Assembly: GCA_964399865.1 (NCBI GenBank)
Contig: CAYNRJ010000001.1
Location: 67,727 to 131,726 of the forward strand
From: an uncultured Candidatus Saccharibacteria bacterium
Lineage (GTDB): Bacteria; Patescibacteriota; Minisyncoccia; Phycocordibacterales; UBA2100
Direction of reading: 5' to 3'
DNA length: 64,000 bases
A program made the translations under genes and the position numbers. Within the stretch, counting starts at the first letter, position 1, and each line of letters begins with the position of its first letter. The notes below the pieces were generated by a model. The model worked only from the letters and a program-made list of their open reading frames with translations. It did not search any database and had not been told where the DNA came from. Positions 1 to 64,000 of the stretch are shown one piece after another.

Positions 1-118
1 GGTCGCTCAGGGCGTCACCTCTTTCGGGTCCCTGTCTGCGCCTGCTGGCGCAGCGCTCGGTGTCGGCACCGTCGTGCCTGCGAAGACCCTCAAGAGATGA
101 CGCCCTTCGCTTAGGGTT
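1..118 (+). repeat. GC-rich structured repeat element, copy 1 (candidate ncRNA / structured mobile element)
   Basis: Shares conserved core TCGGGTC..CTGTCTGCGCC-TGCT-GGCGCAG-CGCTC..TCGGCAC-CGTC-GTGCC-TGCGA-AGACCCTCA with copies at 4497-4616 and 10512-10633. Outer arms AGGGCGTCACCTCTT (9-23) and AAGAGATGACGCCCT (92-106) are complementary with one mismatch. Lies in the 3' flank of trxB; may be truncated at the window edge. Confidence 0.6.
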
Positions 119-141
119 AAGAAAATATGCTCGATTACGCT

Positions 142-1065
142 CTACGCAAGACGTAATGCCATGTAGATATCCTCAAGCGCTTTTACTGCGTCGCCCGCGG
201 CGATGTTGTTCTGGTGGTAGGTGCCGTCAGTCACGTCTCCAGCAGCCCACACACGTGGGTGCGAGGTTCTTTGAGTACGAGGATCTACTTTAATTTGTTT
301 TATTGGACTCATCTCGAGCGCATTACCGAGCCACTCAGTATTTGGCAAAAGTCCTATCTCTACGAAAACGCCTTCTACGGGGAGCGTCTCTTCTTTCCCG
401 GTTTTTGTGTCCACCCAAGTAAAACCGTTCACAAATTTTTCTCCTACGACTGCTTTAGGCTGTGCGTTCATTACGAATCGCATATTTGGATGTTTTCTGG
501 CAGCCTCGACACTGATTTCGTCGGCTTTAAATGTTTCTGTGCGATTGAAAAGAGTTACGGTCTTGCAATATGCAAGAAGCTGCAGCGCAGTCTCGAGTCC
601 TGCGTTCCCACCTCCGATCACTGCAACGTCCTTGCCTTCAAAGAGAGGGCCATCGCAGGATGCGCAGTAGGTGAGGCCTTTTTGGTCGTATTCTTTGGCT
701 CCGGGCACCTCCAACATTCTTCTGCGAGCGCCGGATGCAATGAGGACAGCGCGTGCCTCAATTGAAGTACCATCTTTCAGCCCCACCGTTACGGAATCAT
801 TCTTTGGTTCAAGGCTTACGGCGCGAGCGGGATGCTTAATATCGAGGAAAGGCCCCTTGTAGCCTTCCACGTGCTTTTTGAGGCTGTCCGCGAGGTCGGC
901 ACCAGAAATCGCAGGAGTGCCTATCCAGTTTTGGACTTCGGAAGAAACACCGCTCTGACCACCCCACTCGTCTACGACAAGCGCTGTTTTTAATTGCTTA
1001 CGAGCTGCATATACAGCGGCAGCGGACCCAGCAGGTCCACCTCCGATAATTATAAGATCGTACAT
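142..1065 (-). CDS. trxB: thioredoxin-disulfide reductase
   Basis: N-terminal GGGPAG FAD motif, redox-active CASCDG, second GGGNAG NADPH motif; 307 aa typical of TrxB. Confidence 0.9.
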   Translation of the reverse strand: MYDLIIIGGGPAGSAAAVYAARKQLKTALVVDEWGGQSGVSSEVQNWIGTPAISGADLADSLKKHVEGYKGPFLDIKHPARAVSLEPKNDSVTVGLKDGTSIEARAVLIASGARRRMLEVPGAKEYDQKGLTYCASCDGPLFEGKDVAVIGGGNAGLETALQLLAYCKTVTLFNRTETFKADEISVEAARKHPNMRFVMNAQPKAVVGEKFVNGFTWVDTKTGKEETLPVEGVFVEIGLLPNTEWLGNALEMSPIKQIKVDPRTQRTSHPRVWAAGDVTDGTYHQNNIAAGDAVKALEDIYMALRLA

Positions 1066-1123
1066 AGAAGAAATAGGGACTAGTCGTCTATTTTACTACA
1101 TCCTCTAGGAGGATGACCAGTGT

Positions 1124-2356
1124 TTATCTTCGGCGGAGGAACGATGGAAGCCCGCCCCACGTGTCGTCGTCATCTTCCTTAGGTTTTGGTGTTTCCGCTG
1201 GCTTAATTGTCTCCTTGATGATCATTGGCTTCTCGTTTCTCTCTACCGGAGTAGGAGGGGTCGGGATATCGTCGTTTCGCTTGAACTCAGTTCGTCCTAC
1301 GCGTATTGAAGCAGGTGGAACATCCTGATCTTTTTTAGCCGCTATGCGCTGTGAAGTAGCAAAGACTGTCGTAGGGCGTACTGGAGAGCCACCGCTCGAT
1401 TCTGGAAAGCCTGTAGCGATGACCGTAACGCGCACGTAACCTTTCTTGAGAGAGTGATCGACAACAGTACCGAAGATGACCTTTGCATCTGGGTCGATAG
1501 ACTCGGTGATGACATTTGCTGCTTCCTGTATCTCGAGCATGCCGAGGTCCTCGCCGCCTGCAATAGAGAAGAGAATGCCTTTTGCGCCATGTACAGAGAC
1601 ATCGAGGAGAGGGGAATTTATAGCAGCACGAGCTGCAATCTCTGCTCGCTTCTCGCCGGAGGCTGTTCCGATACCCATGAGAGCAGACCCGGCGTTCTGC
1701 ATGACAGCGCGCACATCGGCGAAGTCTACGTTGATGATGCCTGTTTGAGTGATGAGGTCCGAGATACCTTCGACGGCCTGTTTCAGTATGTCATCGCACA
1801 TTGCGAACGCATTCTTTATTCCAGTATCACGCGAGACGATGGCGAGAAGTTTGTCGTTTGGAATAACGATTAGGGCGTCAACAGCTTTGCGAAGTTCTGC
1901 GAGACCCTGTTCTGCGAGTCTACCGCGTTGAGCGCCCTCAAATCCGAATGGCTTAGTGACGACACCTACAGTGAGAGCGCCGAGTTCGCGAGCAATTTTT
2001 GCAACAACTGGAGCCGCACCTGTGCCCGTGCCTCCTCCCATACCGCAGGTGATGAACACCATGTCCGAGCCTTTGATCGCTTCCTGCACTTCTTCTCTTG
2101 TCTCATCGGCCGCTTGCTTACCGAGGTCGGCATTCATGCCAGTACCTAAGCCACGAGTAAGAGCTTTTCCTATATGAATCTTTCTTTTAGCCTTAGATTT
2201 GTGAAGATCTTGGCCATCCGTGTTAACAGCAATGAAGTCCACACCTTCTACGTGCGAACTTACCATGTGGTTGACAGCGTTGCCACCAGATCCGCCTACG
2301 CCTATCACTCGAATTCGAGCGAATGACTCAACATCAGATTTCACTTGTTTAGTCAT
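1124..2356 (-). CDS. ftsZ: cell division GTPase FtsZ
   Basis: Tubulin signature GGGTGTG and the conserved FtsZ core, followed by a long Pro/Asp-rich C-terminal linker. Confidence 0.92.
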   Translation of the reverse strand: MTKQVKSDVESFARIRVIGVGGSGGNAVNHMVSSHVEGVDFIAVNTDGQDLHKSKAKRKIHIGKALTRGLGTGMNADLGKQAADETREEVQEAIKGSDMVFITCGMGGGTGTGAAPVVAKIARELGALTVGVVTKPFGFEGAQRGRLAEQGLAELRKAVDALIVIPNDKLLAIVSRDTGIKNAFAMCDDILKQAVEGISDLITQTGIINVDFADVRAVMQNAGSALMGIGTASGEKRAEIAARAAINSPLLDVSVHGAKGILFSIAGGEDLGMLEIQEAANVITESIDPDAKVIFGTVVDHSLKKGYVRVTVIATGFPESSGGSPVRPTTVFATSQRIAAKKDQDVPPASIRVGRTEFKRNDDIPTPPTPVERNEKPMIIKETIKPAETPKPKEDDDDTWGGLPSFLRRR

Positions 2357-2478
2357 GTTCCCGACATCATATCACTTTCAAGGCGAGGTCAAACTTGACC
2401 CCCTATAGCATGCATGTTTCAGTTTTCTTCGAGAAATCAGACGAAAACTGCACTTAGATTCGAACGGGTATGTATTCC

Positions 2479-3651
2479 TTATGGAAGAAGTGAACGAATC
2501 GCACGACGAACTGCTTCTCCTGCGCGTCTCAGTACTTCGCTAAATGAATATCTGCTATCAGTGTTGTCCTCCATATATGCCCAGCGGCAAAGTCCGTAGG
2601 CAGTGGACCACGTGGCATCTACACCCGAGGATCTTGGCAGATATCCTATCTGAGCAACTTGAGCCGGCAATTTAAGAGTCATGCGCGCTACATCAACAAC
2701 CGGAGGAAGTCCGCTACCTCCTCCAGTGAGAACAATTCCCGCTGGAAGAAGTCCTTGTCTGCCCATTGTTTTTAAATACACATTTACCTGCGTGAATATT
2801 TGTTTCAGTTTTGTTGCGATCACCGTATTCATTCTCTGAGGAGTGATTGTGCTACCTGTCACAGCACCTCGCTTCATTTGCTCAGCTTCAGTAAGAGGGA
2901 TGCGGAAAGCGAGCGCGATCGCGTTCGTGATCTCGCTTGAGCCGGTTGGAAATACTTTGATCGCAACAGGGAGGTCGTTATCAAAAATTATCGTCGAAAG
3001 GGTGTCCGCACCGATGTTTGCGAGGATAACGCCAGCAGTTTTCTGAGCCTTGGAAAGAGTCACGAAACTGGCAGCAAGTGGGGCAGCCATGACACCCTCT
3101 ACTTCTACGCCCGCCGCCTCAACCGTATCGATGATGTCGTCATGGTGCTTCGCGAGTACTGTAATGAAAAGGACCTCTACCGACAGTTTCGTTCCCTGTA
3201 GACCATTTGGCCTGCCAAAAACCTTTTGCCCGTCGACCCGGTACTCTATTGGGATGCTGTGAATAATGAATCGATTCAATAGTTTAGGACCACCGCGTTT
3301 TTCGCTTTCGCTGATAGCACGCTCTACATCGCGGTCGGTGACGACACCACCTGATTGCGTTAATGTAACCTCTCCTACGGAACGAATGTCTTCAAGACTC
3401 ATGCCTCCGAGCGCTACTCGAGCGCTTCGCACCGGCACTTTAGTAGAAGATCGAGCGCGTGCGAGAGCTTCCTGCAGACTTCGTGCCGCTTCCTTAATGT
3501 CTACTATGTATCCTTGGCGGATACCTTTCGAAACAGCTGTCCCTGTTCCGAGTACATGCATCGGGAGTTCTGGATTTTCTGCCGGTGTCGCAATAACCAC
3601 TTTAACGTGAGAAGAGCCGATATCGACACCGGTATACACGCTACGAGCCAT
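2479..3651 (-). CDS. ftsA: cell division protein FtsA (actin-like ATPase)
   Basis: N-terminal VDIGSSHVKVVIA phosphate-1 motif and LTGGGS adenosine motif; sits immediately upstream of ftsZ in the classic ftsA-ftsZ order. Confidence 0.85.
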   Translation of the reverse strand: MARSVYTGVDIGSSHVKVVIATPAENPELPMHVLGTGTAVSKGIRQGYIVDIKEAARSLQEALARARSSTKVPVRSARVALGGMSLEDIRSVGEVTLTQSGGVVTDRDVERAISESEKRGGPKLLNRFIIHSIPIEYRVDGQKVFGRPNGLQGTKLSVEVLFITVLAKHHDDIIDTVEAAGVEVEGVMAAPLAASFVTLSKAQKTAGVILANIGADTLSTIIFDNDLPVAIKVFPTGSSEITNAIALAFRIPLTEAEQMKRGAVTGSTITPQRMNTVIATKLKQIFTQVNVYLKTMGRQGLLPAGIVLTGGGSGLPPVVDVARMTLKLPAQVAQIGYLPRSSGVDATWSTAYGLCRWAYMEDNTDSRYSFSEVLRRAGEAVRRAIRSLLP

Positions 3652-3734
3652 CTAGCTATTGTAACGCTATTATGTGCAGCCGTAAAAACCTTATATAAGG
3701 GGATATTTAAGAAAAACCAAAAGCCGCGCGGAGA

Positions 3735-4124
3735 TTACTTAAAGCCGAATTTTCTCAGGACTTTCACCTCGAGTGCATCCATTTTTTCTCCGTGGTCATA
3801 GCCGAGCAGGTGAAAGCATCCATGCACAAATAGATGGGCGGTTCGATCGATCGTCTTCATGCCGAATGTCTTTGCCTCACGCTCCGCTTTACGAATGTTC
3901 AGAAAGATTTCCCCCTCAATTTTTCCGATAGGGAAGGAAAGCACGTTTGGAGCGTATGTCTTCTTTCGATATTCGCGGTTCATACGACGCGAAAGATTGT
4001 CGCCGCATACAACTATGGAGAGGGAATAGGTCTTCGGTAAGATTGCCTTAGCAATTTTCTCAAATGGAATACGCGGAGTGTTGCTCCGCGTTGTGTTCCG
4101 TATATCTACGCTACCCGTAGGCAT
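3735..4124 (-). CDS. ybeY: rRNA maturation endoribonuclease YbeY
   Basis: H-x3-H-x5-H metal-binding motif (HLFVHGCFHLLGYDH); ~129 aa. Confidence 0.8.
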   Translation of the reverse strand: MPTGSVDIRNTTRSNTPRIPFEKIAKAILPKTYSLSIVVCGDNLSRRMNREYRKKTYAPNVLSFPIGKIEGEIFLNIRKAEREAKTFGMKTIDRTAHLFVHGCFHLLGYDHGEKMDALEVKVLRKFGFK

Positions 4125-4450
4125 TAGTGGGCGATAGGAGCTCCTTCAGGAGCGGTAGGAGTAGCAGACTGCGTTGGAGCGTCTGACTGACCTTGGCGAG
4201 AGTATGGGGAACGGCGAGCTGGGGCTTCAATTACCTTGCCTTCTTTTACAAGTTGGCGGTATTCAGCACGGCGCTTCAAGAGTTTGAGAGCGTGCTTTTT
4301 CTTAACTGTTTTCGATGCACTTCGAGCGTAATAGCGCTGTTTTCGGACAGTTTTTACAAGGCCTGTGCCCTGCACCTTCCTGCTGAATTTGCGAATAGTC
4401 GCAAGGGCGGTTTCGCTGCCTGTTTTCGATACCTCTACGTTTATGGACAT
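4124..4450 (-). CDS. rpsU: 30S ribosomal protein S21-like
   Basis: Basic small protein with an S21-like core (RKFSRKV...KKKHALKLLKRRAEY) and a C-terminal extension. Start placed at the internal ATG (MSINVEV). Overlaps the ybeY start by 1 nt. Confidence 0.5.
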   Translation of the reverse strand: MSINVEVSKTGSETALATIRKFSRKVQGTGLVKTVRKQRYYARSASKTVKKKHALKLLKRRAEYRQLVKEGKVIEAPARRSPYSRQGQSDAPTQSATPTAPEGAPIAH

Positions 4451-4496
4451 GAGAGGGAACTTTAGCATATAAGCCAAAAAACGCAAAGAAGACCCA

Positions 4497-4616
4497 CCAC
4501 TAGGAAGTGAGGGGATTACGTGCTTCGAGGGTGTCTCGCAGGCTGACGAGCCGAGAGGCAGCGCTCCGCCAGCAGGCGGAGACAGCGACCCGAGAAGTAC
4601 GTAATCCCTGAACGCC
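4497..4616 (-). repeat. GC-rich structured repeat element, copy 3 (candidate ncRNA)
   Basis: Reverse complement aligns to copies 1 and 2. Outer arms GGGATTACGTACTTC / GAAGCACGTAATCCC; inner hairpins CUCCGCC-UGCU-GGCGGAG and GGCU-CGUC-AGCC. Begins 5 nt after the stop of the surface-protein gene. Its 3' hairpin plus a U-run forms a terminator before rpsU. Confidence 0.6.
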
Positions 4617-4621
4617 GACCC

Positions 4622-6739
4622 CTACACCTCCTGGAACGTCGGCACAATCCTCACCTTCGACGTCCTCGTCACCGTATCTCCATCAAGCCCAAGACAGGAA
4701 AGAGTGTAGATGGTCTCTTCCTGTATCAGATCAGTACGATTTCCAGAGGCGCCACTCCACGAGCTGCCATTTGTCCTCGTCACGGAGCACGAGCTGACAT
4801 TTCGCACCTCCCAGGTCACAGAGACCGAGCTGCCACGCTGCACTAGAAGAGGACTCACAGTCCAAGTCACCACCTCAGCAGGAGGAGGAGGGGTACATAT
4901 ACCAAGGTTGCACTGATAGCTGCAGGTTGTCACGACTTCTCCGTCGCAGCTGTTCACGACATCTGCTCCTGAACACTCATTGAAACAATTCTGTTCGCAT
5001 ACACCATTTCGTAGGATTTGTCCTGCAGGACACGTAGTGATTGTGGTCTCAGGACACTCAAACGTTCCGGTCCAAGTGACGCGGACTTCTCCACGAGCAC
5101 CATTGCCACCATCTCGCCATCCATTGCCCCCTGCGCCCCCACTTCCAACAGTGACAGGTACTGAGGCTCCAACGGTGAGCGCACCCACAGCATATGTCTT
5201 GGTTGCTCGCCCTCCGCCACCACCGCCACCACCTTCTTGATCAAACCAGACCCATGCACCACTTCCACCTCCTCCAGGAGCACTGCCTGCGTTCCCTGGA
5301 GCTCCTCGAGATGCTGCGGCAACTCCGCCAGCGCCGCCTCCAGTTGGAGCACCTGCACCACCTGTTCCACCTGCGAAGTTTTGCCCAGAGCCTGCGATAC
5401 CATTTCCTCCATTTGCACCTGAGTCACCGCCAGAATACGTTCCCCCTTGAGAAGGAGAGGTGCCGTATATACCAGCACCTCCTCCACGACCGATCAACGT
5501 TGTATTGAAAGAAGAATCACCACCCCTCGTGCCGTTACTGTGTCCGATTCCATCTCCCGCACCTCCACCACCTGCGCCATATACGTCGACACTGAGAGTT
5601 GTGTACGTTGGTACGGTGAACGAAGAAGAGCTGGTGAATACTCGAGTGTTGGATGCTGTATATGATTCACCTGGATCAACTCCTGCAGGGCAGTACCCTG
5701 GAGGGCACTGACTCGCGCTCGCCTGTACTCCTGTGATGTTGGGGCACATGTCAGGGCCACCTCCTCCGCCCCCACCTCCTCCTCCTCCTGGGCACTGAGA
5801 TGCTGAGGTTTGTACTCCTGACATGTTTGGACATGCGTCCTGCACACACTGGCCATTCTGCAGAACGTATCCAGAAGGAACACTGGATTGGTTGCCATTA
5901 ATGTTTGGACAAACGTCAGGTCCACCAGTTGAACACTGTGACGTACTAGTCTGCACTCCTGGCATGTTTGGGCACTTGTCTTCGCATTGATCTGCGAGGT
6001 TGTCCCAATAGTCGGCCTGGCTGTCGTTGCCGATGGATGCGTAGTAGTTGGCGGCGGTGCGGTATTCGGAGCAGGTGGATGGGTCGTCTTTTGGTCCCGG
6101 ATCATTATCACCCGTGTCGGTATCACACTCATTTGGATACACATCGTAATGCGGCTGACCATTTTTTCCTGTGGAGTATACGGAATAGGTGCCACACGGC
6201 GCACTCACGTATGAGAAATCATGGTACGTGTAAGTAGGATCAGAGTCGGCAGTTTTTCCGTCGCCAATCGGAAATGAGTTGACTGTCTCATAATTGTCAT
6301 ACTGCGTAAGATATGTACAATCGTCCCCCACACTTGAGGCCGAGTTTTGCGTCACTACACAATCTTCACCTTCAAAGGCTCCAGAATAATCACCGCCACT
6401 TAGTCCTCCGCCGCTGCTAGAGCAATATTGATCATAGCCGGCATTACACATATCGTCTTCCGAAAAGCAGTAACCACCTTGCTCTATTGGCCGATTCGAA
6501 GGGCAATCCGCATCCTCGCAATAACTTTGATATCCTGCATTGCATAGATCTTCAGGCGGCCAATAACTTGGGTCATGGCAGGCTCCATTTATATCTGCGA
6601 TTTGGTTACCAGAACAAGATCCCGCAGCTTGCAGCTGATATGGAAGGAGAGTGGCAAGGAGGAGCGCAATGAAAGTGAGGAGTATTGTAAGCACTGATGC
6701 GCTCGAGCTTTGAAAATGGGTCAAGGAAGACATATGCAT
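4622..6739 (-). CDS. large secreted/cell-surface protein: signal peptide, Cys-rich N-domain, tandem CPNxxGxQxSxSQC repeats, Gly-rich fibre-like domain, C-terminal Ig-like domain
   Basis: N-terminal hydrophobic signal (LTILLTFIALLLATLL). About four tandem Cys-bounded repeats. Long GGxGG-rich segment resembling phage-fibre/adhesin glycine-rich domains. Clean 705-aa ORF. Confidence 0.65.
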   Translation of the reverse strand: MHMSSLTHFQSSSASVLTILLTFIALLLATLLPYQLQAAGSCSGNQIADINGACHDPSYWPPEDLCNAGYQSYCEDADCPSNRPIEQGGYCFSEDDMCNAGYDQYCSSSGGGLSGGDYSGAFEGEDCVVTQNSASSVGDDCTYLTQYDNYETVNSFPIGDGKTADSDPTYTYHDFSYVSAPCGTYSVYSTGKNGQPHYDVYPNECDTDTGDNDPGPKDDPSTCSEYRTAANYYASIGNDSQADYWDNLADQCEDKCPNMPGVQTSTSQCSTGGPDVCPNINGNQSSVPSGYVLQNGQCVQDACPNMSGVQTSASQCPGGGGGGGGGGGPDMCPNITGVQASASQCPPGYCPAGVDPGESYTASNTRVFTSSSSFTVPTYTTLSVDVYGAGGGGAGDGIGHSNGTRGGDSSFNTTLIGRGGGAGIYGTSPSQGGTYSGGDSGANGGNGIAGSGQNFAGGTGGAGAPTGGGAGGVAAASRGAPGNAGSAPGGGGSGAWVWFDQEGGGGGGGGRATKTYAVGALTVGASVPVTVGSGGAGGNGWRDGGNGARGEVRVTWTGTFECPETTITTCPAGQILRNGVCEQNCFNECSGADVVNSCDGEVVTTCSYQCNLGICTPPPPAEVVTWTVSPLLVQRGSSVSVTWEVRNVSSCSVTRTNGSSWSGASGNRTDLIQEETIYTLSCLGLDGDTVTRTSKVRIVPTFQEV
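5759..5791 (-). repeat. (GGN)11 microsatellite encoding an 11-residue poly-Gly tract inside the surface-protein gene
   Basis: CCTCCTCCGCCCCCACCTCCTCCTCCTCCT on the + strand corresponds to GGGGGGGGGGG in the protein; in-frame length variation is possible. Confidence 0.7.
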
Positions 6740-6978
6740 TATTGAGTAGGAGGGGCGGAAGGTTGCACTGGGAAGGGTGGCATTAAGAGATCAGAAGATC
6801 TGATATTACTTTCCTCCGCCGCGGGAGTATTTGAGTATGCAAAATAGCCAGTCAAAACCGTGAGGAGAATAAATATTAAGATCAAAAAAAGAAGAGCCTT
6901 CAGTAACGTCAGATGATGAACATTCTTCTGCTGCTCTTGCGGTTGAATAGGGGAAGCGAATTGCGACTGTGGAGGCAT
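6739..6978 (-). CDS. small single-pass membrane protein, translationally coupled to the surface-protein gene
   Basis: 78 aa with one TM helix (LLKALLFLILIFILLTVLTGYFAY). Its TAA stop overlaps the ATG of the downstream gene (TAATG). Confidence 0.5.
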   Translation of the reverse strand: MPPQSQFASPIQPQEQQKNVHHLTLLKALLFLILIFILLTVLTGYFAYSNTPAAEESNIRSSDLLMPPFPVQPSAPPTQ

Positions 6979-7040
6979 TCAAAAAGTGTACGATATAAAA
7001 GCAAGAAAATCCGCGAGGAAATAGTGAATTGGGGAAAACT

Positions 7041-7082
7041 AAAAAGCAAAGAGGGTCGCCCGGACGTGGGGCGACCCTCTTG
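7041..7082 (-). terminator. intrinsic terminator of the GC-rich secreted-protein gene
   Basis: Perfect 12-bp stem AGAGGGTCGCCC / GGGCGACCCTCT with a 7-nt loop, followed on the - strand by UGCUUUUUAGUUUU. Confidence 0.7.
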
Positions 7083-7109
7083 ATGAAGGCATTCACGCGG
7101 TGTGAACGC

Positions 7110-7559
7110 CTACATGAGGCCGAGCGCGATCAGCGTTGCGGCGGTCGCCGGTTCGGCATCGTCGTACGGCCCGCAACGGCCGGCCACGACGAAGCGTGCA
7201 CCGCCCTCGTTGTAGGACGAAGAGCCGCAGGCTTCGATCTGGGCATCAGGCCCCCATTGCACGATTGCAGAAGGACCGAAGCCGGTGCCCTGACGCAGCC
7301 ATACGGACACGCCGTTGTTGGGGTTGACGTACGCCGACCAGGTGACGCCACGGTCGTCCGTGACCTCGGCCGTGAAGTACTTCGAGCTCTGGGCGATATC
7401 CGCGAGGATGTCGCCGAACGGCGGCGGAGACGGCGCCATGACGACCACGAACGCCGTCGCTGCCGGCTTCGTATCGTCGACAGAGGCAGCAAGCGCATTC
7501 GGGATGGCCGCGGCAAGCATAAGAGCGGCCGAAGCCGCGATTGCGATACGCTTCATCAT
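7110..7559 (-). CDS. small secreted protein (signal peptide), carried on a GC-rich island
   Basis: Start at MMKRIAIAASAALMLAAAIPNALA preceded by AAAGGAGGG. Region 7029-7700 is visibly much GC-richer than its flanks. Has its own strong terminator. No recognisable domain. Confidence 0.55.
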   Translation of the reverse strand: MMKRIAIAASAALMLAAAIPNALAASVDDTKPAATAFVVVMAPSPPPFGDILADIAQSSKYFTAEVTDDRGVTWSAYVNPNNGVSVWLRQGTGFGPSAIVQWGPDAQIEACGSSSYNEGGARFVVAGRCGPYDDAEPATAATLIALGLM

Positions 7560-7728
7560 CTGATTTGGCCCTCCTTTCAGGCCATGTAAAGTGAAGATCA
7601 GTAGAACCCTGCTCGCCAGAGTGGCGTAGCTAGGTGGTCGCATTCTACCACTCCTTACGGCTCCGTCAAGAGCCGTATGGGCCTCGGAGAGGAGTCAATG
7701 TACCTATTTAGCATGATGACTACTGATG

Positions 7729-7748
7729 CGAAAAAGGCAATAAGCCTT
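7729..7748 (-). terminator. candidate hisS terminator
   Basis: AAGGC-UUAUU-GCCUU hairpin followed by UUUUCGC on the - strand, 16 nt after the hisS stop. Confidence 0.4.
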
Positions 7749-7763
7749 ATGGGATAACTTATT

Positions 7764-8993
7764 TTATCCAGCCACAGCGCTCTTCCACACTCCCATCCGA
7801 TGTCTTTTAAGGTAATTCGTTAATTCAGGAACCGGAACTGCCTCTTGAGAGTTTGTTGCGACCTCACGAACTAGTATCGTGCCCTCAACAGCCTCCTTAT
7901 GTCCCATAATCAGAATGTACGGAGTTGCGTGATGTCTTGCTGCAGCCATCTGTTCGCCAATTCTTTCATGAAGAAGTCCTTGGTGGACCGGAATACTGTC
8001 CTTTCGTAAGGTCTCAAGAATCGAAAGTGATCTACGACGTGCTTCTGCCCCTAGGTGAGCGAAATAAATCGCTGGCAATCCGGCGTTGTCTCTTTTTTGT
8101 CTTGTTGGAACACGTCCGCGGAGTTCACACGTGATACTGATCATCGCAGACGGCATTGATCGACGTGCAAATCTTGCTGCAAGAGGATCGTAGCGGCCTC
8201 CGAAGGCGAGCGAGATGCGTCCTCCTGTTTCTTGATCGAGTGTTGATATCTCAAATAGGGAATGTGACCAGCAATCACGACTTCCAAGTACCTGTGGAGA
8301 GAGTTCGTACGGCAACCCGAACACTTCTAGGTACTCAAGTAGCTCCCAGAATCGTCTTCGCTCTTCTTCTGTAAGATATTCCATCGCCTGAGGCGCGCGC
8401 GGGACAGCAGGGTGTCCTCGTTCGATGAGTTGGACGAGCGCGCCTAGTGGATCTGTAGCTGCGCGAGGGCGAAGTGTCGGCGTAATTGACTCAATATGTT
8501 TTCGTAGATAGGCAGAAACGTCTCGCACGAAGCGATTTGATGACTCCATCGATCCAATGTTGTTCACGGAGAGTACTCGCTTGGAAATTCCCGCTTCCTG
8601 CGCGATTGCATCAGCTACAACTATGAGAAGCGCCTCGGCAATTGCAGAAGAATTTCCCACAACATGCAATTCAAGACCTACACTCGGTATTCCATCGCGC
8701 TCTTTTGCAGAATTTTCGCTCATTCGCCATACAAGCACCGGTTTTTCCGGGGTTTGTGCGCAAGAAATACACTTTCGAGCGGAAACAGCGAGTGGTCGCT
8801 CCTCGCGGCGTGCGAACATGATTTCCGATGGATCGCGCTTCGACTGAACTGGCTTTGGTTCGCCGCTTCTTGCTTGGCGAGAAGTTTTCATTGACTCTTC
8901 GAGCGATGAAAATCCGTAATATTCTGCGATACGGATAGCCGATGAAAGAAATCCGGCGGTATTTTGATGCTGAGTATCTTTTAGACGGATCAT
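7764..8993 (-). CDS. hisS: class IIa aminoacyl-tRNA synthetase, histidyl-tRNA synthetase-like
   Basis: GGRYD motif-3 region and C-terminal class II anticodon-binding domain (ILIMGHKE...). N-terminal motif 1/2 region is divergent. Confidence 0.6.
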   Translation of the reverse strand: MIRLKDTQHQNTAGFLSSAIRIAEYYGFSSLEESMKTSRQARSGEPKPVQSKRDPSEIMFARREERPLAVSARKCISCAQTPEKPVLVWRMSENSAKERDGIPSVGLELHVVGNSSAIAEALLIVVADAIAQEAGISKRVLSVNNIGSMESSNRFVRDVSAYLRKHIESITPTLRPRAATDPLGALVQLIERGHPAVPRAPQAMEYLTEEERRRFWELLEYLEVFGLPYELSPQVLGSRDCWSHSLFEISTLDQETGGRISLAFGGRYDPLAARFARRSMPSAMISITCELRGRVPTRQKRDNAGLPAIYFAHLGAEARRRSLSILETLRKDSIPVHQGLLHERIGEQMAAARHHATPYILIMGHKEAVEGTILVREVATNSQEAVPVPELTNYLKRHRMGVWKSAVAG

Positions 8994-9071
8994 GAAAGGT
9001 TTTTAGTAGTAAGTTTGTAGTATTCACCCACGTGACAAACGACTATTGTCTTATCGACTACCTGCTAATAA

Positions 9072-9692
9072 CTACTCTTCAAATTTCGCTTCTCCGGGAA
9101 GTACACCAATGCGATCAAAAGGGAATAAACGAAGGAATGCGCGGCCAACAATGTTCTCTCGAGGGAGTGGTCCCCAAATGCGGGAGTCAGAAGATACGTG
9201 ACGATTGTCTCCCATCACGAAATATTCGTCTGCACCAAGCGTAATTTGCATATCATTTCTGCCGCCAAGGTTTGTCGGGTCAAGATACGGCTCATCGAGT
9301 AGGAATCCATCGGGATTTGCGGCGTTTTCTATAGTAATTCCCTCAGGAGTGATGATTACTTTCTCATTTGGGAGGCCAATGACGCGCTTTATGAGTGATT
9401 TACTCGGTGTTCCTGGCAATCCAAACACAATAACGTCTCCTCTTGAGGGGTTTTCAAGCGTGTAGGTGATGCGATCGACGACGAGGTAGTTACCGTCGTG
9501 GAATGTTGGGTCCATAGATGCTCCGTCGACGAGATATGGCGCTGCAACGAAGAATCGAATGATGAGTGCGAAGCCAAGTGCGAGGATAAAATAGAAAAAG
9601 AGGGAGCGAGAAGACGTTTTTGGAGTCGGCGCAGGAGAAATTGTATCCAGTGATAAATCTTTTTCGATCACAGGAACATTCATGCGCGGCAT
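9072..9692 (-). CDS. lepB: signal peptidase I
   Basis: N-terminal TM anchor; boxes B (GASMDPTF) and E (GDNRHVSSDSRIWG) of SPase I. Confidence 0.85.
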   Translation of the reverse strand: MPRMNVPVIEKDLSLDTISPAPTPKTSSRSLFFYFILALGFALIIRFFVAAPYLVDGASMDPTFHDGNYLVVDRITYTLENPSRGDVIVFGLPGTPSKSLIKRVIGLPNEKVIITPEGITIENAANPDGFLLDEPYLDPTNLGGRNDMQITLGADEYFVMGDNRHVSSDSRIWGPLPRENIVGRAFLRLFPFDRIGVLPGEAKFEE

Positions 9693-9920
9693 TGTACTAC
9701 TTTTATGGCGTTGACACCAAGTTGTTGTAGTGTTGCTCCGCTCGAAGCGCTATATATTTTTCGTACACGAATATTTTTCTGCTGAAAAATTCCTCGAGTT
9801 CGCGCCGTCGCGCTCACTGGGTACTCAAAACATATAGCGCTCCTCACTACGCGTGTTTTTTTTCGTGTCGTACCTTAAGAGTACCTGGCTTTTCTCGTTT
9901 TTCTGCTAGAATGCCGCCAT

Positions 9921-10511
9921 ATGACATGGGTAATCGTTGGCCTAGGCAATCCAGGAGAGAAATACGAGGCATCTAGGCATAATGCTGGCCGTATCGCAGT
10001 ACAATTTTTTGCAAAAGTTTCTAAGTTGAAGGATTGGACTGAGCACAAGACGTCAAATTCGCTTACAGCGGCTGGAATGGTGGGGAAAGTGGCTGTTGCG
10101 GCGATTTTGCCCAACACATTTATGAATAAATCCGGTTCTGCAGTGGTGAAGTTCGTAAAATCTGCAAAGGCGGCTGAACATTTGGTCGTTGTTTACGATG
10201 ATCTCGATCTTCCGCTTGGAAAATTTAAGATTTCCTTCGATCGAGGGAGCGGTGGTCATAAAGGACTCGAATCAATCATGCGTGCCGTGAAGACAAAGAA
10301 GTTTGTGCGGGTACGAATTGGTGTTTCTCCGGAGACCGCGGGAGGTTCTCTTAGAAAACCTGATGGCGAGAAGGCTGTTCTCGATTTTATTTTGACGAAA
10401 TTCAAGCCTAGTGAGGTGGATACGCTCAAAAAAGTATTCAAACAAGTAGCAGAAGTATTAAGCGTGATCGTGCTGGAAGGAAGAGAAATTGCGATGAATA
10501 GGTTTAATTGA
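9921..10511 (+). CDS. pth: peptidyl-tRNA hydrolase
   Basis: VGLGNPGEKYEASRHNAG N-terminal signature; 196 aa. An extended -10 (TGCTAGAAT) sits 6 nt upstream of the ATG, suggesting a leaderless mRNA. Confidence 0.9.
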   Translation: MTWVIVGLGNPGEKYEASRHNAGRIAVQFFAKVSKLKDWTEHKTSNSLTAAGMVGKVAVAAILPNTFMNKSGSAVVKFVKSAKAAEHLVVVYDDLDLPLGKFKISFDRGSGGHKGLESIMRAVKTKKFVRVRIGVSPETAGGSLRKPDGEKAVLDFILTKFKPSEVDTLKKVFKQVAEVLSVIVLEGREIAMNRFN

Positions 10512-10633
10512 GGTCGTTCGCGGGTGTTGTGTTGTTCGGGTCGCTGTCTGCCGCTGCTGCGGCAGCGCTCACTCTCGGCCCGACGGCCTGCGAGAGACCC
10601 TCACAACACAACACCCTCTCACTAAGGAGAGGG
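10512..10633 (+). repeat. GC-rich structured repeat element, copy 2 (candidate ncRNA)
   Basis: Starts immediately after the pth stop. Perfect 14-bp outer stem GGGTGTTGTGTTGT / ACAACACAACACCC. Inner hairpins CTGCCGC-TGCT-GCGGCAG and GGCC-CGAC-GGCC. 3' hairpin CCCTCTC-ACTAAG-GAGAGGG. Confidence 0.65.
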
Positions 10634-10661
10634 TGTGTGGAGGAGTGTGAAGAAACGGAGG

Positions 10662-11783
10662 TTAGTTCACCGGCTTCAATGTCATTCGACGATCTTTTGG
10701 CTCGAAGAATGTAATTGTGAACGGATATACTTTGCCGAGCTCGAGTTTTGCACGGAGTTCCTGTTCGTTTGCAAACTCTGACACGTGTACAAGACCTGCG
10801 ACACCTTCTTCTATTGATGCGAGAGCACCATGCTTGTTGTACTTGATGATGACAGCGTCCACTTTCTGGTCTTTCTTGTATTTTCCAGCAGCTGTTGTCC
10901 ATGGGTCCTCAACAAGAGCTTTGATCGATAGAGATACTTTGCCATCTTTAATTTCGATGACCTTAACCTTTATCTTTTCGCCGGTCTTGTAGCGAGTCTT
11001 AGGATTTTCAACGAGTGCCCAGTCCATTTCAGAGATGTGTACCAAGCCTTCTAGACCTTCTTCAATCTTCACGAAGATGCCGAACTCAGTTGCGCCTGTC
11101 ACAACGCCATCGAGGGCGTCGCCAACATGGTATTTCTCAACGAGAGATGCGCGCTCGGAAGGAGCAGCACCCTTTTCAGAGAATATGAGCTTATTTTCTT
11201 TAGGGCTTGCGGTGATAACCATGACTTCGATCTTTGTGCCGACGAGTTTCTTGAGTTCACCGAAGATCTTTTCCTTGTCCCCATCCGGTACGCGTGGGTA
11301 ATGGGCAGCTGCGAGTTGAGAAGCTGGCAAAAAGCCCTGGAGTCCGTTCCAACTGATGATAAGACCGCCCTTGTTTGCTTCCGTAATAGGGAGTTCGAAG
11401 ACTGTCTTCTTTTGCATAGCGACTTCAGCCTCGTTCCAGATGAGTGCCTGACGAGCTTCGCGGAGCGAGAGCTCAATGTATCCGTCCTCATTATCGGAGC
11501 CTACGACTTTCGCCGTAATGGTGTCGCCAATGTTGACGTTCTTAAGTGCTTCACGAGCCGATAGGTATTCGCGGCCGTAAATAATGCCTGTACCGTATGG
11601 ATTGAGATCGACGAAAACCCGAGCACGCCCAACGGCGATGACCGGACCTTCTACGACATCATCTATAACAGGCGGTTTGCCGCTTGTGCGGAGAATTTCC
11701 GCCATTGGCCCCGTCTTTTCTGCTACCACCTCAGTATCGTTATCATCACTAACAACTACCTTCTTAGCCTCTTTTTCTACCAT
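10662..11783 (-). CDS. rpsA: 30S ribosomal protein S1-like (four S1 RNA-binding domains)
   Basis: Repeated S1-domain motifs (G.V.G.V..I...G.FV); 373 aa, short form. Confidence 0.8.
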   Translation of the reverse strand: MVEKEAKKVVVSDDNDTEVVAEKTGPMAEILRTSGKPPVIDDVVEGPVIAVGRARVFVDLNPYGTGIIYGREYLSAREALKNVNIGDTITAKVVGSDNEDGYIELSLREARQALIWNEAEVAMQKKTVFELPITEANKGGLIISWNGLQGFLPASQLAAAHYPRVPDGDKEKIFGELKKLVGTKIEVMVITASPKENKLIFSEKGAAPSERASLVEKYHVGDALDGVVTGATEFGIFVKIEEGLEGLVHISEMDWALVENPKTRYKTGEKIKVKVIEIKDGKVSLSIKALVEDPWTTAAGKYKKDQKVDAVIIKYNKHGALASIEEGVAGLVHVSEFANEQELRAKLELGKVYPFTITFFEPKDRRMTLKPVN

Positions 11784-12284
11784 TGTAATAATTCGTCCGG
11801 GCTATCCTGCTTGCTCTACCGTATCAGTCTGCAGGGAAGCGTTAACCGAACAACTAACTAATAAATAAGCCCCTTACGGGGACGCTCAATATATATGAAG
11901 TCTGGCTTTTATACAAGCCATTAAATGAGTGGGGGCGCTGCTTCGAAAAGCGCGCCCCCTTCGGTCCAACTCCATAGGACCGATGATCCGCTATTAAAAG
12001 CGGTTACGAGCTTATGTACAAAGATCACTTTACGAGTCCTTAAGAAGACTTCGAGGATCATCTTCTCAAAGGATGTTCCGTACCTACCTCCATCAGCTTA
12101 GGGTTTCGAGTTATTCATCGCCCTCAGCGATGTGGACGATCATCTCGTCCTCCCAACTTGCGTTGATAGGGACTCTCCTCGCACATGACAAGAGAGCCAC
12201 TCTCCCCGGTATTGCACCAGAACGTGCTCACGGGTCACCGCAACGCTACTCCTGTCGAACTAAGGCGTCAATGTATACATGTGA

Positions 12285-12932
12285 ATGAAGATTTTAGGTT
12301 ATACTACCGGCATGATTCTGACGTACCACACCGGAGGATGTATTCGTGCACAGGCAGGGGACACTACACTTGTCTTTGGTCCTATTTCAAAACAGTCAAA
12401 GGACTTTAAGTCGACAAACTTTGGAGTCGACGTTGCATTCATCCCGCTCAATCATCCTGATATGAACGGTGTTGAAGAAGCAGGGCGAGGAGAGAAACAG
12501 CCGTTCGTTATTTCTGGTCCTGGTGAATACGAATTGAAAGACATCACTGCTTCTGGATTTCCTTCTGGCTCAACATGGGGAAATGAGCCCCGCACGAATA
12601 CTATTTACTCAGTCCTTTTCGACGGGCTTAGTGTTTTGTATTTGGGAGCTCTCGGAGATCTAGATCTTCCAAAAGAAGTTTTGGAAATGGATTCTCCGGA
12701 CATTTTGATACTCCCAATTGGGGGGAATGGCGCACTCGCTCCTGCGGAAGCGCAGAAACTCGCGGTGAAGCTCGAGGCGAAAATTGTAATTCCAATTTTG
12801 TACGATGATAAAAGTCTCAAACAGTTCTTGAAAGAATCTGGTGATGATGGAGTAAAACCGGTCGAGAAACTTACGCTGAAGCCGAAGGATGTCGTAGGTA
12901 AGGAAACCGAAGTTGTGGCTCTTAGTTCGTAA
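12285..12932 (+). CDS. hypothetical protein, possibly a degenerate metallo-beta-lactamase-fold hydrolase
   Basis: Overall layout resembles small MBL-fold proteins, but the HxHxDH motif is not evident. Confidence 0.35.
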   Translation: MKILGYTTGMILTYHTGGCIRAQAGDTTLVFGPISKQSKDFKSTNFGVDVAFIPLNHPDMNGVEEAGRGEKQPFVISGPGEYELKDITASGFPSGSTWGNEPRTNTIYSVLFDGLSVLYLGALGDLDLPKEVLEMDSPDILILPIGGNGALAPAEAQKLAVKLEAKIVIPILYDDKSLKQFLKESGDDGVKPVEKLTLKPKDVVGKETEVVALSS

Positions 12933-12934
12933 CT

Positions 12935-13168
12935 ATGGTCCTTGAAAATACTGTTAACAATTTGCGTGAGCGTCCTCGCGATCAGCGGAAAAAAATAGCC
13001 GCGATCGCAGCTCTTGCGGTGATTGTTATACTGTTCCTCGGTTGGGCGATACTTTTCTTCAAGAAGATCCAAAATACTGAGCCGATTCAACTTGACGCTG
13101 TACGAGAGGATTTTGAAGAGAGTTTTCCAGGTACTGAAACGGGCGCGAGTGGAGAAGTCACACAATAA
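12935..13168 (+). CDS. small membrane protein
   Basis: 77 aa with one TM helix (IAAIAALAVIVILFLGWAILFF); tightly packed between neighbouring genes. Confidence 0.4.
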   Translation: MVLENTVNNLRERPRDQRKKIAAIAALAVIVILFLGWAILFFKKIQNTEPIQLDAVREDFEESFPGTETGASGEVTQ

Positions 13169-13170
13169 TC

Positions 13171-14628
13171 ATGGCAGAAAGCGATATACGTGCAGAACGA
13201 TTAAAAAAACTTGAGATCCTCAAGGCGGCAGGAATGGAAGCGTATCCAGCTCGCACTGCACGAGACACTTCTTGTGTAGACTTCATAGCTAATTTTGAAA
13301 AAAACGAAGCAGGCGGAAAGGTGAGCGTTCTTGCTGGGCGCCTCATGTCACTCCGTGGACAAGGTGGGATTATTTTCGGAGATATTTTTGATGGCACCGG
13401 TCGTACGCAGGTTGTTTTACAGGAGGCTGACATGGACAAAGCATCTTTTGAGCTTTTTACTGCCGCAGTCGACTCAGGGGACTTCATTGAAGTGAAGGGG
13501 TTGGCATTCAAAACAAAGCGCGGTCAGCAGTCCCTCAAAGTTGCTTCGTGGAAAATGCTTTCCAAATCGCTCCTTCCTATCCCTGACGAATGGTTTGGGC
13601 TTAAGGACGAGGAAAAGCGATTACGAGAGCGCGAAATAGACATTCTGACTAACCCTGAGCTTCGCGCGATGTTCGAGCGTCGCTCAAAATTCTGGCAAGC
13701 AGCTCGAGATTTTTATCTGAAGGAAGGATTTACAGAAGTAGATACTCCAGTTCTCGAGACCACGCCGGGAGGCGCCGATGCGCGTCCATTCGTTACGCAT
13801 CACAACGCGCTTGATATTGAAGTCTTCTTACGAATTTCGTGCGGCGAGTTATGGCAAAAGAGACTTCTCATAGCCGGATTTCCAAAAGTGTTTGAGATCG
13901 GAAGGATTTTCAGGAACGAAGGTCAGTCACGCGAACATTTGCAGGATTACACACAGCTCGAGTCATACGAGGCGTTCGGTGATATGAAAAGCGGTATGAA
14001 GTTCGTGCAGGAACTGTATCGCCACATCGCAAAAGAGACGTACGGAAAATATACGTTCAAGATCGGAGATCATGAGGTAGATCTTGCCGATGAATGGAAG
14101 GTCATAGACTTCTCCGCATCACTCAAAGAAAAATTTGGGATTGATCCGATTTTGTCGACGGAAAAGGAAATTATTCAAGCCGTGCGAGATGCAAAGATTC
14201 AATATGGCGAGGCGCTCAATAGATCACGAGCAGTCGACCATCTCTGGAAGAGTATTAGAAAGTCTATTACGGGCCCAGCATTCCTCACAGGCGTTCCTGT
14301 ATTTCTGGAACCGCTCGCAAAACGCTCAGATGAAAATCCAAATATCGTAGAACGAATCCAGATTCTTATCGCCGGGTCAGAGGTAGGGAAAGGCTACAGT
14401 GAGCTGAATGATCCACAGGATCAACGCGCTCGATTTGAGGAGCAACAGAAATTACGTGAGGCGGGCGATCCAGAGGCTCAAAGATTGGATCTTGAATATG
14501 TCCGCGCGATGGAATATGGAATGCCGCCAGCTTTTGGGTTTGGTGTGTCCGAGCGATTCTTCGCGTTTCTCGAGAATAAACCTGCGCACGAGGCGCAATT
14601 CTTCCCACTCCTGCGCCCTAAACAATGA
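13171..14628 (+). CDS. lysS: lysyl-tRNA synthetase (class II)
   Basis: N-terminal OB-fold region, class II motifs (FRNEG, GxGxDR-like C-terminus); 485 aa. Confidence 0.9.
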   Translation: MAESDIRAERLKKLEILKAAGMEAYPARTARDTSCVDFIANFEKNEAGGKVSVLAGRLMSLRGQGGIIFGDIFDGTGRTQVVLQEADMDKASFELFTAAVDSGDFIEVKGLAFKTKRGQQSLKVASWKMLSKSLLPIPDEWFGLKDEEKRLREREIDILTNPELRAMFERRSKFWQAARDFYLKEGFTEVDTPVLETTPGGADARPFVTHHNALDIEVFLRISCGELWQKRLLIAGFPKVFEIGRIFRNEGQSREHLQDYTQLESYEAFGDMKSGMKFVQELYRHIAKETYGKYTFKIGDHEVDLADEWKVIDFSASLKEKFGIDPILSTEKEIIQAVRDAKIQYGEALNRSRAVDHLWKSIRKSITGPAFLTGVPVFLEPLAKRSDENPNIVERIQILIAGSEVGKGYSELNDPQDQRARFEEQQKLREAGDPEAQRLDLEYVRAMEYGMPPAFGFGVSERFFAFLENKPAHEAQFFPLLRPKQ

Positions 14629-15167
14629 AAACTACGGTTTTCGGAGGAGGATGTTTTTGGTGCACAGAGGCGGTATTCCAGATGCTTAAGGGTGTCTCAA
14701 AGGTTGAATCAGGGTATGCGGGCGGAACTATTGAAAATCCTTCTTACGAACGAGTGAGCGAAGGCGACACAGGGCACGCTGAGGTTATTCGTGTTACCTA
14801 CGATCCTGAAATCATCTCCTACGAGGACCTCTTAACTGTTTTCTTTGGTTCCCACGATCCGACCACTCCTAATAAACAGGGTAATGATATCGGTGAGCAA
14901 TATCGCTCTGTGATCTTCTATGACTCAGAAGAAGAAAAGAGTGTGGCGGAGAGAATAATTAAGGAAGTGGACGAATCGCTTCACGACGGTACACGGGTCG
15001 TGACGCAAGTTCTTCCTCTCGGAAAATTCTTTCCGGCAGAGGGATATCATCAGAATTATTTCAAACAAAATAAAAGTGCTCCGTACTGTCAATTAATTAT
15101 CGAGCCGAAGGTGGAGAAAGTACGGAAGAGGTTTGCCGAACTCGTAAATCAAAATGCCGAAGGATGA
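14625..15167 (+). CDS. msrA: peptide methionine sulfoxide reductase MsrA
   Basis: GGGCFWCTEAVF active-site motif; overlaps the lysS stop by 4 nt. Confidence 0.9.
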   Translation: MKTTVFGGGCFWCTEAVFQMLKGVSKVESGYAGGTIENPSYERVSEGDTGHAEVIRVTYDPEIISYEDLLTVFFGSHDPTTPNKQGNDIGEQYRSVIFYDSEEEKSVAERIIKEVDESLHDGTRVVTQVLPLGKFFPAEGYHQNYFKQNKSAPYCQLIIEPKVEKVRKRFAELVNQNAEG

Positions 15168-15555
15168 ATTTGAAAAACTCGTGGCCAAAGGTTTTGAAAA
15201 GCTTCCCGAATGGGTGCGAGAAAAAATTAAGAACGTCGCTCTATTAATAGATGACGAGCCGTCGGAGGAAGATCGTGAGCGAGAGGGGCTCGCTGATGAT
15301 GAAAGTCTGCTCGGGCTCTACAAGGGAATACCGTTATCTGAACGAGGCGAGCAGTACGGTGTTGGAGTAACGATGCCGGATACTATTACTCTATACCAGC
15401 TACCTATTGAAGAGGCAGCTCTTGAGGATGGTATTGAGGTTCAGCAAGTAGTGGCGGACACCATTTGGCACGAGTTTGCACACCATTTTGGGATGGATGA
15501 ACACGAGGTGCGCCAGAGAGAAATTTCGCGCAGTATTGATGAGAAAGCGAAATAA
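15154..15555 (+). CDS. small HExxH metallopeptidase-family protein
   Basis: WHEFAHHFG zinc-binding motif; ~130 aa with an acidic N-terminal half. Confidence 0.55.
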   Translation: MPKDEFEKLVAKGFEKLPEWVREKIKNVALLIDDEPSEEDREREGLADDESLLGLYKGIPLSERGEQYGVGVTMPDTITLYQLPIEEAALEDGIEVQQVVADTIWHEFAHHFGMDEHEVRQREISRSIDEKAK

Positions 15556-15574
15556 GTTTATTATCGCGGTCGCG

Positions 15575-15718
15575 TAGTACGGCCGCGCGGAACCGTCTCT
15601 CCACTTGAGGTGGCCTCTCGTGTCTCATCCCGCCCCGAGCACGAAAGACGTCTCAAATGACTGGCGGCTGGTCGTACCGGCTGCCCTCGGATCTCGAGGG
15701 CAGCCGTATTTTTTTATG
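15575..15718 (+). promoter_or_regulatory. tyrS leader: candidate T-box-like / termination-control element
   Basis: GC-rich structured 5' leader. Contains UAC (GUAGUACGG) in a predicted loop. Segment GGUCGUACCGG resembles the T-box core GGUGGUACCGCG and abuts the 5' arm of a strong terminator only 17 nt before the tyrS ATG. Confidence 0.35.
15679..15715 (+). terminator. intrinsic terminator in the tyrS leader
   Basis: 11-bp stem GGCTGCCCTCG / CGAGGGCAGCC with loop GATCT, followed by GTATTTTTTT. Confidence 0.65.
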
Positions 15719-15731
15719 ATATATTTCCGCC

Positions 15732-16985
15732 ATGGTGAAGCTCTCAGAAATCCTCCACGAACGTGGGTATGTCGGTCAGTTTTCTTCCGGAAAATTGGAG
15801 GAAATTACAGACGGACCGAAGCGTACCCTCTACCTCGGTATCGATCCCTCTGCCGACTCGCTTCAGGTGGGGCAGTTACAGGCATTTCTCGTCCTCAGGC
15901 GCTTTCTGGAAGACGGTCACAAAATAATTCTTCTTATTGGTGGGGGCACGGGAATGATTGGCGATCCGGGTGGTAAGAATGCTGAGCGGCCCCTTCTCGA
16001 CGAGAAAACTGTTCGATCGAATGCAAAGGCAATCGCGTCGCAGGCGAAAGTTCTATTTGGCTCGGGGGATTTCACTCTCGTTGATAATGCAGACTGGCTC
16101 GCGAAATTAAATCTCATCGAATTTCTCCGTGATACAGGCAAGCATTTCTCCGTGAATGCGATGATTCAGCGTGAATTTATAAAGGAACGTCTCACGAACG
16201 TAGACGAAGGTATTTCATACACGGAATTTTCATATGCGCTTCTTCAAGCATATGACTTTTTCCACCTTCATAATGAATACAAGGCGGACGTGCAGGTAGG
16301 CGGCTCTGATCAATGGGGAAACATCATTTCGGGCGTTGATTTCATTCGTCGCAAGAATGGTGACACAGTATACGCGCTTACGTGGCCGCTCCTTATCAAT
16401 AAAGCGACGGGAAAGAAATTCGGGAAAAGTGAGGCGGGCACCGTGTGGCTCGACCCAGCAAAGACGACGCCATTCCAGTTCTACCAATTCTGGCTCAATG
16501 TTGAAGATGAAAACATTGAAGAGTACCTCCTTAAGATGACCACGTTATCAAAAGAGGAGATCGACGCTGCGCTTACTGAGCACAAGCAAAATCCTGGAGC
16601 GCGCTCGGGGCAGCTTCTCCTTGCTCATAAAGTCACTTCTCTTGTACACGGTGAAAAAGAAGCAATGAAAGCGGAGAAGGTGTCTGCTGTTCTCTTCGGA
16701 CAAGGAGGTCTTACTCCTCTTTCTTCCGATGAAGTTAAAACACTTCTTTCAAGTGCTCCATCACATGAAATCAAAGCAGGAGATACGCTATTAGATGTAC
16801 TAGTTGGAGCAAAGCTCGCTACGTCGAAAAGAGAGGCAAGACAATTCTTGGAAGAGAAGGCGGTTAATCTAAATGGAGAAATTGTCACTGATGAGAAACG
16901 AATTTTATCTGAAGCAGATTTCCAAAGCGGCCTTGCGCTACTGAAACGGGGTAAACGGAATGTGTGCGTACTCGTACTTTCTTGA
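15732..16985 (+). CDS. tyrS: tyrosyl-tRNA synthetase
   Basis: Class I Rossmann core with KFGKS (KMSKS-type) motif and C-terminal S4-like domain; 417 aa. Confidence 0.9.
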   Translation: MVKLSEILHERGYVGQFSSGKLEEITDGPKRTLYLGIDPSADSLQVGQLQAFLVLRRFLEDGHKIILLIGGGTGMIGDPGGKNAERPLLDEKTVRSNAKAIASQAKVLFGSGDFTLVDNADWLAKLNLIEFLRDTGKHFSVNAMIQREFIKERLTNVDEGISYTEFSYALLQAYDFFHLHNEYKADVQVGGSDQWGNIISGVDFIRRKNGDTVYALTWPLLINKATGKKFGKSEAGTVWLDPAKTTPFQFYQFWLNVEDENIEEYLLKMTTLSKEEIDAALTEHKQNPGARSGQLLLAHKVTSLVHGEKEAMKAEKVSAVLFGQGGLTPLSSDEVKTLLSSAPSHEIKAGDTLLDVLVGAKLATSKREARQFLEEKAVNLNGEIVTDEKRILSEADFQSGLALLKRGKRNVCVLVLS

Positions 16986-16997
16986 TACAGTATTCCG

Positions 16998-19016
16998 ATG
17001 AGTGGTTTCAAGCTGGTGAGCGACTATAAACCGGCAGGCGATCAGCCTGTCGCTATAGACACACTCGTGAAGGGTTTAAAAGCCGGAAAGCGCGACCAAA
17101 CCCTTCTTGGGGTCACAGGTTCAGGAAAGACTTTTACGATGGCAAATGTCATTGCAAAATGGGGGAAACCAACGCTTGTCATCGCGCATAACAAAACACT
17201 CGCAGCGCAACTCGCAGCAGAGTATCGTGAATTTTTTCCGGATCACGCAGTACACTATTTCGTCTCCTACTACGACTTCTATCAGCCAGAGGCGTATATG
17301 CCCGTTTCCGACACATACATAGAGAAGGAAGCGCAGATTAACGAAGATATCGAACGACTTCGACACGCATCCGCTCAAGCGCTCCTCACCCGCAAAGATG
17401 TCATCGTTGTTGCGTCGGTGTCCTGCATCTATGGTCTTGGAAGCCCGACAGAATACGAAAAATATATTCTCAAGTTAGAGAAGAACGAGAAATATACTCG
17501 GGCAACACTCACTCGCAAACTTACATCGATGTATTTCGAACGAACCACAGCCGACCTCTCTCCGGGGACATTTCGCGCGCTCGGGAGCCGAGTTGAAATA
17601 ATGCCCGCGAGCGAACGCGTGCTCTACCGACTTGATCTCACGGGCGGTGAGATAGCGAAAATAGAAATTCTCGATCCAATCACTCGCGTTATTACAGGAG
17701 AACAGGATTCGGTGCTCATCTTTCCAGCACGTCATTACGTGACCCCTAAAGATGTCGTTGAGGCGGCGGTTAAAGATATCGAAGCAGAACTGAAGGAGCA
17801 GCTGAAGAAGTTTGATGCCGAAGGGAAAATCCTGGAAGCTGAGAGATTAAAACGTCGAACGAGGCAGGACATCGCAATGATCCGTGAATTCGGGTACTGC
17901 AATGGTATAGAGAACTACTCTCGTCATTTTGATCGCCGTCAGCCGGGCGAACCCTCATTCACTCTCCTCTCTTATTTTCCCAAAAAGGCGGACGGTTCAC
18001 CGGATTTTCTTACCGTCATAGATGAATCGCACGTCACCGTGCCTCAGATAGGCGCAATGTACGCGGGAGATCGTGCACGAAAACTTACTCTTATTGAGCA
18101 TGGATTCCGCTTACCGAGCGCCGTCGATAATCGCCCGCTCAAATTTGACGAATTTCTAAAAAGTACCGCTGAGACTATATATACTTCTGCTACTCCGGCT
18201 GAGTATGAACTAGCCAAAAGTGGTACCCCTGCGTCTCAGATCATTCGTCCAACAGGTTTGGTTGATCCAGAGATTATCGTACGCCCTATCGTTAGCTCGG
18301 GTGAATATCAAGGTCAGGTGAAAGATTTTATTGCGGAGGCCGAGGCTGTGACCAAGAAAGGCGCCCGATCGATAGTCACTGTTCTCACAAAGAAAATGGC
18401 AGAGGATCTTTCGCAATTTCTTGTGGAGAAGGGAATTAAATCTCGCTACGTGCACAGCGATATTCTTACAATTGAGCGTATTGAAATTCTTACCGATTTT
18501 CGAAAGGGAAAATTCGACGTGCTTGTCGGAGTGAACCTCCTGCGCGAAGGACTCGACCTTCCAGAAGTCGAATTCATTGGTATCCTCGACGCAGACAAGG
18601 AGGGATTCCTCAGAAGTGATACATCTCTCATACAGACGATAGGTCGCGCGGCTCGAAACGTGAACGGCCGGGTCATTCTATATGCCGATCGCATGACAGG
18701 TTCGATGGAGCGAGCGATCGGAGAGACAAATCGTCGCCGAGAGATCCAGATCGCCTATAACAAGAAGAACAAGATCACACCGAAGACAATTGAGAAACGC
18801 ATTCACGACATCGTGGGAGATATTGAACGTACACGAAAACGAGCGATCGATGAGCTTACGCAAATAGACATGTCAGCATTCGGTGGGGACAAAAAGAAAC
18901 TCATCAAGGAGAAACGTCGCCAGATGCATGAAGCAGCCGATAGACTCGATTTCGAGACAGCAGCGCTTATTCGTGATGAAGTGAGAAAACTGGAAGAAGC
19001 GAAAAATAAATCATGA
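16998..19016 (+). CDS. uvrB: excinuclease ABC subunit B
   Basis: Helicase motifs (GVTGSGKT, DESH), UvrB beta-hairpin region and C-terminal UVR domain. Confidence 0.95.
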   Translation: MSGFKLVSDYKPAGDQPVAIDTLVKGLKAGKRDQTLLGVTGSGKTFTMANVIAKWGKPTLVIAHNKTLAAQLAAEYREFFPDHAVHYFVSYYDFYQPEAYMPVSDTYIEKEAQINEDIERLRHASAQALLTRKDVIVVASVSCIYGLGSPTEYEKYILKLEKNEKYTRATLTRKLTSMYFERTTADLSPGTFRALGSRVEIMPASERVLYRLDLTGGEIAKIEILDPITRVITGEQDSVLIFPARHYVTPKDVVEAAVKDIEAELKEQLKKFDAEGKILEAERLKRRTRQDIAMIREFGYCNGIENYSRHFDRRQPGEPSFTLLSYFPKKADGSPDFLTVIDESHVTVPQIGAMYAGDRARKLTLIEHGFRLPSAVDNRPLKFDEFLKSTAETIYTSATPAEYELAKSGTPASQIIRPTGLVDPEIIVRPIVSSGEYQGQVKDFIAEAEAVTKKGARSIVTVLTKKMAEDLSQFLVEKGIKSRYVHSDILTIERIEILTDFRKGKFDVLVGVNLLREGLDLPEVEFIGILDADKEGFLRSDTSLIQTIGRAARNVNGRVILYADRMTGSMERAIGETNRRREIQIAYNKKNKITPKTIEKRIHDIVGDIERTRKRAIDELTQIDMSAFGGDKKKLIKEKRRQMHEAADRLDFETAALIRDEVRKLEEAKNKS

Positions 19017-19939
19017 TCAACGTACAAGAAAATGTACCGCTTTCGCCTCTCACCACATTTGAAATTGGTGGCGCAGCTAAATATTTTGCCGAAATTCGAA
19101 ATGAAGCGGAATTACGAGAGGCAGCTACATGGGCTAATGAGCGAGGCGTTTCCCTCGTTGTTATTTCAGGAGGAAGTAATGTACTTATTCCGGATAATGG
19201 CCTTGATGCATTGGTTATTCAAATTGTGGGAGATGAGCTATCGATTAGCGGCATGACGCTCGATGTTCATCCAGGGCATAATCTTCTCGCTCTAATTCGA
19301 CTCGCGGGAGAGAAGGGGCTCGGAGGATGGGAAAAGCTTGCGGGTATTCCTGGAACTTTGGGAGGAGCGGTCCGTGGGAATGCAGGAGCATTCGGACCTG
19401 AAATAAAGGATTTTGTAGCGTCTGTTCGCGCAATCAATATTGAATCTGGAGAGATCAAGGATTTTGAGAATACTGCATGCGATTTTTCATATCGGCACAG
19501 TTATTTTAAAGATAATCCAGAGTGGGTGATACTTCACGTTCGACTTACCCTCATGCCCATCGATCCTTCTTTGAACAAGAAACTTGTCGAGGAGACGATT
19601 GCAGAGCGTGAAAAACGACATCTCCAGAACGTGCGCGCTGCCGGTTCTTACTTTATGAATCCCGTTGCTCCTCAAAACATCATAGATATGTTCGAAAGGG
19701 AAAAGCAGGTCAAATCTCGAGGGGGGCGTGTGCCCGCAGGATGGCTGATTGAAAAGGCTGGTATGAAGGGAGCTAAGGTAGGGAATGCCATCGCTTCACT
19801 CCAGCACCCGAACTATATCGTGAACCAAGGTGAAGCTACCGCGAAAGATGTACGCGAACTCGCTGAAAAAGTGAAGGATGCCGTAAAAAAAGGATTCGGA
19901 GTACGGCTCACTGAAGAAGCGGCAATTCTTGGCGACTAA
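19013..19939 (+). CDS. murB: UDP-N-acetylenolpyruvoylglucosamine reductase
   Basis: FAD-binding domain (FEIGGAAKYF... VISGGSNVL) and MurB C-terminal domain; start overlaps the uvrB stop by 4 nt. Confidence 0.85.
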   Translation: MINVQENVPLSPLTTFEIGGAAKYFAEIRNEAELREAATWANERGVSLVVISGGSNVLIPDNGLDALVIQIVGDELSISGMTLDVHPGHNLLALIRLAGEKGLGGWEKLAGIPGTLGGAVRGNAGAFGPEIKDFVASVRAINIESGEIKDFENTACDFSYRHSYFKDNPEWVILHVRLTLMPIDPSLNKKLVEETIAEREKRHLQNVRAAGSYFMNPVAPQNIIDMFEREKQVKSRGGRVPAGWLIEKAGMKGAKVGNAIASLQHPNYIVNQGEATAKDVRELAEKVKDAVKKGFGVRLTEEAAILGD

Positions 19940-20267
19940 GACGGGGGTTGTGTGAAGAGTAGAGTGCCTTTTGGAGAAATATTATCGCTACGGCGGTCTT
20001 AGGAGCGACGCCGGCATTCTCCAAAATAGCTAGAAGACGGTCGTTCGGCTCACTTCGTCCAAACGCTGCTTCGAGCTCTCCGAGTGCCGCGGCTAGTCGC
20101 TCCTCAGGATCGCTGTTTGGATCAGTAGCACGCAGCTGCTCCGCTGCGTCTTTCTTGCAGACGTTCAGCTGTTCTAACAACTCACTCATCTCTTCGACGG
20201 AGTATTCCTTAGAAGGTTGACTCTGTATGAATTCCTTCATGTGCTCATTGTATCCCATTTGGTACAA
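19908..20267 (-). CDS. hypothetical acidic helical protein
   Basis: Only ORF filling the 330-bp gap. No clear RBS. Overlaps the murB 3' end by 32 nt. Confidence 0.3.
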   Translation of the reverse strand: MYQMGYNEHMKEFIQSQPSKEYSVEEMSELLEQLNVCKKDAAEQLRATDPNSDPEERLAAALGELEAAFGRSEPNDRLLAILENAGVAPKTAVAIIFLQKALYSSHNPRLSRQELPLLQ

Positions 20268-20274
20268 TGGAAAT

Positions 20275-20865
20275 ATGACATTTGAACCGTACGCAGCACG
20301 AACCCACGAGAAGATGAAGGAAGTCCTGATGGACCCGAGTGCCTCCGGTCCTGCTATTCACTATTACATGATCCGAGGGGGATCGAAGAAACGGAATATT
20401 ACGGTTTGGGAAAGTGGAACCGTGGGAAGCGAATACATAAAAACATATGGTCATTATCACGTCGGAAATAATCTGCCGGAAATATACTGGATTCTCGCAG
20501 GGGAAGGAGCAGTAATCCTCCAAAAACTTGTTCAAGAAAACGGCGCCATGCAAGCTGATCGAGTTGCGGATTTTAAGGTTGTCCCTGTTAAAAGTGGGGA
20601 CAAGGTGGAAATACCGGGCGATTATGGCCATCTGGCGCTCAATTGGGGTAAACAATGGTTTGTGACTGAAGACGATTCTCCTGTCGCGACAGGCGGCGAT
20701 TCCGCATCTATGCCGGTCCATGCCAATTACGAACTCGTCAAGCAAATGCAAGGATTTGCATATTATGCTGTTGAAAAAGACGGCAAGCCCGCGCTTGTAA
20801 GAAATCCTAAATATAAAGAAATACAAAAAGAGGACCTCGGAGGATTACAGGTCATAAGTGTATGA
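20275..20865 (+). CDS. pgiA: cupin-type (archaeal-type) glucose-6-phosphate isomerase
   Basis: Diagnostic cPGI motifs GSEYIKTYGHYHVGNNLPEIY (TxGHxHx6-11ExY) and the cupin fold; start taken at MTFEPYA. Confidence 0.7.
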   Translation: MTFEPYAARTHEKMKEVLMDPSASGPAIHYYMIRGGSKKRNITVWESGTVGSEYIKTYGHYHVGNNLPEIYWILAGEGAVILQKLVQENGAMQADRVADFKVVPVKSGDKVEIPGDYGHLALNWGKQWFVTEDDSPVATGGDSASMPVHANYELVKQMQGFAYYAVEKDGKPALVRNPKYKEIQKEDLGGLQVISV

Positions 20866-20889
20866 AATATTTGTAGTAGAATAGTCCGA

Positions 20890-22200
20890 ATGACTCGCTC
20901 AAAAATATTTTGGATTGTTGCACTTTTCATTCTGATTGGAGGAAGTGGCGTCGGAGGTTACGCATATTCCACGTATCCGTCCGAAAATAGTTCTCCCACC
21001 TACCTCACTCCGGAAGAGGAGGACATATACGTGCGATTTGGAATGGAGGTGTTCGATAAGGTGAATGCTAATTATTGGGAAAAGCTTGATGAGGCGCAAT
21101 TCTCTGAATTATTCCGCGCTGCGACCGAAAAGGCTGTAAACGCTCCAATTTCTCTAGCGACATCTACCCGTGCAGGAGTGGCGTCGATGCTCGCTGCAGC
21201 CGTAAACGCTCAAACTTCAACTTCGACGAAGGCAGAATTGATCAAGAATGTCTCAATTGTAGTCCTCGCGAATCTTCCTCCAGCTGGTCGCCTAGGTCTT
21301 ATGTCACAGAAGCAGGAGACTGAGCTTCGTCAGAACGTGAGCAATATAAATCCAGAGAAGGATCTGTACGCAGACCTCGGTCTCACAAAAGGTGCCTCAG
21401 TAGCTGCTGTTACGGCTGCGTTTGAGGAAAAAGTGGAGACGCTGGCGGATGCAACAACCACGGAAGCTAAAGCGGAATTGGCAAAAGCAGAATACGCGCA
21501 CGAAGTTCTCACAAAGGAGAGTAGTAAGACCCTCTACGATGGTGCTGGAATAGAACCTACGCTATATACGCGCAAATTTGGAAAGACTTTGTACATGAAC
21601 CTAACGAAAATTTCGCCAACAACTTTCCAGGAATTTGGGTTAGCGATAGATGCAGCATCAACGACTCCGGGAATGGATAGTCTCATCTTGGACGTCCGAG
21701 GGAATGTTGGCGGCTCCCTTGATTTCGCCCAGGCGTTCCTCGGTTTATTTATTGGTCAGAATCAATATGCGTTCGACCTGTATCATCAGGGTGATTTTGA
21801 TGTGATGCGTACAACTTTCGGAAACTATCCGCTTTTGGAGAGATACAAGGAAATCGCCATTCTCACAGACAACATGACGCAGTCGACGGCAGAAGTAATG
21901 ACCGCTTCGCTTAAACGAATGAATCTTGCCCACGTTGTCGGAGGGACAACGAGGGGGTGGGGAACTGTCGAGAACACGTTCCCAATCGATACTATGCTCA
22001 CCCCTGATGAAAAGTTCGTTCTATTCCTTGTCCATTCCATAACGCTCCGTGAAGATAATCAGCCGATAGAGGGAAGAGGCATCACTCCTGATGTAGATAT
22101 TGCAAATCCGCTCTGGAAACAAAAGTTAACTGAATACTTTAAATCACCAAATCTAATTCAAGCTCTCAAAGAGACTGCTGCAGGCGCTCCTTTGCACTAA
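20890..22200 (+). CDS. membrane-anchored S41-family (C-terminal processing) peptidase
   Basis: N-terminal TM, then S41 core with LILDVRGNVGGSL and TASAAE-like motifs. The central stretch DLYADLGL...YDGAG resembles a degenerate J-domain lacking HPD. Confidence 0.65.
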   Translation: MTRSKIFWIVALFILIGGSGVGGYAYSTYPSENSSPTYLTPEEEDIYVRFGMEVFDKVNANYWEKLDEAQFSELFRAATEKAVNAPISLATSTRAGVASMLAAAVNAQTSTSTKAELIKNVSIVVLANLPPAGRLGLMSQKQETELRQNVSNINPEKDLYADLGLTKGASVAAVTAAFEEKVETLADATTTEAKAELAKAEYAHEVLTKESSKTLYDGAGIEPTLYTRKFGKTLYMNLTKISPTTFQEFGLAIDAASTTPGMDSLILDVRGNVGGSLDFAQAFLGLFIGQNQYAFDLYHQGDFDVMRTTFGNYPLLERYKEIAILTDNMTQSTAEVMTASLKRMNLAHVVGGTTRGWGTVENTFPIDTMLTPDEKFVLFLVHSITLREDNQPIEGRGITPDVDIANPLWKQKLTEYFKSPNLIQALKETAAGAPLH

Positions 22201-22285
22201 ATTTCTCCGGGAAAGCCCACTCGCACTCTGAGATATTTTATGTAACTATTTCGGCGGGTTCGTTGTGAACCTGGAGGACTGAAGT

Positions 22286-22621
22286 ATGCGGGTCGCTGTT
22301 ATTGACGGTGACGAGGGTGTACGTGAGGAATTTCGTGTAGCTCTTGCTCCTCATGGGGAGTACGATGTGCGGACGTTCGAGACCCCCGAGGTGGCGATCG
22401 AGCACATCAGGAGGATTCCCTACGACGTCCTTATTGTCGGTGAAGTAGGTCTGTTTCTTACCCTGGCACCAAACGCTTGTTTCGACGAGCTGATCCTGGT
22501 TCTCGGTAACGATCGCGACTTGCGTCGCCTTCTGCCTGATCTGCACACACGGATCTCCATACTGGCTGATGCACGCCATACTCTTGGCGCGTATCGTTGG
22601 TATAGAGGGACTCATCCCTAG
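22286..22621 (+). CDS. orphan pseudo-receiver (CheY-like REC) domain protein on a GC-rich island
   Basis: GGAGGA RBS 8 nt upstream. MRVAVIDGDEG...YDVLIVGEVG has REC topology, but the phospho-acceptor Asp is replaced (LIVGEV). Region is GC-richer than its flanks. Followed by hairpin GGCTCCGGGAG-AACTA-CTCCCGGGGCC. Confidence 0.45.
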   Translation: MRVAVIDGDEGVREEFRVALAPHGEYDVRTFETPEVAIEHIRRIPYDVLIVGEVGLFLTLAPNACFDELILVLGNDRDLRRLLPDLHTRISILADARHTLGAYRWYRGTHP

Positions 22622-22745
22622 GCTCGTCCGCTCTGGTGGCTCCGGGAGAACTACTCCCGGGGCCTCCGAATTTCCATTGAGATTTTGTACTGTGGTATAG
22701 TGCTCATACCTAACCCCTATCTCCAGATGGGGGCGGATTTACGTT

Positions 22746-25424
22746 ATGTCAGAATCAAAAAATAGCGGGAAAGACACAAATTCTTCCGTAGGAGCGGATA
22801 AAATCGTCATAAAAGGTGCACGAACTCACAACTTGAAGAACGTGAGTGTTGAAATTCCACGCAACAAAATGGTGGTGTTTACAGGCCTCTCTGGAAGCGG
22901 CAAATCGTCACTCGCGTTCGATACGATATTTGCGGAAGGTCAGCGCAAGTATGTTGAATCTCTTTCCGCGTACGCACGACAATTCTTAAGACAGATGCAG
23001 AAACCTGATGTTGATGAAATTACAGGACTCTCGCCGGCTATTTCCATCGACCAAAAATCTCGTTCCAACAACCCTCGTTCGACGGTCGCAACAATTACCG
23101 AGATTTATGACTACCTTCGCGTGCTGTATGCACGTATTGGAAAGGCACACTGTCTCGAATGTGGTCGAGAAGTACGGAAGCTTTCGAATGAAGAAATATT
23201 GGAGACTGTCTTTGGAATGGTGGAGGAGGCTCGCAAACAGAAAAAGGAAATTTCTCCAAAAGCGAAACTCACAAAAGGGGTTTCTGCAGACAGGATTCGT
23301 ATAAGCTCGCCCGTTGTTGTGGGAAGAAAGGGTGAATACTATCAATTACTTTACGACCTTTTGAATAAAGGGTACGAAAAAGTCATTATCGATGGTGAGG
23401 AGAAGTCTCTACGTACTCGTATTGAGCTTAAAAAGCATTTTAAACACAATATCGACGTGGTCGTGGATGAGATCTTCGTTTCGGAGTTTACTGATGATCT
23501 AAAGGGAACGCGTGAGCGTGCAGCTGAGGCTATTGAAAAGGCTCTGTCGGAATCCGATGGACTTGCCCGTATCACAGATCCAAATGGAGGCGAAAAAGTT
23601 GTATCTGCCAAATTTATGTGTCCGTATGACGGTTTCTCGTTCCCAGAAGTAGAGCCACGTCTTTTCTCGTTTAATTCACCGTACGGTGCGTGTCCTGAAT
23701 GTAAAGGTCTTGGTACCAAATATTTCTTTGGTGATGAGCCATGTGATGTGTGCAAAGGTGCACGACTCCGACCTGAGGCGCTCAACGTCTTTATCGGCAA
23801 GAAATACGAGCCTGAAGAAGGAAGAGATAAAAACAAAACGACTAATATCGTTGAACTTGCCGCCCTTTCGATTCAGGACGCGAAGGATTTCTTCGACGGA
23901 CTTAAGCTCACGAAAAAGGAGGAAGATATTTCTCGCGTTGTGATTAAAGAGATCATGAGCCGCCTTCAGTTCATGCTGAACGTCGGTATCGAATATTTAA
24001 CGCTTGATCGAAAGGCGAACACGCTTTCTGGAGGCGAAGCACAGCGTATTCGCCTTGCGTCTCAGCTCGGCAGCGGGCTTGTAGGTGCTCTGTATGTACT
24101 AGATGAACCAACAATTGGACTTCACCAAAGGGACAATGATCGTCTCATTAACACGCTCAAGCACCTGCGCGACCTCGGAAACACTGTTCTCGTTGTTGAG
24201 CACGATGAAGATACAATTTACGCGTCAGATTATATTGTCGATATTGGTCCTGGGGCCGGCGTACACGGAGGAAACATTGTCGCATCTGGTTGGCTCGATG
24301 AACTCCTCACTGCAAAGACAAATAAATCAGGCTCACGCACGCTCTCATATCTGCGCGAAGAATCCGCAATAGAATTACCCGAGCAAAGGAGAACCGCGGA
24401 CCGTGGGAAGCTGAAAATTCGTGGTGCATCAAAGTTCAATCTTGAGAATGTGAACGCGGACATTCCCCTCGCGAAACTCGTTCTCATTACGGGTGTTTCC
24501 GGTTCTGGGAAATCAACATTCCTCTATGAAATATTGCACCGAAACCTCCTCGCAAAATTCGATAAACGCTATCGGACGGCCAAAATATACAATGTGAAGG
24601 AATTTAGCGGCACAGACTACCTTGGGCGCTCAATATTGATTGATCAGTCTCCGATAGGAAGAACGCCACGATCGAACCCCGCGACCTATACAGGGGCTTG
24701 GACGCATATACGCGACCTCTTTGCCATGTCAGAGGAGTCAAAGACGCGTGGATGGGGGCCGGGACGCTTCTCGTTCAACGTAAAAGGAGGACGATGCGAA
24801 GCATGCCAAGGGAACGGTCTTGTCGCTGTTGAAATGCACTTCTTGCCGACTGTGTACGTGACCTGCGACGTGTGTATGGGAAAGCGATTCATGAAAGAAA
24901 CACTTGAAGTTAAATACAAGAAAAAAAGCATTCATGATGTGCTCTCAATGACCGTTGAGGAGGCACTTAAATTCTTCGAAGATATTCCTGCGATTTCTGA
25001 TCGTTTGCAAACTCTTTCAGATGTCGGTCTTGAGTATCTCGAGCTTGGCCAAAGCGCAACAACTCTCTCAGGTGGAGAAGCGCAGCGTGTGAAAATCGCA
25101 TCTGAGCTCTACCGTCCTCTTCAAACAAAGACGATGTACCTTCTAGATGAGCCAACAGTAGGACTCCACTATGACGATGTCGCTAAATTGATTTCTATTC
25201 TTCAGAAGCTAGTCGAGAGAGGGAATTCGGTCGTCGTAATCGAACACAATCTCGACATGCTGAAATGCGCTGATTACATTCTTGACCTTGGTCCTGAAGG
25301 TGGTGGAGGAGGAGGTAAGATCGTAGCTAAAGGAACTCCAGAAGAAGTTGCAAATACGGATGGCTCACACACGGGGTATTACCTAAAGAAGGTACTCAAA
25401 AAGCATAAAAATCATAAGAATTGA
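22746..25424 (+). CDS. uvrA: excinuclease ABC subunit A
   Basis: Two ABC ATPase modules (GLSGSGKSS / GVSGSGKST Walker A motifs, LSGGE signatures) and zinc-finger cysteines; 892 aa. Confidence 0.95.
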
Positions 25425-25485
25425 CCCCTCTGCGTGAATGATGTGCGACATCGTGTTATAGTCTTGCCCGGGTCGGATCAGACCT

Positions 25486-25509
25486 TAGACAAACGACACG
25501 AGAGTGTCG
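25486..25509 (+). terminator. uvrA intrinsic terminator
   Basis: CGACAC-GAGA-GTGTCG hairpin followed by TTTTTGCGG, about 60 nt after the uvrA stop. Confidence 0.5.
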
Positions 25510-25563
25510 TTTTTGCGGCAACAACGAGGGAACGGAATAGTGACTCAACCTAAGATAATTCCG

Positions 25564-25848
25564 ATGAGCCACGTGGATAGGCTCAGGAAGAGGCTGGGAG
25601 GACGGAGGCTCACCTTCGTCCGAGGGGATCTCATCAGGCACGGACATGTCCGTGAAGTTGAGATACGGCATGACGGCAAACTCGTCGTACGCTGTTCGTG
25701 GACCGATCCGTCTCCCGACGGAAGCGTCCACGATGAACTCGTGACAACAACTGGGCACAAAGATCCGGTCGAGGATGCAGAGGGGACAATCACAATACCC
25801 TTTCATCCCCATGGCGAGCTCCGGCTTATTCCTGCGGCCAGACTCTAG
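25564..25848 (+). CDS. hypothetical small protein on a GC-rich island (strand uncertain)
   Basis: 94-aa ORF with high GC3, followed by a + strand terminator. No SD. An alternative Cys-rich ORF exists on the - strand (25456..25860). Confidence 0.3.
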   Translation: MSHVDRLRKRLGGRRLTFVRGDLIRHGHVREVEIRHDGKLVVRCSWTDPSPDGSVHDELVTTTGHKDPVEDAEGTITIPFHPHGELRLIPAARL

Positions 25849-25909
25849 GGCCTTGATCACCGGCTAGATAGACGTAGCGCAGCGCTCGTTGAACTAGTCG
25901 ATCGCAACT

Positions 25910-25946
25910 ACTCCGGGCGCCACGCGTGCCCGGAGTTGATTTTTTT
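25910..25946 (+). terminator. GC-rich intrinsic terminator
   Basis: ACTCCGGGC-(9-nt loop)-GCCCGGAGT stem followed by TGATTTTTTT; abuts the carB stop. Confidence 0.55.
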
Positions 25947-28900
25947 ATACGCCTCGATACTCACTCCAGGTTTTCGCTATCATTCCACCTGCTTTAAGTT
26001 CGTGTAGAGCTGTAATGAAGCCCTCAGCTAATTGGCGGTTCGATATGAGTGGAATATTCATGTCTATTGCCTTACGACGGATCACAAAGCCATCGGTATT
26101 TTCTTGTCCAAATGCGTGTGTAGGGATGTTAATTATGAGATCCACTTTTCCATTCTCGATGAGAGATTGAACCCCCGGCTCCTTATTGGTACTTATCTTG
26201 TAGACTTTTTCGCATGGAATATTGTTCCCCTGCAGAAAATCTGCAGTTGTTTCGGTTGCCCACAAATCGAATCCCATTTCTTTAAGTAGATGCATCGACG
26301 GGAGAAGCTTCAATTTGTTCTCCTCCTTTCCGAGGGACACGAGAATGTTCTTCTTTGGAAGCCTGAAGCCAGCCGCCATCATTGATTTGATCAGCGCCTC
26401 GCCGTATGAGTCGCCAAAGCATGCTACTTCACCCGTAGAGGCCATTTCGACGAACGAGCGAGGGTCTACGCCCTTAATGCGGCTGTATGAGAACTGTGGA
26501 GATTTTACTGCCACATAATCGAGCTCAAGTGTTTGATAGTGCTGTTTATTCTTTTCGCCGAGCATTGCGCGTACCGCGATGTCTATGAAATTGTGTCCCG
26601 TTACCTTGGACACGAATGGGAATGAGCGTGAAGAGCGCACATTACATTCGATCACTTGGAGATGGTTATCCTTTGCGATGAACTGGATATTGAATGGCCC
26701 CGTGATCTTTAGTTCCTTGATGACGTCCTTTGTGATGTGCTTGGCACGGCGAATCGTCTCAAGGTACGTGCGCTGCGGTGGGAGAACGACCGTAGCATCA
26801 CCTGAATGCGTGCCTGCGTTCTCAACGTGCTCTGTTATTGCGTATATGACTAGCTTTCCATTCTGCGCTACGCCGTCAATCTCAATCTCGCGCGCATTCT
26901 CAATGAATTTCGATATGACAACAGGGTGGTCGGGGGAGACATCGGTCGCTTTTTTCAGGAATTTGAGAAGCGACTCTTCGTCAAGCGCGACTTTCATCGC
27001 CGATCCTGAGAGCACGTACGAAGGCCGGATGAGAACTGGATATCCAAACCCTGCAGCAGTTTTTGCGGCCTCGTCCATTGTCTTTAGTTCTGCCCACATT
27101 GGCTGATCGACGCCCAGTTTGTCGAGGAGCTTTGAGAATGTATGTCTATCCTCAGCGCGATCTATATCCCGCGGATCAGTTCCAAGAATTTTTGCACCAT
27201 TTTTCTTAAGTGGAAGCGCGAGGTTATTTGGGATTTGACCACCGGTCGAGACAACGACGCCCTTTGGTTTTTCGAAATCAATAATGTCGAGTACTCGTTC
27301 GAGCGTAAGTTCCTCAAAGTAGAGACGATCGGACATGTCATAGTCAGTCGATACAGTTTCAGGATTCGAGTTGATCATGATGGTCCTGTAACCAGCTGTA
27401 CCCATTGTCTTAAGGACCTGGACTGAAGACCAATCGAACTCAACTGAAGAGCCAATGCAGTATGGACCGCTTCCAATCACCGCTACGCTTTTATTGTCGC
27501 GTGCTACGTCATTTTCAGTGCCATGATAGGAGAGATAGAGGTAGTTAGTTTGCGCTGGGAATTCACCCGCGAGCGTATCGATCTGTTTTATAACAGGAAG
27601 TACCTTAAGCTTCTTACGTATGGTGCGAATTTTATCTTCAGTTGTGCCGCTAATCGTGGCGAGTTGCTTATCAGAGAAACCATACTGCTTGGCCTGTCGT
27701 ATAAGAGTTGCATCAAATTTTTGAGAGGCCAGTGTCTTCTCGAGCGAAATTATATTTTTCATCTTCTCGAGAAACCATGGGGTGATATGAGACATTCCGT
27801 GGATCTCTTCGACCGATACTCCTGCGCGAAGCGCTTCAGCAAGTGCGAAAATTCGGCGCGGTGTCGGATTTTCTATCTCCTTTCGATAATCCGCCATCCC
27901 AAAGTTGCCGTTTTTCTGTGCCGTAAATCCGTCAGCGCCGATGTTGAGCATGCGGATCGCTTTTTGGAGAACTTCTTCAAATGAACGTCCTATCGCCATC
28001 ACTTCGCCAACGCTCTTCATTTCTGTACCAATAGTTTCGGTAACATTTTCAAATTTCGTAAGGTCCCAACGTGGCATCTTGAGAACAAGGTAATCGAGTG
28101 CCGGCTCGAAGCAGGCGATTGTTGTTTTTGTAACTGAGTTTTTCAATTCTGGCAGCGTATAACCGAGTGCGAGTTTTGCGGCTACGAACGCTAGTGGATA
28201 TCCAGTCGCCTTTGAGGCAAGTGCCGATGATCGTGAGAGTCGAGCATTGACTTCGATCACTCGATAATCGCCCGTTTGAGGATTAAGCGCATATTGAATG
28301 TTGCACTCGCCAACAATGCCGAGGTGACGGATTGTCTTTATTGCCACTTCGCGAAGGCGATGATACTCCTCGTTCGTTAATGTTTGAGAGGGAGCAACGA
28401 CGATAGACTCACCCGTGTGGATTCCCATTGGATCGATGTTTTCCATGTTGCATACCGTGATGCAGTTGTCTGCACGATCACGCACAACTTCGTACTCAAC
28501 TTCTTTCCATCCGCCTAAATATTCCTCCACTAGAACTTGTGACACAGAACGAAAGACCTCGGTAAGCTTCTTTGAAAGAGCCTCTGGATTTCGAACGACG
28601 CCGGATCCTTCTCCGCCAAGTGCGAATCCAGACCGCACCATAACAGGGTAGGAGATCTTCTCGGCCGCCTGCAGCGCTTCTTCAACACTCTTCGTCGCAA
28701 TGCTTCGTGCAGTTTTTACATTGATCTCATTCAATCTATCTACGAACAGTTCGCGATCTTCTGTGTCACGAATCGCGGAGACCGGCGTCCCGAGGACGCG
28801 CGCACTGTACTTCTTAAAAACCCCATTCTTCTCGAGTGCAAGGCCAAGATTCAGTGCTGTTTGTCCGCCGAAAGAGAGCAGGATCGCATCAGGTCGCTCC

Positions 28901-29133
28901 TTTTCGATTACTTTAATAGCGAATTCCTCCGTAAGAGGTAAAAAATAGACAGTATCTGCCAATTTCTCATCAGTTTGCACAGTCGCGATGTTTGGATTCA
29001 TCAAAACGACACGGACCCCCTCTTCCTTAAGTGCCTTGATCGCCTGTGAGCCTGAGTAATCGAATTCTCCAGCCTGACCGATCTTGAGGCCGCCGCTTCC
29101 GAACAAAAGCACTTTTTTAGGTTTCTTTTCCAT
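25945..29133 (-). CDS. carB: carbamoyl-phosphate synthase large subunit
   Basis: Two ATP-grasp halves, oligomerisation domain and MGS-like C-terminus; 1062 aa. Confidence 0.95.
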   Translation of the reverse strand: MEKKPKKVLLFGSGGLKIGQAGEFDYSGSQAIKALKEEGVRVVLMNPNIATVQTDEKLADTVYFLPLTEEFAIKVIEKERPDAILLSFGGQTALNLGLALEKNGVFKKYSARVLGTPVSAIRDTEDRELFVDRLNEINVKTARSIATKSVEEALQAAEKISYPVMVRSGFALGGEGSGVVRNPEALSKKLTEVFRSVSQVLVEEYLGGWKEVEYEVVRDRADNCITVCNMENIDPMGIHTGESIVVAPSQTLTNEEYHRLREVAIKTIRHLGIVGECNIQYALNPQTGDYRVIEVNARLSRSSALASKATGYPLAFVAAKLALGYTLPELKNSVTKTTIACFEPALDYLVLKMPRWDLTKFENVTETIGTEMKSVGEVMAIGRSFEEVLQKAIRMLNIGADGFTAQKNGNFGMADYRKEIENPTPRRIFALAEALRAGVSVEEIHGMSHITPWFLEKMKNIISLEKTLASQKFDATLIRQAKQYGFSDKQLATISGTTEDKIRTIRKKLKVLPVIKQIDTLAGEFPAQTNYLYLSYHGTENDVARDNKSVAVIGSGPYCIGSSVEFDWSSVQVLKTMGTAGYRTIMINSNPETVSTDYDMSDRLYFEELTLERVLDIIDFEKPKGVVVSTGGQIPNNLALPLKKNGAKILGTDPRDIDRAEDRHTFSKLLDKLGVDQPMWAELKTMDEAAKTAAGFGYPVLIRPSYVLSGSAMKVALDEESLLKFLKKATDVSPDHPVVISKFIENAREIEIDGVAQNGKLVIYAITEHVENAGTHSGDATVVLPPQRTYLETIRRAKHITKDVIKELKITGPFNIQFIAKDNHLQVIECNVRSSRSFPFVSKVTGHNFIDIAVRAMLGEKNKQHYQTLELDYVAVKSPQFSYSRIKGVDPRSFVEMASTGEVACFGDSYGEALIKSMMAAGFRLPKKNILVSLGKEENKLKLLPSMHLLKEMGFDLWATETTADFLQGNNIPCEKVYKISTNKEPGVQSLIENGKVDLIINIPTHAFGQENTDGFVIRRKAIDMNIPLISNRQLAEGFITALHELKAGGMIAKTWSEYRGV

Positions 29134-29134
29134 A

Positions 29135-30169
29135 TTATTTCTTCAATGAGTTAAGAAACTCCTCGAATATCCAGGTTGTGTCAGTCGGTCCAGGGGTTGC
29201 TTCTGGATGGAACTGCACTGATCTCCATGGCTTTGTTTTATGCCGTATACCCTCATTTGAGCCGTCGTTTGCGTTCGTGAACCACTCTTCCCATCCAGGT
29301 GGAAGAGTTTTTGCGTCAACGGCGTATCCATGGTTCTGAGATGTGATGTAGCAGCGACCGGTTTTACTTTCTATGCACGGTTGATTTTGTGAACGGTGTC
29401 CATACTTCAGTTTTTTTGTGCGCGCTCCGACCGCAAGAGCCAGAAGTTGATTCCCAAGACAAATTCCAAGTATTGGTTTACCAGTTTTCAATGTTTTCTT
29501 TATGTTTGCTATCGTTTCCGTGCACTGAGTCGGATCTCCTGGTCCGTTTCCGAGTAGAACCGCGTCATATTTTTCGTTCGAGAAGTCGTAATTCCATGGA
29601 ACTCGGATAACTGTAGTTTCTGGGCGTACCAAACTGCGGATTATGTTCTCCTTCATTCCGCAATCTACAGCAATGATGCGTATCTGACCGTTCCCGTACT
29701 CCTTTTTTTTAGTAGGTGAGACTTTAGCAACGAGATTCTCCTTGTTTGGGTCGACAAATTTTCCTCCAGCACCCGATTCAACGAGTTGTCCAAGCATGAC
29801 ACCTTGTTCGCGCAGACGTTTGGTGAGAGCGCGTGCATCCACGCCGGTAATTGCAGGTACGCCGGATTCCTTTAGCCAATTGCCTAGGGATTTTATAGCG
29901 CCACTGTGAGAGTAATGTTCAGAATATTCGGAAACAACGAGTCCTGCCACCTGAATCTTGTTTGACTCAAAAAATCTTGCGTCTGGCACGCCGTAGTTAC
30001 CCACGAGAGGGTAGGTGCACACAAGAATCTGTCCTGCGAATGACGGATCAGTAAGACTTTCAACGTATCCAACCATTCCTGTGCCGAAAACCACTTCACC
30101 CGTTGCATTTACCGGCGCGCCGAAGCTTTTTCCCTCTACTTTTGTACCGTCTTTGAGAATTAATTTCAT
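29135..30169 (-). CDS. carA: carbamoyl-phosphate synthase small subunit (glutamine amidotransferase)
   Basis: CPSase small N-domain plus class I GATase catalytic triad region (GICLGNQLL). Confidence 0.92.
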   Translation of the reverse strand: MKLILKDGTKVEGKSFGAPVNATGEVVFGTGMVGYVESLTDPSFAGQILVCTYPLVGNYGVPDARFFESNKIQVAGLVVSEYSEHYSHSGAIKSLGNWLKESGVPAITGVDARALTKRLREQGVMLGQLVESGAGGKFVDPNKENLVAKVSPTKKKEYGNGQIRIIAVDCGMKENIIRSLVRPETTVIRVPWNYDFSNEKYDAVLLGNGPGDPTQCTETIANIKKTLKTGKPILGICLGNQLLALAVGARTKKLKYGHRSQNQPCIESKTGRCYITSQNHGYAVDAKTLPPGWEEWFTNANDGSNEGIRHKTKPWRSVQFHPEATPGPTDTTWIFEEFLNSLKK

Positions 30170-30204
30170 ATTCGTGTAGACCCTGCTTCGCTAAAGCTTC
30201 GAAG

Positions 30205-30334
30205 GGTAAGAAAAAACCCGCTAACGGCGGGTGAAAGTGACGAGTATAAAAATACACCCGGGCGGGTGTTCTTCTGATTACGCTTTCGGAGGGACATTAA
30301 AAATAAAGTATAGCGGTTTTAGAACTTCTGTCAA
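30205..30334 (-). promoter_or_regulatory. carAB promoter plus leader with two tandem hairpin-U-tract units (candidate transcription attenuator)
   Basis: - strand TTGACA-16-TATACT at 30334-30307. Leader hairpins ACACCCGCCCGGGUGU+AUUUUUAUA and ACCCGCCGUUAGCGGGU+UUUUUUCUU. The 3' arm of hairpin 2 (CGGGUG) can alternatively pair with the 5' arm of hairpin 1 (CACCCG). Confidence 0.45.
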
Positions 30335-30340
30335 GTTTCT

Positions 30341-31591
30341 GTGGATAATTGTATACTCGGAAACATGATTCGTGAGGAATTGAAACAATACGATCTTCCT
30401 GACAGCCCCGGCGTCTACCTATTTAAGGGTGGGCGAAAGATTTTGTATATCGGAAAAGCAGCGTCTCTTCGTGATCGTGTGCGCAGTTATTTTGCATCCG
30501 ACCTTGCAGATACACGGAGTCCTGCTGTTGCGGGAATGGTAGAGAAGGCCACATCGCTTTCATGGCAAGAAGCTGGTTCAGTTCTTGAGGCACTGATCCT
30601 AGAAGCAAACCTTATAAAGAAGCATCAGCCACCATACAACACCGACGAAAAGGATAATAAGAGTTTTAACTACGTCGTAATTACAAAAGAAGACTTTCCG
30701 CGTGTTCTTCTCATTCGCGGACGCGAACTTGCTCAAGGATGGAGTGATGGAGACATCAAACACTTGTTTGGACCATATCCCCACGGAGGGCAACTTAGGG
30801 AAGCGCTGAAAATGATACGGCGGATATTCCCATTTAGAGATACATGCGACCCGATCACCGGAAAACCATGTTTTAACAGACAGATCGGACTTTGTCCGGG
30901 AGTTTGTTCAGGAGAAATGAGCAAAACAGAGTATGCGAAGACGATCCGAAACCTTAAAGAGCTGCTTTCCGGAAATTTTAAGGGTCTGAAGCGTCAGCTT
31001 GCTCGCGACATGAAATATGCCTCGGAAAATGAAGATTTCGAAGCTGCTTCGGAGCTCAGAAGGCAAGTGGGAGCGCTTGAACACATACGAGACGTATCGC
31101 TCATTAAAGATGAGAAGAGAATTGCATTCGGGGGACCCTCCACTCTTCGCAGCTCTCGAATCGAAGCGTATGACGTGGCTCACACTGCCGGCTCTGAGAC
31201 TGTTGCAGTCATGACGGTCGTAGAAGACGGCGAAGCCTCGAAAAACGAATACAGGAAGTTTAAGATCCGTTCAGTTAAAAATGACGATGTAGCGGCACTC
31301 AAGGAGGCTCTCTCGAGGCGCCTTAATCACCCTGAGTGGCCTCTTCCTCGTATATTTGTAGTTGACGGCGGAAAAGGGCAGGTGCGAGCCGCAGAAGGTA
31401 TTCTCGAGGGCGCTGGCGTTGTTATTCCGGTTGTTGGTGTAGTGAAAAATGAATTTCACAAACCGGAACGCCTAATCGGAGATCAAAAACTGATCGAGGT
31501 CCACGAGAAAGATATCGTTCTCGCGAATTCCGAGGCTCATAGGTACGGGATCGGTTGGCATCGAACGAGATTGCGCCGGGCGATGATATAA
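30341..31591 (+). CDS. uvrC: excinuclease ABC subunit C, short form lacking the C-terminal HhH domain
   Basis: GIY-YIG (GVYLFKG...ILYIGKA), UvrB-interacting UVR domain, and RNase H-like endonuclease domain with VVDGGKGQV. Only ~416 aa. Confidence 0.8.
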   Translation: MDNCILGNMIREELKQYDLPDSPGVYLFKGGRKILYIGKAASLRDRVRSYFASDLADTRSPAVAGMVEKATSLSWQEAGSVLEALILEANLIKKHQPPYNTDEKDNKSFNYVVITKEDFPRVLLIRGRELAQGWSDGDIKHLFGPYPHGGQLREALKMIRRIFPFRDTCDPITGKPCFNRQIGLCPGVCSGEMSKTEYAKTIRNLKELLSGNFKGLKRQLARDMKYASENEDFEAASELRRQVGALEHIRDVSLIKDEKRIAFGGPSTLRSSRIEAYDVAHTAGSETVAVMTVVEDGEASKNEYRKFKIRSVKNDDVAALKEALSRRLNHPEWPLPRIFVVDGGKGQVRAAEGILEGAGVVIPVVGVVKNEFHKPERLIGDQKLIEVHEKDIVLANSEAHRYGIGWHRTRLRRAMI

Positions 31592-31598
31592 TCTTGGG

Positions 31599-32567
31599 AT
31601 GGCACGTACGACTGTTGGCGTACTCCGCGGTGGAACTTCGAGCGAATACAATCTCTCGCTCAAAACTGGTGCGAGAATGCTCTCTGAATTGCCTGAAGAG
31701 AAATACGATACACGGGATATTTTCATAGATAAGAGTGGAACGTGGCATTTACGCGGTGTTCCTACAGATCCAGGCCGCGCCCTCTCTCAAATAGATGTCG
31801 TGTTGAACGCACTCCATGGCGGATCCGGTGAAGACGGCACTGTGCAAAGAATTCTCCATCGTTTTGGTATACCGTATGCTGGTTCAACACCGCATGCGTC
31901 TGCTGTTTCTCACAATAAGGTGCTGGCGCGTGATGCCATGCGCAAGGCGGGTATTCGCATTCCGCGTGGAGTGGCATTTTCTGTGAACGATGATCTCAAT
32001 ACTGCGGAAATGGCGCGTGCTGTGCATGCGCAGTTTGCCCCACCGTATGTCGTAAAGCCTCCACAGGAAGGTTCTGGATATGGTATTCGCATTGCCCCAA
32101 CAGTAATTGAGCTTGCGCATGTGATCGGGGACATTCTCGATGCGTACGGTGCCGCTCTGGTTGAAGAATTCATGATAGGTGAGCAGGCGACCGCGTTTAT
32201 TCTAGAAGGATATCGTAAGGAAGACCTCTACGCCTTTCCCCCAGTTCACACAATCCTTCCTGAGGGTGAAAAATGGATACACTCACGTATCCATGAAGAG
32301 AATCTCGCGCGTCATATCGCGCCAAGTAACTTCACCTTTGAAGATAAGCAGGCGATTGCAGAGTTAGCTCGTCAGGTTCACAAGGCGCTCCAGCTGTCAC
32401 ATTTTTCGGTTGTTGGACTTATCCTGACATCCCGGGGGCCATTCGTTATTGAGGTCGATTTGGTGCCACCTTTACACCATTCATCGCCACTCCATGCGGC
32501 CTTGGAGTCAGTCGGCTCCTCGGTACGAGAATTCCTTGAGCACGCTATTTATCTTGCGAGAAGGTGA
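31599..32567 (+). CDS. ddl: D-alanine--D-alanine ligase
   Basis: N-terminal VGVLRGGTSSEY and ATP-grasp domain; 322 aa. Confidence 0.85.
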   Translation: MARTTVGVLRGGTSSEYNLSLKTGARMLSELPEEKYDTRDIFIDKSGTWHLRGVPTDPGRALSQIDVVLNALHGGSGEDGTVQRILHRFGIPYAGSTPHASAVSHNKVLARDAMRKAGIRIPRGVAFSVNDDLNTAEMARAVHAQFAPPYVVKPPQEGSGYGIRIAPTVIELAHVIGDILDAYGAALVEEFMIGEQATAFILEGYRKEDLYAFPPVHTILPEGEKWIHSRIHEENLARHIAPSNFTFEDKQAIAELARQVHKALQLSHFSVVGLILTSRGPFVIEVDLVPPLHHSSPLHAALESVGSSVREFLEHAIYLARR

Positions 32568-32591
32568 GAAAATGCTAGATTTCTAGCTACA

Positions 32592-32663
32592 GGGCCAGTA
32601 GTTCAGTGGTAGAACGTCTCATTTGCAATGAGAAAGTCGGGGGTTCGATTCCTCTCTGGTCCA
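32592..32663 (+). tRNA. tRNA-Ala (anticodon UGC)
   Basis: Cloverleaf: acceptor GGGCCAG/CTGGTCC with the G3:U70 Ala identity pair. D-arm GTTC-AGTGGTA-GAAC. Anticodon stem TCTCA/TGAGA with loop TTTGCAA. T-loop GGTTCGATT. No encoded CCA. Confidence 0.7.
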
Positions 32664-32672
32664 CACATTTAT

Positions 32673-33884
32673 ATGTTCACTCAAAACAACGTAAAGGCAC
32701 TGACTATAGATCTCAAGAAAGACGGCTGGGATAAAAGCCGTGGCTTTATTTTACGAGAAGTTCCTATGCCGATATTGGATGAAAAAAATAATCCAGACGA
32801 CGCTCTTTCCGTCATTTTGAAGATTAAATACGCAGGTGTATGCGGCTCCGATCGAGGGCTTTGGTATCGTCGCGCATTCAAGGACATGGTGCATGAATCA
32901 CTGAAGAAGGAGGGGAAAAGCATGCGTATCACTGGGCATGAATTCGTGGGAGAAGTAGTCCAAGTCGGCTCAATGGTATCGCGCTTGTATCACGACCCTG
33001 ACGAGAAGAATCCCGTGAAGATTGAAAAGGGAAGCCTCGTTTCTGGGGACTCGCATGTGACTTGCGGCAGATGCTACCAGTGTCGTATCGGAGAAGAACA
33101 TGTCTGCATGAACGAAGCAATTCTTGGAATTTCAATAGACGGAATCTTCTCTGAATATGTAAAAGTGCCTGCGAGAAACCTTTGGGCAGTAGACGAAAGA
33201 CGAATCCGCCCTGAAATCGCTGCAATTCTTGATCCGTTTGGTAATGCCGTGCATGCGACCACTGTTACCGATTTCCGTGGACAGCGTGTCGCGGTCTTTG
33301 GAGCAGGAGCGATCGGCATGTTTGCAATTCTTCTCTTACAGAGATTCGGCGCAGCAAAAATTATTGCGATAGATGTCAACGACGCGAATCTGAAAATTGC
33401 GAAAGAGCTTGGGGCACACGAGACAATTTTGGTTAAGAAATCGAATAAGAAGAATGAATGGGATGTTGATCAAGAGGCAGTGGATAAGATAATGGAGCTT
33501 ACGTACGGCAAAGGAGTGGATGTTTCTATGGAAATGGCAGGTGCTCCTGCTTCTTTCAATAACTGTGTTCAGGCAACTCGTCGCGGTGGCCATGTCGTAG
33601 CATTTGGTATTAAGGACGGAGATATGACTATTCCTAATTTCTCTCGCATGATAGTCGTACGCGGCCTCACCATTCACGGCATTATCGGACGTGAAATATT
33701 CAAGACATGGCAAATCGCACAACGCATGCTTTCAGATAAGACCAATGGCATCCAAGACAAGATTTGGAATGTAATTTTAAAGGGCGGTAAGGGAACGGTC
33801 CTCGATTTCAAGAAATTTTCTCCCGAAACATTCGAAAAGGCTATGGACGGAAATCCTAAAATAATGTTCAAAATTAACGGCTAA
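32673..33884 (+). CDS. tdh: L-threonine 3-dehydrogenase (zinc-dependent MDR family)
   Basis: GHEFVGEV catalytic-zinc motif, structural-zinc Cys cluster CGRCYQC, GAGAIG NAD-binding motif; start set at MFTQ so it does not overlap the tRNA. Confidence 0.8.
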   Translation: MFTQNNVKALTIDLKKDGWDKSRGFILREVPMPILDEKNNPDDALSVILKIKYAGVCGSDRGLWYRRAFKDMVHESLKKEGKSMRITGHEFVGEVVQVGSMVSRLYHDPDEKNPVKIEKGSLVSGDSHVTCGRCYQCRIGEEHVCMNEAILGISIDGIFSEYVKVPARNLWAVDERRIRPEIAAILDPFGNAVHATTVTDFRGQRVAVFGAGAIGMFAILLLQRFGAAKIIAIDVNDANLKIAKELGAHETILVKKSNKKNEWDVDQEAVDKIMELTYGKGVDVSMEMAGAPASFNNCVQATRRGGHVVAFGIKDGDMTIPNFSRMIVVRGLTIHGIIGREIFKTWQIAQRMLSDKTNGIQDKIWNVILKGGKGTVLDFKKFSPETFEKAMDGNPKIMFKING

Positions 33885-33890
33885 GCCGCT

Positions 33891-35075
33891 ATGTATAAAA
33901 GCTTAAAACCAATTCTAGAGCAGGAATTAGCGGCAGCGAAGGAGAATGGAACCTACAAGACCGAGCGAGTTTTAGAGTCGGCACAGGGTCGTGAGATAAC
34001 TGTTGGCGGTAAAAAGTATCTCAATTTTTGTGCAAATAACTATCTTGGTTTCTCCGGCACTGAATTAATGGAGAAAGCTTCCGAAGAGGCAGTAAAGAAA
34101 TGGGGCTATGGACTCGCGTCAGTTCGATTCATTTGTGGGACGCAAACGATTCATAAGGATCTTGAAAAATCTGTCGCATCACTTGTTGGGACGGAAGACG
34201 CGGTGATCTACTCGTCATGCTTTATGGCGAACGTGGGACTGTTCCAAACGTTCTTTGGCGAGCAAGACGCAATCATAAGTGATGAACTCAACCACGCCTC
34301 AATTATTGATGCGGTTCGTCTTACTAAATCCGAACGCCACGTCTTTAAGCACATGGATATGGCGGATTTGGAGGAGAAATTGAAGGCAACAGCTGGAAAA
34401 AGGTTGCGCATAATCGCAACCGACGGTGTTTTCAGTATGGACGGTGACATTGCTCCGCTTAAGGCGATCTGTGACTTAGCGGACAAATATGAAGCACTTG
34501 TAATGGTGGATGATGCACACGCAGTCGGTGTCATGGGTAAGAATGGCGGCGGAACGCCTGAGGAATGCGGTGTTCAAGACCGAGTGGATTTCGTTACAGG
34601 GACATTCGGGAAGGCGCTCGGCGGCGCTGGCGGCGCGTTTACTGCAACTCATAAGGAAGCAGCGGATTATCTTCGCAATCGATCTCGTTCCTATCTATTC
34701 TCAAACTCACTTGATACCGCAGTCACAGGCGCATCACTTTTCCTCATCGACTACCTCAAGTCGCATCCAGAATATAGAGAAAGATTGTGGAGCAACGTGA
34801 AGTTGTTCCGTGCGAAAATGAAAGAAAATGGTTTCTCGGTGTCTGATGCGCAGCATCCAATAACTCCAATTATGCTCGGCGACGAGAAGAAGGCGCTTGA
34901 GATGGCAAAGGCACTCTTCGATGTCGGAATTTATGTTATCGGGTTCGCGTTTCCAGTTGTGCCGAAGGGGAAGGCACGTATCCGTGTCCAAGTTTCCGCG
35001 GCGCACACGCCAGAAGATATCGAGACAGCTGTCGAGAAATTCACTGAAGTTGGGAAAAAATTCGGCGTGATCTAG
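33891..35075 (+). CDS. kbl: 2-amino-3-ketobutyrate CoA ligase (glycine C-acetyltransferase)
   Basis: PLP-dependent alpha-oxoamine synthase fold; forms the classic tdh-kbl pair. Confidence 0.9.
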   Translation: MYKSLKPILEQELAAAKENGTYKTERVLESAQGREITVGGKKYLNFCANNYLGFSGTELMEKASEEAVKKWGYGLASVRFICGTQTIHKDLEKSVASLVGTEDAVIYSSCFMANVGLFQTFFGEQDAIISDELNHASIIDAVRLTKSERHVFKHMDMADLEEKLKATAGKRLRIIATDGVFSMDGDIAPLKAICDLADKYEALVMVDDAHAVGVMGKNGGGTPEECGVQDRVDFVTGTFGKALGGAGGAFTATHKEAADYLRNRSRSYLFSNSLDTAVTGASLFLIDYLKSHPEYRERLWSNVKLFRAKMKENGFSVSDAQHPITPIMLGDEKKALEMAKALFDVGIYVIGFAFPVVPKGKARIRVQVSAAHTPEDIETAVEKFTEVGKKFGVI

Positions 35076-36106
35076 TAGGGGCGCTGTTTCTCCATCTCCT
35101 CGGAATACTTTCCCTGAGCAGCGAGGGAGTTCATCTTTGAGCGGAAGAGGAACGCTTCTTGTGCCTCGCCGACATTACCTTTGATGTCCTTTGACCAGAT
35201 GTTGAGGACCGGATTTTGAATGGCGCGGGCATAGGAGAATGAAAGCGGCCACGGAAGCTTTCCCTGACCCATTTGCACCATTTTGTTGAGGTGTGCTGTT
35301 GATTGCTCATCGCCTTGGCCACCAGAGAGGAACACGACGCCGGCTAGATTTGGTGGAACTTCTTCCTTAAGTACGCGAAGTGTCTGATCAGCAACTTCGT
35401 CCACTGAGGACTGTTTCGCAGCTTTCTTTCCCGCGATCACCATACTCGTCTTTAAAATCACCCCTTCAAGAGCAACATGTTGTCGCTCGAGCTCCTCGAA
35501 AAGCTCCTCGTGGGTTTCCTCCGTTACCTCAAAACATCTCTCAATCGAATGATCGCCGTCAATGAGTACTTCAGGTTCTACCATTGGAACGATGTCAGCC
35601 TCCTGACAAAGAGCTGCGTAGCGAGCGAGCGCATGCGCATTCGAGTGAATGCACGCCTCAGTCGGCATGTCCTTTCCGATGGTGATGACTGCACGCCATT
35701 TAGCGAATTTCGCACCGAGCGCACTGTATTCAGCAAGACGATCACGAAGGCCATCTAATCCCTCAGTGATCTTTTCTCCAGGGTGAAGCGCCATATCCTT
35801 TGCGCCTGTGTCCACCTTAATTCCAGGGAGAATACCTTTGGATGCAAGATATGCGGGAATGGAAGTGCCGTCGTCTAATTTCTGACGAAGTGTCTCATCG
35901 TACAGAATCACACCACTTATGTACTGTTCTATACCAGGCGAGGTGAGCATTGTCTGACGGTATAAGCGGCGATTCTCCTCGTTGCATTCCACGCCCACGG
36001 ACTCAAATCGTTTCTGACATGTTGAAGCGCTTTCATCAGCGGCAAGAACTCCTTTTCCCGGGGCAACCATTTTCTTCGCAGTGTCTTTAAGTAAATTTAT
36101 ATCCAT
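35072..36106 (-). CDS. fba: fructose-bisphosphate aldolase, class I
   Basis: GKGVLAADESASTCQKRF motif characteristic of class I (Schiff-base) FBA; 344 aa. Confidence 0.85.
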   Translation of the reverse strand: MDINLLKDTAKKMVAPGKGVLAADESASTCQKRFESVGVECNEENRRLYRQTMLTSPGIEQYISGVILYDETLRQKLDDGTSIPAYLASKGILPGIKVDTGAKDMALHPGEKITEGLDGLRDRLAEYSALGAKFAKWRAVITIGKDMPTEACIHSNAHALARYAALCQEADIVPMVEPEVLIDGDHSIERCFEVTEETHEELFEELERQHVALEGVILKTSMVIAGKKAAKQSSVDEVADQTLRVLKEEVPPNLAGVVFLSGGQGDEQSTAHLNKMVQMGQGKLPWPLSFSYARAIQNPVLNIWSKDIKGNVGEAQEAFLFRSKMNSLAAQGKYSEEMEKQRPY

Positions 36107-36111
36107 ACGAT

Positions 36112-37092
36112 TTATTTATTAATATGACGCGTCTTTATAAAGCGAACAGTCTTTGGCTCTGTGCTCATAACGAGCGAGTGTGTGGTAATTGCTTCCGGGA
36201 TAAAGGTAACGCCTTCTGCGAGGGGGCCGGTGATCACGCCTGTCGCTATAAAGCTGATGTTGTTACCTTTTGCGAGGTCATTTGTCCTGAATATTGGTGT
36301 GAAATCAGTAATACCTGCCTTATTAAGACGCGCAATATGCTTTTCGTCCTTCGGCTGCCAACGACAAATGAGTTCGCCATTTAATGCTCGGAGTGCGGCA
36401 GCGGAAATGACCGCCTCTGCACTGCCTCCAACGCCCATAAGAATATCGATAGGGGAATCTCGCAGGCATGTTGCAATAGCCATCGAGACATCTCCGTCGG
36501 TGAAGAGTTGCACTCGCGCACCAGCAGCACGGATCTCTTCGACGAGACCTTCGTGACGCGGTCTATCGAGAACAGCAACAGTTATCTCGCCAACGTCCTT
36601 TCCAAGAGCTTTTGCAACCTTCGTCACGTTGTCTTTTGCAGGAGCATCGATGTCTATGACAGAAGCAGCTGCGCGGCCCACAGCGATCTTCTGCATGTAC
36701 GAGTCTGCGGCTCGATAGAGGGATCCTTCCGGGCCGATTGCTATCACAGAAACTGCGTTTGGTCGTCCGTATGCAACGGAGCTTGTGCATTCCAGTGGAT
36801 CAATCGCGATCTCTACAAGAGGACCCTTTCCACTCCCAAGTTTTTCGCCGATGTAGAGCTCCGCAGCCTCATCTTTTGCGCCCTCACCGATCACGATCTC
36901 GCCGTTGAAATCCATCGAGTTAAATTGTGCACGGATCGCATCAACTGCAGCTTGATCGGCGGCATGACTATCACCTTTCCCGATCCAACGGGCTGAGGCG
37001 ATAGCGCCGAGTTCAGTCGCGCGCACCAAATCTAGAGCGAGGTTGGCGAAGGTGGAGTTTTTGATTTCCGCCATATATATAAGTGCCCGCAT
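36112..37092 (-). CDS. glpX: fructose-1,6-bisphosphatase class II (GlpX-type)
   Basis: GlpX family signature over the full length; 326 aa. Confidence 0.85.
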   Translation of the reverse strand: MRALIYMAEIKNSTFANLALDLVRATELGAIASARWIGKGDSHAADQAAVDAIRAQFNSMDFNGEIVIGEGAKDEAAELYIGEKLGSGKGPLVEIAIDPLECTSSVAYGRPNAVSVIAIGPEGSLYRAADSYMQKIAVGRAAASVIDIDAPAKDNVTKVAKALGKDVGEITVAVLDRPRHEGLVEEIRAAGARVQLFTDGDVSMAIATCLRDSPIDILMGVGGSAEAVISAAALRALNGELICRWQPKDEKHIARLNKAGITDFTPIFRTNDLAKGNNISFIATGVITGPLAEGVTFIPEAITTHSLVMSTEPKTVRFIKTRHINK

Positions 37093-37274
37093 TATACTCC
37101 CCGGCCTATAAAAATCGCAATGATTTAGCCTGTGGATGCAAGATTGACTATTTTTCGCCCGGCGGTACGATTGCCTCGAATGTATGGTTTCCAGTGCGCC
37201 GACGGTTGTGTAAACCTAGAGGAGCAGAGGAAAAGGCGATCTACATCATTAAAGGAATACACAACCAAAATACA

Positions 37275-37628
37275 ATGGCTAAGAAGTTATATGTCGGTGG
37301 GTTGCCTTACAGCACGACCGACGCTGAGCTCAAGGACGCCTTTTCTCAGGCTGGAACTGTGGAGTCAGCTGTCATCATCATGGACAAGATGAGCGGCCGA
37401 TCCAAGGGTTTCGGTTTCGTTGAAATGTCTTCCGACGAGGAAGCACAGAAGGCAATTGAGATGTGGAATGGTAAGGACTTCGGCGGTCGCTCACTCACAG
37501 TGAACGAAGCTCGTCCTATGGAGGAACGTCCTCGTGGAGGTGGTTTCCGTGGCGGTTCAAGTGACCGTGGCGGATACAGCGGCGGTGGACGCGGTGGAGG
37601 AAATGGAGGTGGAGGCAGAAGCTGGTAA
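37275..37628 (+). CDS. RRM-type RNA-binding protein with Gly/Arg-rich tail
   Basis: RNP-2 (LYVGGL) and RNP-1 (KGFGFVEM) motifs plus C-terminal RGG/GGY repeats; start at MAKKLYV. Confidence 0.8.
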   Translation: MAKKLYVGGLPYSTTDAELKDAFSQAGTVESAVIIMDKMSGRSKGFGFVEMSSDEEAQKAIEMWNGKDFGGRSLTVNEARPMEERPRGGGFRGGSSDRGGYSGGGRGGGNGGGGRSW

Positions 37629-37732
37629 CACAGCTTTTAGCTGAAACATGGCTACGGCCCGCACTCTTTTGGGTGTCGGGCCGTTGCTATGAGGTATACT
37701 GTAATTAAGCGCATATATACACGTCATTAACT

Positions 37733-38269
37733 ATGGAGCCGGGAGATACAGCACAACAAAAAGAGAAAGAGTTCCTTGCGGCATATGAACAAAATGCCGA
37801 TGCTCTTTTTAGGCACTGCTATGCCCGGGTCCGCGATCGCGAGCTTGCGAAAGACATTGTGCAAGAGGCTTTTACCCGAACGTGGGTCTATATAGCGAGT
37901 GGTAAGCAGGTGGACCATATTCGCGCGTTCCTCTATCGCACTCTTCACAACGCGATAGTGGATACGATGCGAAAGAAACGTTCTGTTTCTCTTGACGTAT
38001 TGACCGAAGAGGATGGATTTGAGCCCGTGGACGAGCCGACAGAGTTACCTGCGGAAATCCGCGAAGAGATAACTGAGGCTTTGAAACTGCTCAAATCTCT
38101 CGACGAAATGTATTCGACGGTCATAACAATGCGATATATTGATCAGCTGACGCCCGGAGAGATCGCGCACGCGCTCAATATCTCTGAAAACGTTGTCTCT
38201 GTCCGTATACACCGAGGGGTAAAGCAGCTGCGAGAATTGTGGAACGAGAGACAACAGACAGAAGTATGA
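37733..38269 (+). CDS. ECF-type RNA polymerase sigma factor (sigma-70 regions 2 and 4)
   Basis: Region 2 (IVQEAFTRTW...) and region 4 HTH (LTPGEIAHALNISENVVSVRIHRG). Confidence 0.8.
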   Translation: MEPGDTAQQKEKEFLAAYEQNADALFRHCYARVRDRELAKDIVQEAFTRTWVYIASGKQVDHIRAFLYRTLHNAIVDTMRKKRSVSLDVLTEEDGFEPVDEPTELPAEIREEITEALKLLKSLDEMYSTVITMRYIDQLTPGEIAHALNISENVVSVRIHRGVKQLRELWNERQQTEV

Positions 38270-39366
38270 ATACAAATAATGACATGAATGATTTTGAACA
38301 AAAACTGGGGTCTCTTCAGGGGGTATCTCTTTCGCATGAAGAGAAAGAGGAGATGAGGCAAAATATACGCGCCTTTATAGCGGAGCATCCTGTACGCGCC
38401 TCGTTTTTTGCTCGATACTTTTCAAGCAGGAATGCAAATACTACTCCGGCGTTCATGCGACCGGCTCTCGCTGGACTCATGATTGTATTTGTCGTAGGTA
38501 GCGGCACCTCACTCGTTGCTGCCGACGCGCTACCAGGCGATTTTCTATATCCATACAAGATTCACGTTACTGAAAACGTAGAGAAAGCGCTGGCACTTAG
38601 TGCCGAGGCCAAGATCAATCAAAGTGCTGCTCTCGCAGTCCGTCGCATTGAAGAGGCTGAAAATTTGGCAGCACAGGGACGTCTTACTGCTGAGGCTAAA
38701 GCCGAGATTGAGGCGCGATTTAACATGCATGTTGAGCAATTTTCAGTAAAAACAGCCGCGGTGCACGATGATGAGGATGAAGTTGAAGTAATTGCTGATG
38801 CACAATCGGACTTGGAGGCTTCTCTTCGAGCTCATGCTGCCGTTCTCTCGGACCTCTCCCTTGCGGTTGCAGATGCAGATGGACACGTCTCCGAGATAGC
38901 GAGATTTGTATCAGATCGCGTACGCTCCGTTGAGATGGCGCGCGTAGCGACTGAAGAGAGAATTTCAGGAAAGGTGGGCGAGGGGATTCGCACTGCCGTT
39001 GCGGCTAAGCGACGTGCAGTTGAGAGAGAGTTAAGCGGTAATCGCACTCCCGCACCAGAGGCAGCTCCTGCGGCTGATAGTGCGGTAATGATGATGAGTG
39101 CGAAAGCTGTTATGAGCGCTCCTGCTCCTACGACAACAGCAGATACGGTAGAAGAGGCACTGCATGAAGGCGCAGCCCGTATCGATGAAGGTCAATATGG
39201 AGAAGCGTTCAAGACACTTCAAGGAGCAGTTCGTGCAATAAAGCAGGAAAAACTAGAACTCGATGTTCGCGAGAGATTAAATCTTGACGTGCACGTAGAT
39301 ACTTCTGTCTCAGTGGAAGCTGACTCGGAGAACATAGAAGTGATTCCAGGGGTGTTAGGTAATTAA
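38266..39366 (+). CDS. putative anti-sigma factor / single-pass membrane protein with a long Ala/Glu-rich coiled-coil ectodomain
   Basis: Translationally coupled (ATGA) to the ECF sigma gene; one TM (LAGLMIVFVVGSG), then a DFLYPYK-type domain and helical repeats. Confidence 0.45.
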   Translation: MNTNNDMNDFEQKLGSLQGVSLSHEEKEEMRQNIRAFIAEHPVRASFFARYFSSRNANTTPAFMRPALAGLMIVFVVGSGTSLVAADALPGDFLYPYKIHVTENVEKALALSAEAKINQSAALAVRRIEEAENLAAQGRLTAEAKAEIEARFNMHVEQFSVKTAAVHDDEDEVEVIADAQSDLEASLRAHAAVLSDLSLAVADADGHVSEIARFVSDRVRSVEMARVATEERISGKVGEGIRTAVAAKRRAVERELSGNRTPAPEAAPAADSAVMMMSAKAVMSAPAPTTTADTVEEALHEGAARIDEGQYGEAFKTLQGAVRAIKQEKLELDVRERLNLDVHVDTSVSVEADSENIEVIPGVLGN

Positions 39367-39392
39367 TTTCTACGAGGCGTTGATCTGAAAGA

Positions 39393-39424
39393 AAGGCCGA
39401 TATCCACAAGGAGATCGGCCTTTT
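39393..39424 (+). terminator. candidate intrinsic terminator after the anti-sigma gene
   Basis: AAAGGCCGAT-(12-nt loop)-ATCGGCCTTT stem; the T-run is partly within the stem. Confidence 0.4.
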
Positions 39425-39450
39425 AAGCGTCGAGGGCTCATAATGGAGAT

Positions 39451-39834
39451 ATGAAAATTGGAGCGCTCTTTGGGTGGGGTATTGCAATATATTCAGTAAT
39501 GTTTCTTCTGTGGTCAGCATTTGTCACGTATGGCTTTGTAGATGGAATGGCACCAAGAATTATAAGTCTATTGGTCCTCATCGGAATCGCTATACTTGCA
39601 GGGCAATCACTTCACTTCCACGCATGGTTAGATGTTCTGCCGTATTCGATTTTCTGGGTGGTCATAATGGCGATTCTCGATGGAATTCTTGGAGTGCCAT
39701 ATTCAGGATTCGCCCTGTACATGGATCCGAATCTTTGGTTTGGGTACGCAATCGTCTTACTTGTACCTCTTATAGCTCACCGTTTTTACATCAATCATTC
39801 GCATTCTGATCATGCTTCCGCGTCCTCGCTCTAG
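39451..39834 (+). CDS. small polytopic membrane protein (about 4 TM)
   Basis: Four hydrophobic helices; 127 aa; no recognisable motif. Confidence 0.45.
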   Translation: MKIGALFGWGIAIYSVMFLLWSAFVTYGFVDGMAPRIISLLVLIGIAILAGQSLHFHAWLDVLPYSIFWVVIMAILDGILGVPYSGFALYMDPNLWFGYAIVLLVPLIAHRFYINHSHSDHASASSL

Positions 39835-39840
39835 GAACGT

Positions 39841-41055
39841 ATGTTTGGGATCCATGACAGTAGTGTATCTATGAAGACGAGCGAGAACGCCCTCCACGGT
39901 CACCGATTTCTCTTACGCGCAGGTCTTGCAATAGGAAACGTATTTACATGGGTGTTCGTTTTCGAATATTTTCTACTTTTTTCGGGTTCTATCCCACGAT
40001 CTGTCGCGGGAGTCGCTTTAATCTACGCGCTTTCACAGTTGATCACGTTTGCTTTAACTCCGATCGCTGCGAGTCATTTACGTCGCGGTACGAGGCCGTC
40101 TCTTATTTGGGCGGCAGTGTGCGCAGGTTCCGCTTTCATAATTCTTGGCGCAACGCTTGGAGGATATTTTTCTGAGTATCCAGTTGCGTGGGGAGTAGCT
40201 GCGTTTGCAGTCCTCCTTGGAGCGTATCGTGCACTGTATTTCGCGCCCTTCGAGATAAATCAAAAAGCTCTAGAAGGAGGTCCGCAGGATCGACTGTTAT
40301 ACGAATTTCTTCTCGCACTTATTCCGGCGTTCGTTGGGGCAACGCTTGTCTATGAAGCTTATGCTCCGCTTAAGCTTCTCTTTGGTGCGGGCGCACTCGC
40401 CATTCTTTCCGCGCTACCCCTCTATCTATTGCCAAATATTCATGAACGTTTCTCTTTTTCGTACGTCGAGACTTTCAAGGAACTATTCTCACCAAAAAAT
40501 TCACGGCTACTAGGGCTTTCGTTCTTAGAGGGAATTCAAGGCGCGGCACTTTTCCTTGTATGGCCGCTTATGATTTTCATTATTGTCGGGTGGTCGTATG
40601 CGATCCTCGGCGTCATATTTAGTCTTACACTTCTGATCGTAATCATGTGCAGAAGTTTGTTTCGTAAATTTATATCAACCTCAACCATAGTTCGTTCGCT
40701 ACCGGTCCATGTCACACTCGCTATAACAGGATGGGTACTGAGATCAGTCGCGGGTACTCCAGTAGCAGTAATTGTGGCCGACGCATACGAACACACGCTC
40801 CGGCCAACCCGCGGGACCGTGACTGATCCTTTTGCATTTGAGCAGGTTGCAGACGGAGGCTCTTACATCGATGAATACACTGCGCTTAAAGAAATGGGGC
40901 TGGCACTCGGTAGGATTGCGCTTGCAATCGGTTTATATGTATTACTTTTTTTCATATCTCCTGGAATTGTATTTACAATCGTATTAGTAGTCGCTGCCAT
41001 TGCAGCCGGCTGTACCGTCATACTGTCGCGACTTAAGAAAGCAGTAGCTATATAA
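39841..41055 (+). CDS. polytopic membrane protein, MFS-like transporter
   Basis: About 12 predicted TM helices in 404 aa with a 6+6 arrangement. Confidence 0.45.
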   Translation: MFGIHDSSVSMKTSENALHGHRFLLRAGLAIGNVFTWVFVFEYFLLFSGSIPRSVAGVALIYALSQLITFALTPIAASHLRRGTRPSLIWAAVCAGSAFIILGATLGGYFSEYPVAWGVAAFAVLLGAYRALYFAPFEINQKALEGGPQDRLLYEFLLALIPAFVGATLVYEAYAPLKLLFGAGALAILSALPLYLLPNIHERFSFSYVETFKELFSPKNSRLLGLSFLEGIQGAALFLVWPLMIFIIVGWSYAILGVIFSLTLLIVIMCRSLFRKFISTSTIVRSLPVHVTLAITGWVLRSVAGTPVAVIVADAYEHTLRPTRGTVTDPFAFEQVADGGSYIDEYTALKEMGLALGRIALAIGLYVLLFFISPGIVFTIVLVVAAIAAGCTVILSRLKKAVAI

Positions 41056-41088
41056 AAAGCGCACTTCTCGACGATCGTCGGATACTAT

Positions 41089-41682
41089 GTGCGTATGAGA
41101 GGGCGTACTATAAAAGTAGGAAAACACTTCTTTGAGCGGCCGACTCTTACAGTTGCGCGAGAACTGCTTGGAAAATATTTGGTTAAAAAATCGAAAGGGA
41201 AAACGATTGCGCGCATGATCACTGAAACCGAAGCGTATGACGGTCCGCTGGATCTCGCGAGTCATGCATCCAAAGGTCGCACAGCCCGCACAGATGTCAT
41301 GTTTGGCGAAGCGGGAATTTGGTATGTGTATTTAATTTACGGAATGTACGAGATGCTCAATATAGTTACAGGCCCCACGGACTATCCGGCCGCAGTGCTT
41401 ATTCGAGGAGTTGAAGGGATCGATGGCCCGGGAAAACTTACACGTGAATTTGGAATCACTCGCTCGGTAAATCTAAAGGCAGTAGGGGATGACAGTGGCG
41501 TATGGATCGAGGACCGCGGAGTAAGGGTAAGACCGAGTGATATAGAGCGAACTCCTCGGATAGGGGTCGCGTACGCAGGAGAATGGGCGAAGAAACCTAT
41601 GCGTTTCGTGCTCAGGAAAGAAGCGCTGCAACCACAGCCTTCACGTCGTTCCCGTCAGCGCGGCCGGCCATCTCTTTCATAA
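41089..41682 (+). CDS. mpg: DNA-3-methyladenine glycosylase (MPG/AAG family)
   Basis: AAG-family core (ETEAYDGPLD...SHA..GRT.R..VMFG..G..YVY..YGM..MLN); 197 aa. Confidence 0.8.
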   Translation: MRMRGRTIKVGKHFFERPTLTVARELLGKYLVKKSKGKTIARMITETEAYDGPLDLASHASKGRTARTDVMFGEAGIWYVYLIYGMYEMLNIVTGPTDYPAAVLIRGVEGIDGPGKLTREFGITRSVNLKAVGDDSGVWIEDRGVRVRPSDIERTPRIGVAYAGEWAKKPMRFVLRKEALQPQPSRRSRQRGRPSLS

Positions 41683-42064
41683 CAGCGCCAGTGAGTTTTC
41701 CAGCACCAGAAGCATCAGTAACACCGAGCTCCTGTTTCTTTGCGGTTGCAACCCTCTCAATCTCCTCGCGACTCGCACCTTGAGGCAAGTACTCCTCAAT
41801 AATTTTCAATTCTGCGGTTTCTTTTGCTGCCAGTTCGGCTCGACCACCTCTTTCATACTCTGCTGCAGCTTCTTTGCGCTGCTTGGCAAGCCTTTTTAAC
41901 ACGGTAACGGCGTCAGCATCAGAGAGCTCCTCGGTAGGTTTTCTGCTTTTTGCGACGAGCTCATTAATGAAAGCGGCCATTGCACCTCGAAGTGTTTGGA
42001 CGCGAAGGTCATCTTTCGCCTTCATTGCTGCGGTCATGTCTGTACGAATCTTTGCAGTAAGCAT
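41612..42064 (-). CDS. GatB/YqeY domain protein
   Basis: YqeY-like helical domain (LKKLAKQRKEAAAEYERGGRAELAAKETAELKIIEEYLP); start at MLTAKI. 3' end overlaps mpg convergently by ~70 nt. Confidence 0.6.
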   Translation of the reverse strand: MLTAKIRTDMTAAMKAKDDLRVQTLRGAMAAFINELVAKSRKPTEELSDADAVTVLKRLAKQRKEAAAEYERGGRAELAAKETAELKIIEEYLPQGASREEIERVATAKKQELGVTDASGAGKLTGAVMKEMAGRADGNDVKAVVAALLS

Positions 42065-42101
42065 ATGAATCCAGAGTATAGCAGATAGTATACTGCTCTG
42101 C

Positions 42102-42992
42102 ATGACCGACCCGCTGTTCTTTCTATTCATAGGAATATCTGTACTCGCATTCGGCGTACACAGTGCTCTCATGGCGTCCCTTGCTCGACGCTTTGACGCA
42201 CTTACGGTGTCGACTTACCGCAGCGTCTCCCTCGTGTTTACGATGGCGCCGATTCTACTATTTGCATCCTGGGAACAAATACTTTCAGCAAGGGAACATG
42301 CGTTGACGCTTCTTTTATCAGGCGCAATCGGTGCAGCTGCATTTACCGTGAGTATGATGGGGTCGCGGTACCTACCGATAGGCGTTGCGAGCTCAATTCG
42401 GCAATCTACAACGCTGCCTGCAGCAATGCTTATCGGAATACTTTTCCTAGAGGAGTATCTGACTCTTGTACAAGCTATTCTCTTTGCTGGAGTTGCGCTT
42501 TGCGTGATAGCGCTTACATGGCTTCGCTCCGATCACGCTCATCTTGATCCAGCTATGGCGTTACGAGGAGTGTTACTGTCCGCTATTGCAGGTTCCGGTG
42601 GCGCGCTCTCATGGTATTTCTTCAGCCTATCGGCGCGAGAGATCCATCCGTTTGTCGCCGCATATTTTGTAGAGGCGGCGGTCGGTTTTTTCACGCTGCT
42701 TTATTTTGTAATTTTGAGAAGCTCCCGACTACATGCGGCAGAAGTCAGACTACCAGCGAACGTAATCTCGAAGGTCGTGCTTGTGGGTGCACTTACAATT
42801 TTCGCTACCGCAAGTTATGCGGTTGGTATAAATCATGGCCCATATCCACTTGCGACGGGTCTCATGATGTCGGGGACGCTTATCTCTACAGTTATCGCGT
42901 GGCTTTTCTTCAAGGAGCACTTAAAACGCATTCAAATCGTCCTCATTATCATCGCAGTCATATTGATGGCGCTTGTCAAAATGAACTCCTAG
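42102..42992 (+). CDS. EamA/DMT-family transporter
   Basis: Ten TM helices in two EamA-like repeats; 296 aa. Confidence 0.7.
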   Translation: MTDPLFFLFIGISVLAFGVHSALMASLARRFDALTVSTYRSVSLVFTMAPILLFASWEQILSAREHALTLLLSGAIGAAAFTVSMMGSRYLPIGVASSIRQSTTLPAAMLIGILFLEEYLTLVQAILFAGVALCVIALTWLRSDHAHLDPAMALRGVLLSAIAGSGGALSWYFFSLSAREIHPFVAAYFVEAAVGFFTLLYFVILRSSRLHAAEVRLPANVISKVVLVGALTIFATASYAVGINHGPYPLATGLMMSGTLISTVIAWLFFKEHLKRIQIVLIIIAVILMALVKMNS

Positions 42993-43014
42993 GCCTGCCT
43001 GATATACTTCATCT

Positions 43015-44088
43015 ATGGAATGGGTCATCGTCATACTTCTCGTTGCTAACCTTGTGCTCGTAGCGCTCTTTTTCATGCGAAGTCGGAGTAAAAAAGACGA
43101 CTCACAGGGATTAATGCTCCTGCAGAATCAGATGCAGGAACTATCGCGCGCCATGGAATCTAAACTGGGAGAGGGGACGACGCGGATGTTCGATTCAATG
43201 AAAACACAGTTCGGTGAATCGCAGCGACTTGCGAGCGATATTCGTGATCTCGTAGCTAAGCAACTGACAGAAGTACGTGTAGAACAGACTAAGACGAACG
43301 AATCCACTACACGCTTTATGGTAATCGCCGAACAACTCGCCAATCTTGAGAAGGTACTCAAGCACCAGAAACAGCGTGGAAACTTAGGGGAGGCTTCGCT
43401 TGAGCTCATTCTCTCGAACATTCTTCCTCCGGGGTCATTCAAGATGCAGTACGAATTTCCGGGAGGTGAGACCGTGGATGCCGTTGTCATAACCAAAGAG
43501 GGAGTGATACCGATAGATGCAAAGTTCTCGCTAGACAACTATCAGCGACTGGTTGAGGCAGTTGACGACACGCAGCGCGCAGAACTTGAGAAGCAATTCA
43601 AGAACGATCTTAAAATGCGTATCGATGAAACCTCAAAATATGTGCGTCCAAAGGACGGAACACTTCCATTCGCGTTCATGTACATTCCGGCAGAAGCAAT
43701 TTATTACGATCTTCTCGTAAACGAAGTGGGCTCGGTAAAGGTAAATACGCGCAATCTTATAGATTACGCATACAATGATAAAAAAGTGATCATTGTGTCA
43801 CCAACAACTTTTGCAGCCTACCTACAATCCGTTCTCTATGGCTTTAAGGCGTTTAAAATTGAGGAAACAGCTAAAGATATAGCAAAGAACGTGGAGAGTC
43901 TCTCACGACACCTCAAGGCTTATGAGGACTATTACAAGAAGGTGGGTACTGCGCTTTCGACAACGGTAAATCACTACAACGCTGGCTCGAAGGAGCTTGG
44001 AAAGATAGATAAGGATGTCCTCCGAATAACGGGGGATTCGGCAGGTCTTGAGGTCCCTCTTTTGGAGAAACCTCTCTCGAATGAATAG
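43015..44088 (+). CDS. rmuC: DNA recombination protein RmuC
   Basis: N-terminal TM, coiled-coil region and RmuC C-terminal nuclease-like domain. Confidence 0.75.
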   Translation: MEWVIVILLVANLVLVALFFMRSRSKKDDSQGLMLLQNQMQELSRAMESKLGEGTTRMFDSMKTQFGESQRLASDIRDLVAKQLTEVRVEQTKTNESTTRFMVIAEQLANLEKVLKHQKQRGNLGEASLELILSNILPPGSFKMQYEFPGGETVDAVVITKEGVIPIDAKFSLDNYQRLVEAVDDTQRAELEKQFKNDLKMRIDETSKYVRPKDGTLPFAFMYIPAEAIYYDLLVNEVGSVKVNTRNLIDYAYNDKKVIIVSPTTFAAYLQSVLYGFKAFKIEETAKDIAKNVESLSRHLKAYEDYYKKVGTALSTTVNHYNAGSKELGKIDKDVLRITGDSAGLEVPLLEKPLSNE

Positions 44089-44153
44089 CCGCGCTATAGC
44101 GCCATATTGCTCGATAAAGGGCGATATGGTATGGTTTGCCGACTAGAGATATG

Positions 44154-44462
44154 GCCAAAATAGCTATTATAGAAACAGGCGGAAAGCAGTACCTCGTTAC
44201 GCAGGACACCGTTTTGGATGTTGAGAAACTTGAGTCCGCAAAGGACGGGAAAATCACCTTTGATAAGGTTCTCCTTACTGACGATGGCAGTTCAACGAAA
44301 GTAGGCGCTCCATATATTACTGGTGCAAAAGTATCCGCTGAAGTCGTTCAGGAAGGTCGCGCAAAGAAAGTCGTCGTCATCCGCTACCGCGAAAAGAGCC
44401 GTTACTTCAAGAAACGAGGCCACCGTCAGCCTTACACAAAAGTCCGAATCACTGCCCTCTAG
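44154..44462 (+). CDS. rplU: 50S ribosomal protein L21
   Basis: MAKIAIIETGGKQY... L21 signature; no rpmA follows. Confidence 0.9.
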   Translation, partial: AKIAIIETGGKQYLVTQDTVLDVEKLESAKDGKITFDKVLLTDDGSSTKVGAPYITGAKVSAEVVQEGRAKKVVVIRYREKSRYFKKRGHRQPYTKVRITAL

Positions 44463-44476
44463 AGGGCAGTTTTCGC
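44452..44476 (+). terminator. rplU intrinsic terminator
   Basis: Palindrome CTGCCCTCTAGAGGGCAG overlapping the rplU stop, followed by TTTTCGC. Confidence 0.55.
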
Positions 44477-44555
44477 ACGTCCTTGACGAAGGATGCTAGG
44501 GATTGCTAAATTTCCCCGGGTTCAATGTCGGGCCTGAATTCACATGGAGGCGGAT

Positions 44556-45038
44556 ATGTCCGCGTATTGGGAGCTCAGAATCAGGACGGGAAGTCGGTCA
44601 GTTGAGGATATGTTGCGTGAGATGGGCGCAACAAGGCATGTCGACTGGGAGGTGGGGGAGATCATCAGGGAGTCAGGTGTCACCCAAATCGACGCCGGTG
44701 AGTATTCGTTTGCTGCGCTGTTCGGCTACGAATTCGATGACGGCTGGAGAAGGACTGGTGACATCACAAGCCAAGCCCGTCGTCTCTCGTATCACCACCC
44801 GAGAGTGGAGCACGCGATCTTGCTGGGCTTGCAGCCGCAGGCGCTGTTACCGGCGCACATGAGCGTGGTCTTCCATCCTCCCGTAACTGTCAGGTCGGTT
44901 TCGAGTGATGCTCTTCGACCGCGCATGATTGCGTTTGGGGAGAGTTCGGGGAGCCGGTGCTACGCGAGTGCTCCAAGATCGGATGCTTCCGGCGAATGGT
45001 ACCCGGACAGAGCGTTCGTCTTCCTGAATCCGAGATAG
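44556..45038 (+). CDS. hypothetical protein on a GC-rich island, in the position usually occupied by rpmA
   Basis: GGAGGC RBS 5 nt upstream. Putative promoter TTGACG-18-TAAATT. High GC3. Own terminator at 45044-45078. No recognisable domain. Confidence 0.45.
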   Translation: MSAYWELRIRTGSRSVEDMLREMGATRHVDWEVGEIIRESGVTQIDAGEYSFAALFGYEFDDGWRRTGDITSQARRLSYHHPRVEHAILLGLQPQALLPAHMSVVFHPPVTVRSVSSDALRPRMIAFGESSGSRCYASAPRSDASGEWYPDRAFVFLNPR

Positions 45039-45043
45039 AGCAA

Positions 45044-45078
45044 TTCTCGGACGGGTGCCCCGGATTTATTCGGGGCAC
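45044..45078 (+). terminator. GC-rich intrinsic terminator
   Basis: GTGCCCCG-GATTTATT-CGGGGCAC followed by TGTTCTATTTTCGG. Confidence 0.5.
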
Positions 45079-45082
45079 TGTT

Positions 45083-45685
45083 CTATTTTCGGCTTTCGAG
45101 AGCGCTTTTTATGGTCTCAGGATCGGCGTATTCAAGTTCGCTTCCAGTTGAAAGTCCACGACCAAGAGTCGTCACTTTAAGTGAGATGTTCGGGAGATCC
45201 ATTAAATCCTCACGTACACGAACAGCAGTCGCATCCCCCTCCGGGTTTGCGGGGAAGGCCAATATAACTTCTGAGAGCCCATTTTCTACGCGCCTTGGAA
45301 TGCCTGCGAGTAATTCTCTGATACGAAGTCCCGTGGTTTTGTCCGAGGCAAGGGATATCGTTCCTCCAAGCACAAAATACAGTCCGCGATATGTTCCGCT
45401 ATGCTCTAGGGCTGCTAGATCAGCATCGGAGGCTACGACAGCCAGATACTGTGAATCGCGCTCATGATTGGTACAGATACCACACACCTTTTCCTTTCCC
45501 GTAAAATAGCGCATGCATTCCGCACATTGATGCACTGCTCCACCGAGGGATTGAACAGATTCAACGAGCTCGCGGCGCAAAGTAGGGGACGAGCGAAGCA
45601 GATATTGCACGAACCTCTGCGCCTGACGCGGCCCTATGCCAGGGAATCGTTGGAACAGGTTGATCAGCCGCTCGATAGGGTCCAT
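45083..45685 (-). CDS. recR: recombination protein RecR
   Basis: HhH, C4 zinc finger (CAEC...CGIC) and Toprim domain; 200 aa. Confidence 0.9.
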   Translation of the reverse strand: MDPIERLINLFQRFPGIGPRQAQRFVQYLLRSSPTLRRELVESVQSLGGAVHQCAECMRYFTGKEKVCGICTNHERDSQYLAVVASDADLAALEHSGTYRGLYFVLGGTISLASDKTTGLRIRELLAGIPRRVENGLSEVILAFPANPEGDATAVRVREDLMDLPNISLKVTTLGRGLSTGSELEYADPETIKSALESRK

Positions 45686-45688
45686 GGT

Positions 45689-47074
45689 TTAAAAAGGTTT
45701 TTCTTCATCTAACTGAGCTTCAGGAGTGAAATCACCAAAGTCACTTTTCTCGATCGGAATAAAGGTGGTCTTCTCCTCATCGAATCGAAGATCAATCTTT
45801 CCAACGGGACCATTTCTGTGTTTTTCGATGAGAATTTCAGCGACGCCGGTCTTTTCCGCTCCTTCAGTCATTTTGTCCTCACGGTGGATGAACATAACCA
45901 CGTCGGCATCCTGCTCTAGAGATCCGGAATCACGAAGATCTGAAAGACGAGGTCGACCGCGACGCTGCTCGACCGCGCGGGAGAGCTGAGAAAGTGCAAG
46001 AACTGGCACATCAAGTTCACGAGCCATTGATTTGAGAGCGCGGGAGATCTCAGTGACCTGCTGGACCATAGAGTCACCGCCCTTGGTGTGGGTTGGGGTA
46101 ATTAGCTGTAAGTAGTCGATGATTATCAATTTAAGATCCTTTTCCATTTTCAAACGTCGTGCAACTGAACGCATCTGGAGAACGGTCGAGGATGCTTTGT
46201 CATCGATATAAATAGGGGCTTCAGAGAGAGCACTCATACCTTGCTGAAGACGCTCAAACTCCTCTTCGCTCTTAATTTTACCGGTGCGCAATTTCCATGA
46301 ATTGACTCCCGACTGAGCGGCAAGCATACGGTCGACTAATTGCTGCGAACTCATTTCGAGAGAGAACATTCCTACTGCTGTTCCGTATTTTGTTGCGGAC
46401 AAACGCGCAATATCGAGCGCGAGAGCTGTTTTACCCATAGAAGGTCGTGCAGCGAGGAGGATGAGATCTGACTTTTGGAAGCCTGCGAGCATGTTATCGA
46501 GCTGTGCAAATCCAGACGGCACGCCGCGAAGAGTGCCTTCATGCTTCTGCAGGTTTTCGAGGCGCTCCCACGCTTCTGTAAGCTCATCTTTGATCGAGCT
46601 GAATGATCGTAGCATCGGGGCCTGAGACACAGAGAAGACCGCCTGCTGTGCTTCATCAAGCACTTCTTCAATTTCGCGGTCTTCTTCGAATCCAAGCTCT
46701 CCAATCTTCGCTGCCGCATCGAGAAGTGAGCGCAATACGAATTTTGTCTGTACTCCTTCTGCATAGTGGCGCGCACTCCCTGGACTTGCTGCAGCTGCAG
46801 TGAGTTCGGAGAGGTAACTCGCACCTCCCACATCGGCGAGTAACTTGCGTTCCTTTAACTTACTGGAAAGAGTAACAACATCGATTGGCTCGCCCTTCGA
46901 ATGAAGTCCGAGCATTGCATCGAAAATGGTGCGATGTTTACCGACGTAGAAAGAATCGACACCAACTTGATCTGCGACTTCATACATCGCATTTTGGCTC
47001 AGCATAAGAGCCCCTAGGAGGGCTCGCTCCATCTCTATGTCCTGTGGGGGTACGCGCACGGCCTTTTCTGCCAT
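45689..47074 (-). CDS. dnaB: replicative DNA helicase DnaB
   Basis: DnaB N-terminal domain plus RecA-like core (Walker A GARPSMGKTA, Walker B); start placed at the ATG (MAEKAV) rather than the upstream TTG. Confidence 0.9.
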   Translation of the reverse strand: MAEKAVRVPPQDIEMERALLGALMLSQNAMYEVADQVGVDSFYVGKHRTIFDAMLGLHSKGEPIDVVTLSSKLKERKLLADVGGASYLSELTAAAASPGSARHYAEGVQTKFVLRSLLDAAAKIGELGFEEDREIEEVLDEAQQAVFSVSQAPMLRSFSSIKDELTEAWERLENLQKHEGTLRGVPSGFAQLDNMLAGFQKSDLILLAARPSMGKTALALDIARLSATKYGTAVGMFSLEMSSQQLVDRMLAAQSGVNSWKLRTGKIKSEEEFERLQQGMSALSEAPIYIDDKASSTVLQMRSVARRLKMEKDLKLIIIDYLQLITPTHTKGGDSMVQQVTEISRALKSMARELDVPVLALSQLSRAVEQRRGRPRLSDLRDSGSLEQDADVVMFIHREDKMTEGAEKTGVAEILIEKHRNGPVGKIDLRFDEEKTTFIPIEKSDFGDFTPEAQLDEEKPF

Positions 47075-47193
47075 AATTCGATGATAGCACGGTGCGATTT
47101 CCTCCACTGAGGAGAGTTTTCGCAATTATTGTTCGTTACGTGTGGACATCTATATGCCAAGATGAAGAAATACGCTATCTGCAACCTACCCAA

Positions 47194-47222
47194 TTGACAG
47201 GTTGCCGCCGGCTTGATATAAG
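47194..47222 (+). promoter_or_regulatory. sigma-70-type promoter for the downstream gene
   Basis: TTGACA-17-TATAAG, 40 nt upstream of the ATG. Confidence 0.4.
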
Positions 47223-47264
47223 GTAAGAACACGGTACATGGCACTAGTCAAATATCGTTGATTT

Positions 47265-48287
47265 ATGCTTAGTTTTTCACCAAAATCAGTCACAAAGGAC
47301 CTCCTCGCAGGCCTCCCAGAGCGCTCTAGAAAGGTGCTCACCGACCGTTTCGGACTCTCCCCAAAAGGGGAGCTTCGTACATTGGACGCTATCGGAAAGG
47401 AGTATGGCATTACCCGTGAGCGTATCCGCCAGATCGAGAACCACGGCATCACTGCAGTTCGCGAATCCGAGGCCTACACAGCTCACGCTGCAACGATGGA
47501 AGAGCTGAAGCGCGAACTCCAGGCGCTCGGCGGGATAGTTTCTGAAGAGACGGTGCTTAAAGAAATTCCTAAAAATGAAGCGGATCGCAATCACGTTCTC
47601 TTCCTCCTAACGGTAGGCCATCATTTCGGCGACAAGCGCGAGGACGCTCATTTCAAAACTCGTTGGCACGCAGATAAGGAGCTCGCAGAGTCCGTCGAAC
47701 GTGCGCTCGCAAATCTCCATGAATCCACTGAGGTCACTCGACTGACACCGGAAGAAGAGTTTCTAGAGTTGTTCACGAAGGCATTAAAACAGGAAGGTGT
47801 TAAGCCACGCACACCTGACGTACATCTCCGCTGGCTACATATGTCGAAGCGTGTCGGTAAAAATCCGCTCGGCGAATGGGGAAGAGTGGAATCTCCTCAC
47901 GTGAGAATCAAAAACACGCGTGATTTTGCATACCTCGCTCTTAAACGCCATGGCTCCCCGATGCACTTTTTTGAAGTAGCAAAGAGTATTGAAAAACTCT
48001 TCGGAAGAAAGGCACACCCAGCAACGACCCACAATGAACTCATTAAGGACAACCGATTCGTTCTTGTCGGCCGCGGTCTATACGCGCTGAAGGAGTGGGG
48101 ATATGAACCAGGAGTTGTACGTGAGGTCATAAAGAACATCATCAGTCGCGAGGGCCCTCTCACACGTGAAGAAATCATCGATCGAGTGAAGCGCGAACGC
48201 TACGTCAAAGATGCGACAATAGCGGTCAACCTTCAGAGCGGTATGTTTACACGCCTCCCAGACGGCAAGTACACTCTCTCCAAATAA
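47265..48287 (+). CDS. fusion protein: sigma-70 region-4-like HTH (N-terminus) plus HARE-HTH winged helix (C-terminus)
   Basis: N-terminus LTDRFGL...TLDAIGKEYGITRERIRQIE matches RpoD region 4.2. C-terminus MHFFEVAKSI...RFVLVGRGLYALKEWGY matches the HARE-HTH of RNAP delta / ASXL proteins. Confidence 0.55.
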   Translation: MLSFSPKSVTKDLLAGLPERSRKVLTDRFGLSPKGELRTLDAIGKEYGITRERIRQIENHGITAVRESEAYTAHAATMEELKRELQALGGIVSEETVLKEIPKNEADRNHVLFLLTVGHHFGDKREDAHFKTRWHADKELAESVERALANLHESTEVTRLTPEEEFLELFTKALKQEGVKPRTPDVHLRWLHMSKRVGKNPLGEWGRVESPHVRIKNTRDFAYLALKRHGSPMHFFEVAKSIEKLFGRKAHPATTHNELIKDNRFVLVGRGLYALKEWGYEPGVVREVIKNIISREGPLTREEIIDRVKRERYVKDATIAVNLQSGMFTRLPDGKYTLSK

Positions 48288-48305
48288 TAAATATCTGTTT
48301 TCACA

Positions 48306-48330
48306 AAAAGGGCCTATCTGGGCCCTTTTT
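48306..48330 (+). terminator. candidate bidirectional intrinsic terminator
   Basis: AAAAGGGCC-TATCTG-GGCCCTTTTT. Confidence 0.4.
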
Positions 48331-48359
48331 GCTATCGGTGACGTGTTACAATTTTCCTA

Positions 48360-49772
48360 ATGATCCATTCCTATGATCAGGAGGGAATAATAACGACAGA
48401 CCAAATTCGAGAACAGCTCGGAGCTCTAAAAAAACTTGATTTCCATTCACTTGTCGATCAAACCTTCGGCAATGAGTGGGGAATTTCACGCGCACTCCTT
48501 CTTAGTCTTCTGTTTACAGGACTTCTTCTCATTTTGAATGAGATGGTCCCGAACCTTCCACTGTTTGCGTTTGAATGGGTTCTCGGCACGCTACCTCTAT
48601 GGCTCCCTGTCGTCGCAGTAGTTGGTGGATGGAGGTCCTGGATGTGGTGGGCGCGTGCTCACTATCTCTCAAAACAGAAAGCGATTTTACTTGAGGTGAA
48701 ATTTCCTCGCGAGATAACGAAATCTCCCCGAGCGATGGAGGCGGTACTCACACAAATGTGGACAGATTCTGGCGAGACAACATTTTTTAACCGTGTGTAT
48801 CAGGGTCAGGTTCGTCCCTACTTTTCCTTAGAGATCGTATCGTTCGGTGGGGAGGTGCATTTTTATATCTGGGCTCGTAAGGCATGGAAACACGTTGTCG
48901 AAGCCGCGATGTATGGGCAATATCCAGAAGTGGAACTTGTCGAGGTAGAAGATTACGCATCAAAATTTGCGTATGACCCTTCGAAGCATGAGTGCTTCTG
49001 TACTGACTGGCGACTCGAGCCTAGAAATGATGCATACATGATCAAGACCTACGTTGATTTTGAGCTCGATAAAGACCCGAAGGAGGAATATAAGATGGAT
49101 CCATTTGCCTCGGTGATCGAGCGCATGAGTCATCTCAAACCATCGGAACAGATGTGGATCCAAATAATCATCACAATGTCCCGTGACCAAACCTCAAGTC
49201 ATCACACCTGGTTTGAATCTGAGGACAGATATAAGACGCTCCTGCAGAACGAGGTTGATAATATTCGCAAAAGCTCGATGGGCGACATCAACAATCCTGC
49301 TGACAAATGGCGCTCGTATGTTCGTATCCCTCAGCAAAGGCAGGCGGATCAAATTCGCGCTATAGACCGTAATCTTACAAAATTACCGTTTAACGTGGGT
49401 TCGCGCGGTGTGTACATTGCAAATTCTCACGATTTCAACTCTGGCTCATACACGGGACTTCGCTGGATATGGAGACCTATGGCTAACCCTGTATCAGGTA
49501 ACCAAATGCGCCCTCGAAGATGGCATAACCCTATCGACTACCCATGGCAGGATCTATGGGGAATGCGAGACCGACTCATCACCAAACGATTCTTCGATGT
49601 GTATCGTCGTCGCTCGCATTTCTATACGCCATGGATATTCCCGCACAACATGATGTCGACAGAACCCCTCGCTACCCTTTGGCACCCACCATCAGCAACG
49701 GTCACGGCTCCTGGACTTGAACGTATTCCCGCGAAGAAGGCAGAGCCGCCGCCAAATTTGCCGCGACAATAA
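48360..49772 (+). CDS. hypothetical Trp-rich membrane-anchored protein
   Basis: Two N-terminal TM helices then a ~380-aa domain with many W/Y/R residues; clean 470-aa ORF; no recognisable motif. Confidence 0.5.
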   Translation: MIHSYDQEGIITTDQIREQLGALKKLDFHSLVDQTFGNEWGISRALLLSLLFTGLLLILNEMVPNLPLFAFEWVLGTLPLWLPVVAVVGGWRSWMWWARAHYLSKQKAILLEVKFPREITKSPRAMEAVLTQMWTDSGETTFFNRVYQGQVRPYFSLEIVSFGGEVHFYIWARKAWKHVVEAAMYGQYPEVELVEVEDYASKFAYDPSKHECFCTDWRLEPRNDAYMIKTYVDFELDKDPKEEYKMDPFASVIERMSHLKPSEQMWIQIIITMSRDQTSSHHTWFESEDRYKTLLQNEVDNIRKSSMGDINNPADKWRSYVRIPQQRQADQIRAIDRNLTKLPFNVGSRGVYIANSHDFNSGSYTGLRWIWRPMANPVSGNQMRPRRWHNPIDYPWQDLWGMRDRLITKRFFDVYRRRSHFYTPWIFPHNMMSTEPLATLWHPPSATVTAPGLERIPAKKAEPPPNLPRQ

Positions 49773-49824
49773 TGGGATACGCGTGCTATCGACTCTCAAA
49801 ATACAGTCTCTATAATTACCTAAT

Positions 49825-50865
49825 ATGTCGACTATTAAAGATTTTTTTGCGCGCTGGTTTTTGACTGGTAAAACATATGCGCAAATAATTCTTGAGCGAT
49901 TTAGGACAAACCCCAATCAGCGCACGATAACGATCGTTGTAGTGGTATGTCTCATTTTTTTACTTTCGTACGTTTTCTTTATTCGTGCACCGAGAAATTT
50001 TCCGGCTGATCAGCTGGTGGAGATACCGGAGGGAATGTCGCTCTCACAGATAGCGACCCATTTAAAAGACGCTGAGGTCGTACGCTCAGCGCTAATTCTC
50101 CGCATTGCTGTTGTTGTTCTTGGCGATGAGCGCAACGTACAGTTTGGAGATTACCTTTTTGATACTCCAAAGAATGTATTTGTGGTCGCAAGAGCAATAG
50201 CAAGAGGTGCTCACGGACTTGAGCCTACTCGAGTGAGAGTTCCTGAGGGTGCTACCGTTGAAGAAATTACTGCTCTTTTTGAGCCGCACTTCCAGCGCTT
50301 TAACGCCTCCAGATTTATAGAAGAAGCAAAGCCACTAGAGGGATATCTTTTTCCTGACACGTATTTCTTTCTACCAAATGCTGATGACGAACTAATTCTT
50401 AGAACGCTTCGGGAGAGCTTTGATTCTCATTTGGCTGAACTTGCGAGCGAGATTATCGACTTTGAGAAACCAGTCAAAGATATAATTATCATGGCCTCAA
50501 TTTTGGAGCGCGAGGCTCACAACATGACTGACAGGCAAAAAATAGCGGGAGTTTTATGGGAGAGACTAGATCGTGGAATGCTGTTACAGGTAGACGCAAC
50601 CTTCTTATATTCAATCGGAAGGACGACGTTTGACCTCACAACAGCAGATCTGACGAGCAAGAACGATCCCTACAATACCTATGTAAATAGGGGACTTCCG
50701 CCAACACCGATTGGTAGTCCGTCGCTTAGCTCTATACGAGCGGCGGTGACGCCACTCAATCAAGGAGACTATCTCTTCTATCTGGCCGACCACAGTAACG
50801 TGACGCACTACAGTAAAACGTACGAAGAGCATCTGCGATTGAAACGTTTGTACCTAGATAGTTAG
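49825..50865 (+). CDS. mltG: endolytic murein transglycosylase MltG (YceG-like)
   Basis: N-terminal TM and YceG domain (EGYLFPDTYFF, ASIIEKE-like motifs). Confidence 0.85.
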   Translation: MSTIKDFFARWFLTGKTYAQIILERFRTNPNQRTITIVVVVCLIFLLSYVFFIRAPRNFPADQLVEIPEGMSLSQIATHLKDAEVVRSALILRIAVVVLGDERNVQFGDYLFDTPKNVFVVARAIARGAHGLEPTRVRVPEGATVEEITALFEPHFQRFNASRFIEEAKPLEGYLFPDTYFFLPNADDELILRTLRESFDSHLAELASEIIDFEKPVKDIIIMASILEREAHNMTDRQKIAGVLWERLDRGMLLQVDATFLYSIGRTTFDLTTADLTSKNDPYNTYVNRGLPPTPIGSPSLSSIRAAVTPLNQGDYLFYLADHSNVTHYSKTYEEHLRLKRLYLDS

Positions 50866-50888
50866 CGCGAGTGGTGCTTCCTCGCTAG

Positions 50889-51980
50889 TTGCTGTACAAC
50901 TTACATATGCAAACGGTTTTTGTCGGACTTTCTGGTGGGGTTGATTCCGCCGTTTCCGCTGCGCTTCTTAAGGGGCAGGGATATAACGTCGTGGGAGCGT
51001 TTATAAAAATATGGCAACCAGAATTTACTGAGTGCACGTGGAAAGAAGATAGACTCGACGCGATGCGTGTTTGTGTAGCACTCGGAATACCTTTCAAGGA
51101 GATTGATCTTTCCGATGAATACAAGAAAAACGTTGTCGAGGAGATGATTACCGGGTACGCGAAAGGGATTACACCAAATCCTGACGTACTTTGTAATCGT
51201 CACATTAAATTCGGGCCCCTTTGGAAGTGGGCAAAGGAAAACGGGGCGGACATGCTCGCAACAGGTCACTACGCACAGGTAGGAGTACAGGGCGACTCAA
51301 AAAATCTTCTACGCAGTCGCGACTTGGCTAAAGATCAATCCTATTTTCTATATCAACTAAATGAATCTGATCTTACGCACGTATTTTTTCCTGTCGGACA
51401 CATGACCAAACTTGAGGTGCGAGCGAAAGCTGCATCTTTAGACCTGCCTGTTGCAAGAAAAGGAGATAGCCAAGGTCTGTGTTTCGTTGGTGAGGTGAGC
51501 ATAAAAGATTTCCTGAAGCGTTTTATTTCAGTCGAATCCGGCCCTGTTGTGGACATGGACGGAAAAGTAATAGGCGAACATGAGGGAGCCGCGTTATACA
51601 CAGTGGGGCAGCGTCACGGATTCTCTGCGAACTCTGGTACAAGTGGCTCTCAGTATTTCATTGTTGGAATTGATGTGCCAAAAAATACACTGCAAGTATC
51701 GACGTCTCGCGAGGATGCGGCTGTAAAAGAAATTACGCTCAATGACGTGCATTGGATTAGCAAGAAGCCCATTTTTCCCCTTCGTGCACGGGTACAGGCT
51801 CGCTATCATGAGTCTCCAGTTGAAGCTGAAATATCAGAGAAAAACAGCACCGTGTTCGTGAAATTTGATTCCAAACATATCGCCGCACCGGGCCAATCTC
51901 TTGTGATGTATGTTTCGAATGAAGGAGGTGTCGGCGAAAAATGTCTAGGGGGCGGGGTAATTAACAGTCCCCAGAGCTAG
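50889..51980 (+). CDS. mnmA: tRNA-specific 2-thiouridylase MnmA
   Basis: PP-loop SGGVDS, catalytic Cys residues and C-terminal barrel. Confidence 0.9.
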   Translation: MLYNLHMQTVFVGLSGGVDSAVSAALLKGQGYNVVGAFIKIWQPEFTECTWKEDRLDAMRVCVALGIPFKEIDLSDEYKKNVVEEMITGYAKGITPNPDVLCNRHIKFGPLWKWAKENGADMLATGHYAQVGVQGDSKNLLRSRDLAKDQSYFLYQLNESDLTHVFFPVGHMTKLEVRAKAASLDLPVARKGDSQGLCFVGEVSIKDFLKRFISVESGPVVDMDGKVIGEHEGAALYTVGQRHGFSANSGTSGSQYFIVGIDVPKNTLQVSTSREDAAVKEITLNDVHWISKKPIFPLRARVQARYHESPVEAEISEKNSTVFVKFDSKHIAAPGQSLVMYVSNEGGVGEKCLGGGVINSPQS

Positions 51981-52009
51981 ACTCGCTTTCGAGAGGCTAT
52001 ACTGACTAT

Positions 52010-52411
52010 ATGCCGGATTTGGTGCGGCGATTGTTTGAGTTTGCGATCTTCGCAACCTGCGCGGCATTCTTCGCGTTCTTTCTTGCGGAGAAGGGGATGT
52101 CAGTGTTTGCAGATGAAAGTAACACGCTGGTGCACGTGAGGGATGTGGTCGGCCCAGGAGTGCACGAACTTTCAGGGATGATTATGCTCGATTCCATTTG
52201 CGAGCAACTGCGAGTAGATAGTGAGAAACGGACACCAACTCACTACCATCTACGGATCAAGACCTGGACTGAACCGTATCGAGACTGTGTAAGCGAAGAA
52301 ACTCCACGGAAATTTCAAACAACCGTCTTTGCTCCCGCGTACGGCGTGATGTTTACCGCAGAACTCGACGGATCACCTCTCGAAATAGCTGTAATCCCAA
52401 TACTGCAATAA
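52010..52411 (+). CDS. hypothetical membrane-anchored protein
   Basis: One N-terminal TM (FAIFATCAAFFAFFLA); 133 aa. Confidence 0.4.
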   Translation: MPDLVRRLFEFAIFATCAAFFAFFLAEKGMSVFADESNTLVHVRDVVGPGVHELSGMIMLDSICEQLRVDSEKRTPTHYHLRIKTWTEPYRDCVSEETPRKFQTTVFAPAYGVMFTAELDGSPLEIAVIPILQ

Positions 52412-52416
52412 TTTTT

Positions 52417-53292
52417 ATGACGATCACACAAAACAGAATTCCCTCAGCCCCAGTCGTATCAGTGCCGCATTCCGCTGTATTAATTACAAAGGCAGACGGT
52501 GAACAGGAACCTTTTGATGCGGGGAAGCTCGAACAATCGCTCGAGCACGCTGGCGCAAGCTCTACCGTGCGTGCGCGCGTTACAGCAAAAGTCCTCCATG
52601 AACTCCGACCAGGGATTACGACCGAGGAAATCTATAGACACGCCTTCGAGATGCTCCAGATGGAAGAGAATACGCCCGTAGCAGCACGCTATTCGGTAAA
52701 GCGGGCAGTGTTTGATCTGGGGCCATCAGGATTTCCATTTGAGCAATTTCTTGCGGAAGTATTTCGAGCTCATGGATGGACCGCGCGAACTGGAGCTGCA
52801 TTAACAGGCCGCTGCGCTCCGCATGAGGTGGATGTACTACTCGAGAAAAAGGGGAAGCGTGTCGGTATTGAAGCAAAGTTCCACAACGAGCCAGGCGGAA
52901 AGACCGACATTAAGGATGCACTATATGTGTATGCAAGATACGAGGATCTGAAGCGCGCTCCTGATGCATCTTCGCGCGTGGACGAGGGCTGGCTTGTCAC
53001 TAATACACGCTTTACGCGAAATGCCGTGCGATATGCACAGTGCTCAAATTTAACGTTACTTGGCTGGGATTACCCTCGCGGGCGAAATCTGATGACTCTT
53101 ATCGAGGAAGCGCGCGTTCATCCACTCACGTGCCTTACAACTCTCTCGCAGGGTGAAAAAAAGCAATTACTCGATAGTAATATTGTTCTCTGTAAAAGTG
53201 TTTCGACGAAGCATCTTCTTGAGGAATATGGCGTAAAGCCAGCCCGTATCGGCGCAGTCTTAGATGAAGCTAAGCAGCTGTGCGGAATTTAA
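52417..53292 (+). CDS. ATP-cone domain fused to restriction-endonuclease-like (Mrr-cat, PD-(D/E)XK) domain protein
   Basis: N-terminus VLITKADGEQEPFDAGKLEQSLEHAG matches the ATP-cone. Middle EVDVLLEKKGKRVGIEAKF matches the Mrr-type D-x(n)-E-x-K motif. Confidence 0.55.
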   Translation: MTITQNRIPSAPVVSVPHSAVLITKADGEQEPFDAGKLEQSLEHAGASSTVRARVTAKVLHELRPGITTEEIYRHAFEMLQMEENTPVAARYSVKRAVFDLGPSGFPFEQFLAEVFRAHGWTARTGAALTGRCAPHEVDVLLEKKGKRVGIEAKFHNEPGGKTDIKDALYVYARYEDLKRAPDASSRVDEGWLVTNTRFTRNAVRYAQCSNLTLLGWDYPRGRNLMTLIEEARVHPLTCLTTLSQGEKKQLLDSNIVLCKSVSTKHLLEEYGVKPARIGAVLDEAKQLCGI

Positions 53293-53311
53293 TTAGTGAT
53301 ACAATCGCGTT

Positions 53312-53803
53312 ATGCCATCAGTCGAAACCTTCATGGATCCGAACGCAGTACTCTTTGCGAAGCTTTTTATTGCAATGATACTTGGCGGACTTATTGGTAC
53401 TGAGCGAGCGATCTTGGCTAGGCAAGCAGCAGGGACTCGCACATTTGGACTTGTAGCCCTCGGCGCGTGTCTTTTTATAGTGATTGGCAACTATGTCGAT
53501 TCCGCATACATAGGAATACTGAATTTTGATCCTATGCGCACAGCTGCAGCGATAATCATGGGGATTGGTTTTCTTGCAGGAGGACTCATTATCTTCCGCG
53601 GAGACGCTCTCCATGGCGTTACAACAGCTGCTGGACTCTGGATAGTCACGGGTGTGGGAATGGCGGTCGGGTTTGGCATGTACGCGATAGCAATTTTCAG
53701 CACAATTCTGAGCCTAATCATGTTTACAGGTATGTGGTACGTGGAAAATCGTTTCAAGCATTGGTTCGAGCAGCACGAAGGAAATGGTGGAGCGCACGTA
53801 TAA
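53312..53803 (+). CDS. mgtC: MgtC/SapB-family membrane protein
   Basis: MgtC N-terminal membrane domain (LGGLIGTERA, 4-5 TM helices); 163 aa. Confidence 0.7.
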   Translation: MPSVETFMDPNAVLFAKLFIAMILGGLIGTERAILARQAAGTRTFGLVALGACLFIVIGNYVDSAYIGILNFDPMRTAAAIIMGIGFLAGGLIIFRGDALHGVTTAAGLWIVTGVGMAVGFGMYAIAIFSTILSLIMFTGMWYVENRFKHWFEQHEGNGGAHV

Positions 53804-53844
53804 CGATTTGCGCTACCCAAAAATGAGTGCTGTATACTATCGCC

Positions 53845-54648
53845 ATGGCGGAGTATACGAAGAAATATAATCCCGACCGCAGTCCCGGCTGGAATTACGG
53901 GGGCCCGAAATGGCGCCTTTCTCGTTCCAAAATTGAAGCGTATACAGAATGTCCACGCTGCTTTTATCTTGATAACAAGCTCGGCACTGCTCGTCCACGT
54001 GGCCCTGCGTTCACACTAAACGTTGCAGTCGACGCGCTTTTCAAGAAAGAGTTCGATATTCACCGCGCGAATGGCACAACGCACCCACTTATGGAGAAAT
54101 ACGGTGTTGATGCAGTACCATATCAGCACAAAGATATCGATATTTGGAGAGAAAATTTCAAAGGACTCGAAGTTCTTCATAAGCCGACTGGATTTACAGT
54201 TTCCGGCGCAGTCGATGATATTTGGCAGGATCCTTCAGGACAACTTATGGTCGTCGACTACAAGGCGACTTCTAAAGCCGGCACTATTGAATCGCTCGCT
54301 GACTCGAGCTGGGAAGAGCAATACAAGCGTCAAATGGGAATCTATCAGTGGCTCTTGCGTCAAAAAGGTTTTCCTGTGTCTAAAACTGGATACTTTGTGT
54401 ACGCGAACGCAACGACGGACAAAGAGGCGTTTGATGCGCAGCTCGAATTCGAAGTTACATTGATCGCAGTCGAGGGACAGTCCGATTGGATTGATGATCT
54501 TCTGCCCGAGATAAAGAAATGCCTCGACAGCGATAATATTCCACCGATAGGAGAATTTTGCGAATTCTGTCCGTACCGTGAAGCTGCAGGGAAGAAGCTC
54601 GCGGGTATGTTGAAGGCAAAGAAAGGTAACGGCACACTAGGGATATGA
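53845..54648 (+). CDS. PD-(D/E)XK nuclease superfamily protein, Cas4/RecB-like with Fe-S cysteines
   Basis: N-terminal CPRCFY and C-terminal CEFCPY cysteine pairs; central VVDYKATSK (D-x-K) nuclease motif. Confidence 0.6.
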   Translation: MAEYTKKYNPDRSPGWNYGGPKWRLSRSKIEAYTECPRCFYLDNKLGTARPRGPAFTLNVAVDALFKKEFDIHRANGTTHPLMEKYGVDAVPYQHKDIDIWRENFKGLEVLHKPTGFTVSGAVDDIWQDPSGQLMVVDYKATSKAGTIESLADSSWEEQYKRQMGIYQWLLRQKGFPVSKTGYFVYANATTDKEAFDAQLEFEVTLIAVEGQSDWIDDLLPEIKKCLDSDNIPPIGEFCEFCPYREAAGKKLAGMLKAKKGNGTLGI

Positions 54649-54899
54649 CGTTTGCCGACAAAGTTCGACAAATCGTTAAGAAAATTCCAAAAGGGAAGAC
54701 GATGACGTATGCCGAAGTGGCTCGAAAAGCCGGGAACGCGAAAGCCGCTCGAGCAGTAGGTGCCGTCATGCGAGCAAATTATGACGAAAGCATTCCATGT
54801 CACCGCGTTGTTAAATCCGATGGCTCACTCGGAAACTACAACAGGGGCGGATCTCTTAAGAAGCAATTTATCTTAAGAGAAGAGGGTGCGCTTAGTTAA
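54645..54899 (+). CDS. ogt: methylated-DNA--protein-cysteine methyltransferase, catalytic domain only
   Basis: PCHRVV active-site motif and HTH of the MGMT C-domain; 84 aa. Confidence 0.8.
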   Translation: MTFADKVRQIVKKIPKGKTMTYAEVARKAGNAKAARAVGAVMRANYDESIPCHRVVKSDGSLGNYNRGGSLKKQFILREEGALS

Positions 54900-56352
54900 A
54901 CTGAATGTTCTTGAACTGCCAAGGATCAGTTTTATCTATATCCTCTGGAAAGTATGGCTCACGGCCTTTGATCGGGTTCCAGTCTGTGTATGCGCCGGTC
55001 ATTTTGCCCATGTACGGTTCGATTATTTCCATCACACGCTCGAAATCCATCTCATCCGCCTCAACAACCCCCGCGCGAGGATTTTCCATCGCCCAGATCA
55101 TGCCGCCCAGGACTCCTGCTGTCACCTGAAGACCCGTCGCATTTTGATATGGCGCGAGCTTTCTCGTCTCGTCAATCGTAAGTTGTGAACCGTACCAATA
55201 GGCGTTTTTCTTATGACCCATGACGAGGACTCCGAGCTCGTCCATACCACTTACAATGTCGTCCATGAGGATGAGCTGCTCCTTCTGTAATTCAAAATTA
55301 TTTCCGAAACATTCTTCGATCGAAAGAATTGACGCATCACATGATCGGTATGCGTAGTGGACAGTTGGTCGATACGTCGCCTTTCCTTTCGCATCTTTGA
55401 TGCTGTAGTAATCAGCAATGGATACAGATTCGTTATGAGTCACCGCGCGCCCGAGGAAGGGACCATGCTTAGGCGTCCAGGTACGCACCAGTGTCTTTGC
55501 GCCCGGTTGGTCGAGATAGATGGAAGCGCCAGAGCCATATGGATGCTGATGTCCGCCACGGGGAAGTTGTTTTTCATGGGTACCCCAACCAAGTTCGCAT
55601 GGCTGGCAGACACCCTCTGAATGAAATCCGAACACTGACCAAGTATTCTCGAATCTCCCGACTTTTTTTGGCTTGTCGGTTACCTGGGAGTCATACTCCG
55701 CGATGTGCACTGCCTTGACGCCGAGGTGTTGCATGAGCGCTGCCCATTCCTCGCGCTCCTTTGGTGGTTTGATAGGGAAGTGGACGTCACGTGCAATCTG
55801 AAGGAGCGCCGCTTTCAAAAAGTGCGACACGATCCCTGGGTTGGCTCCGTGAGTTGATACAGCTGTTGGTCCTCCTGCGAATTTCTTCTTAAGAGGGAGC
55901 ATCGCTTCTCGAAGTCCATAATTTGAACGCTCCGTAATGGAAAGTTTCGGATCTGTGTAGCCACCAAGCCACGGCTCCACAACGGTATCCAAGTAAAGAA
56001 TGTCTCGCTTATTGCAATACTCCATCAAATCGATAGAAGAAACGTCCACCGAGAGATTCAGGAGGAAATCGCCCGGTGCAAGATACTTATCCAAAACCTG
56101 CTTGTAGTTATCTTTTCGAAGTGGATCAATAGTAAATTTAACGCCCTCTTCTCTTGCTACCGCTTTTCCAAGATTATCTGCCGCGATGACGGATATTCTT
56201 TTCTTATCAATACCAATATGTCTTAAAATAAGCGGCAAAACTCCCTGACCAATTGATCCGAGACCCACGATAAGGATCTTCCCTGGGAAAGTTACGTGCA
56301 CTTTATATTTCTTCTCTGCCTTGACGGACTTCTTCTGCCACATTTTTTGCAT
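54892..56352 (-). CDS. hss: homospermidine synthase / saccharopine-dehydrogenase-family NAD enzyme
   Basis: N-terminal Rossmann ILIVGLGSIGQG; ~480-aa length and overall layout typical of bacterial homospermidine synthase. Confidence 0.5.
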   Translation of the reverse strand: MQKMWQKKSVKAEKKYKVHVTFPGKILIVGLGSIGQGVLPLILRHIGIDKKRISVIAADNLGKAVAREEGVKFTIDPLRKDNYKQVLDKYLAPGDFLLNLSVDVSSIDLMEYCNKRDILYLDTVVEPWLGGYTDPKLSITERSNYGLREAMLPLKKKFAGGPTAVSTHGANPGIVSHFLKAALLQIARDVHFPIKPPKEREEWAALMQHLGVKAVHIAEYDSQVTDKPKKVGRFENTWSVFGFHSEGVCQPCELGWGTHEKQLPRGGHQHPYGSGASIYLDQPGAKTLVRTWTPKHGPFLGRAVTHNESVSIADYYSIKDAKGKATYRPTVHYAYRSCDASILSIEECFGNNFELQKEQLILMDDIVSGMDELGVLVMGHKKNAYWYGSQLTIDETRKLAPYQNATGLQVTAGVLGGMIWAMENPRAGVVEADEMDFERVMEIIEPYMGKMTGAYTDWNPIKGREPYFPEDIDKTDPWQFKNIQFN

Positions 56353-56429
56353 TACTTAGTGATGTAAATAAGTTGTACTCACAAATCTCTATCCGCCTTT
56401 ATAACATGCTCACCGCAAAATACACGGGG

Positions 56430-57470
56430 TTATCCCTGTTTTTGCTCCCCAGTGATTCGAGAGTAGTAAAACTTCCACGTTAGGGACGCAATCCAGTCGT
56501 ACATTTCGACGATCAAATTTTTTCCTTCAGGGCCGCGAGCGGCTATCGCTGGGCATCCGATACGTGAACGATCTTCAGTAGGTAGAGATAGCTCGTTTTT
56601 AACAGCACTCGTAATGGCCGTGAGATAGTCTGGTTTCAGATCCAAGTAGTACGAGCCGTTTTTTTCTCGAATATCAAGGCCATGCATCCTTGAGGTTTCT
56701 TCTCGCGCATCACCCTTAATGATCCGCTCCTGAATCGTACTAAAAGCACTCGCTTCGAGGGACGCGAGGTACAACACAAATTCGCGACCAGCCTCGGTGA
56801 GCTTTCGGAGCTCGTCATTCGAGGGCATACGGCCAAACTTTTCATTAAACGTCCTAGGTATCGCTTCAAGAAGTGTGAAAGAGAGCTCAGTCGCAGTATC
56901 GAGCCCACCCCATACGTGTTTCTCAGGCGTAGACATATCATTTTCTATAGCGCGGCCCGAGAGAAGCAGTAGATCGCTATATCTTGCGAATGCTCTCGCC
57001 TCGTACGAGGGTTTTCCGTTTACCTCAATGGGGGCATCGTGTGTTTTCTCAAAAAATTCTTCTGCCTGGGCATACAAAGTATCGAAGCAAAGCTTCCGCA
57101 TATATTGCAATCCCCGACTCGGATCCTTTTCGAACATTCGCTCGACCTCTTCGTACGGAACAGGAACAAATGTGCTGTTGATAAAACGGCCCGATCCAAG
57201 CGTAAGCGGGTTCTCCTTCATCCAGTTCGTTGCATTCTTCCAAATATGTTCTGCAAAATGAGCCGCCATCGCGTTTATCTCTGCATAATTAGAGAGTTTT
57301 CTCGCTTCGGTAAGAGAGTCGTCGCTGTGAGTAGCTAAAGTATCCACTGTGCTGCGAATATTTTCTTTCGGTATTGCGTCCATCAGTGCCTTCATAGACG
57401 CGCGTAGACCTACATCAACTTCAGAATCCCTCTTCTCGATAGTAGAAGCAGTCACGCGTTCGAAGTTCAT
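56430..57470 (-). CDS. hypothetical protein
   Basis: 346-aa ORF (start at MNFERV so it does not overlap ung); no recognisable motif. Confidence 0.45.
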   Translation of the reverse strand: MNFERVTASTIEKRDSEVDVGLRASMKALMDAIPKENIRSTVDTLATHSDDSLTEARKLSNYAEINAMAAHFAEHIWKNATNWMKENPLTLGSGRFINSTFVPVPYEEVERMFEKDPSRGLQYMRKLCFDTLYAQAEEFFEKTHDAPIEVNGKPSYEARAFARYSDLLLLSGRAIENDMSTPEKHVWGGLDTATELSFTLLEAIPRTFNEKFGRMPSNDELRKLTEAGREFVLYLASLEASAFSTIQERIIKGDAREETSRMHGLDIREKNGSYYLDLKPDYLTAITSAVKNELSLPTEDRSRIGCPAIAARGPEGKNLIVEMYDWIASLTWKFYYSRITGEQKQG

Positions 57471-57516
57471 GGTGCAATAGTACGGCCCGCAGGGGATTCT
57501 GTATATACTGGTATCA

Positions 57517-58197
57517 ATGAATACCGGTACAGATGTGAAAATCGAGCCGTCCTGGAAGGAAGCTCTCAAAGATGAGTTCGGCAAAGAGTACTGGACGAAG
57601 CTGACGGAATTTGTGAAAGGGGAATACAGCCATGCGATCGTATATCCTCCGCCGAGAAACATATTTCGTGCGTTTGAGCTCTGTCCATTCGACAAAGTAG
57701 AGGTAGTAATCCTTGGGCAAGATCCATATCACGGAGCGAATCAAGCAAATGGGCTCTGTTTTGCGGTGAGCGAGGGTGTACCACTGCCTCCGTCGCTTCA
57801 AAATATATTTAAGGAGATTGAAAGTGACCTCGGAAAACCACTCGAACACCGAACAGGGGATTTGGAACGCTGGGCGAAACAAGGTGTCCTTCTTTTAAAT
57901 GCCACGCTCACTGTAAAGGCGCGCGCAGCAGGCTCTCATCAAGGAAAAGGCTGGGAAGAATTCACCGATGCCGTGATTCGTGTCCTCTCGGAAAAGAAAA
58001 AGAATCTCGTATTCATTCTGTGGGGTAACTACGCCAAATCTAAGGGCGCTCACATTGATCGCACTAAGCACTGTGTCATCGAATCACCGCACCCTTCGCC
58101 ATTCTCCGCTTACAACGGCTTTTTTGGATCAAAGCCATTCAGCAAGACGAACGAGTATCTGGCGGCAAACAACAAAAAACCCATCGATTGGCTCTAA
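57517..58197 (+). CDS. ung: uracil-DNA glycosylase (family 1)
   Basis: GQDPYHG water-activating loop, HPSPLS motif. Confidence 0.9.
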   Translation: MNTGTDVKIEPSWKEALKDEFGKEYWTKLTEFVKGEYSHAIVYPPPRNIFRAFELCPFDKVEVVILGQDPYHGANQANGLCFAVSEGVPLPPSLQNIFKEIESDLGKPLEHRTGDLERWAKQGVLLLNATLTVKARAAGSHQGKGWEEFTDAVIRVLSEKKKNLVFILWGNYAKSKGAHIDRTKHCVIESPHPSPFSAYNGFFGSKPFSKTNEYLAANNKKPIDWL

Positions 58198-58232
58198 GAT
58201 TACGTCGATGAGATGTCATCTCATCCCGTTTT

Positions 58233-59504
58233 TTATGAACGCAAAAGTGCGAGAAGCGCAGCGGAATTTGTATGCGGACCGATAACCGCGAGATTTAGAG
58301 TTTTCGTTTTAAAGATATCCTTCGCGACACGCTGCACATCAGAAGCTGTCACTTTATCAATACCCTCCAAGATTTCCTCGAGCGTGCGAACTTTTCCGAC
58401 GTTTATGAGTGAAGTTGCTGCATTTTCGGCGATGGCATCACTTGTTTCAAGCGCAAGCGTAAATGTGCCTCGCATGTAGGCCTTAATTTTCTTTAGCTCT
58501 GCGGCAGGAACTGGCGCGCGCTTCATTTTCTTCAGCTCATTTAGGATGGTTTCTACCGCTTTCTCCAATTTCCCATGTTCCACGCCCGCCTGCACAACAA
58601 AATAGCCAGTGTCAGGGTATTTATCAGTCCAGGCGCGCACAGAATAGGCGAGTCCACGCTTCTCGCGTACTTCCATAAAGAGACGGCTCGACATACCCGC
58701 GCCAAGGATGGCCGTGAGCACTTCGAGTGCGTATTCGTCCTTGTGTAAATACGGATACGCAGGCATTCCAAGCATCAGCTGCGTCTGATCTGTTTTCTTT
58801 TCTTTAATGAGAATACGAGGGGAGTCTTGTTCGGGCGAGAAACGAATGTAATCCGGTGGATTTCCGTGCTTCAAGCCCCCGAATTCTCTATTGATCTTCG
58901 CAAGCACTGATTTCTCATTAAATCCGCCAGCTACACAGACGACGGTATTTAACGGTGTGTAGTTACGTTTTAGATACGCAGCAAAATCTTTGCGTTTGAA
59001 AGTCCTAATATTTTCTTTGGGACCGAGAATATTTCGTCCCAGTGGATGTTCTTTGCCGAAAATAAGTACATCAAACACATCTCCGATAGTGCGCATTGGC
59101 ATATCTTCGTACATGTCGATTTCCTGGATGACCGCACCTCGCTCCTTCGTAATTTCTTTTACCGGAAGCGTAGAATTTAGAAAAATATCACTTATGACAT
59201 CGAGTGCTGTATCGAGATAACGGCTACTGACCTTTGCGTAGTACGCAGTCCTCTCCTTTGATGTGAAAGCGTTGTACACGCTACCGATTGAATCGAGTTC
59301 TTCACTGATAGCACGTGCACTGGGACGTTTTTTTGTACCCTTGAAAAACATGTGCTCCAGAAAGTGAGCTAGACCGTTCTCTTTCTGATCCTCGTATCTT
59401 GAGCCCGTACCCGTCATCACGATGACAGTTGCAGTCTTTCCGTCCTTTACGGGAACCAGAACGACTCGTAGGCCATTTTTAAGAGTATGGATGTAGTGCT
59501 TCAT
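58233..59504 (-). CDS. M16-family zinc peptidase (insulinase-like)
   Basis: HFLEHMFFKGT inverted zinc-binding motif (HxxEH); start at MKHYIHTL. Confidence 0.8.
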   Translation of the reverse strand: MKHYIHTLKNGLRVVLVPVKDGKTATVIVMTGTGSRYEDQKENGLAHFLEHMFFKGTKKRPSARAISEELDSIGSVYNAFTSKERTAYYAKVSSRYLDTALDVISDIFLNSTLPVKEITKERGAVIQEIDMYEDMPMRTIGDVFDVLIFGKEHPLGRNILGPKENIRTFKRKDFAAYLKRNYTPLNTVVCVAGGFNEKSVLAKINREFGGLKHGNPPDYIRFSPEQDSPRILIKEKKTDQTQLMLGMPAYPYLHKDEYALEVLTAILGAGMSSRLFMEVREKRGLAYSVRAWTDKYPDTGYFVVQAGVEHGKLEKAVETILNELKKMKRAPVPAAELKKIKAYMRGTFTLALETSDAIAENAATSLINVGKVRTLEEILEGIDKVTASDVQRVAKDIFKTKTLNLAVIGPHTNSAALLALLRS

Positions 59505-59609
59505 GTGGGCGCATAGTATCCTTTCTATGAGAGTCAGGCAAAGTAGATTGACAATAGGTATATGCTCTATAGCGTGTATGTAGTGCAACCTTAGCAGGAA
59601 GGATAAACG

Positions 59610-60170
59610 ATGGCCCCGCCGTTCTTGGTGCTGCGCGAAACCAAGCGCATTGTGCTCGCGAGACCGTTCGATCCTCGTGAGTTCTTCGGCCGGAAGAGGA
59701 AGGCGCCGCATTTCTTCTTACTCAATGATGTTTTGTCTTTGGCTCGACCTGTGGATGCTGGCACGGAATTCGACGTCCACATTTTCGAGGTCGGTAGTCG
59801 CGAGGTGTCACTCGACGCACTAGCAACACGCGGGATTAATACAACCGAGGAGTTTGTTGCGTCTTTGGATAAGCTGATGCCCACTATTCAGAATATCCGA
59901 GCAGCATTGCCGACCCCGAGATACTTTGAACCAACGGCATTGTGTGCGGTCCTTGGCGCCATACTCGATCCGCAGCTTAACGGCTCCGAAGGCGACTTGA
60001 GTACACAGCATGACAATCTGTTCTTTGCGGAATCGTGCTGGGTCTTCGCTAGGTGCGTCGAGTGGAGCGAACCTGGAGAAGAGCTGAAACTATGGACAGT
60101 CAACAGCATGCCGCTGTCCCATCAGACGAGCTACAGTCGGGGGCCTTATGTGTTTGCGCCCGCGCTATGA
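59610..60170 (+). CDS. hypothetical protein
   Basis: AGGAAGGA RBS; 186 aa; followed by a terminator; no recognisable motif. Confidence 0.45.
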   Translation: MAPPFLVLRETKRIVLARPFDPREFFGRKRKAPHFFLLNDVLSLARPVDAGTEFDVHIFEVGSREVSLDALATRGINTTEEFVASLDKLMPTIQNIRAALPTPRYFEPTALCAVLGAILDPQLNGSEGDLSTQHDNLFFAESCWVFARCVEWSEPGEELKLWTVNSMPLSHQTSYSRGPYVFAPAL

Positions 60171-60176
60171 CGCTCA

Positions 60177-60210
60177 AGGGGTCGCGTTCGCGCGGCCTCT
60201 TTGCTTTTTT
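60177..60210 (+). terminator. intrinsic terminator upstream of alaS
   Basis: AGGGGTCGCG-TTCG-CGCGGCCTCT stem (two wobble pairs) followed by TTGCTTTTTT. Confidence 0.5.
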
Positions 60211-60235
60211 AGCTAGAAACGGTACTCTTTTCGGA

Positions 60236-62158
60236 ATGACTCTTAACGAAGTAAGGTCTAAATACCTAGCTTTCTTAGAGAAGCACGGCCACGTCATAAT
60301 ACCGAGTGCCCCAATCGTGCCTCAGAATGACCCGACGACCCTTTTTACTGGAAGCGGCATGCAGCCGCTTGTTCCATACCTCCTCGGAAAACCACATCCA
60401 AAAGGTAGCCGCCTTGTAAATAGCCAAAAATCTTTCCGTGCGGAAGATATCGAGGAGATCGGCGATAATCGTCACACCACATTTTTCGAGATGCTCGGTA
60501 ACTGGTCGCTCGGAGATTATTTCAAAAAAGAACAGTTGCCATTTTTCTTTGGATTTCTTACAGATGAAATTAAACTCGATCCGAAACGTTTGTACGTAAC
60601 GGTCTTCATCGGTGATGAAAAAAATAATGTGCCTCGAGATACTGAATCTGCAGGAATTTGGAAGGAGCAGTTTGCGAAGAAGGGCATTGATGCAAAAGAG
60701 GTCGTGATCGGATCAGAAGAGGACGGCTATCGTCTTGGCATGCAGGGCGGCCGCATCTTTTACTACAACGCGAAGAAGAATTGGTGGAGTCGCGCAGGAG
60801 TTCCTGAAAATATGCCTGCAGGTGAGCCGGGAGGACCGGATTCCGAGGTGTTTTATGACTTTGGAACGCCCCACGATGCAAAATTCGGTAATGAGTGCCA
60901 TCCAAACTGCGACTGCGGACGATTCCTTGAGATAGGGAACTCGGTTTTCATGCAGTACATCAAGAAAGAGGATGGCACATTTGCCCTTCTTCCTAAGCAA
61001 AATGTCGATTTCGGAGGCGGCCTAGAGCGTATTACAGCAGCATCAAATGGAGATCCGGATGTCTTTGGCACCGATGCATTTCAAGATGTAATTGGGCTAC
61101 TCGAGAAATTCTCAGACAAACTTTACACCGACAGCCGCTATCAGAGATCGTTCCGCATCGTCGCGGACCATGTCCGCGCAGCAGTCTTTATGATCGGAGA
61201 TGGGGTCATTCCATCAAACACCGAGCGCGGATACGTCCTCCGTCGCCTTATTCGTCGTGCAGCTCAGCATACGGCAAAGCTAGGTACATCTGACAAGGAT
61301 GAAGATGACAGCATGCTCGTGCGCGCGGCGATCATGTTCATCGAAAAGTACAAACATGCGTATTCAGAGCTCGACGGCGAGGCTACATACGAAAAAATTA
61401 AAGAGGAGATTTGGAAGGAGGAGAAGCAATTCGCAAAAACTCTCACAAACGGTCTCCGAGAGTTTGAAAAGATCGCACTACAAGGAAAAATCTCCGGTGA
61501 AGAAGGTTTTGTACTATTTTCGACGTACGGATTCCCCTTTGAAATGACTCGAGAACTCGCAAAGGAGCGCGGAATCGCAGTCGACGACGAAGGATTTAAG
61601 CTAAAGATGAAAGAACACAGCGAATTATCGCGCGCAGGAGGGGAAAAGAAATTCAAGGGAGGTCTTGCGGATTCATCCGAAGCAACAACACGCCTCCACA
61701 CCACACACCACCTTCTTCTTCGCGCACTTCAGATCGTCCTTGGTCCTCACGTGAAGCAGCGCGGCTCAAATATCACACAAGAGCGTCTCCGAATAGACTT
61801 TTCACACGGTGACAAAATGACTCCTGAGCAAATCCTGGAGGTAGAACGCATAGTGAACGAAAAAATCCGCGAAAAATTGCCCGTAACTCACTCAACTCTT
61901 CCAAAAGAAGAGGCGGAAAAGCTCGGCGCAGAGCACGAGTTCGGTGCAAAGTATCCAGATGTGGTTTCCGTCTATTCCGTGGGACCATCCGGCGCATCGC
62001 TCGCAAATCCACAATTCGACAAAGCATTTTCAATAGAATTTTGCGGTGGTCCGCACGTAACCAACACTGAAGAGATTGCAAAGGCAGGAACTTTCAAGAT
62101 AAAGAAGGAGGAGGCAGTCGCAATGGGTATTCGCCGCATCAAAGGCGTGTTGGTATAG
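60236..62158 (+). CDS. alaS: alanyl-tRNA synthetase, short form lacking the C-Ala domain
   Basis: Class II catalytic core, tRNA-recognition and editing domain (HTTHHLL...H motif); 640 aa from MTLNEV. Confidence 0.9.
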   Translation: MTLNEVRSKYLAFLEKHGHVIIPSAPIVPQNDPTTLFTGSGMQPLVPYLLGKPHPKGSRLVNSQKSFRAEDIEEIGDNRHTTFFEMLGNWSLGDYFKKEQLPFFFGFLTDEIKLDPKRLYVTVFIGDEKNNVPRDTESAGIWKEQFAKKGIDAKEVVIGSEEDGYRLGMQGGRIFYYNAKKNWWSRAGVPENMPAGEPGGPDSEVFYDFGTPHDAKFGNECHPNCDCGRFLEIGNSVFMQYIKKEDGTFALLPKQNVDFGGGLERITAASNGDPDVFGTDAFQDVIGLLEKFSDKLYTDSRYQRSFRIVADHVRAAVFMIGDGVIPSNTERGYVLRRLIRRAAQHTAKLGTSDKDEDDSMLVRAAIMFIEKYKHAYSELDGEATYEKIKEEIWKEEKQFAKTLTNGLREFEKIALQGKISGEEGFVLFSTYGFPFEMTRELAKERGIAVDDEGFKLKMKEHSELSRAGGEKKFKGGLADSSEATTRLHTTHHLLLRALQIVLGPHVKQRGSNITQERLRIDFSHGDKMTPEQILEVERIVNEKIREKLPVTHSTLPKEEAEKLGAEHEFGAKYPDVVSVYSVGPSGASLANPQFDKAFSIEFCGGPHVTNTEEIAKAGTFKIKKEEAVAMGIRRIKGVLV

Positions 62159-62205
62159 TAATCATAGACAGACGGTCACGTCTGTTGATCAGATAGGAGG
62201 TCGTG

Positions 62206-62397
62206 ATGAACGATGAGGACATGTACCGTCCCTTGACCGGTGAGGAGGTCAGGGAAGGCGCGAGGGTCTCCCGTCACGGAAACGAAAACGTGCTTTCGCG
62301 GGCATGCTATTCGCTGACCTTCACGCTTATCGAGCCATTCCTGATGCTCGGTATTCTGATGGTCGCTACGCTGATCAAGGATGCACGCTCCTGGTGA
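62206..62397 (+). CDS. small membrane protein on a GC-rich island
   Basis: AGGAGG 6 nt upstream; 63 aa with hydrophobic C-terminus (LIEPFLMLGILMVATLI); followed by a GC-rich hairpin. Confidence 0.4.
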   Translation: MNDEDMYRPLTGEEVREGARVSRHGNENVLSRACYSLTFTLIEPFLMLGILMVATLIKDARSW

Positions 62398-62417
62398 CTG
62401 CATCGCCTTGGGCTGCA

Positions 62418-62456
62418 GAGGCGGCGGAGATTACGATCCCGCCGCCTCAACAGTTT
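62418..62456 (+). terminator. GC-rich terminator-like hairpin
   Basis: GAGGCGGCGG-(11-nt loop)-CCGCCGCCTC followed by AACAGTTTTAAT (weak U-tract). Confidence 0.35.
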
Positions 62457-62508
62457 TAATACACACGATAGGACAGAGAAAAAAAATACAGGAGGTATAC
62501 TAGTAGGT

Positions 62509-63654
62509 ATGTTAGGTATGGGAACCAGCAGCCCTCACGGGAAGATTTTTGCCGTTGCAGATATAGGAAGCGGTAGCGCGAGTGTCGCTATTTGCGCTGC
62601 GAGCCACGGCAGACCGGCTCGCATAATTTCCGCCCAATCGACAGTTCTCCCGATCGGCGATCGAAAAGGGGACGCGACGATGACTGGAGTTATTGCAGCG
62701 CTTTCTGAAAGTGCCAATAAAGCATTGACCGCCGCACAAGCTACGAAAATTGGTCACATTCAAAACGTATACGCAATCATTCGCGCACCATGGACCACCT
62801 CAAAGGCAATACGTGCAACTAAAAAATTCCCTACAGACGAAAAAATTAACGATGCTGTCATAAATGCCCTTGCTAAGGAAGCCCTCGGAGCAGAAAAGGA
62901 CCTCGATATCTCAAAACTTCTCGAGGCAAGCGTTGTGAGAGTCGAATTGAACGGTTATCCGACCGCAAATCCAATAGGTAAGCACGCCCACGCGGTTGTC
63001 GTTGCCGCTATCGCGAGCGAATGCGATCCGAGAATGAAAATGGCCGTTGAGGATACACTTTCAAAGGTATTCTCATCAAAACCAGCACTTCGCTCAGGAA
63101 CTCGAACACTTCTCACCGTACTTCGAGAGCGCTCGTCAGCGTATGCGGACTACCTTATTGTCGATATGACAAGTGAGGCGACGAGCATCATCTCAGTCCA
63201 TAAAGGAACCCCGATGGGACATGTGGTAGTAGCGGAGGGAACTCGAACGATCCTTAAAAGAGTGGCGGGTAAGGGGCTGCCAGAAGAAACTCTGACCCTT
63301 ATTCGAATGCTCGCGCAGGATCACTGTGAAGATTCAGCGTGCGAAGCGGTAAAAGAGGGGATGGCACGTGCAGAACAAGATCTTATAAAGACTTTCGGAG
63401 AAGCGATGGCAAAATTAGTCACCGTCCGCCGACTTCCGAGAAATCTCGTTCTGTCAGCCGAGCTTCCTATGGCGGAATGGCTCTCCCACTTCTTTTCTCG
63501 AATAGATTTCACCCAATTCACGATTACAGCCCAGCCTTTCAGTGTCGAAATCTTAAGCGCTGAAGACCTTTCAACCCTCGTTGCTACGCAGAGTAAGACG
63601 CCAGACATCGGACTTATGAGCGCTGTAGCGCTTGTCAACAGCGATCTTCGGTAA
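62509..63654 (+). CDS. ASKHA-superfamily (actin / Ppx-GppA-like) protein, function unknown
   Basis: N-terminal phosphate-1 motif IFAVADIGSGSASVAI; second motif region degenerate (LIVDMTSEATSII). Confidence 0.4.
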   Translation: MLGMGTSSPHGKIFAVADIGSGSASVAICAASHGRPARIISAQSTVLPIGDRKGDATMTGVIAALSESANKALTAAQATKIGHIQNVYAIIRAPWTTSKAIRATKKFPTDEKINDAVINALAKEALGAEKDLDISKLLEASVVRVELNGYPTANPIGKHAHAVVVAAIASECDPRMKMAVEDTLSKVFSSKPALRSGTRTLLTVLRERSSAYADYLIVDMTSEATSIISVHKGTPMGHVVVAEGTRTILKRVAGKGLPEETLTLIRMLAQDHCEDSACEAVKEGMARAEQDLIKTFGEAMAKLVTVRRLPRNLVLSAELPMAEWLSHFFSRIDFTQFTITAQPFSVEILSAEDLSTLVATQSKTPDIGLMSAVALVNSDLR

Positions 63655-63683
63655 TAGCCAAACCGCAGTGGTACAATTGCCAA

Positions 63684-64000
63684 ATGGTTAAAGATTATTT
63701 CCAGGATATTTTGCCCCCACAAGGTTCCTCAAACTCTTCCGCGGGGAAGACGCCTTCGTCACCCACCTCAATTCCGATTAACACTTCCGATTCCTCCGAG
63801 GAGGAGCCAGCTTTTGTGCCACCCGAGCCGGCCGCACGATCAATACGCAATATTTCTGTCGTATCCAGACCCCCTCGTCGTCCAGCATTTTCAGACAATC
63901 GTGGCGGAGGAATGGGTGGACCTGACTCGCGTAAAAAGGGAGGTAAGAAATGGTTGATGATGATCGTCGTCGCTGTCGTTCTGGCGCTGTTACTAGCACT
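63684..64000 (+). CDS. hypothetical Ser/Pro-rich protein with a TM segment; partial, runs off the window
   Basis: Open frame from ATG 63684 to the window end; ends in WLMMIVVAVVLALLLA. Confidence 0.35.
   Translation, partial: MVKDYFQDILPPQGSSNSSAGKTPSSPTSIPINTSDSSEEEPAFVPPEPAARSIRNISVVSRPPRRPAFSDNRGGGMGGPDSRKKGGKKWLMMIVVAVVLALLLA

Follow-up and report, generated by a model that had tools for sequence, protein, structure and literature searches.

In this Kaiserbacteria-like genome, orf149 is best explained as a recent acquisition, unameliorated and self-contained, whose small protein product is probably secreted; we favor this reading with moderate confidence. This confidence is a joint one: it also covers the proposition that orf149 truly codes for a protein and that its evolution took place in a genome of high GC. 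Our window, i.e., the whole stretch of DNA that was analysed (64,000 nucleotides, 64 kb), has the gene order trxB, ftsZ, ftsA, ybeY, rpsU (S21), big705, tm79, orf149, hisS, lepB, pth, rpsA. The features to which the text refers are:

7764-8993, minus strand: hisS, encoding a HisRS homologue
7677..7656, minus strand: 9-bp hairpin UACGGCUCU-UGAC-GGAGCCGUA, from the fold of 7557-7700, its loop containing the -35 box
7669..7642, minus strand: sigma-70-type promoter-like site, TTGACG (7669-7664), 16-nt spacer, TG-extended TAGAAT (7647-7642)
7577-7569, minus strand: Shine-Dalgarno sequence AAAGGAGGG, with the ATG 9 nt downstream
7559..7110, minus strand: orf149, 450 nt including the stop codon, 149 aa, a singleton protein
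7559..7488, minus strand: predicted Sec/SPase I signal peptide, codons 1-24, by sequence rules and hydropathy
7111..7087, minus strand: 10-bp hairpin, from folding, overlapping the orf149 stop codon
7081..7039, minus strand: intrinsic terminator, a 13-bp perfect stem AAGAGGGTCGCCC / GGGCGACCCTCTT (7081..7049) with a 7-nt loop, followed by TGCTTTTTAG
6978..6739, minus strand: tm79, the first of the two operon genes, for a single-pass membrane protein of 79 aa, GC native-like at 44.6%, a singleton
6739..4622, minus strand: big705, a protein of 705 aa, rich in Gly and Cys, that has a hydrophobic segment at the N-terminus
4124-4486: rpsU (S21), the gene bordering the insert opposite hisS
4487..7763: lineage-specific insert between hisS and rpsU, 3,277 bp, with orf149, tm79 and big705

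Composition and Start of orf149

An earlier note on this DNA had described a GC-rich cassette with a 450-nt ORF on the minus strand, a classic signal peptide, a strong Shine-Dalgarno sequence, and a terminator made of a GC stem and a U-tract. All of these were found again: the ORF at 7559..7110 (149 aa), the Sec/SPase I features, judged by rules, at its N-terminus, the Shine-Dalgarno sequence at 7577-7569, and the terminator with a perfect stem that measures 13 bp. The deviation in GC also holds. The GC content of orf149 is 65.6% as compared to a window mean of 48.9%, its segment has a z of 5.3 among 450-nt sliding windows of the 64 kb, and all such windows with at least 60% GC overlap it, which makes it the sole segment of this kind in the window; correspondingly, the 500-nt bin 7001-7500 has the highest GC among 128 bins. 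GC1, GC2 and GC3 are 0.633, 0.547 and 0.787, respectively, and the order GC3 > GC1 > GC2 is the signature of a gene that evolved at high GC. In the window's 56 other long ORFs the GC3 is far lower (0.48 ± 0.06, the runner-up reaching 0.675; z = 5.8 for orf149), and the genes flanking orf149 have a GC3 of 0.41-0.52. The whole GC-rich block (about 660 bp, 62.6% GC) extends from about 7040 to about 7700, in agreement with the extent it had first been given, and has abrupt edges on both sides.

A second, milder outlier in composition is found at 44544-45038 (plus strand), a 164-aa ORF with a GC of 0.58, a GC3 of 0.67 and no Pfam match, which may be another foreign gene.

The translation of 7559..7110 (minus strand) begins with MMKRIAIAASAALMLAAAIPNALA and continues with ASVDD. 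Some public gene calls (P0004) use a 177-aa alternative starting with ATG 7643, which is preceded by AAGGAG at a distance of 7 nt. The 149-aa form is preferred because the 28 extra codons of the longer form (7560-7643, minus strand) have a GC3 of only 0.54 and because ATG 7643 sits within the predicted -10 box; the stretch 7560-7643 is probably leader sequence rather than coding. With the 149-aa start the signal peptide is exactly N-terminal and has the strong Shine-Dalgarno sequence directly ahead of it, and the placement of the promoter-like site suits this start and not that of the 177-aa form.

Expression Signals

The promoter-like site upstream of orf149 agrees with the consensus in 10 of 12 positions and has a TG ahead of the -10 box. 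As a promoter of orf149 it is suggestive only, 2 such sites being observed in the region against 1.3 expected. The earlier note had also described the 5′ untranslated region as highly structured. The complementary words do exist, but the pairings GAGTGG/CCACTC and GTGGT/ACCAC use common GTGG bases and are therefore mutually exclusive, and the stems overlap the predicted -10 box, so that they would lie in part outside the transcribed region. The stretch between the predicted transcription start and the ATG folds with a z of only −2.1 (5 of 200 shuffles equally stable). For the full 144 nt upstream (7557-7700) the value is −3.4 (0 of 200 shuffles equally stable), which is largely due to the 9-bp hairpin at 7677..7656.

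Much more pronounced is the structure at the 3′ end, where both hairpins together fold with −41.3 kcal/mol, as compared to −18.6 ± 2.8 kcal/mol for shuffled sequences (z = −8.0; 0 of 200 equally stable). Nine of the 13 pairs in the terminator stem are G-C. Neither the leader nor the 3′ end matches a family in Rfam, which at E ≤ 5 returned only sub-threshold, chance-level hits, and a riboswitch or small RNA in these regions was rejected on that ground. To judge from its predicted signals, the cassette is self-contained, comprising a promoter-like site, a Shine-Dalgarno sequence, the ORF and a terminator.

The Predicted Product

The N-terminus of orf149 combines the features by which Sec/SPase I signal peptides are recognized: a positively charged n-region, a hydrophobic h-region of 7-15 residues, and residues that are small and neutral at both −3 and −1. 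The n-region is MMKR (+2), the h-region IAIAASAALMLAAAI has a mean Kyte-Doolittle hydropathy of 2.44, a P is at −5, and cleavage is predicted between ALA and ASVDD, with A-L-A at −3 to −1. A signal peptidase I is encoded by the host (lepB at 9072-9692; Peptidase_S26, E 3e-43). The protein has no lipobox L-[AS]-[GA]-C, its first Cys being residue 111, and no twin-arginine (Tat) motif, the n-region having KR rather than RR. A search with NCBIfam at E ≤ 10, both of the last 30 residues and of the whole protein, revealed no C-terminal sorting signal (LPXTG, PEP-CTERM or relatives). At its C-terminus the protein has a hydrophobic tail of 12 residues, ATAATLIALGLM, that is too short to span a membrane, and it ends with AEPATAATLIALGLM, i.e., without a basic tail. 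A PEP-CTERM-like reading of AEPATAATLIALGLM was rejected for lack of both an NCBIfam model and this basic tail.

The mature protein is acidic (13 D/E vs. 6 K/R) and the two Cys of orf149 are C111 and C129. Residues 67-74 (TDDRGVTW) resemble one copy of the Asp-box, S/T-x-D-x-G-x-T-W, a hairpin motif that is usually repeated; the score with BNR/Asp-box PF02012 is 13.3 bits as compared to a cut-off of 27 (E 0.09), and matches to sialidases in the PDB are weak (E 1.5). A single motif of this kind would indicate a beta-hairpin at most. AlphaFold2 without alignment yielded all-beta models of the full and of the mature protein with a pLDDT of 38.7 and 41.4, respectively, which are unusable.

From these features we infer that transcription of orf149 would begin at a promoter of its own and translation at MMKR, and that its product would be exported by Sec and cut by signal peptidase I after Ala24. 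The cleavage would release an acidic, beta-rich 125-aa protein with C111 and C129 outside the cell, where it may have an extracellular or cell-surface accessory role.

Search for Relatives

In a word-indexed search of 5.8 billion clusters orf149 matched only itself, and when 1.84 billion representatives were searched exhaustively with HMMER, only orf149 and two repeat-summation artefacts (P0002 and P0003) came back. Altogether, about 15 billion proteins yielded no homologue; Pfam (to E ≤ 10), NCBIfam, PHROGs, PADLOC and the PDB sequences contained no relative, and none turned up in metagenome, viral, plasmid and phage scans. Matches to E. coli obtained by tblastn (E about 0.1) were discarded as noise. 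At the level of sequence comparison orf149 is thus a strict singleton outside any known family.

P0002 is a protein of 7,153 aa with DUF285 and Big_2 repeats, which in the exhaustive HMMER search had an E-value of 1e-18 with orf149. The 83.7 bits of its total score accumulate over 41 near-identical repeats, none of which alone matches with more than 12.4 bits. There is some local likeness around PFGD and NNG-V (29% identity over about 90 residues), and shuffled orf149 queries score lower against P0002 than the real query. However, a profile of 59 P0002 repeats gave only 2 bits with orf149, the hhalign probability was 1.1%, and no Pfam Big_2 match appeared at E ≤ 10, for which reasons homology to the Big_2 Ig-like family (PF02368) was rejected. 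P0003 was rejected as a relative because its match is a low-complexity repeat match over residues 25-51. It should be noted that giant proteins with dozens of near-identical repeats can strongly inflate E-values in exhaustive HMMER searches, P0002 being a case in point.

The hisS-rpsU Junction

Scans with the HisRS homologue yielded 59 genome loci and 80 metagenome loci with at most 75% identity; closer relatives were not found in the genome or metagenome collections. The genome loci are labeled Kaiserbacteria, Parcubacteria, Paceibacterota or, in third-party assemblies, "Saccharibacteria." The host is a Kaiserbacteria-like Patescibacterium with about 49% GC. In its relatives the order S1-pth-lepB-hisS-rpsU-ybeY-ftsA-ftsZ-trxB is kept, and in 125 of the related loci (52 genome and 73 metagenome loci) hisS adjoins rpsU. 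The gap, mostly below 200 bp, is at most 190 bp in 43 of the 52 genome loci (median 73 bp) and below 300 bp in 59 of the 73 metagenome loci; the 3,277 bp of our window are the largest hisS-rpsU gap seen. Not one of the 125 loci has orf149, tm79 or big705 at this site. The search for homologues in metagenomes and the comparison with relatives, both suggested by the earlier note, thus ended with none found and with the cassette absent at the orthologous site throughout.

Other inserts, unrelated to that in our window, were found between hisS and rpsU in 9 of the 52 genome loci and 14 of the 73 metagenome loci (about 18% of the 125). They are 0.4-1.6 kb long and encode, for example, a HAD hydrolase, a Nudix-like protein, a methyltransferase, Asd, or secreted or membrane proteins (insert-bearing loci include L011, L015-L017, L019, L023, L024, L039, L055, L083-L086, L091, L092, L098, L128, L134 and L138). 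In Kaiserbacteria-like genomes, insertions therefore recur at the hisS-rpsU junction. The sequences of L003 and L056 are too divergent for an alignment with them to fix the exact insertion borders.

The HisRS homologue (7764-8993, minus strand) is very divergent: it has 119 bits with TIGR00442 as compared to a cut-off of 286.75, and the Pfam catalytic domain appears only with E 0.05; its anticodon-binding domain is clear and its position is conserved in 139 of 139 related loci. The spacer between big705 and rpsU (4487-4621; 135 bp, 63% GC) contains a hairpin of roughly 100 nt, the arms of which (4512-4532 and 4588-4608) are 86% complementary; the fold of the whole spacer has a z of −2.6, and the spacer has neither an Rfam match nor a second copy in the window.

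Probable Acquisition of orf149 and its Possible Donor

We propose that orf149 would have entered the region downstream of hisS recently, as a unit of about 660 bp. The likeliest route would be illegitimate recombination of foreign DNA that the cell had taken up, since an integrase, a transposase, a tRNA and a flanking repeat are all absent. The neighbors of the cassette are housekeeping genes, with no integrase nearby; its borders have no direct or inverted repeats of at least 7 nt, and the window contains neither a repeat family nor further copies of the hairpin arms. A transposon or MITE was rejected on the basis of these missing repeats, and an integron cassette because GTTRRRY/RYYYAAC core sites are absent around the 3′ hairpin, the terminator stem being perfect rather than imperfect as in attC. 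Viewed as a genomic islet, the cassette has a deviant composition and is absent at the orthologous site; mobility signatures and an identifiable donor are missing. That the acquisition was recent is suggested by the composition, the nearest relatives having 75% HisRS identity.

With respect to the donor, Patescibacteria commonly have genomic islands and genes that were transferred singly, and for most of these transfers the source is another Patescibacterium (Gios et al., 2025, mSystems, PMC12455944). By analogy, a high-GC Patescibacterial donor of orf149 is plausible. Patescibacteria of high GC do exist, an example being the CPR locus L065 with 62.5% GC and a GC3 of 0.73-0.78. An under-sampled donor of this kind would also explain why orf149 has no homologue.

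It is conceivable, if unlikely, that orf149 is a neutral passenger, i.e., a donor gene in a foreign fragment that is unexpressed or useless in its new host and awaits deletion. As would be expected of a passenger, orf149 is a singleton without conservation and its unameliorated codon usage is far from that of the host. Furthermore, its copies are all clonal and without a sign of selection: five contigs, from four sequencing runs (SRR14271372 with a 108 kb contig, SRR14271366, SRR13076588 and SRR13076587) and the NCBI genome (613 kb contig), are 100% identical over both junctions, and dN/dS is not computable because all copies are identical in DNA. Against the passenger reading, the same allele is present in four runs of two SRA accession series. 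The ORF is also intact, with a complete set of promoter-like, Shine-Dalgarno and terminator signals, and streamlined genomes of about 0.6 Mb would be expected to shed useless DNA fast.

The Neighbors tm79 and big705

The earlier note had correctly placed the cassette next to an operon for a surface protein and a small membrane protein, namely tm79-big705, and had proposed that the two may act together at the cell surface. tm79 and big705 overlap by 1 nt and have a native-like GC3 of 0.425 and 0.442, respectively. For tm79 no homologue was found. With Pfam Gly_rich_2, big705 has an E-value of 0.019, which does not reach the cut-off, and its relatives are only partial and distant (at most 20% coverage, mainly of the C-terminal ~125 residues). 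In other CPR genomes these relatives are encoded either within the S10-L3 ribosomal cluster or in the company of further large, Gly-rich proteins.

The C-terminal domain of big705 (residues ~580-704; 4622-4990) recurs at the C-termini of several large Gly-rich secreted proteins of other CPR genomes, for example in L065 (2024-2455, 4632-5081, 7403-7891 and 10110-10502) and also in L064 and L049/L145. In L065 and L066 these genes are flanked by rpsJ (S10), which is duplicated in L065, on one side and by rplC on the other, which means that a core ribosomal operon is interrupted.

We consider it rather improbable that the tm79-big705 surface module has orf149 as a functional partner, for instance as a secreted subunit or cofactor in host attachment. 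The idea derives from adjacency: orf149 is next to tm79-big705 on the same strand and in the same lineage-specific insert, and all three proteins have N-terminal export or membrane segments. However, orf149 and tm79-big705 are separate transcription units with the double hairpin (−41 kcal/mol) and a T-tract between them. Nor does co-occurrence offer support, orf149 and tm79 being singletons and the neighborhoods of big705 relatives that were examined being without an orf149-like gene. Finally, the GC3 of orf149 differs so much from that of tm79 and big705 that a separate, later arrival of orf149 is implied; the simplest reading is that the insert was built in two events, of which that of orf149 was the later. 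Even more doubtful is the most far-reaching version, in which orf149 came from a high-GC host or partner of the Kaiserbacterium and encodes a secreted effector or adhesin cofactor of new fold that acts together with big705 in episymbiosis.

Two further explanations are very improbable. An assembly or binning chimera, with a GC-rich block from another organism misjoined into the contig, would account for the abrupt compositional borders, but both junctions are the same base for base in five independently assembled contigs, including those of 108 kb and 613 kb, and the block is a neat transcription unit set exactly between two native genes. Equally, the functional product might be the 186-aa ORF of the plus strand (7029-7589) or a structured non-coding RNA, in favor of which are the length of this ORF and the folding of the upstream and 3′ regions, which is better than that of shuffled sequences, but the ORF is the in-register antisense frame of orf149, Arg-rich, with GC1 > GC3 and without a Shine-Dalgarno sequence, signal features, Pfam match or homologue, the Rfam hits are at chance level, and the T-tract, being on the minus-strand side, lets the terminator serve that strand only.

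Significance and Comparison with Known Systems

With orf149 read as a laterally acquired gene, the cassette is a clean case of single-gene acquisition in an ultra-small, streamlined CPR genome, in which the gene retains a foreign codon usage together with expression signals of its own, at a junction where many relatives have taken up other accessory genes. The donor, if ever found, could hint at a physical partner of the uncultured Kaiserbacterium and, should the gene have been captured from the host, its identity would point to that host. The protein, if shown to be secreted, would become a candidate for a strain-specific role in surface or host interaction.

Compared with Big_2 (PF02368) as present in P0002, orf149 is alike in the region of PFGD and NNG-V and differs in having no significant match to the domain profile. 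With small proteins exported via Sec and SPase I it shares the tripartite signal ending in A-X-A, the host having a signal peptidase I; in contrast to these, its mature part is in no family, and a lipobox, a Tat motif and a C-terminal sorting signal are absent. With the islands of Patescibacteria (PMC12455944) the cassette has in common that it is DNA of foreign composition and hypothetical content in a streamlined CPR genome, for which a Patescibacterial donor is plausible. It differs from them in being only about 660 bp long, with one gene and without mobility gene, tRNA, border repeat or traceable donor.

ORFan genes are reportedly enriched in prokaryotic genomic islands. As a homologue-free gene in a deviant, lineage-specific insert, orf149 is an instance of this pattern without substantial difference. 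The protein lies outside the known families; the anatomy of orf149 indicates no new kind of system, and its acquisition is an ordinary event in these bacteria, following the known pattern of orphan genes in small islands.

Follow-up and report, generated by a model that had tools for sequence, protein, structure and literature searches.

A conserved carAB leader in Patescibacteria, a candidate ribosome-coupled transcription attenuator with an apparently leaderless reading frame

In the pyrBI operon of Escherichia coli and Salmonella, the attenuator terminator lies inside a 135-bp leader-peptide gene (pyrL), where a ribosome that tightly trails the polymerase keeps the hairpin from forming and thereby averts termination (PMC4824070; PMC5021804). 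The leader of the carAB operon that we describe here, found in a 64-kb stretch of patescibacterial DNA (the window, meaning the whole stretch that was analyzed), resembles pyrBI in belonging to a pyrimidine-pathway operon, in having a terminator-like hairpin inside a leader gene that reaches the structural gene, and in the size of that leader gene (132 bp). Unlike pyrBI, its leader open reading frame (ORF) is apparently leaderless, without a Shine-Dalgarno (SD) motif and with 9 nt separating its ATG from the −10 box; it contains one or two putative tandem terminators, the first of them only 28 nt from the predicted 5′ end; and it overlaps carA in an ATGA or is fused to it. The two systems share no sequence similarity, and the lineage here is Patescibacteria. 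For the carA gene of Pseudomonas aeruginosa, a leader peptide and pyrimidine attenuation have been reported (Kwon et al., 1994, cited in PMC4997734). As far as the citing description goes, the gene is the same, its promoter region encodes a leader peptide, and pyrimidines control it by attenuation; translation in P. aeruginosa is SD led, however, and no homology is evident.

Several other systems share individual features with the carAB leader. The trp, his and leu attenuators combine a leader ORF with a terminator and use the ribosome as sensor, as we propose here, and the first of our hairpins may resemble their 1:2 pause hairpin; however, they depend on runs of regulatory codons, a competing 2:3 pairing and a leader gene ending more than 20 bp before the terminator (PMC4824070), none of which is present here. 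Leaderless polycysteine ORFs of the mycobacterial Cys “ribulon” are likewise short first cistrons that exert control through ribosome position (10.1101/834739). Those ORFs sense cysteine by runs of Cys codons and unmask a ribosome-binding site, whereas the carAB leader has no codon run, places putative intrinsic terminators inside the ORF and ends in an ATGA junction with a carA gene that has no SD motif to unmask. A conserved RNA element immediately upstream of carA is also known from Polynucleobacter (the carA motif, a candidate riboswitch), but that element is an extended imperfect hairpin beside the ribosome-binding site in beta-proteobacteria (PMC8632094), and no Rfam threshold was reached by our leader. 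PyrR attenuators of Bacillus and its relatives similarly apply terminator-based control to pyrimidine and carbamoyl-phosphate genes; in contrast to these, our leader has no PyrR binding loop and no Rfam match, and no pyrR was found among the 26 window proteins scanned. In fungi, the arginine attenuator peptide encoded by the uORF of CPA1/arg-2 is conserved and, as a nascent chain, causes ribosomes to stall in response to arginine, whereas the sequence of the carA leader peptide is not under selection.

Ribosome-mediated attenuation and leaderless regulatory short ORFs are already known, as is the interplay of uORFs with terminators, which has been described in Mycobacterium tuberculosis (10.1101/2022.06.01.494293). 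What appears to be new is that an apparently leaderless leader ORF encloses one or two putative intrinsic terminators and would hand ribosomes over at an ATGA, that natural variants exist in which this ORF is fused to carA, and that the arrangement occurs at carA loci whose submitters placed them in several groups of the candidate phyla radiation (CPR). The Patescibacteria (CPR) are small-genome, mostly uncultured bacteria whose gene regulation is little known, and a full-text literature search on them returned no described regulatory element in these lineages. The carAB locus offers a concrete, testable case: a proposed protein-free device, conserved in many lineages and made of a promoter, a 5′-terminal AUG, an open frame and terminator hairpins, with natural variants (one or two terminators, ORF fused or separate) that amount to ready-made experiments. 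It would also show how a largely SD-less genome can fit a regulatory RNA between promoter and gene, through translation from the 5′ end and an ATGA hand-over.

Promoter, reading frame and hairpins of the carAB leader

The original prediction placed a minus-strand promoter (TTGACA-16-TATACT) and two hairpin-U-tract units ahead of carA, and all three were recovered (Table 1). In the promoter scan, the promoter matched at 11 of 12 positions with its 16-nt spacer. Transcription probably starts within the stretch 30298..30306 or at the edge of the ATG, with the A at 30298 or 30297 as the predicted first nucleotide. A UvrC-like gene diverges from the intergenic region of carA.

Table 1. Features of the carAB leader region and operon in the window
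Feature	Position	Strand	Remarks
−35 hexamer, TTGACA	30329..30334	−	Promoter scan; TTGAC kept in 17/17 related loci
−10 hexamer, TATACT	30307..30312	−	Promoter scan; TAnnnT box exactly 9 nt before leader ATG in 17/17 loci
9-nt stretch between −10 box and ATG, ttattttta	30298..30306	−	Last three bases, TTA, invariant
Leader ORF (uORF), 43 codons plus TGA, 132 bp	30166..30297	−	ATG at 30297..30295; TGA at 30168..30166
Hairpin A, ACACCC-gccc-GGGTGT	30254..30269	−	About −8.5 kcal/mol; leader-ORF nt 29-44
U tract of hairpin A, ATTTTTATA	30245..30253	−	Opens U-rich spacer 30233..30253 (52% U)
Hairpin B, ACCCGC-cgtta-GCGGGT	30216..30232	−	About −9.4 kcal/mol; leader-ORF nt 66-82
U tract of hairpin B, TTTTTTCTT	30207..30215	−	Directly after hairpin B
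ATGA junction, carA ATG overlapping leader-ORF TGA	30166..30169	−	In 15/15 unfused loci; context ...ATATGA...
carA, carbamoyl-phosphate synthetase small chain, 344 aa	29135..30169	−	PF00988 (CPSase small chain), PF00117 (GATase)
carB, second operon gene, 1062 aa	25945..29133	−	CPSase_L domains in gene calls of homologous loci

No leader peptide had been evident to the original prediction. We found that a 43-codon ORF, translated as MSLRKRNQKNTRPGVFLYSSLSPAVSGFFLTLRSFSEAGSTRI, begins 9 nt downstream of the −10 box, runs through both hairpins and ends in a TGA that overlaps the carA start codon. When the window's 43-aa leader peptide was used as a query against the protein collection, no candidate was returned. 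There was no SD-like motif before carA. A strict −10 box located 6 to 8 nt before the ATG was present at 12 of 58 naive gene starts, compared to 1.3% of all ATG triplets (p = 2e-11), while an SD-like motif preceded 8 of 58 genes; the genome thus looks rich in leaderless genes and poor in SD motifs. The remaining −10-box matches were mostly true starts that had been misplaced by the naive ORF calls. Because −10 boxes lie near ATGs and SD motifs are few, with none at carA, we consider it most likely that the leader ORF is translated from a 5′-terminal or nearly terminal AUG and most likely, too, that carA obtains its ribosomes via the ATGA overlap. Overlaps of this kind are common in the genome. 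The −10-to-ATG spacing is 9 nt at the carA leader but 6 to 8 nt, never 9, at the other leaderless-type genes of the window. Together with the invariant TTA, the 9-nt spacing sets the carA leader apart from those genes.

The first 28 nt of the predicted transcript, ahead of hairpin A, are A rich with 16% U and were unpaired in a fold of the first 50 nt of the window's leader. The 6-bp stems of the two hairpins (−8.5 to −9.4 kcal/mol) are weaker than the 3′-end terminators of the window, which have the same hairpin-plus-U-tract design. Based on these units at gene 3′ ends, the organism probably uses intrinsic termination. Taken by themselves, the scans of the region were not significant, with 4 terminator-like sites versus 3.1 expected and 2 promoter-like sites versus 2.5 expected from shuffles, and it is the conservation across loci that decides. 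Four other early same-strand terminator-like sites were set aside: those at 7049 and 60176 are 3′-end terminators of upstream genes, misplaced inside naive ORF calls, and the weaker sites at 52059 and 19141 were taken as chance. A third hairpin between hairpin B and carA (approximately 30207..30180) was likewise unsupported, with a z-score of −0.46.

The absence of a canonical PyrR box, remarked on in the original prediction, was borne out, and no Rfam gathering score was reached in the region. Across the whole window, the gathering scores returned one tRNA and no other family. When the leader region was searched at E-values up to 10, only generic two-hairpin small RNA models appeared below threshold, among them isrK (28.7 bits against a threshold of 50). 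Neither the Rfam carA motif nor other curated leader RNAs gave a covariance-model match, and the scan of 26 window proteins contained no pyrR or phosphoribosyltransferase (PRTase)-like protein.

Conservation among related carA loci

We compared 17 distinct carA loci from Patescibacteria, including that of the window, in which carA is approximately 68 to 95% identical; the relatives bear the submitters' names Saccharibacteria, Kaiserbacteria, Taylorbacteria or Parcubacteria. The motif TTAATG, which served as the search anchor, was found in 17/17 loci. The same design was present in every one of them: a TTGAC −35 element, a TAnnnT −10 element, exactly nine bases ending in TTA, an ATG, and an open frame that continues through the hairpin-plus-U unit or units. 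A single such unit is present in four loci (L002, L083, L163 and L164), and the remaining loci have two, some with an extra insert between hairpins A and B. In 15 of the 17, the ORF ends in an ATGA on the carA start codon, such that the distance from the uORF start to the carA start, modulo 3, equals 2 in all 15 unfused loci. The other two, L163 and L164, carry an in-frame fusion of the leader ORF to carA (MTSKKSPNKNTRQGVFLY|LEDGT..., of the form ...KNTRxGVFLY|LEDGT...), which places hairpin A within carA codons 10 to 15.

The leader ORF takes ten different lengths (20, 21, 31, 32, 33, 43, 45, 47, 55 and 68 codons), all of them in phase and free of stops. Frame 0 lacks stops in 17/17 loci, compared to 4/17 and 6/17 for the two alternative frames. 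By dinucleotide shuffling, the probability of an open frame ranged from 0.03 to 0.59 per locus, and the product over ten divergent loci was 1.3e-7, a figure that shared ancestry inflates, so that such joint probabilities are upper-end estimates of significance. So many phase-preserving insertions and deletions would be hard to explain otherwise than by a constraint on the frame.

The constraint does not extend to the encoded peptide. Information at codon positions 1, 2 and 3 was 0.76, 1.07 and 0.91 bits in uORF codons 2 to 9, compared to 1.81, 1.84 and 0.64 bits in carA, and leader codons 10 to 16, which cover hairpin A and its U tract, were near-invariant at all three positions. Because third codon positions are not relaxed, the RNA and the reading frame are what is conserved, and the peptide is not under selection. 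We also considered a functional small protein and rejected it on the lack of codon periodicity, the range of lengths (20 to 68 codons) and a one-base shift of the frame against the hairpin in the L083 leader.

Hairpin B provided evidence of covariation. At least nine different stems occur across the loci, among them ACCCGC/GCGGGT, GCCCCC/GGGGGC, CTCGCGA/TCGCGAG and GTCCC/GGGAC, and all are complementary; in 3 of the 5 scored pairs, both partners vary. In the covariance-model alignment, the two-hairpin structure had 93% of cells paired versus at most 66% in slid controls, and the covariation score was 0.137 versus 0.03 to 0.07. The RNAalifold consensus consisted of two separate hairpins. The covariance model, which was built from ten leaders, gave one match in the window and one in each related locus (16/16, 6 of them outside the training set), and the originally proposed carAB leader, with its own promoter and terminator-like hairpins, is thus supported and behaves as a conserved regulatory unit. 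No match was obtained in approximately 75 other carA loci. The element is absent from carA loci outside the clade (Bacteroidales, Planctomycetes and others), for which the covariance-model search is the reliable basis.

A second design was seen in another CPR lineage. In the locus L033, named Magasanikiibacteriota and 57% identical in carA, 9 nt separate a −10-like box from the ATG of a 13-codon ORF, which stops within the loop of a terminator hairpin immediately upstream of carA. This locus supports the same principle.

Ribosome-coupled attenuation as the proposed mechanism

We favor, as reasonably likely, the reading that the carAB leader is a ribosome-coupled transcription attenuator of the pyrBI type that uses a leaderless leader ORF, with carAB probably being fully transcribed only when a ribosome closely trails the polymerase. 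In this scheme, RNA polymerase would start at the AUG at 30297 or one base before it, and a 70S ribosome would load on the 5′-terminal AUG of the unstructured, A-rich and U-poor first 28 nt. A ribosome close behind the polymerase would keep hairpin A (nt 29 to 44) and hairpin B (nt 66 to 82) unfolded, transcription would proceed into carAB, and the same ribosome would pass to the SD-less carA gene through the ATGA stop/start overlap. If translation were late or absent, the hairpin-plus-U units would terminate transcription intrinsically or make the polymerase pause, and the RNA would stop short of carA. Together with its U tract and the U-rich spacer, hairpin A probably provides a pause that would synchronize ribosome and polymerase. 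The A-B spacer contains about 47 to 68% U in leaders without an insert between A and B, and a spacer of approximately 50 to 68% U would suit a pause during which the ribosome catches up before hairpin B. Hairpin B itself would be an optional second, stronger terminator.

The leader ORF would supply a sensing device, the ribosome, where the original prediction had called the sensing mechanism unclear. We tentatively suggest that the signal could be pyrimidine (UTP) supply acting on polymerase speed at U-rich stretches, a possibility about which we remain doubtful; UTP is our leading guess because of the analogy with pyrBI and the pathway to which carAB belongs. UTP-sensitive pausing, one of the guesses made in the original prediction, fits the pyrBI-type reading.

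Some features speak against that reading. The 6-bp stems are weak beside the 3′-end terminators of the window, hairpin A is invariant at the nucleotide level (discussed below), and it begins only 28 nt from the predicted 5′ end. In E. coli, terminators within the first 100 bp of a coding region mostly escape suppression by the ribosome unless ribosome and polymerase are coupled through a pause (PMC4824070). Judged by E. coli, a ribosome would seldom reach hairpin A in time if no pause occurred, and no UTP-sensitive pause is evident before hairpin A because the preceding 28 nt contain only 16% U.

A more speculative, lineage-wide proposal, which we consider unlikely to be correct, is that a terminator fixed at +29 is licensed by the ribosome in a manner specific to leaderless messages and the UTP/ATP ratio selects the start nucleotide via the invariant TTA and the 9-nt spacing. 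Messages begun at U would carry a short 5′ extension, would be translated poorly in the leaderless mode and would terminate, whereas a start at A would yield a true 5′-AUG message and read-through. Elongation into carAB would then require immediate loading of a 70S ribosome, in some genomes with the terminator inside the first codons of carA. If true, this would join start-site switching like that of pyrC to coupling like that of pyrBI, and, for the CPR, a ribosome-licensed terminator with start-site switching would be the first mechanism of regulation to be worked out.

Hairpin invariance, alternative pairings and competing readings

In contrast to the freely varying hairpin B, hairpin A is found at nt 29 to 44 with an invariant stem in 15 of the 17 loci, and L002 (CTCCC/GGGAG) and L083 (ACACCTC/GAGGTGT) retain a hairpin there with other stems. 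In those 15 loci, hairpin A and its flanks (AAGAACACCCGCnnGGGTGTATTTTT) are invariant even at third codon positions, while carA synonymous sites have diverged there. The sequence of hairpin A occurs once in the window and, among the fetched loci, only at carA. A plain terminator would have no need of such invariance at the nucleotide level, which suggests a sequence-specific partner. The partner could be an RNA-binding regulator that recognizes hairpin A and its flanks with PyrR-like logic and stabilizes or destabilizes the terminator according to a pyrimidine or arginine metabolite, in which case the ORF would mainly serve to bring ribosomes to the SD-less carA. Such factor-dependent attenuation would account for the fixed position and sequence of hairpin A alongside a hairpin B that varies with compensation. 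We nevertheless judge it improbable: there is no PyrR box and no Rfam family at threshold, no PRTase or PyrR-like protein was present among the 26 window proteins scanned, the design persists in L002 and L083 although their stems differ, and it would offer no reason for an ORF that traverses the terminators in phase at all loci.

Alternatively, the arrangement could be constitutive and answer to no metabolic signal. In a genome where most translation begins at 5′-terminal AUGs, the leaderless uORF would then only deliver ribosomes to carA by termination-reinitiation, and the hairpins would generally abort untranslated transcripts, influence RNA stability or form the 3′ ends of a small by-product RNA. 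The scarcity of SD motifs in the genome, its abundance of leaderless genes and ATGA overlaps and the lack of an SD motif at carA are all compatible with ribosome delivery; a small RNA derived from the carA 5′ untranslated region has been reported in Pseudomonas syringae (PMC4997734), and the weak isrK-like Rfam match has the shape of a two-hairpin small RNA. However, hairpins A and B are the sole hairpin-plus-U sites in a 5′ leader within the 64-kb window, which points to gene-specific control, and the fused variants L163 and L164, which need no ribosome delivery, still keep hairpin A. A constitutive role is, in our estimate, slightly less probable than a dedicated regulator.

At the core of the original prediction was a 1:2 / 2:3 / 3:4 switch, based on complementarity between the 3′ arm of hairpin A (CGGGUG) and the 5′ arm of hairpin B (CACCCG). 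The complementarity is real and is used by one leader fold, but the switch did not survive as the core logic: hairpin B outlasts a block of region 1, the consensus structure consists of two hairpins, and four loci have one hairpin only. When region 1 (the 5′ arm of hairpin A) was blocked, 12 of the 13 two-hairpin leaders still had hairpin B as their minimum-energy fold. The energy of the 2:3 helix is −4 to −8 kcal/mol against −8 to −14 kcal/mol for hairpin B, apart from one of the 13 scanner-called B hairpins at −5.0 kcal/mol. A cross-paired fold (1:4 plus 2:3) was the minimum-energy structure in 2 of 3 window segments folded but was lost when the boundaries changed, and it was optimal in 0 of 12 relatives, the 95%-identical one included; it was therefore rejected as a conserved feature, being restricted to the window and dependent on the boundaries chosen. 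In L002, L083, L163 and L164, 2:3 pairing is impossible because only one hairpin is present. Among ten short leaders, a 5-bp GGGUG/YRCCC pairing is possible in 85% of cells, without compensatory change and with an uninformative shuffle control; since arm 2 is invariant, no compensatory evidence for this pairing is possible. The 2:3 pairing would be at most an optional accessory.

For the same reasons, a trp-type switch, in which stalling of a ribosome within region 1, at the Arg codons 4, 6 and 12, for instance, would free the 3′ arm of hairpin A for 2:3 pairing and so prevent terminator B, appears very unlikely. Its basis is the complementarity in the window, the one window fold that uses it, the 5-bp pairing available to the ten short leaders and the presence of at least one Arg codon within the first 12 codons of every leader. 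Set against this are the greater strength of the 3:4 hairpin, which persists in 12 of 13 leaders when region 1 is blocked, a cross fold that is optimal only in the window, the lack of compensatory changes and the four single-hairpin loci. Moreover, the leader lacks both a run of regulatory codons and conservation at the codon level. Its ORF extends past the terminator, whereas in amino-acid attenuators more than 20 bp separate the end of the leader gene from the terminators that follow it (PMC4824070), and arm 2, too, would be covered by a ribosome stalled at codon 12. Stalling at Arg codons was likewise rejected as a general mechanism, as the stem sequence itself gives rise to Arg12 and a stall at that codon would leave hairpin B free.

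Finally, although hairpin A forms a perfect 7-2-7 inverted repeat of invariant sequence (ACACCCGnnCGGGTGT, +29..+44) that could serve at the DNA level as the operator of a dimeric repressor blocking elongation, with the RNA hairpin being incidental, we regard this as extremely improbable given the U tract that always follows the palindrome, the covarying hairpin-plus-U unit that comes next in most loci and the phase constraints on the ORF, which an operator would not explain.

Gene callers mis-annotate loci of this kind, and some carA proteins carry N-terminal extensions, false or real.

Leaderless-type gene starts and the carA leader promoter

Leaderless messages appear to be in wide use in this genome. 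A strict −10 box lies 6 to 8 nt ahead of the ATG at 12 of the 58 naive gene starts in the window (starts called automatically, some of them misplaced), compared with 1.3% of all ATG triplets, and the remaining strict −10/ATG matches in the window are mostly genuine starts as well. SD-like motifs are scarce, being present at 8 of the 58 genes. The leaderless-type starts include that of the divergent uvrC-like gene, where TATACT is followed after 7 nt by the ATG at 30365 (+).

At the carA leader, 9 nt separate the −10 element from the ATG of the leader ORF, as opposed to the 6 to 8 nt found in the other leaderless-type genes of the window. This spacing is the same in all 17 related Patescibacteria loci (the window counted), and the TTA directly before the leader ATG is likewise invariant among them. 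One possible role of the 9-nt spacing with its TTA is to fix the start nucleotide or to modulate its choice.

A scan of the 64-kb window found the DnaA-box-like sequence TTATCCACA as a perfect match only once, at the carA promoter. Seven of the 17 related loci carry ATCCAC at the equivalent position, upstream of the carA −35 element. The TTATCCACA/ATCCACAG element could be a transcription factor site common to several promoters.

Features of the carA leaders and of gene starts in the window
Feature	Locus	Position	Strand	Remark
TTATCCACA, DnaA-box-like, perfect match	window	30340-30348	−	5 nt upstream of carA −35 element
ATCCACAG, further copies	window	37130-37137, 59749-59756	−	each ~40 nt upstream of another gene start
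−10 to ATG interval, carA leader	window	30298-30306	−
Leaderless-type starts (examples)	window	3651(−), 15732(+), 30365(+), 31599(+), 42102(+), 48360(+), 53312(+)		−10 box near ATG
tRNA-Ala (anticodon TGC)	window	32592-32664	+
Extra-hairpin inserts	L082	~378-420
	L162	~2885-2925
	L171	~1385-1425
Fused leader regions	L163	83-191
	L164	1491-1610
carA leader	L033	2891-2988		different design, analogous

Variant leaders at other carA loci

In three leaders of the related loci (L082, L162 and L171), an additional hairpin, rich in G+C but lacking a U tract, is inserted between A and B (gccgaagcg-ttac-gcgaaggc is one example), and the reading frame stays open and in phase across each insert. In the relatives L163 and L164, the leader ORF is joined in frame to carA without a separate carA ATG (...GVFLY|LEDGT...), and the terminator-like hairpin and U tract therefore fall within codons 10 to 15 of the enzyme's own frame.

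A leader that differs from the window's design but is analogous to it precedes a more distant CPR carA (L033, named Magasanikiibacteriota, 57% identical). This leader reads TTGACG, 17 nt, TACCCT, 9 nt, ATG; the 13-codon ORF ends at a TAG inside the loop of the hairpin ATCCCGC-tag-GCGGGAT, which is followed by ATTTTTTT, adjoining the carA ATG.

Misplaced gene starts

The window's leader peptide, used as a query against the protein collection, gave no match. The carA proteins P0069, P0071 and P0104 (loci L166, L167 and L169) carry false N-terminal extensions from gene callers, produced by reading the leader through in the wrong frame; the genuine leader ORF in these loci is the frame that overlaps carA at ATGA. 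Because the tRNA-Ala gene overlaps the naive start (32628) of an alcohol-dehydrogenase-like ORF, the true start of this ORF is probably further downstream.
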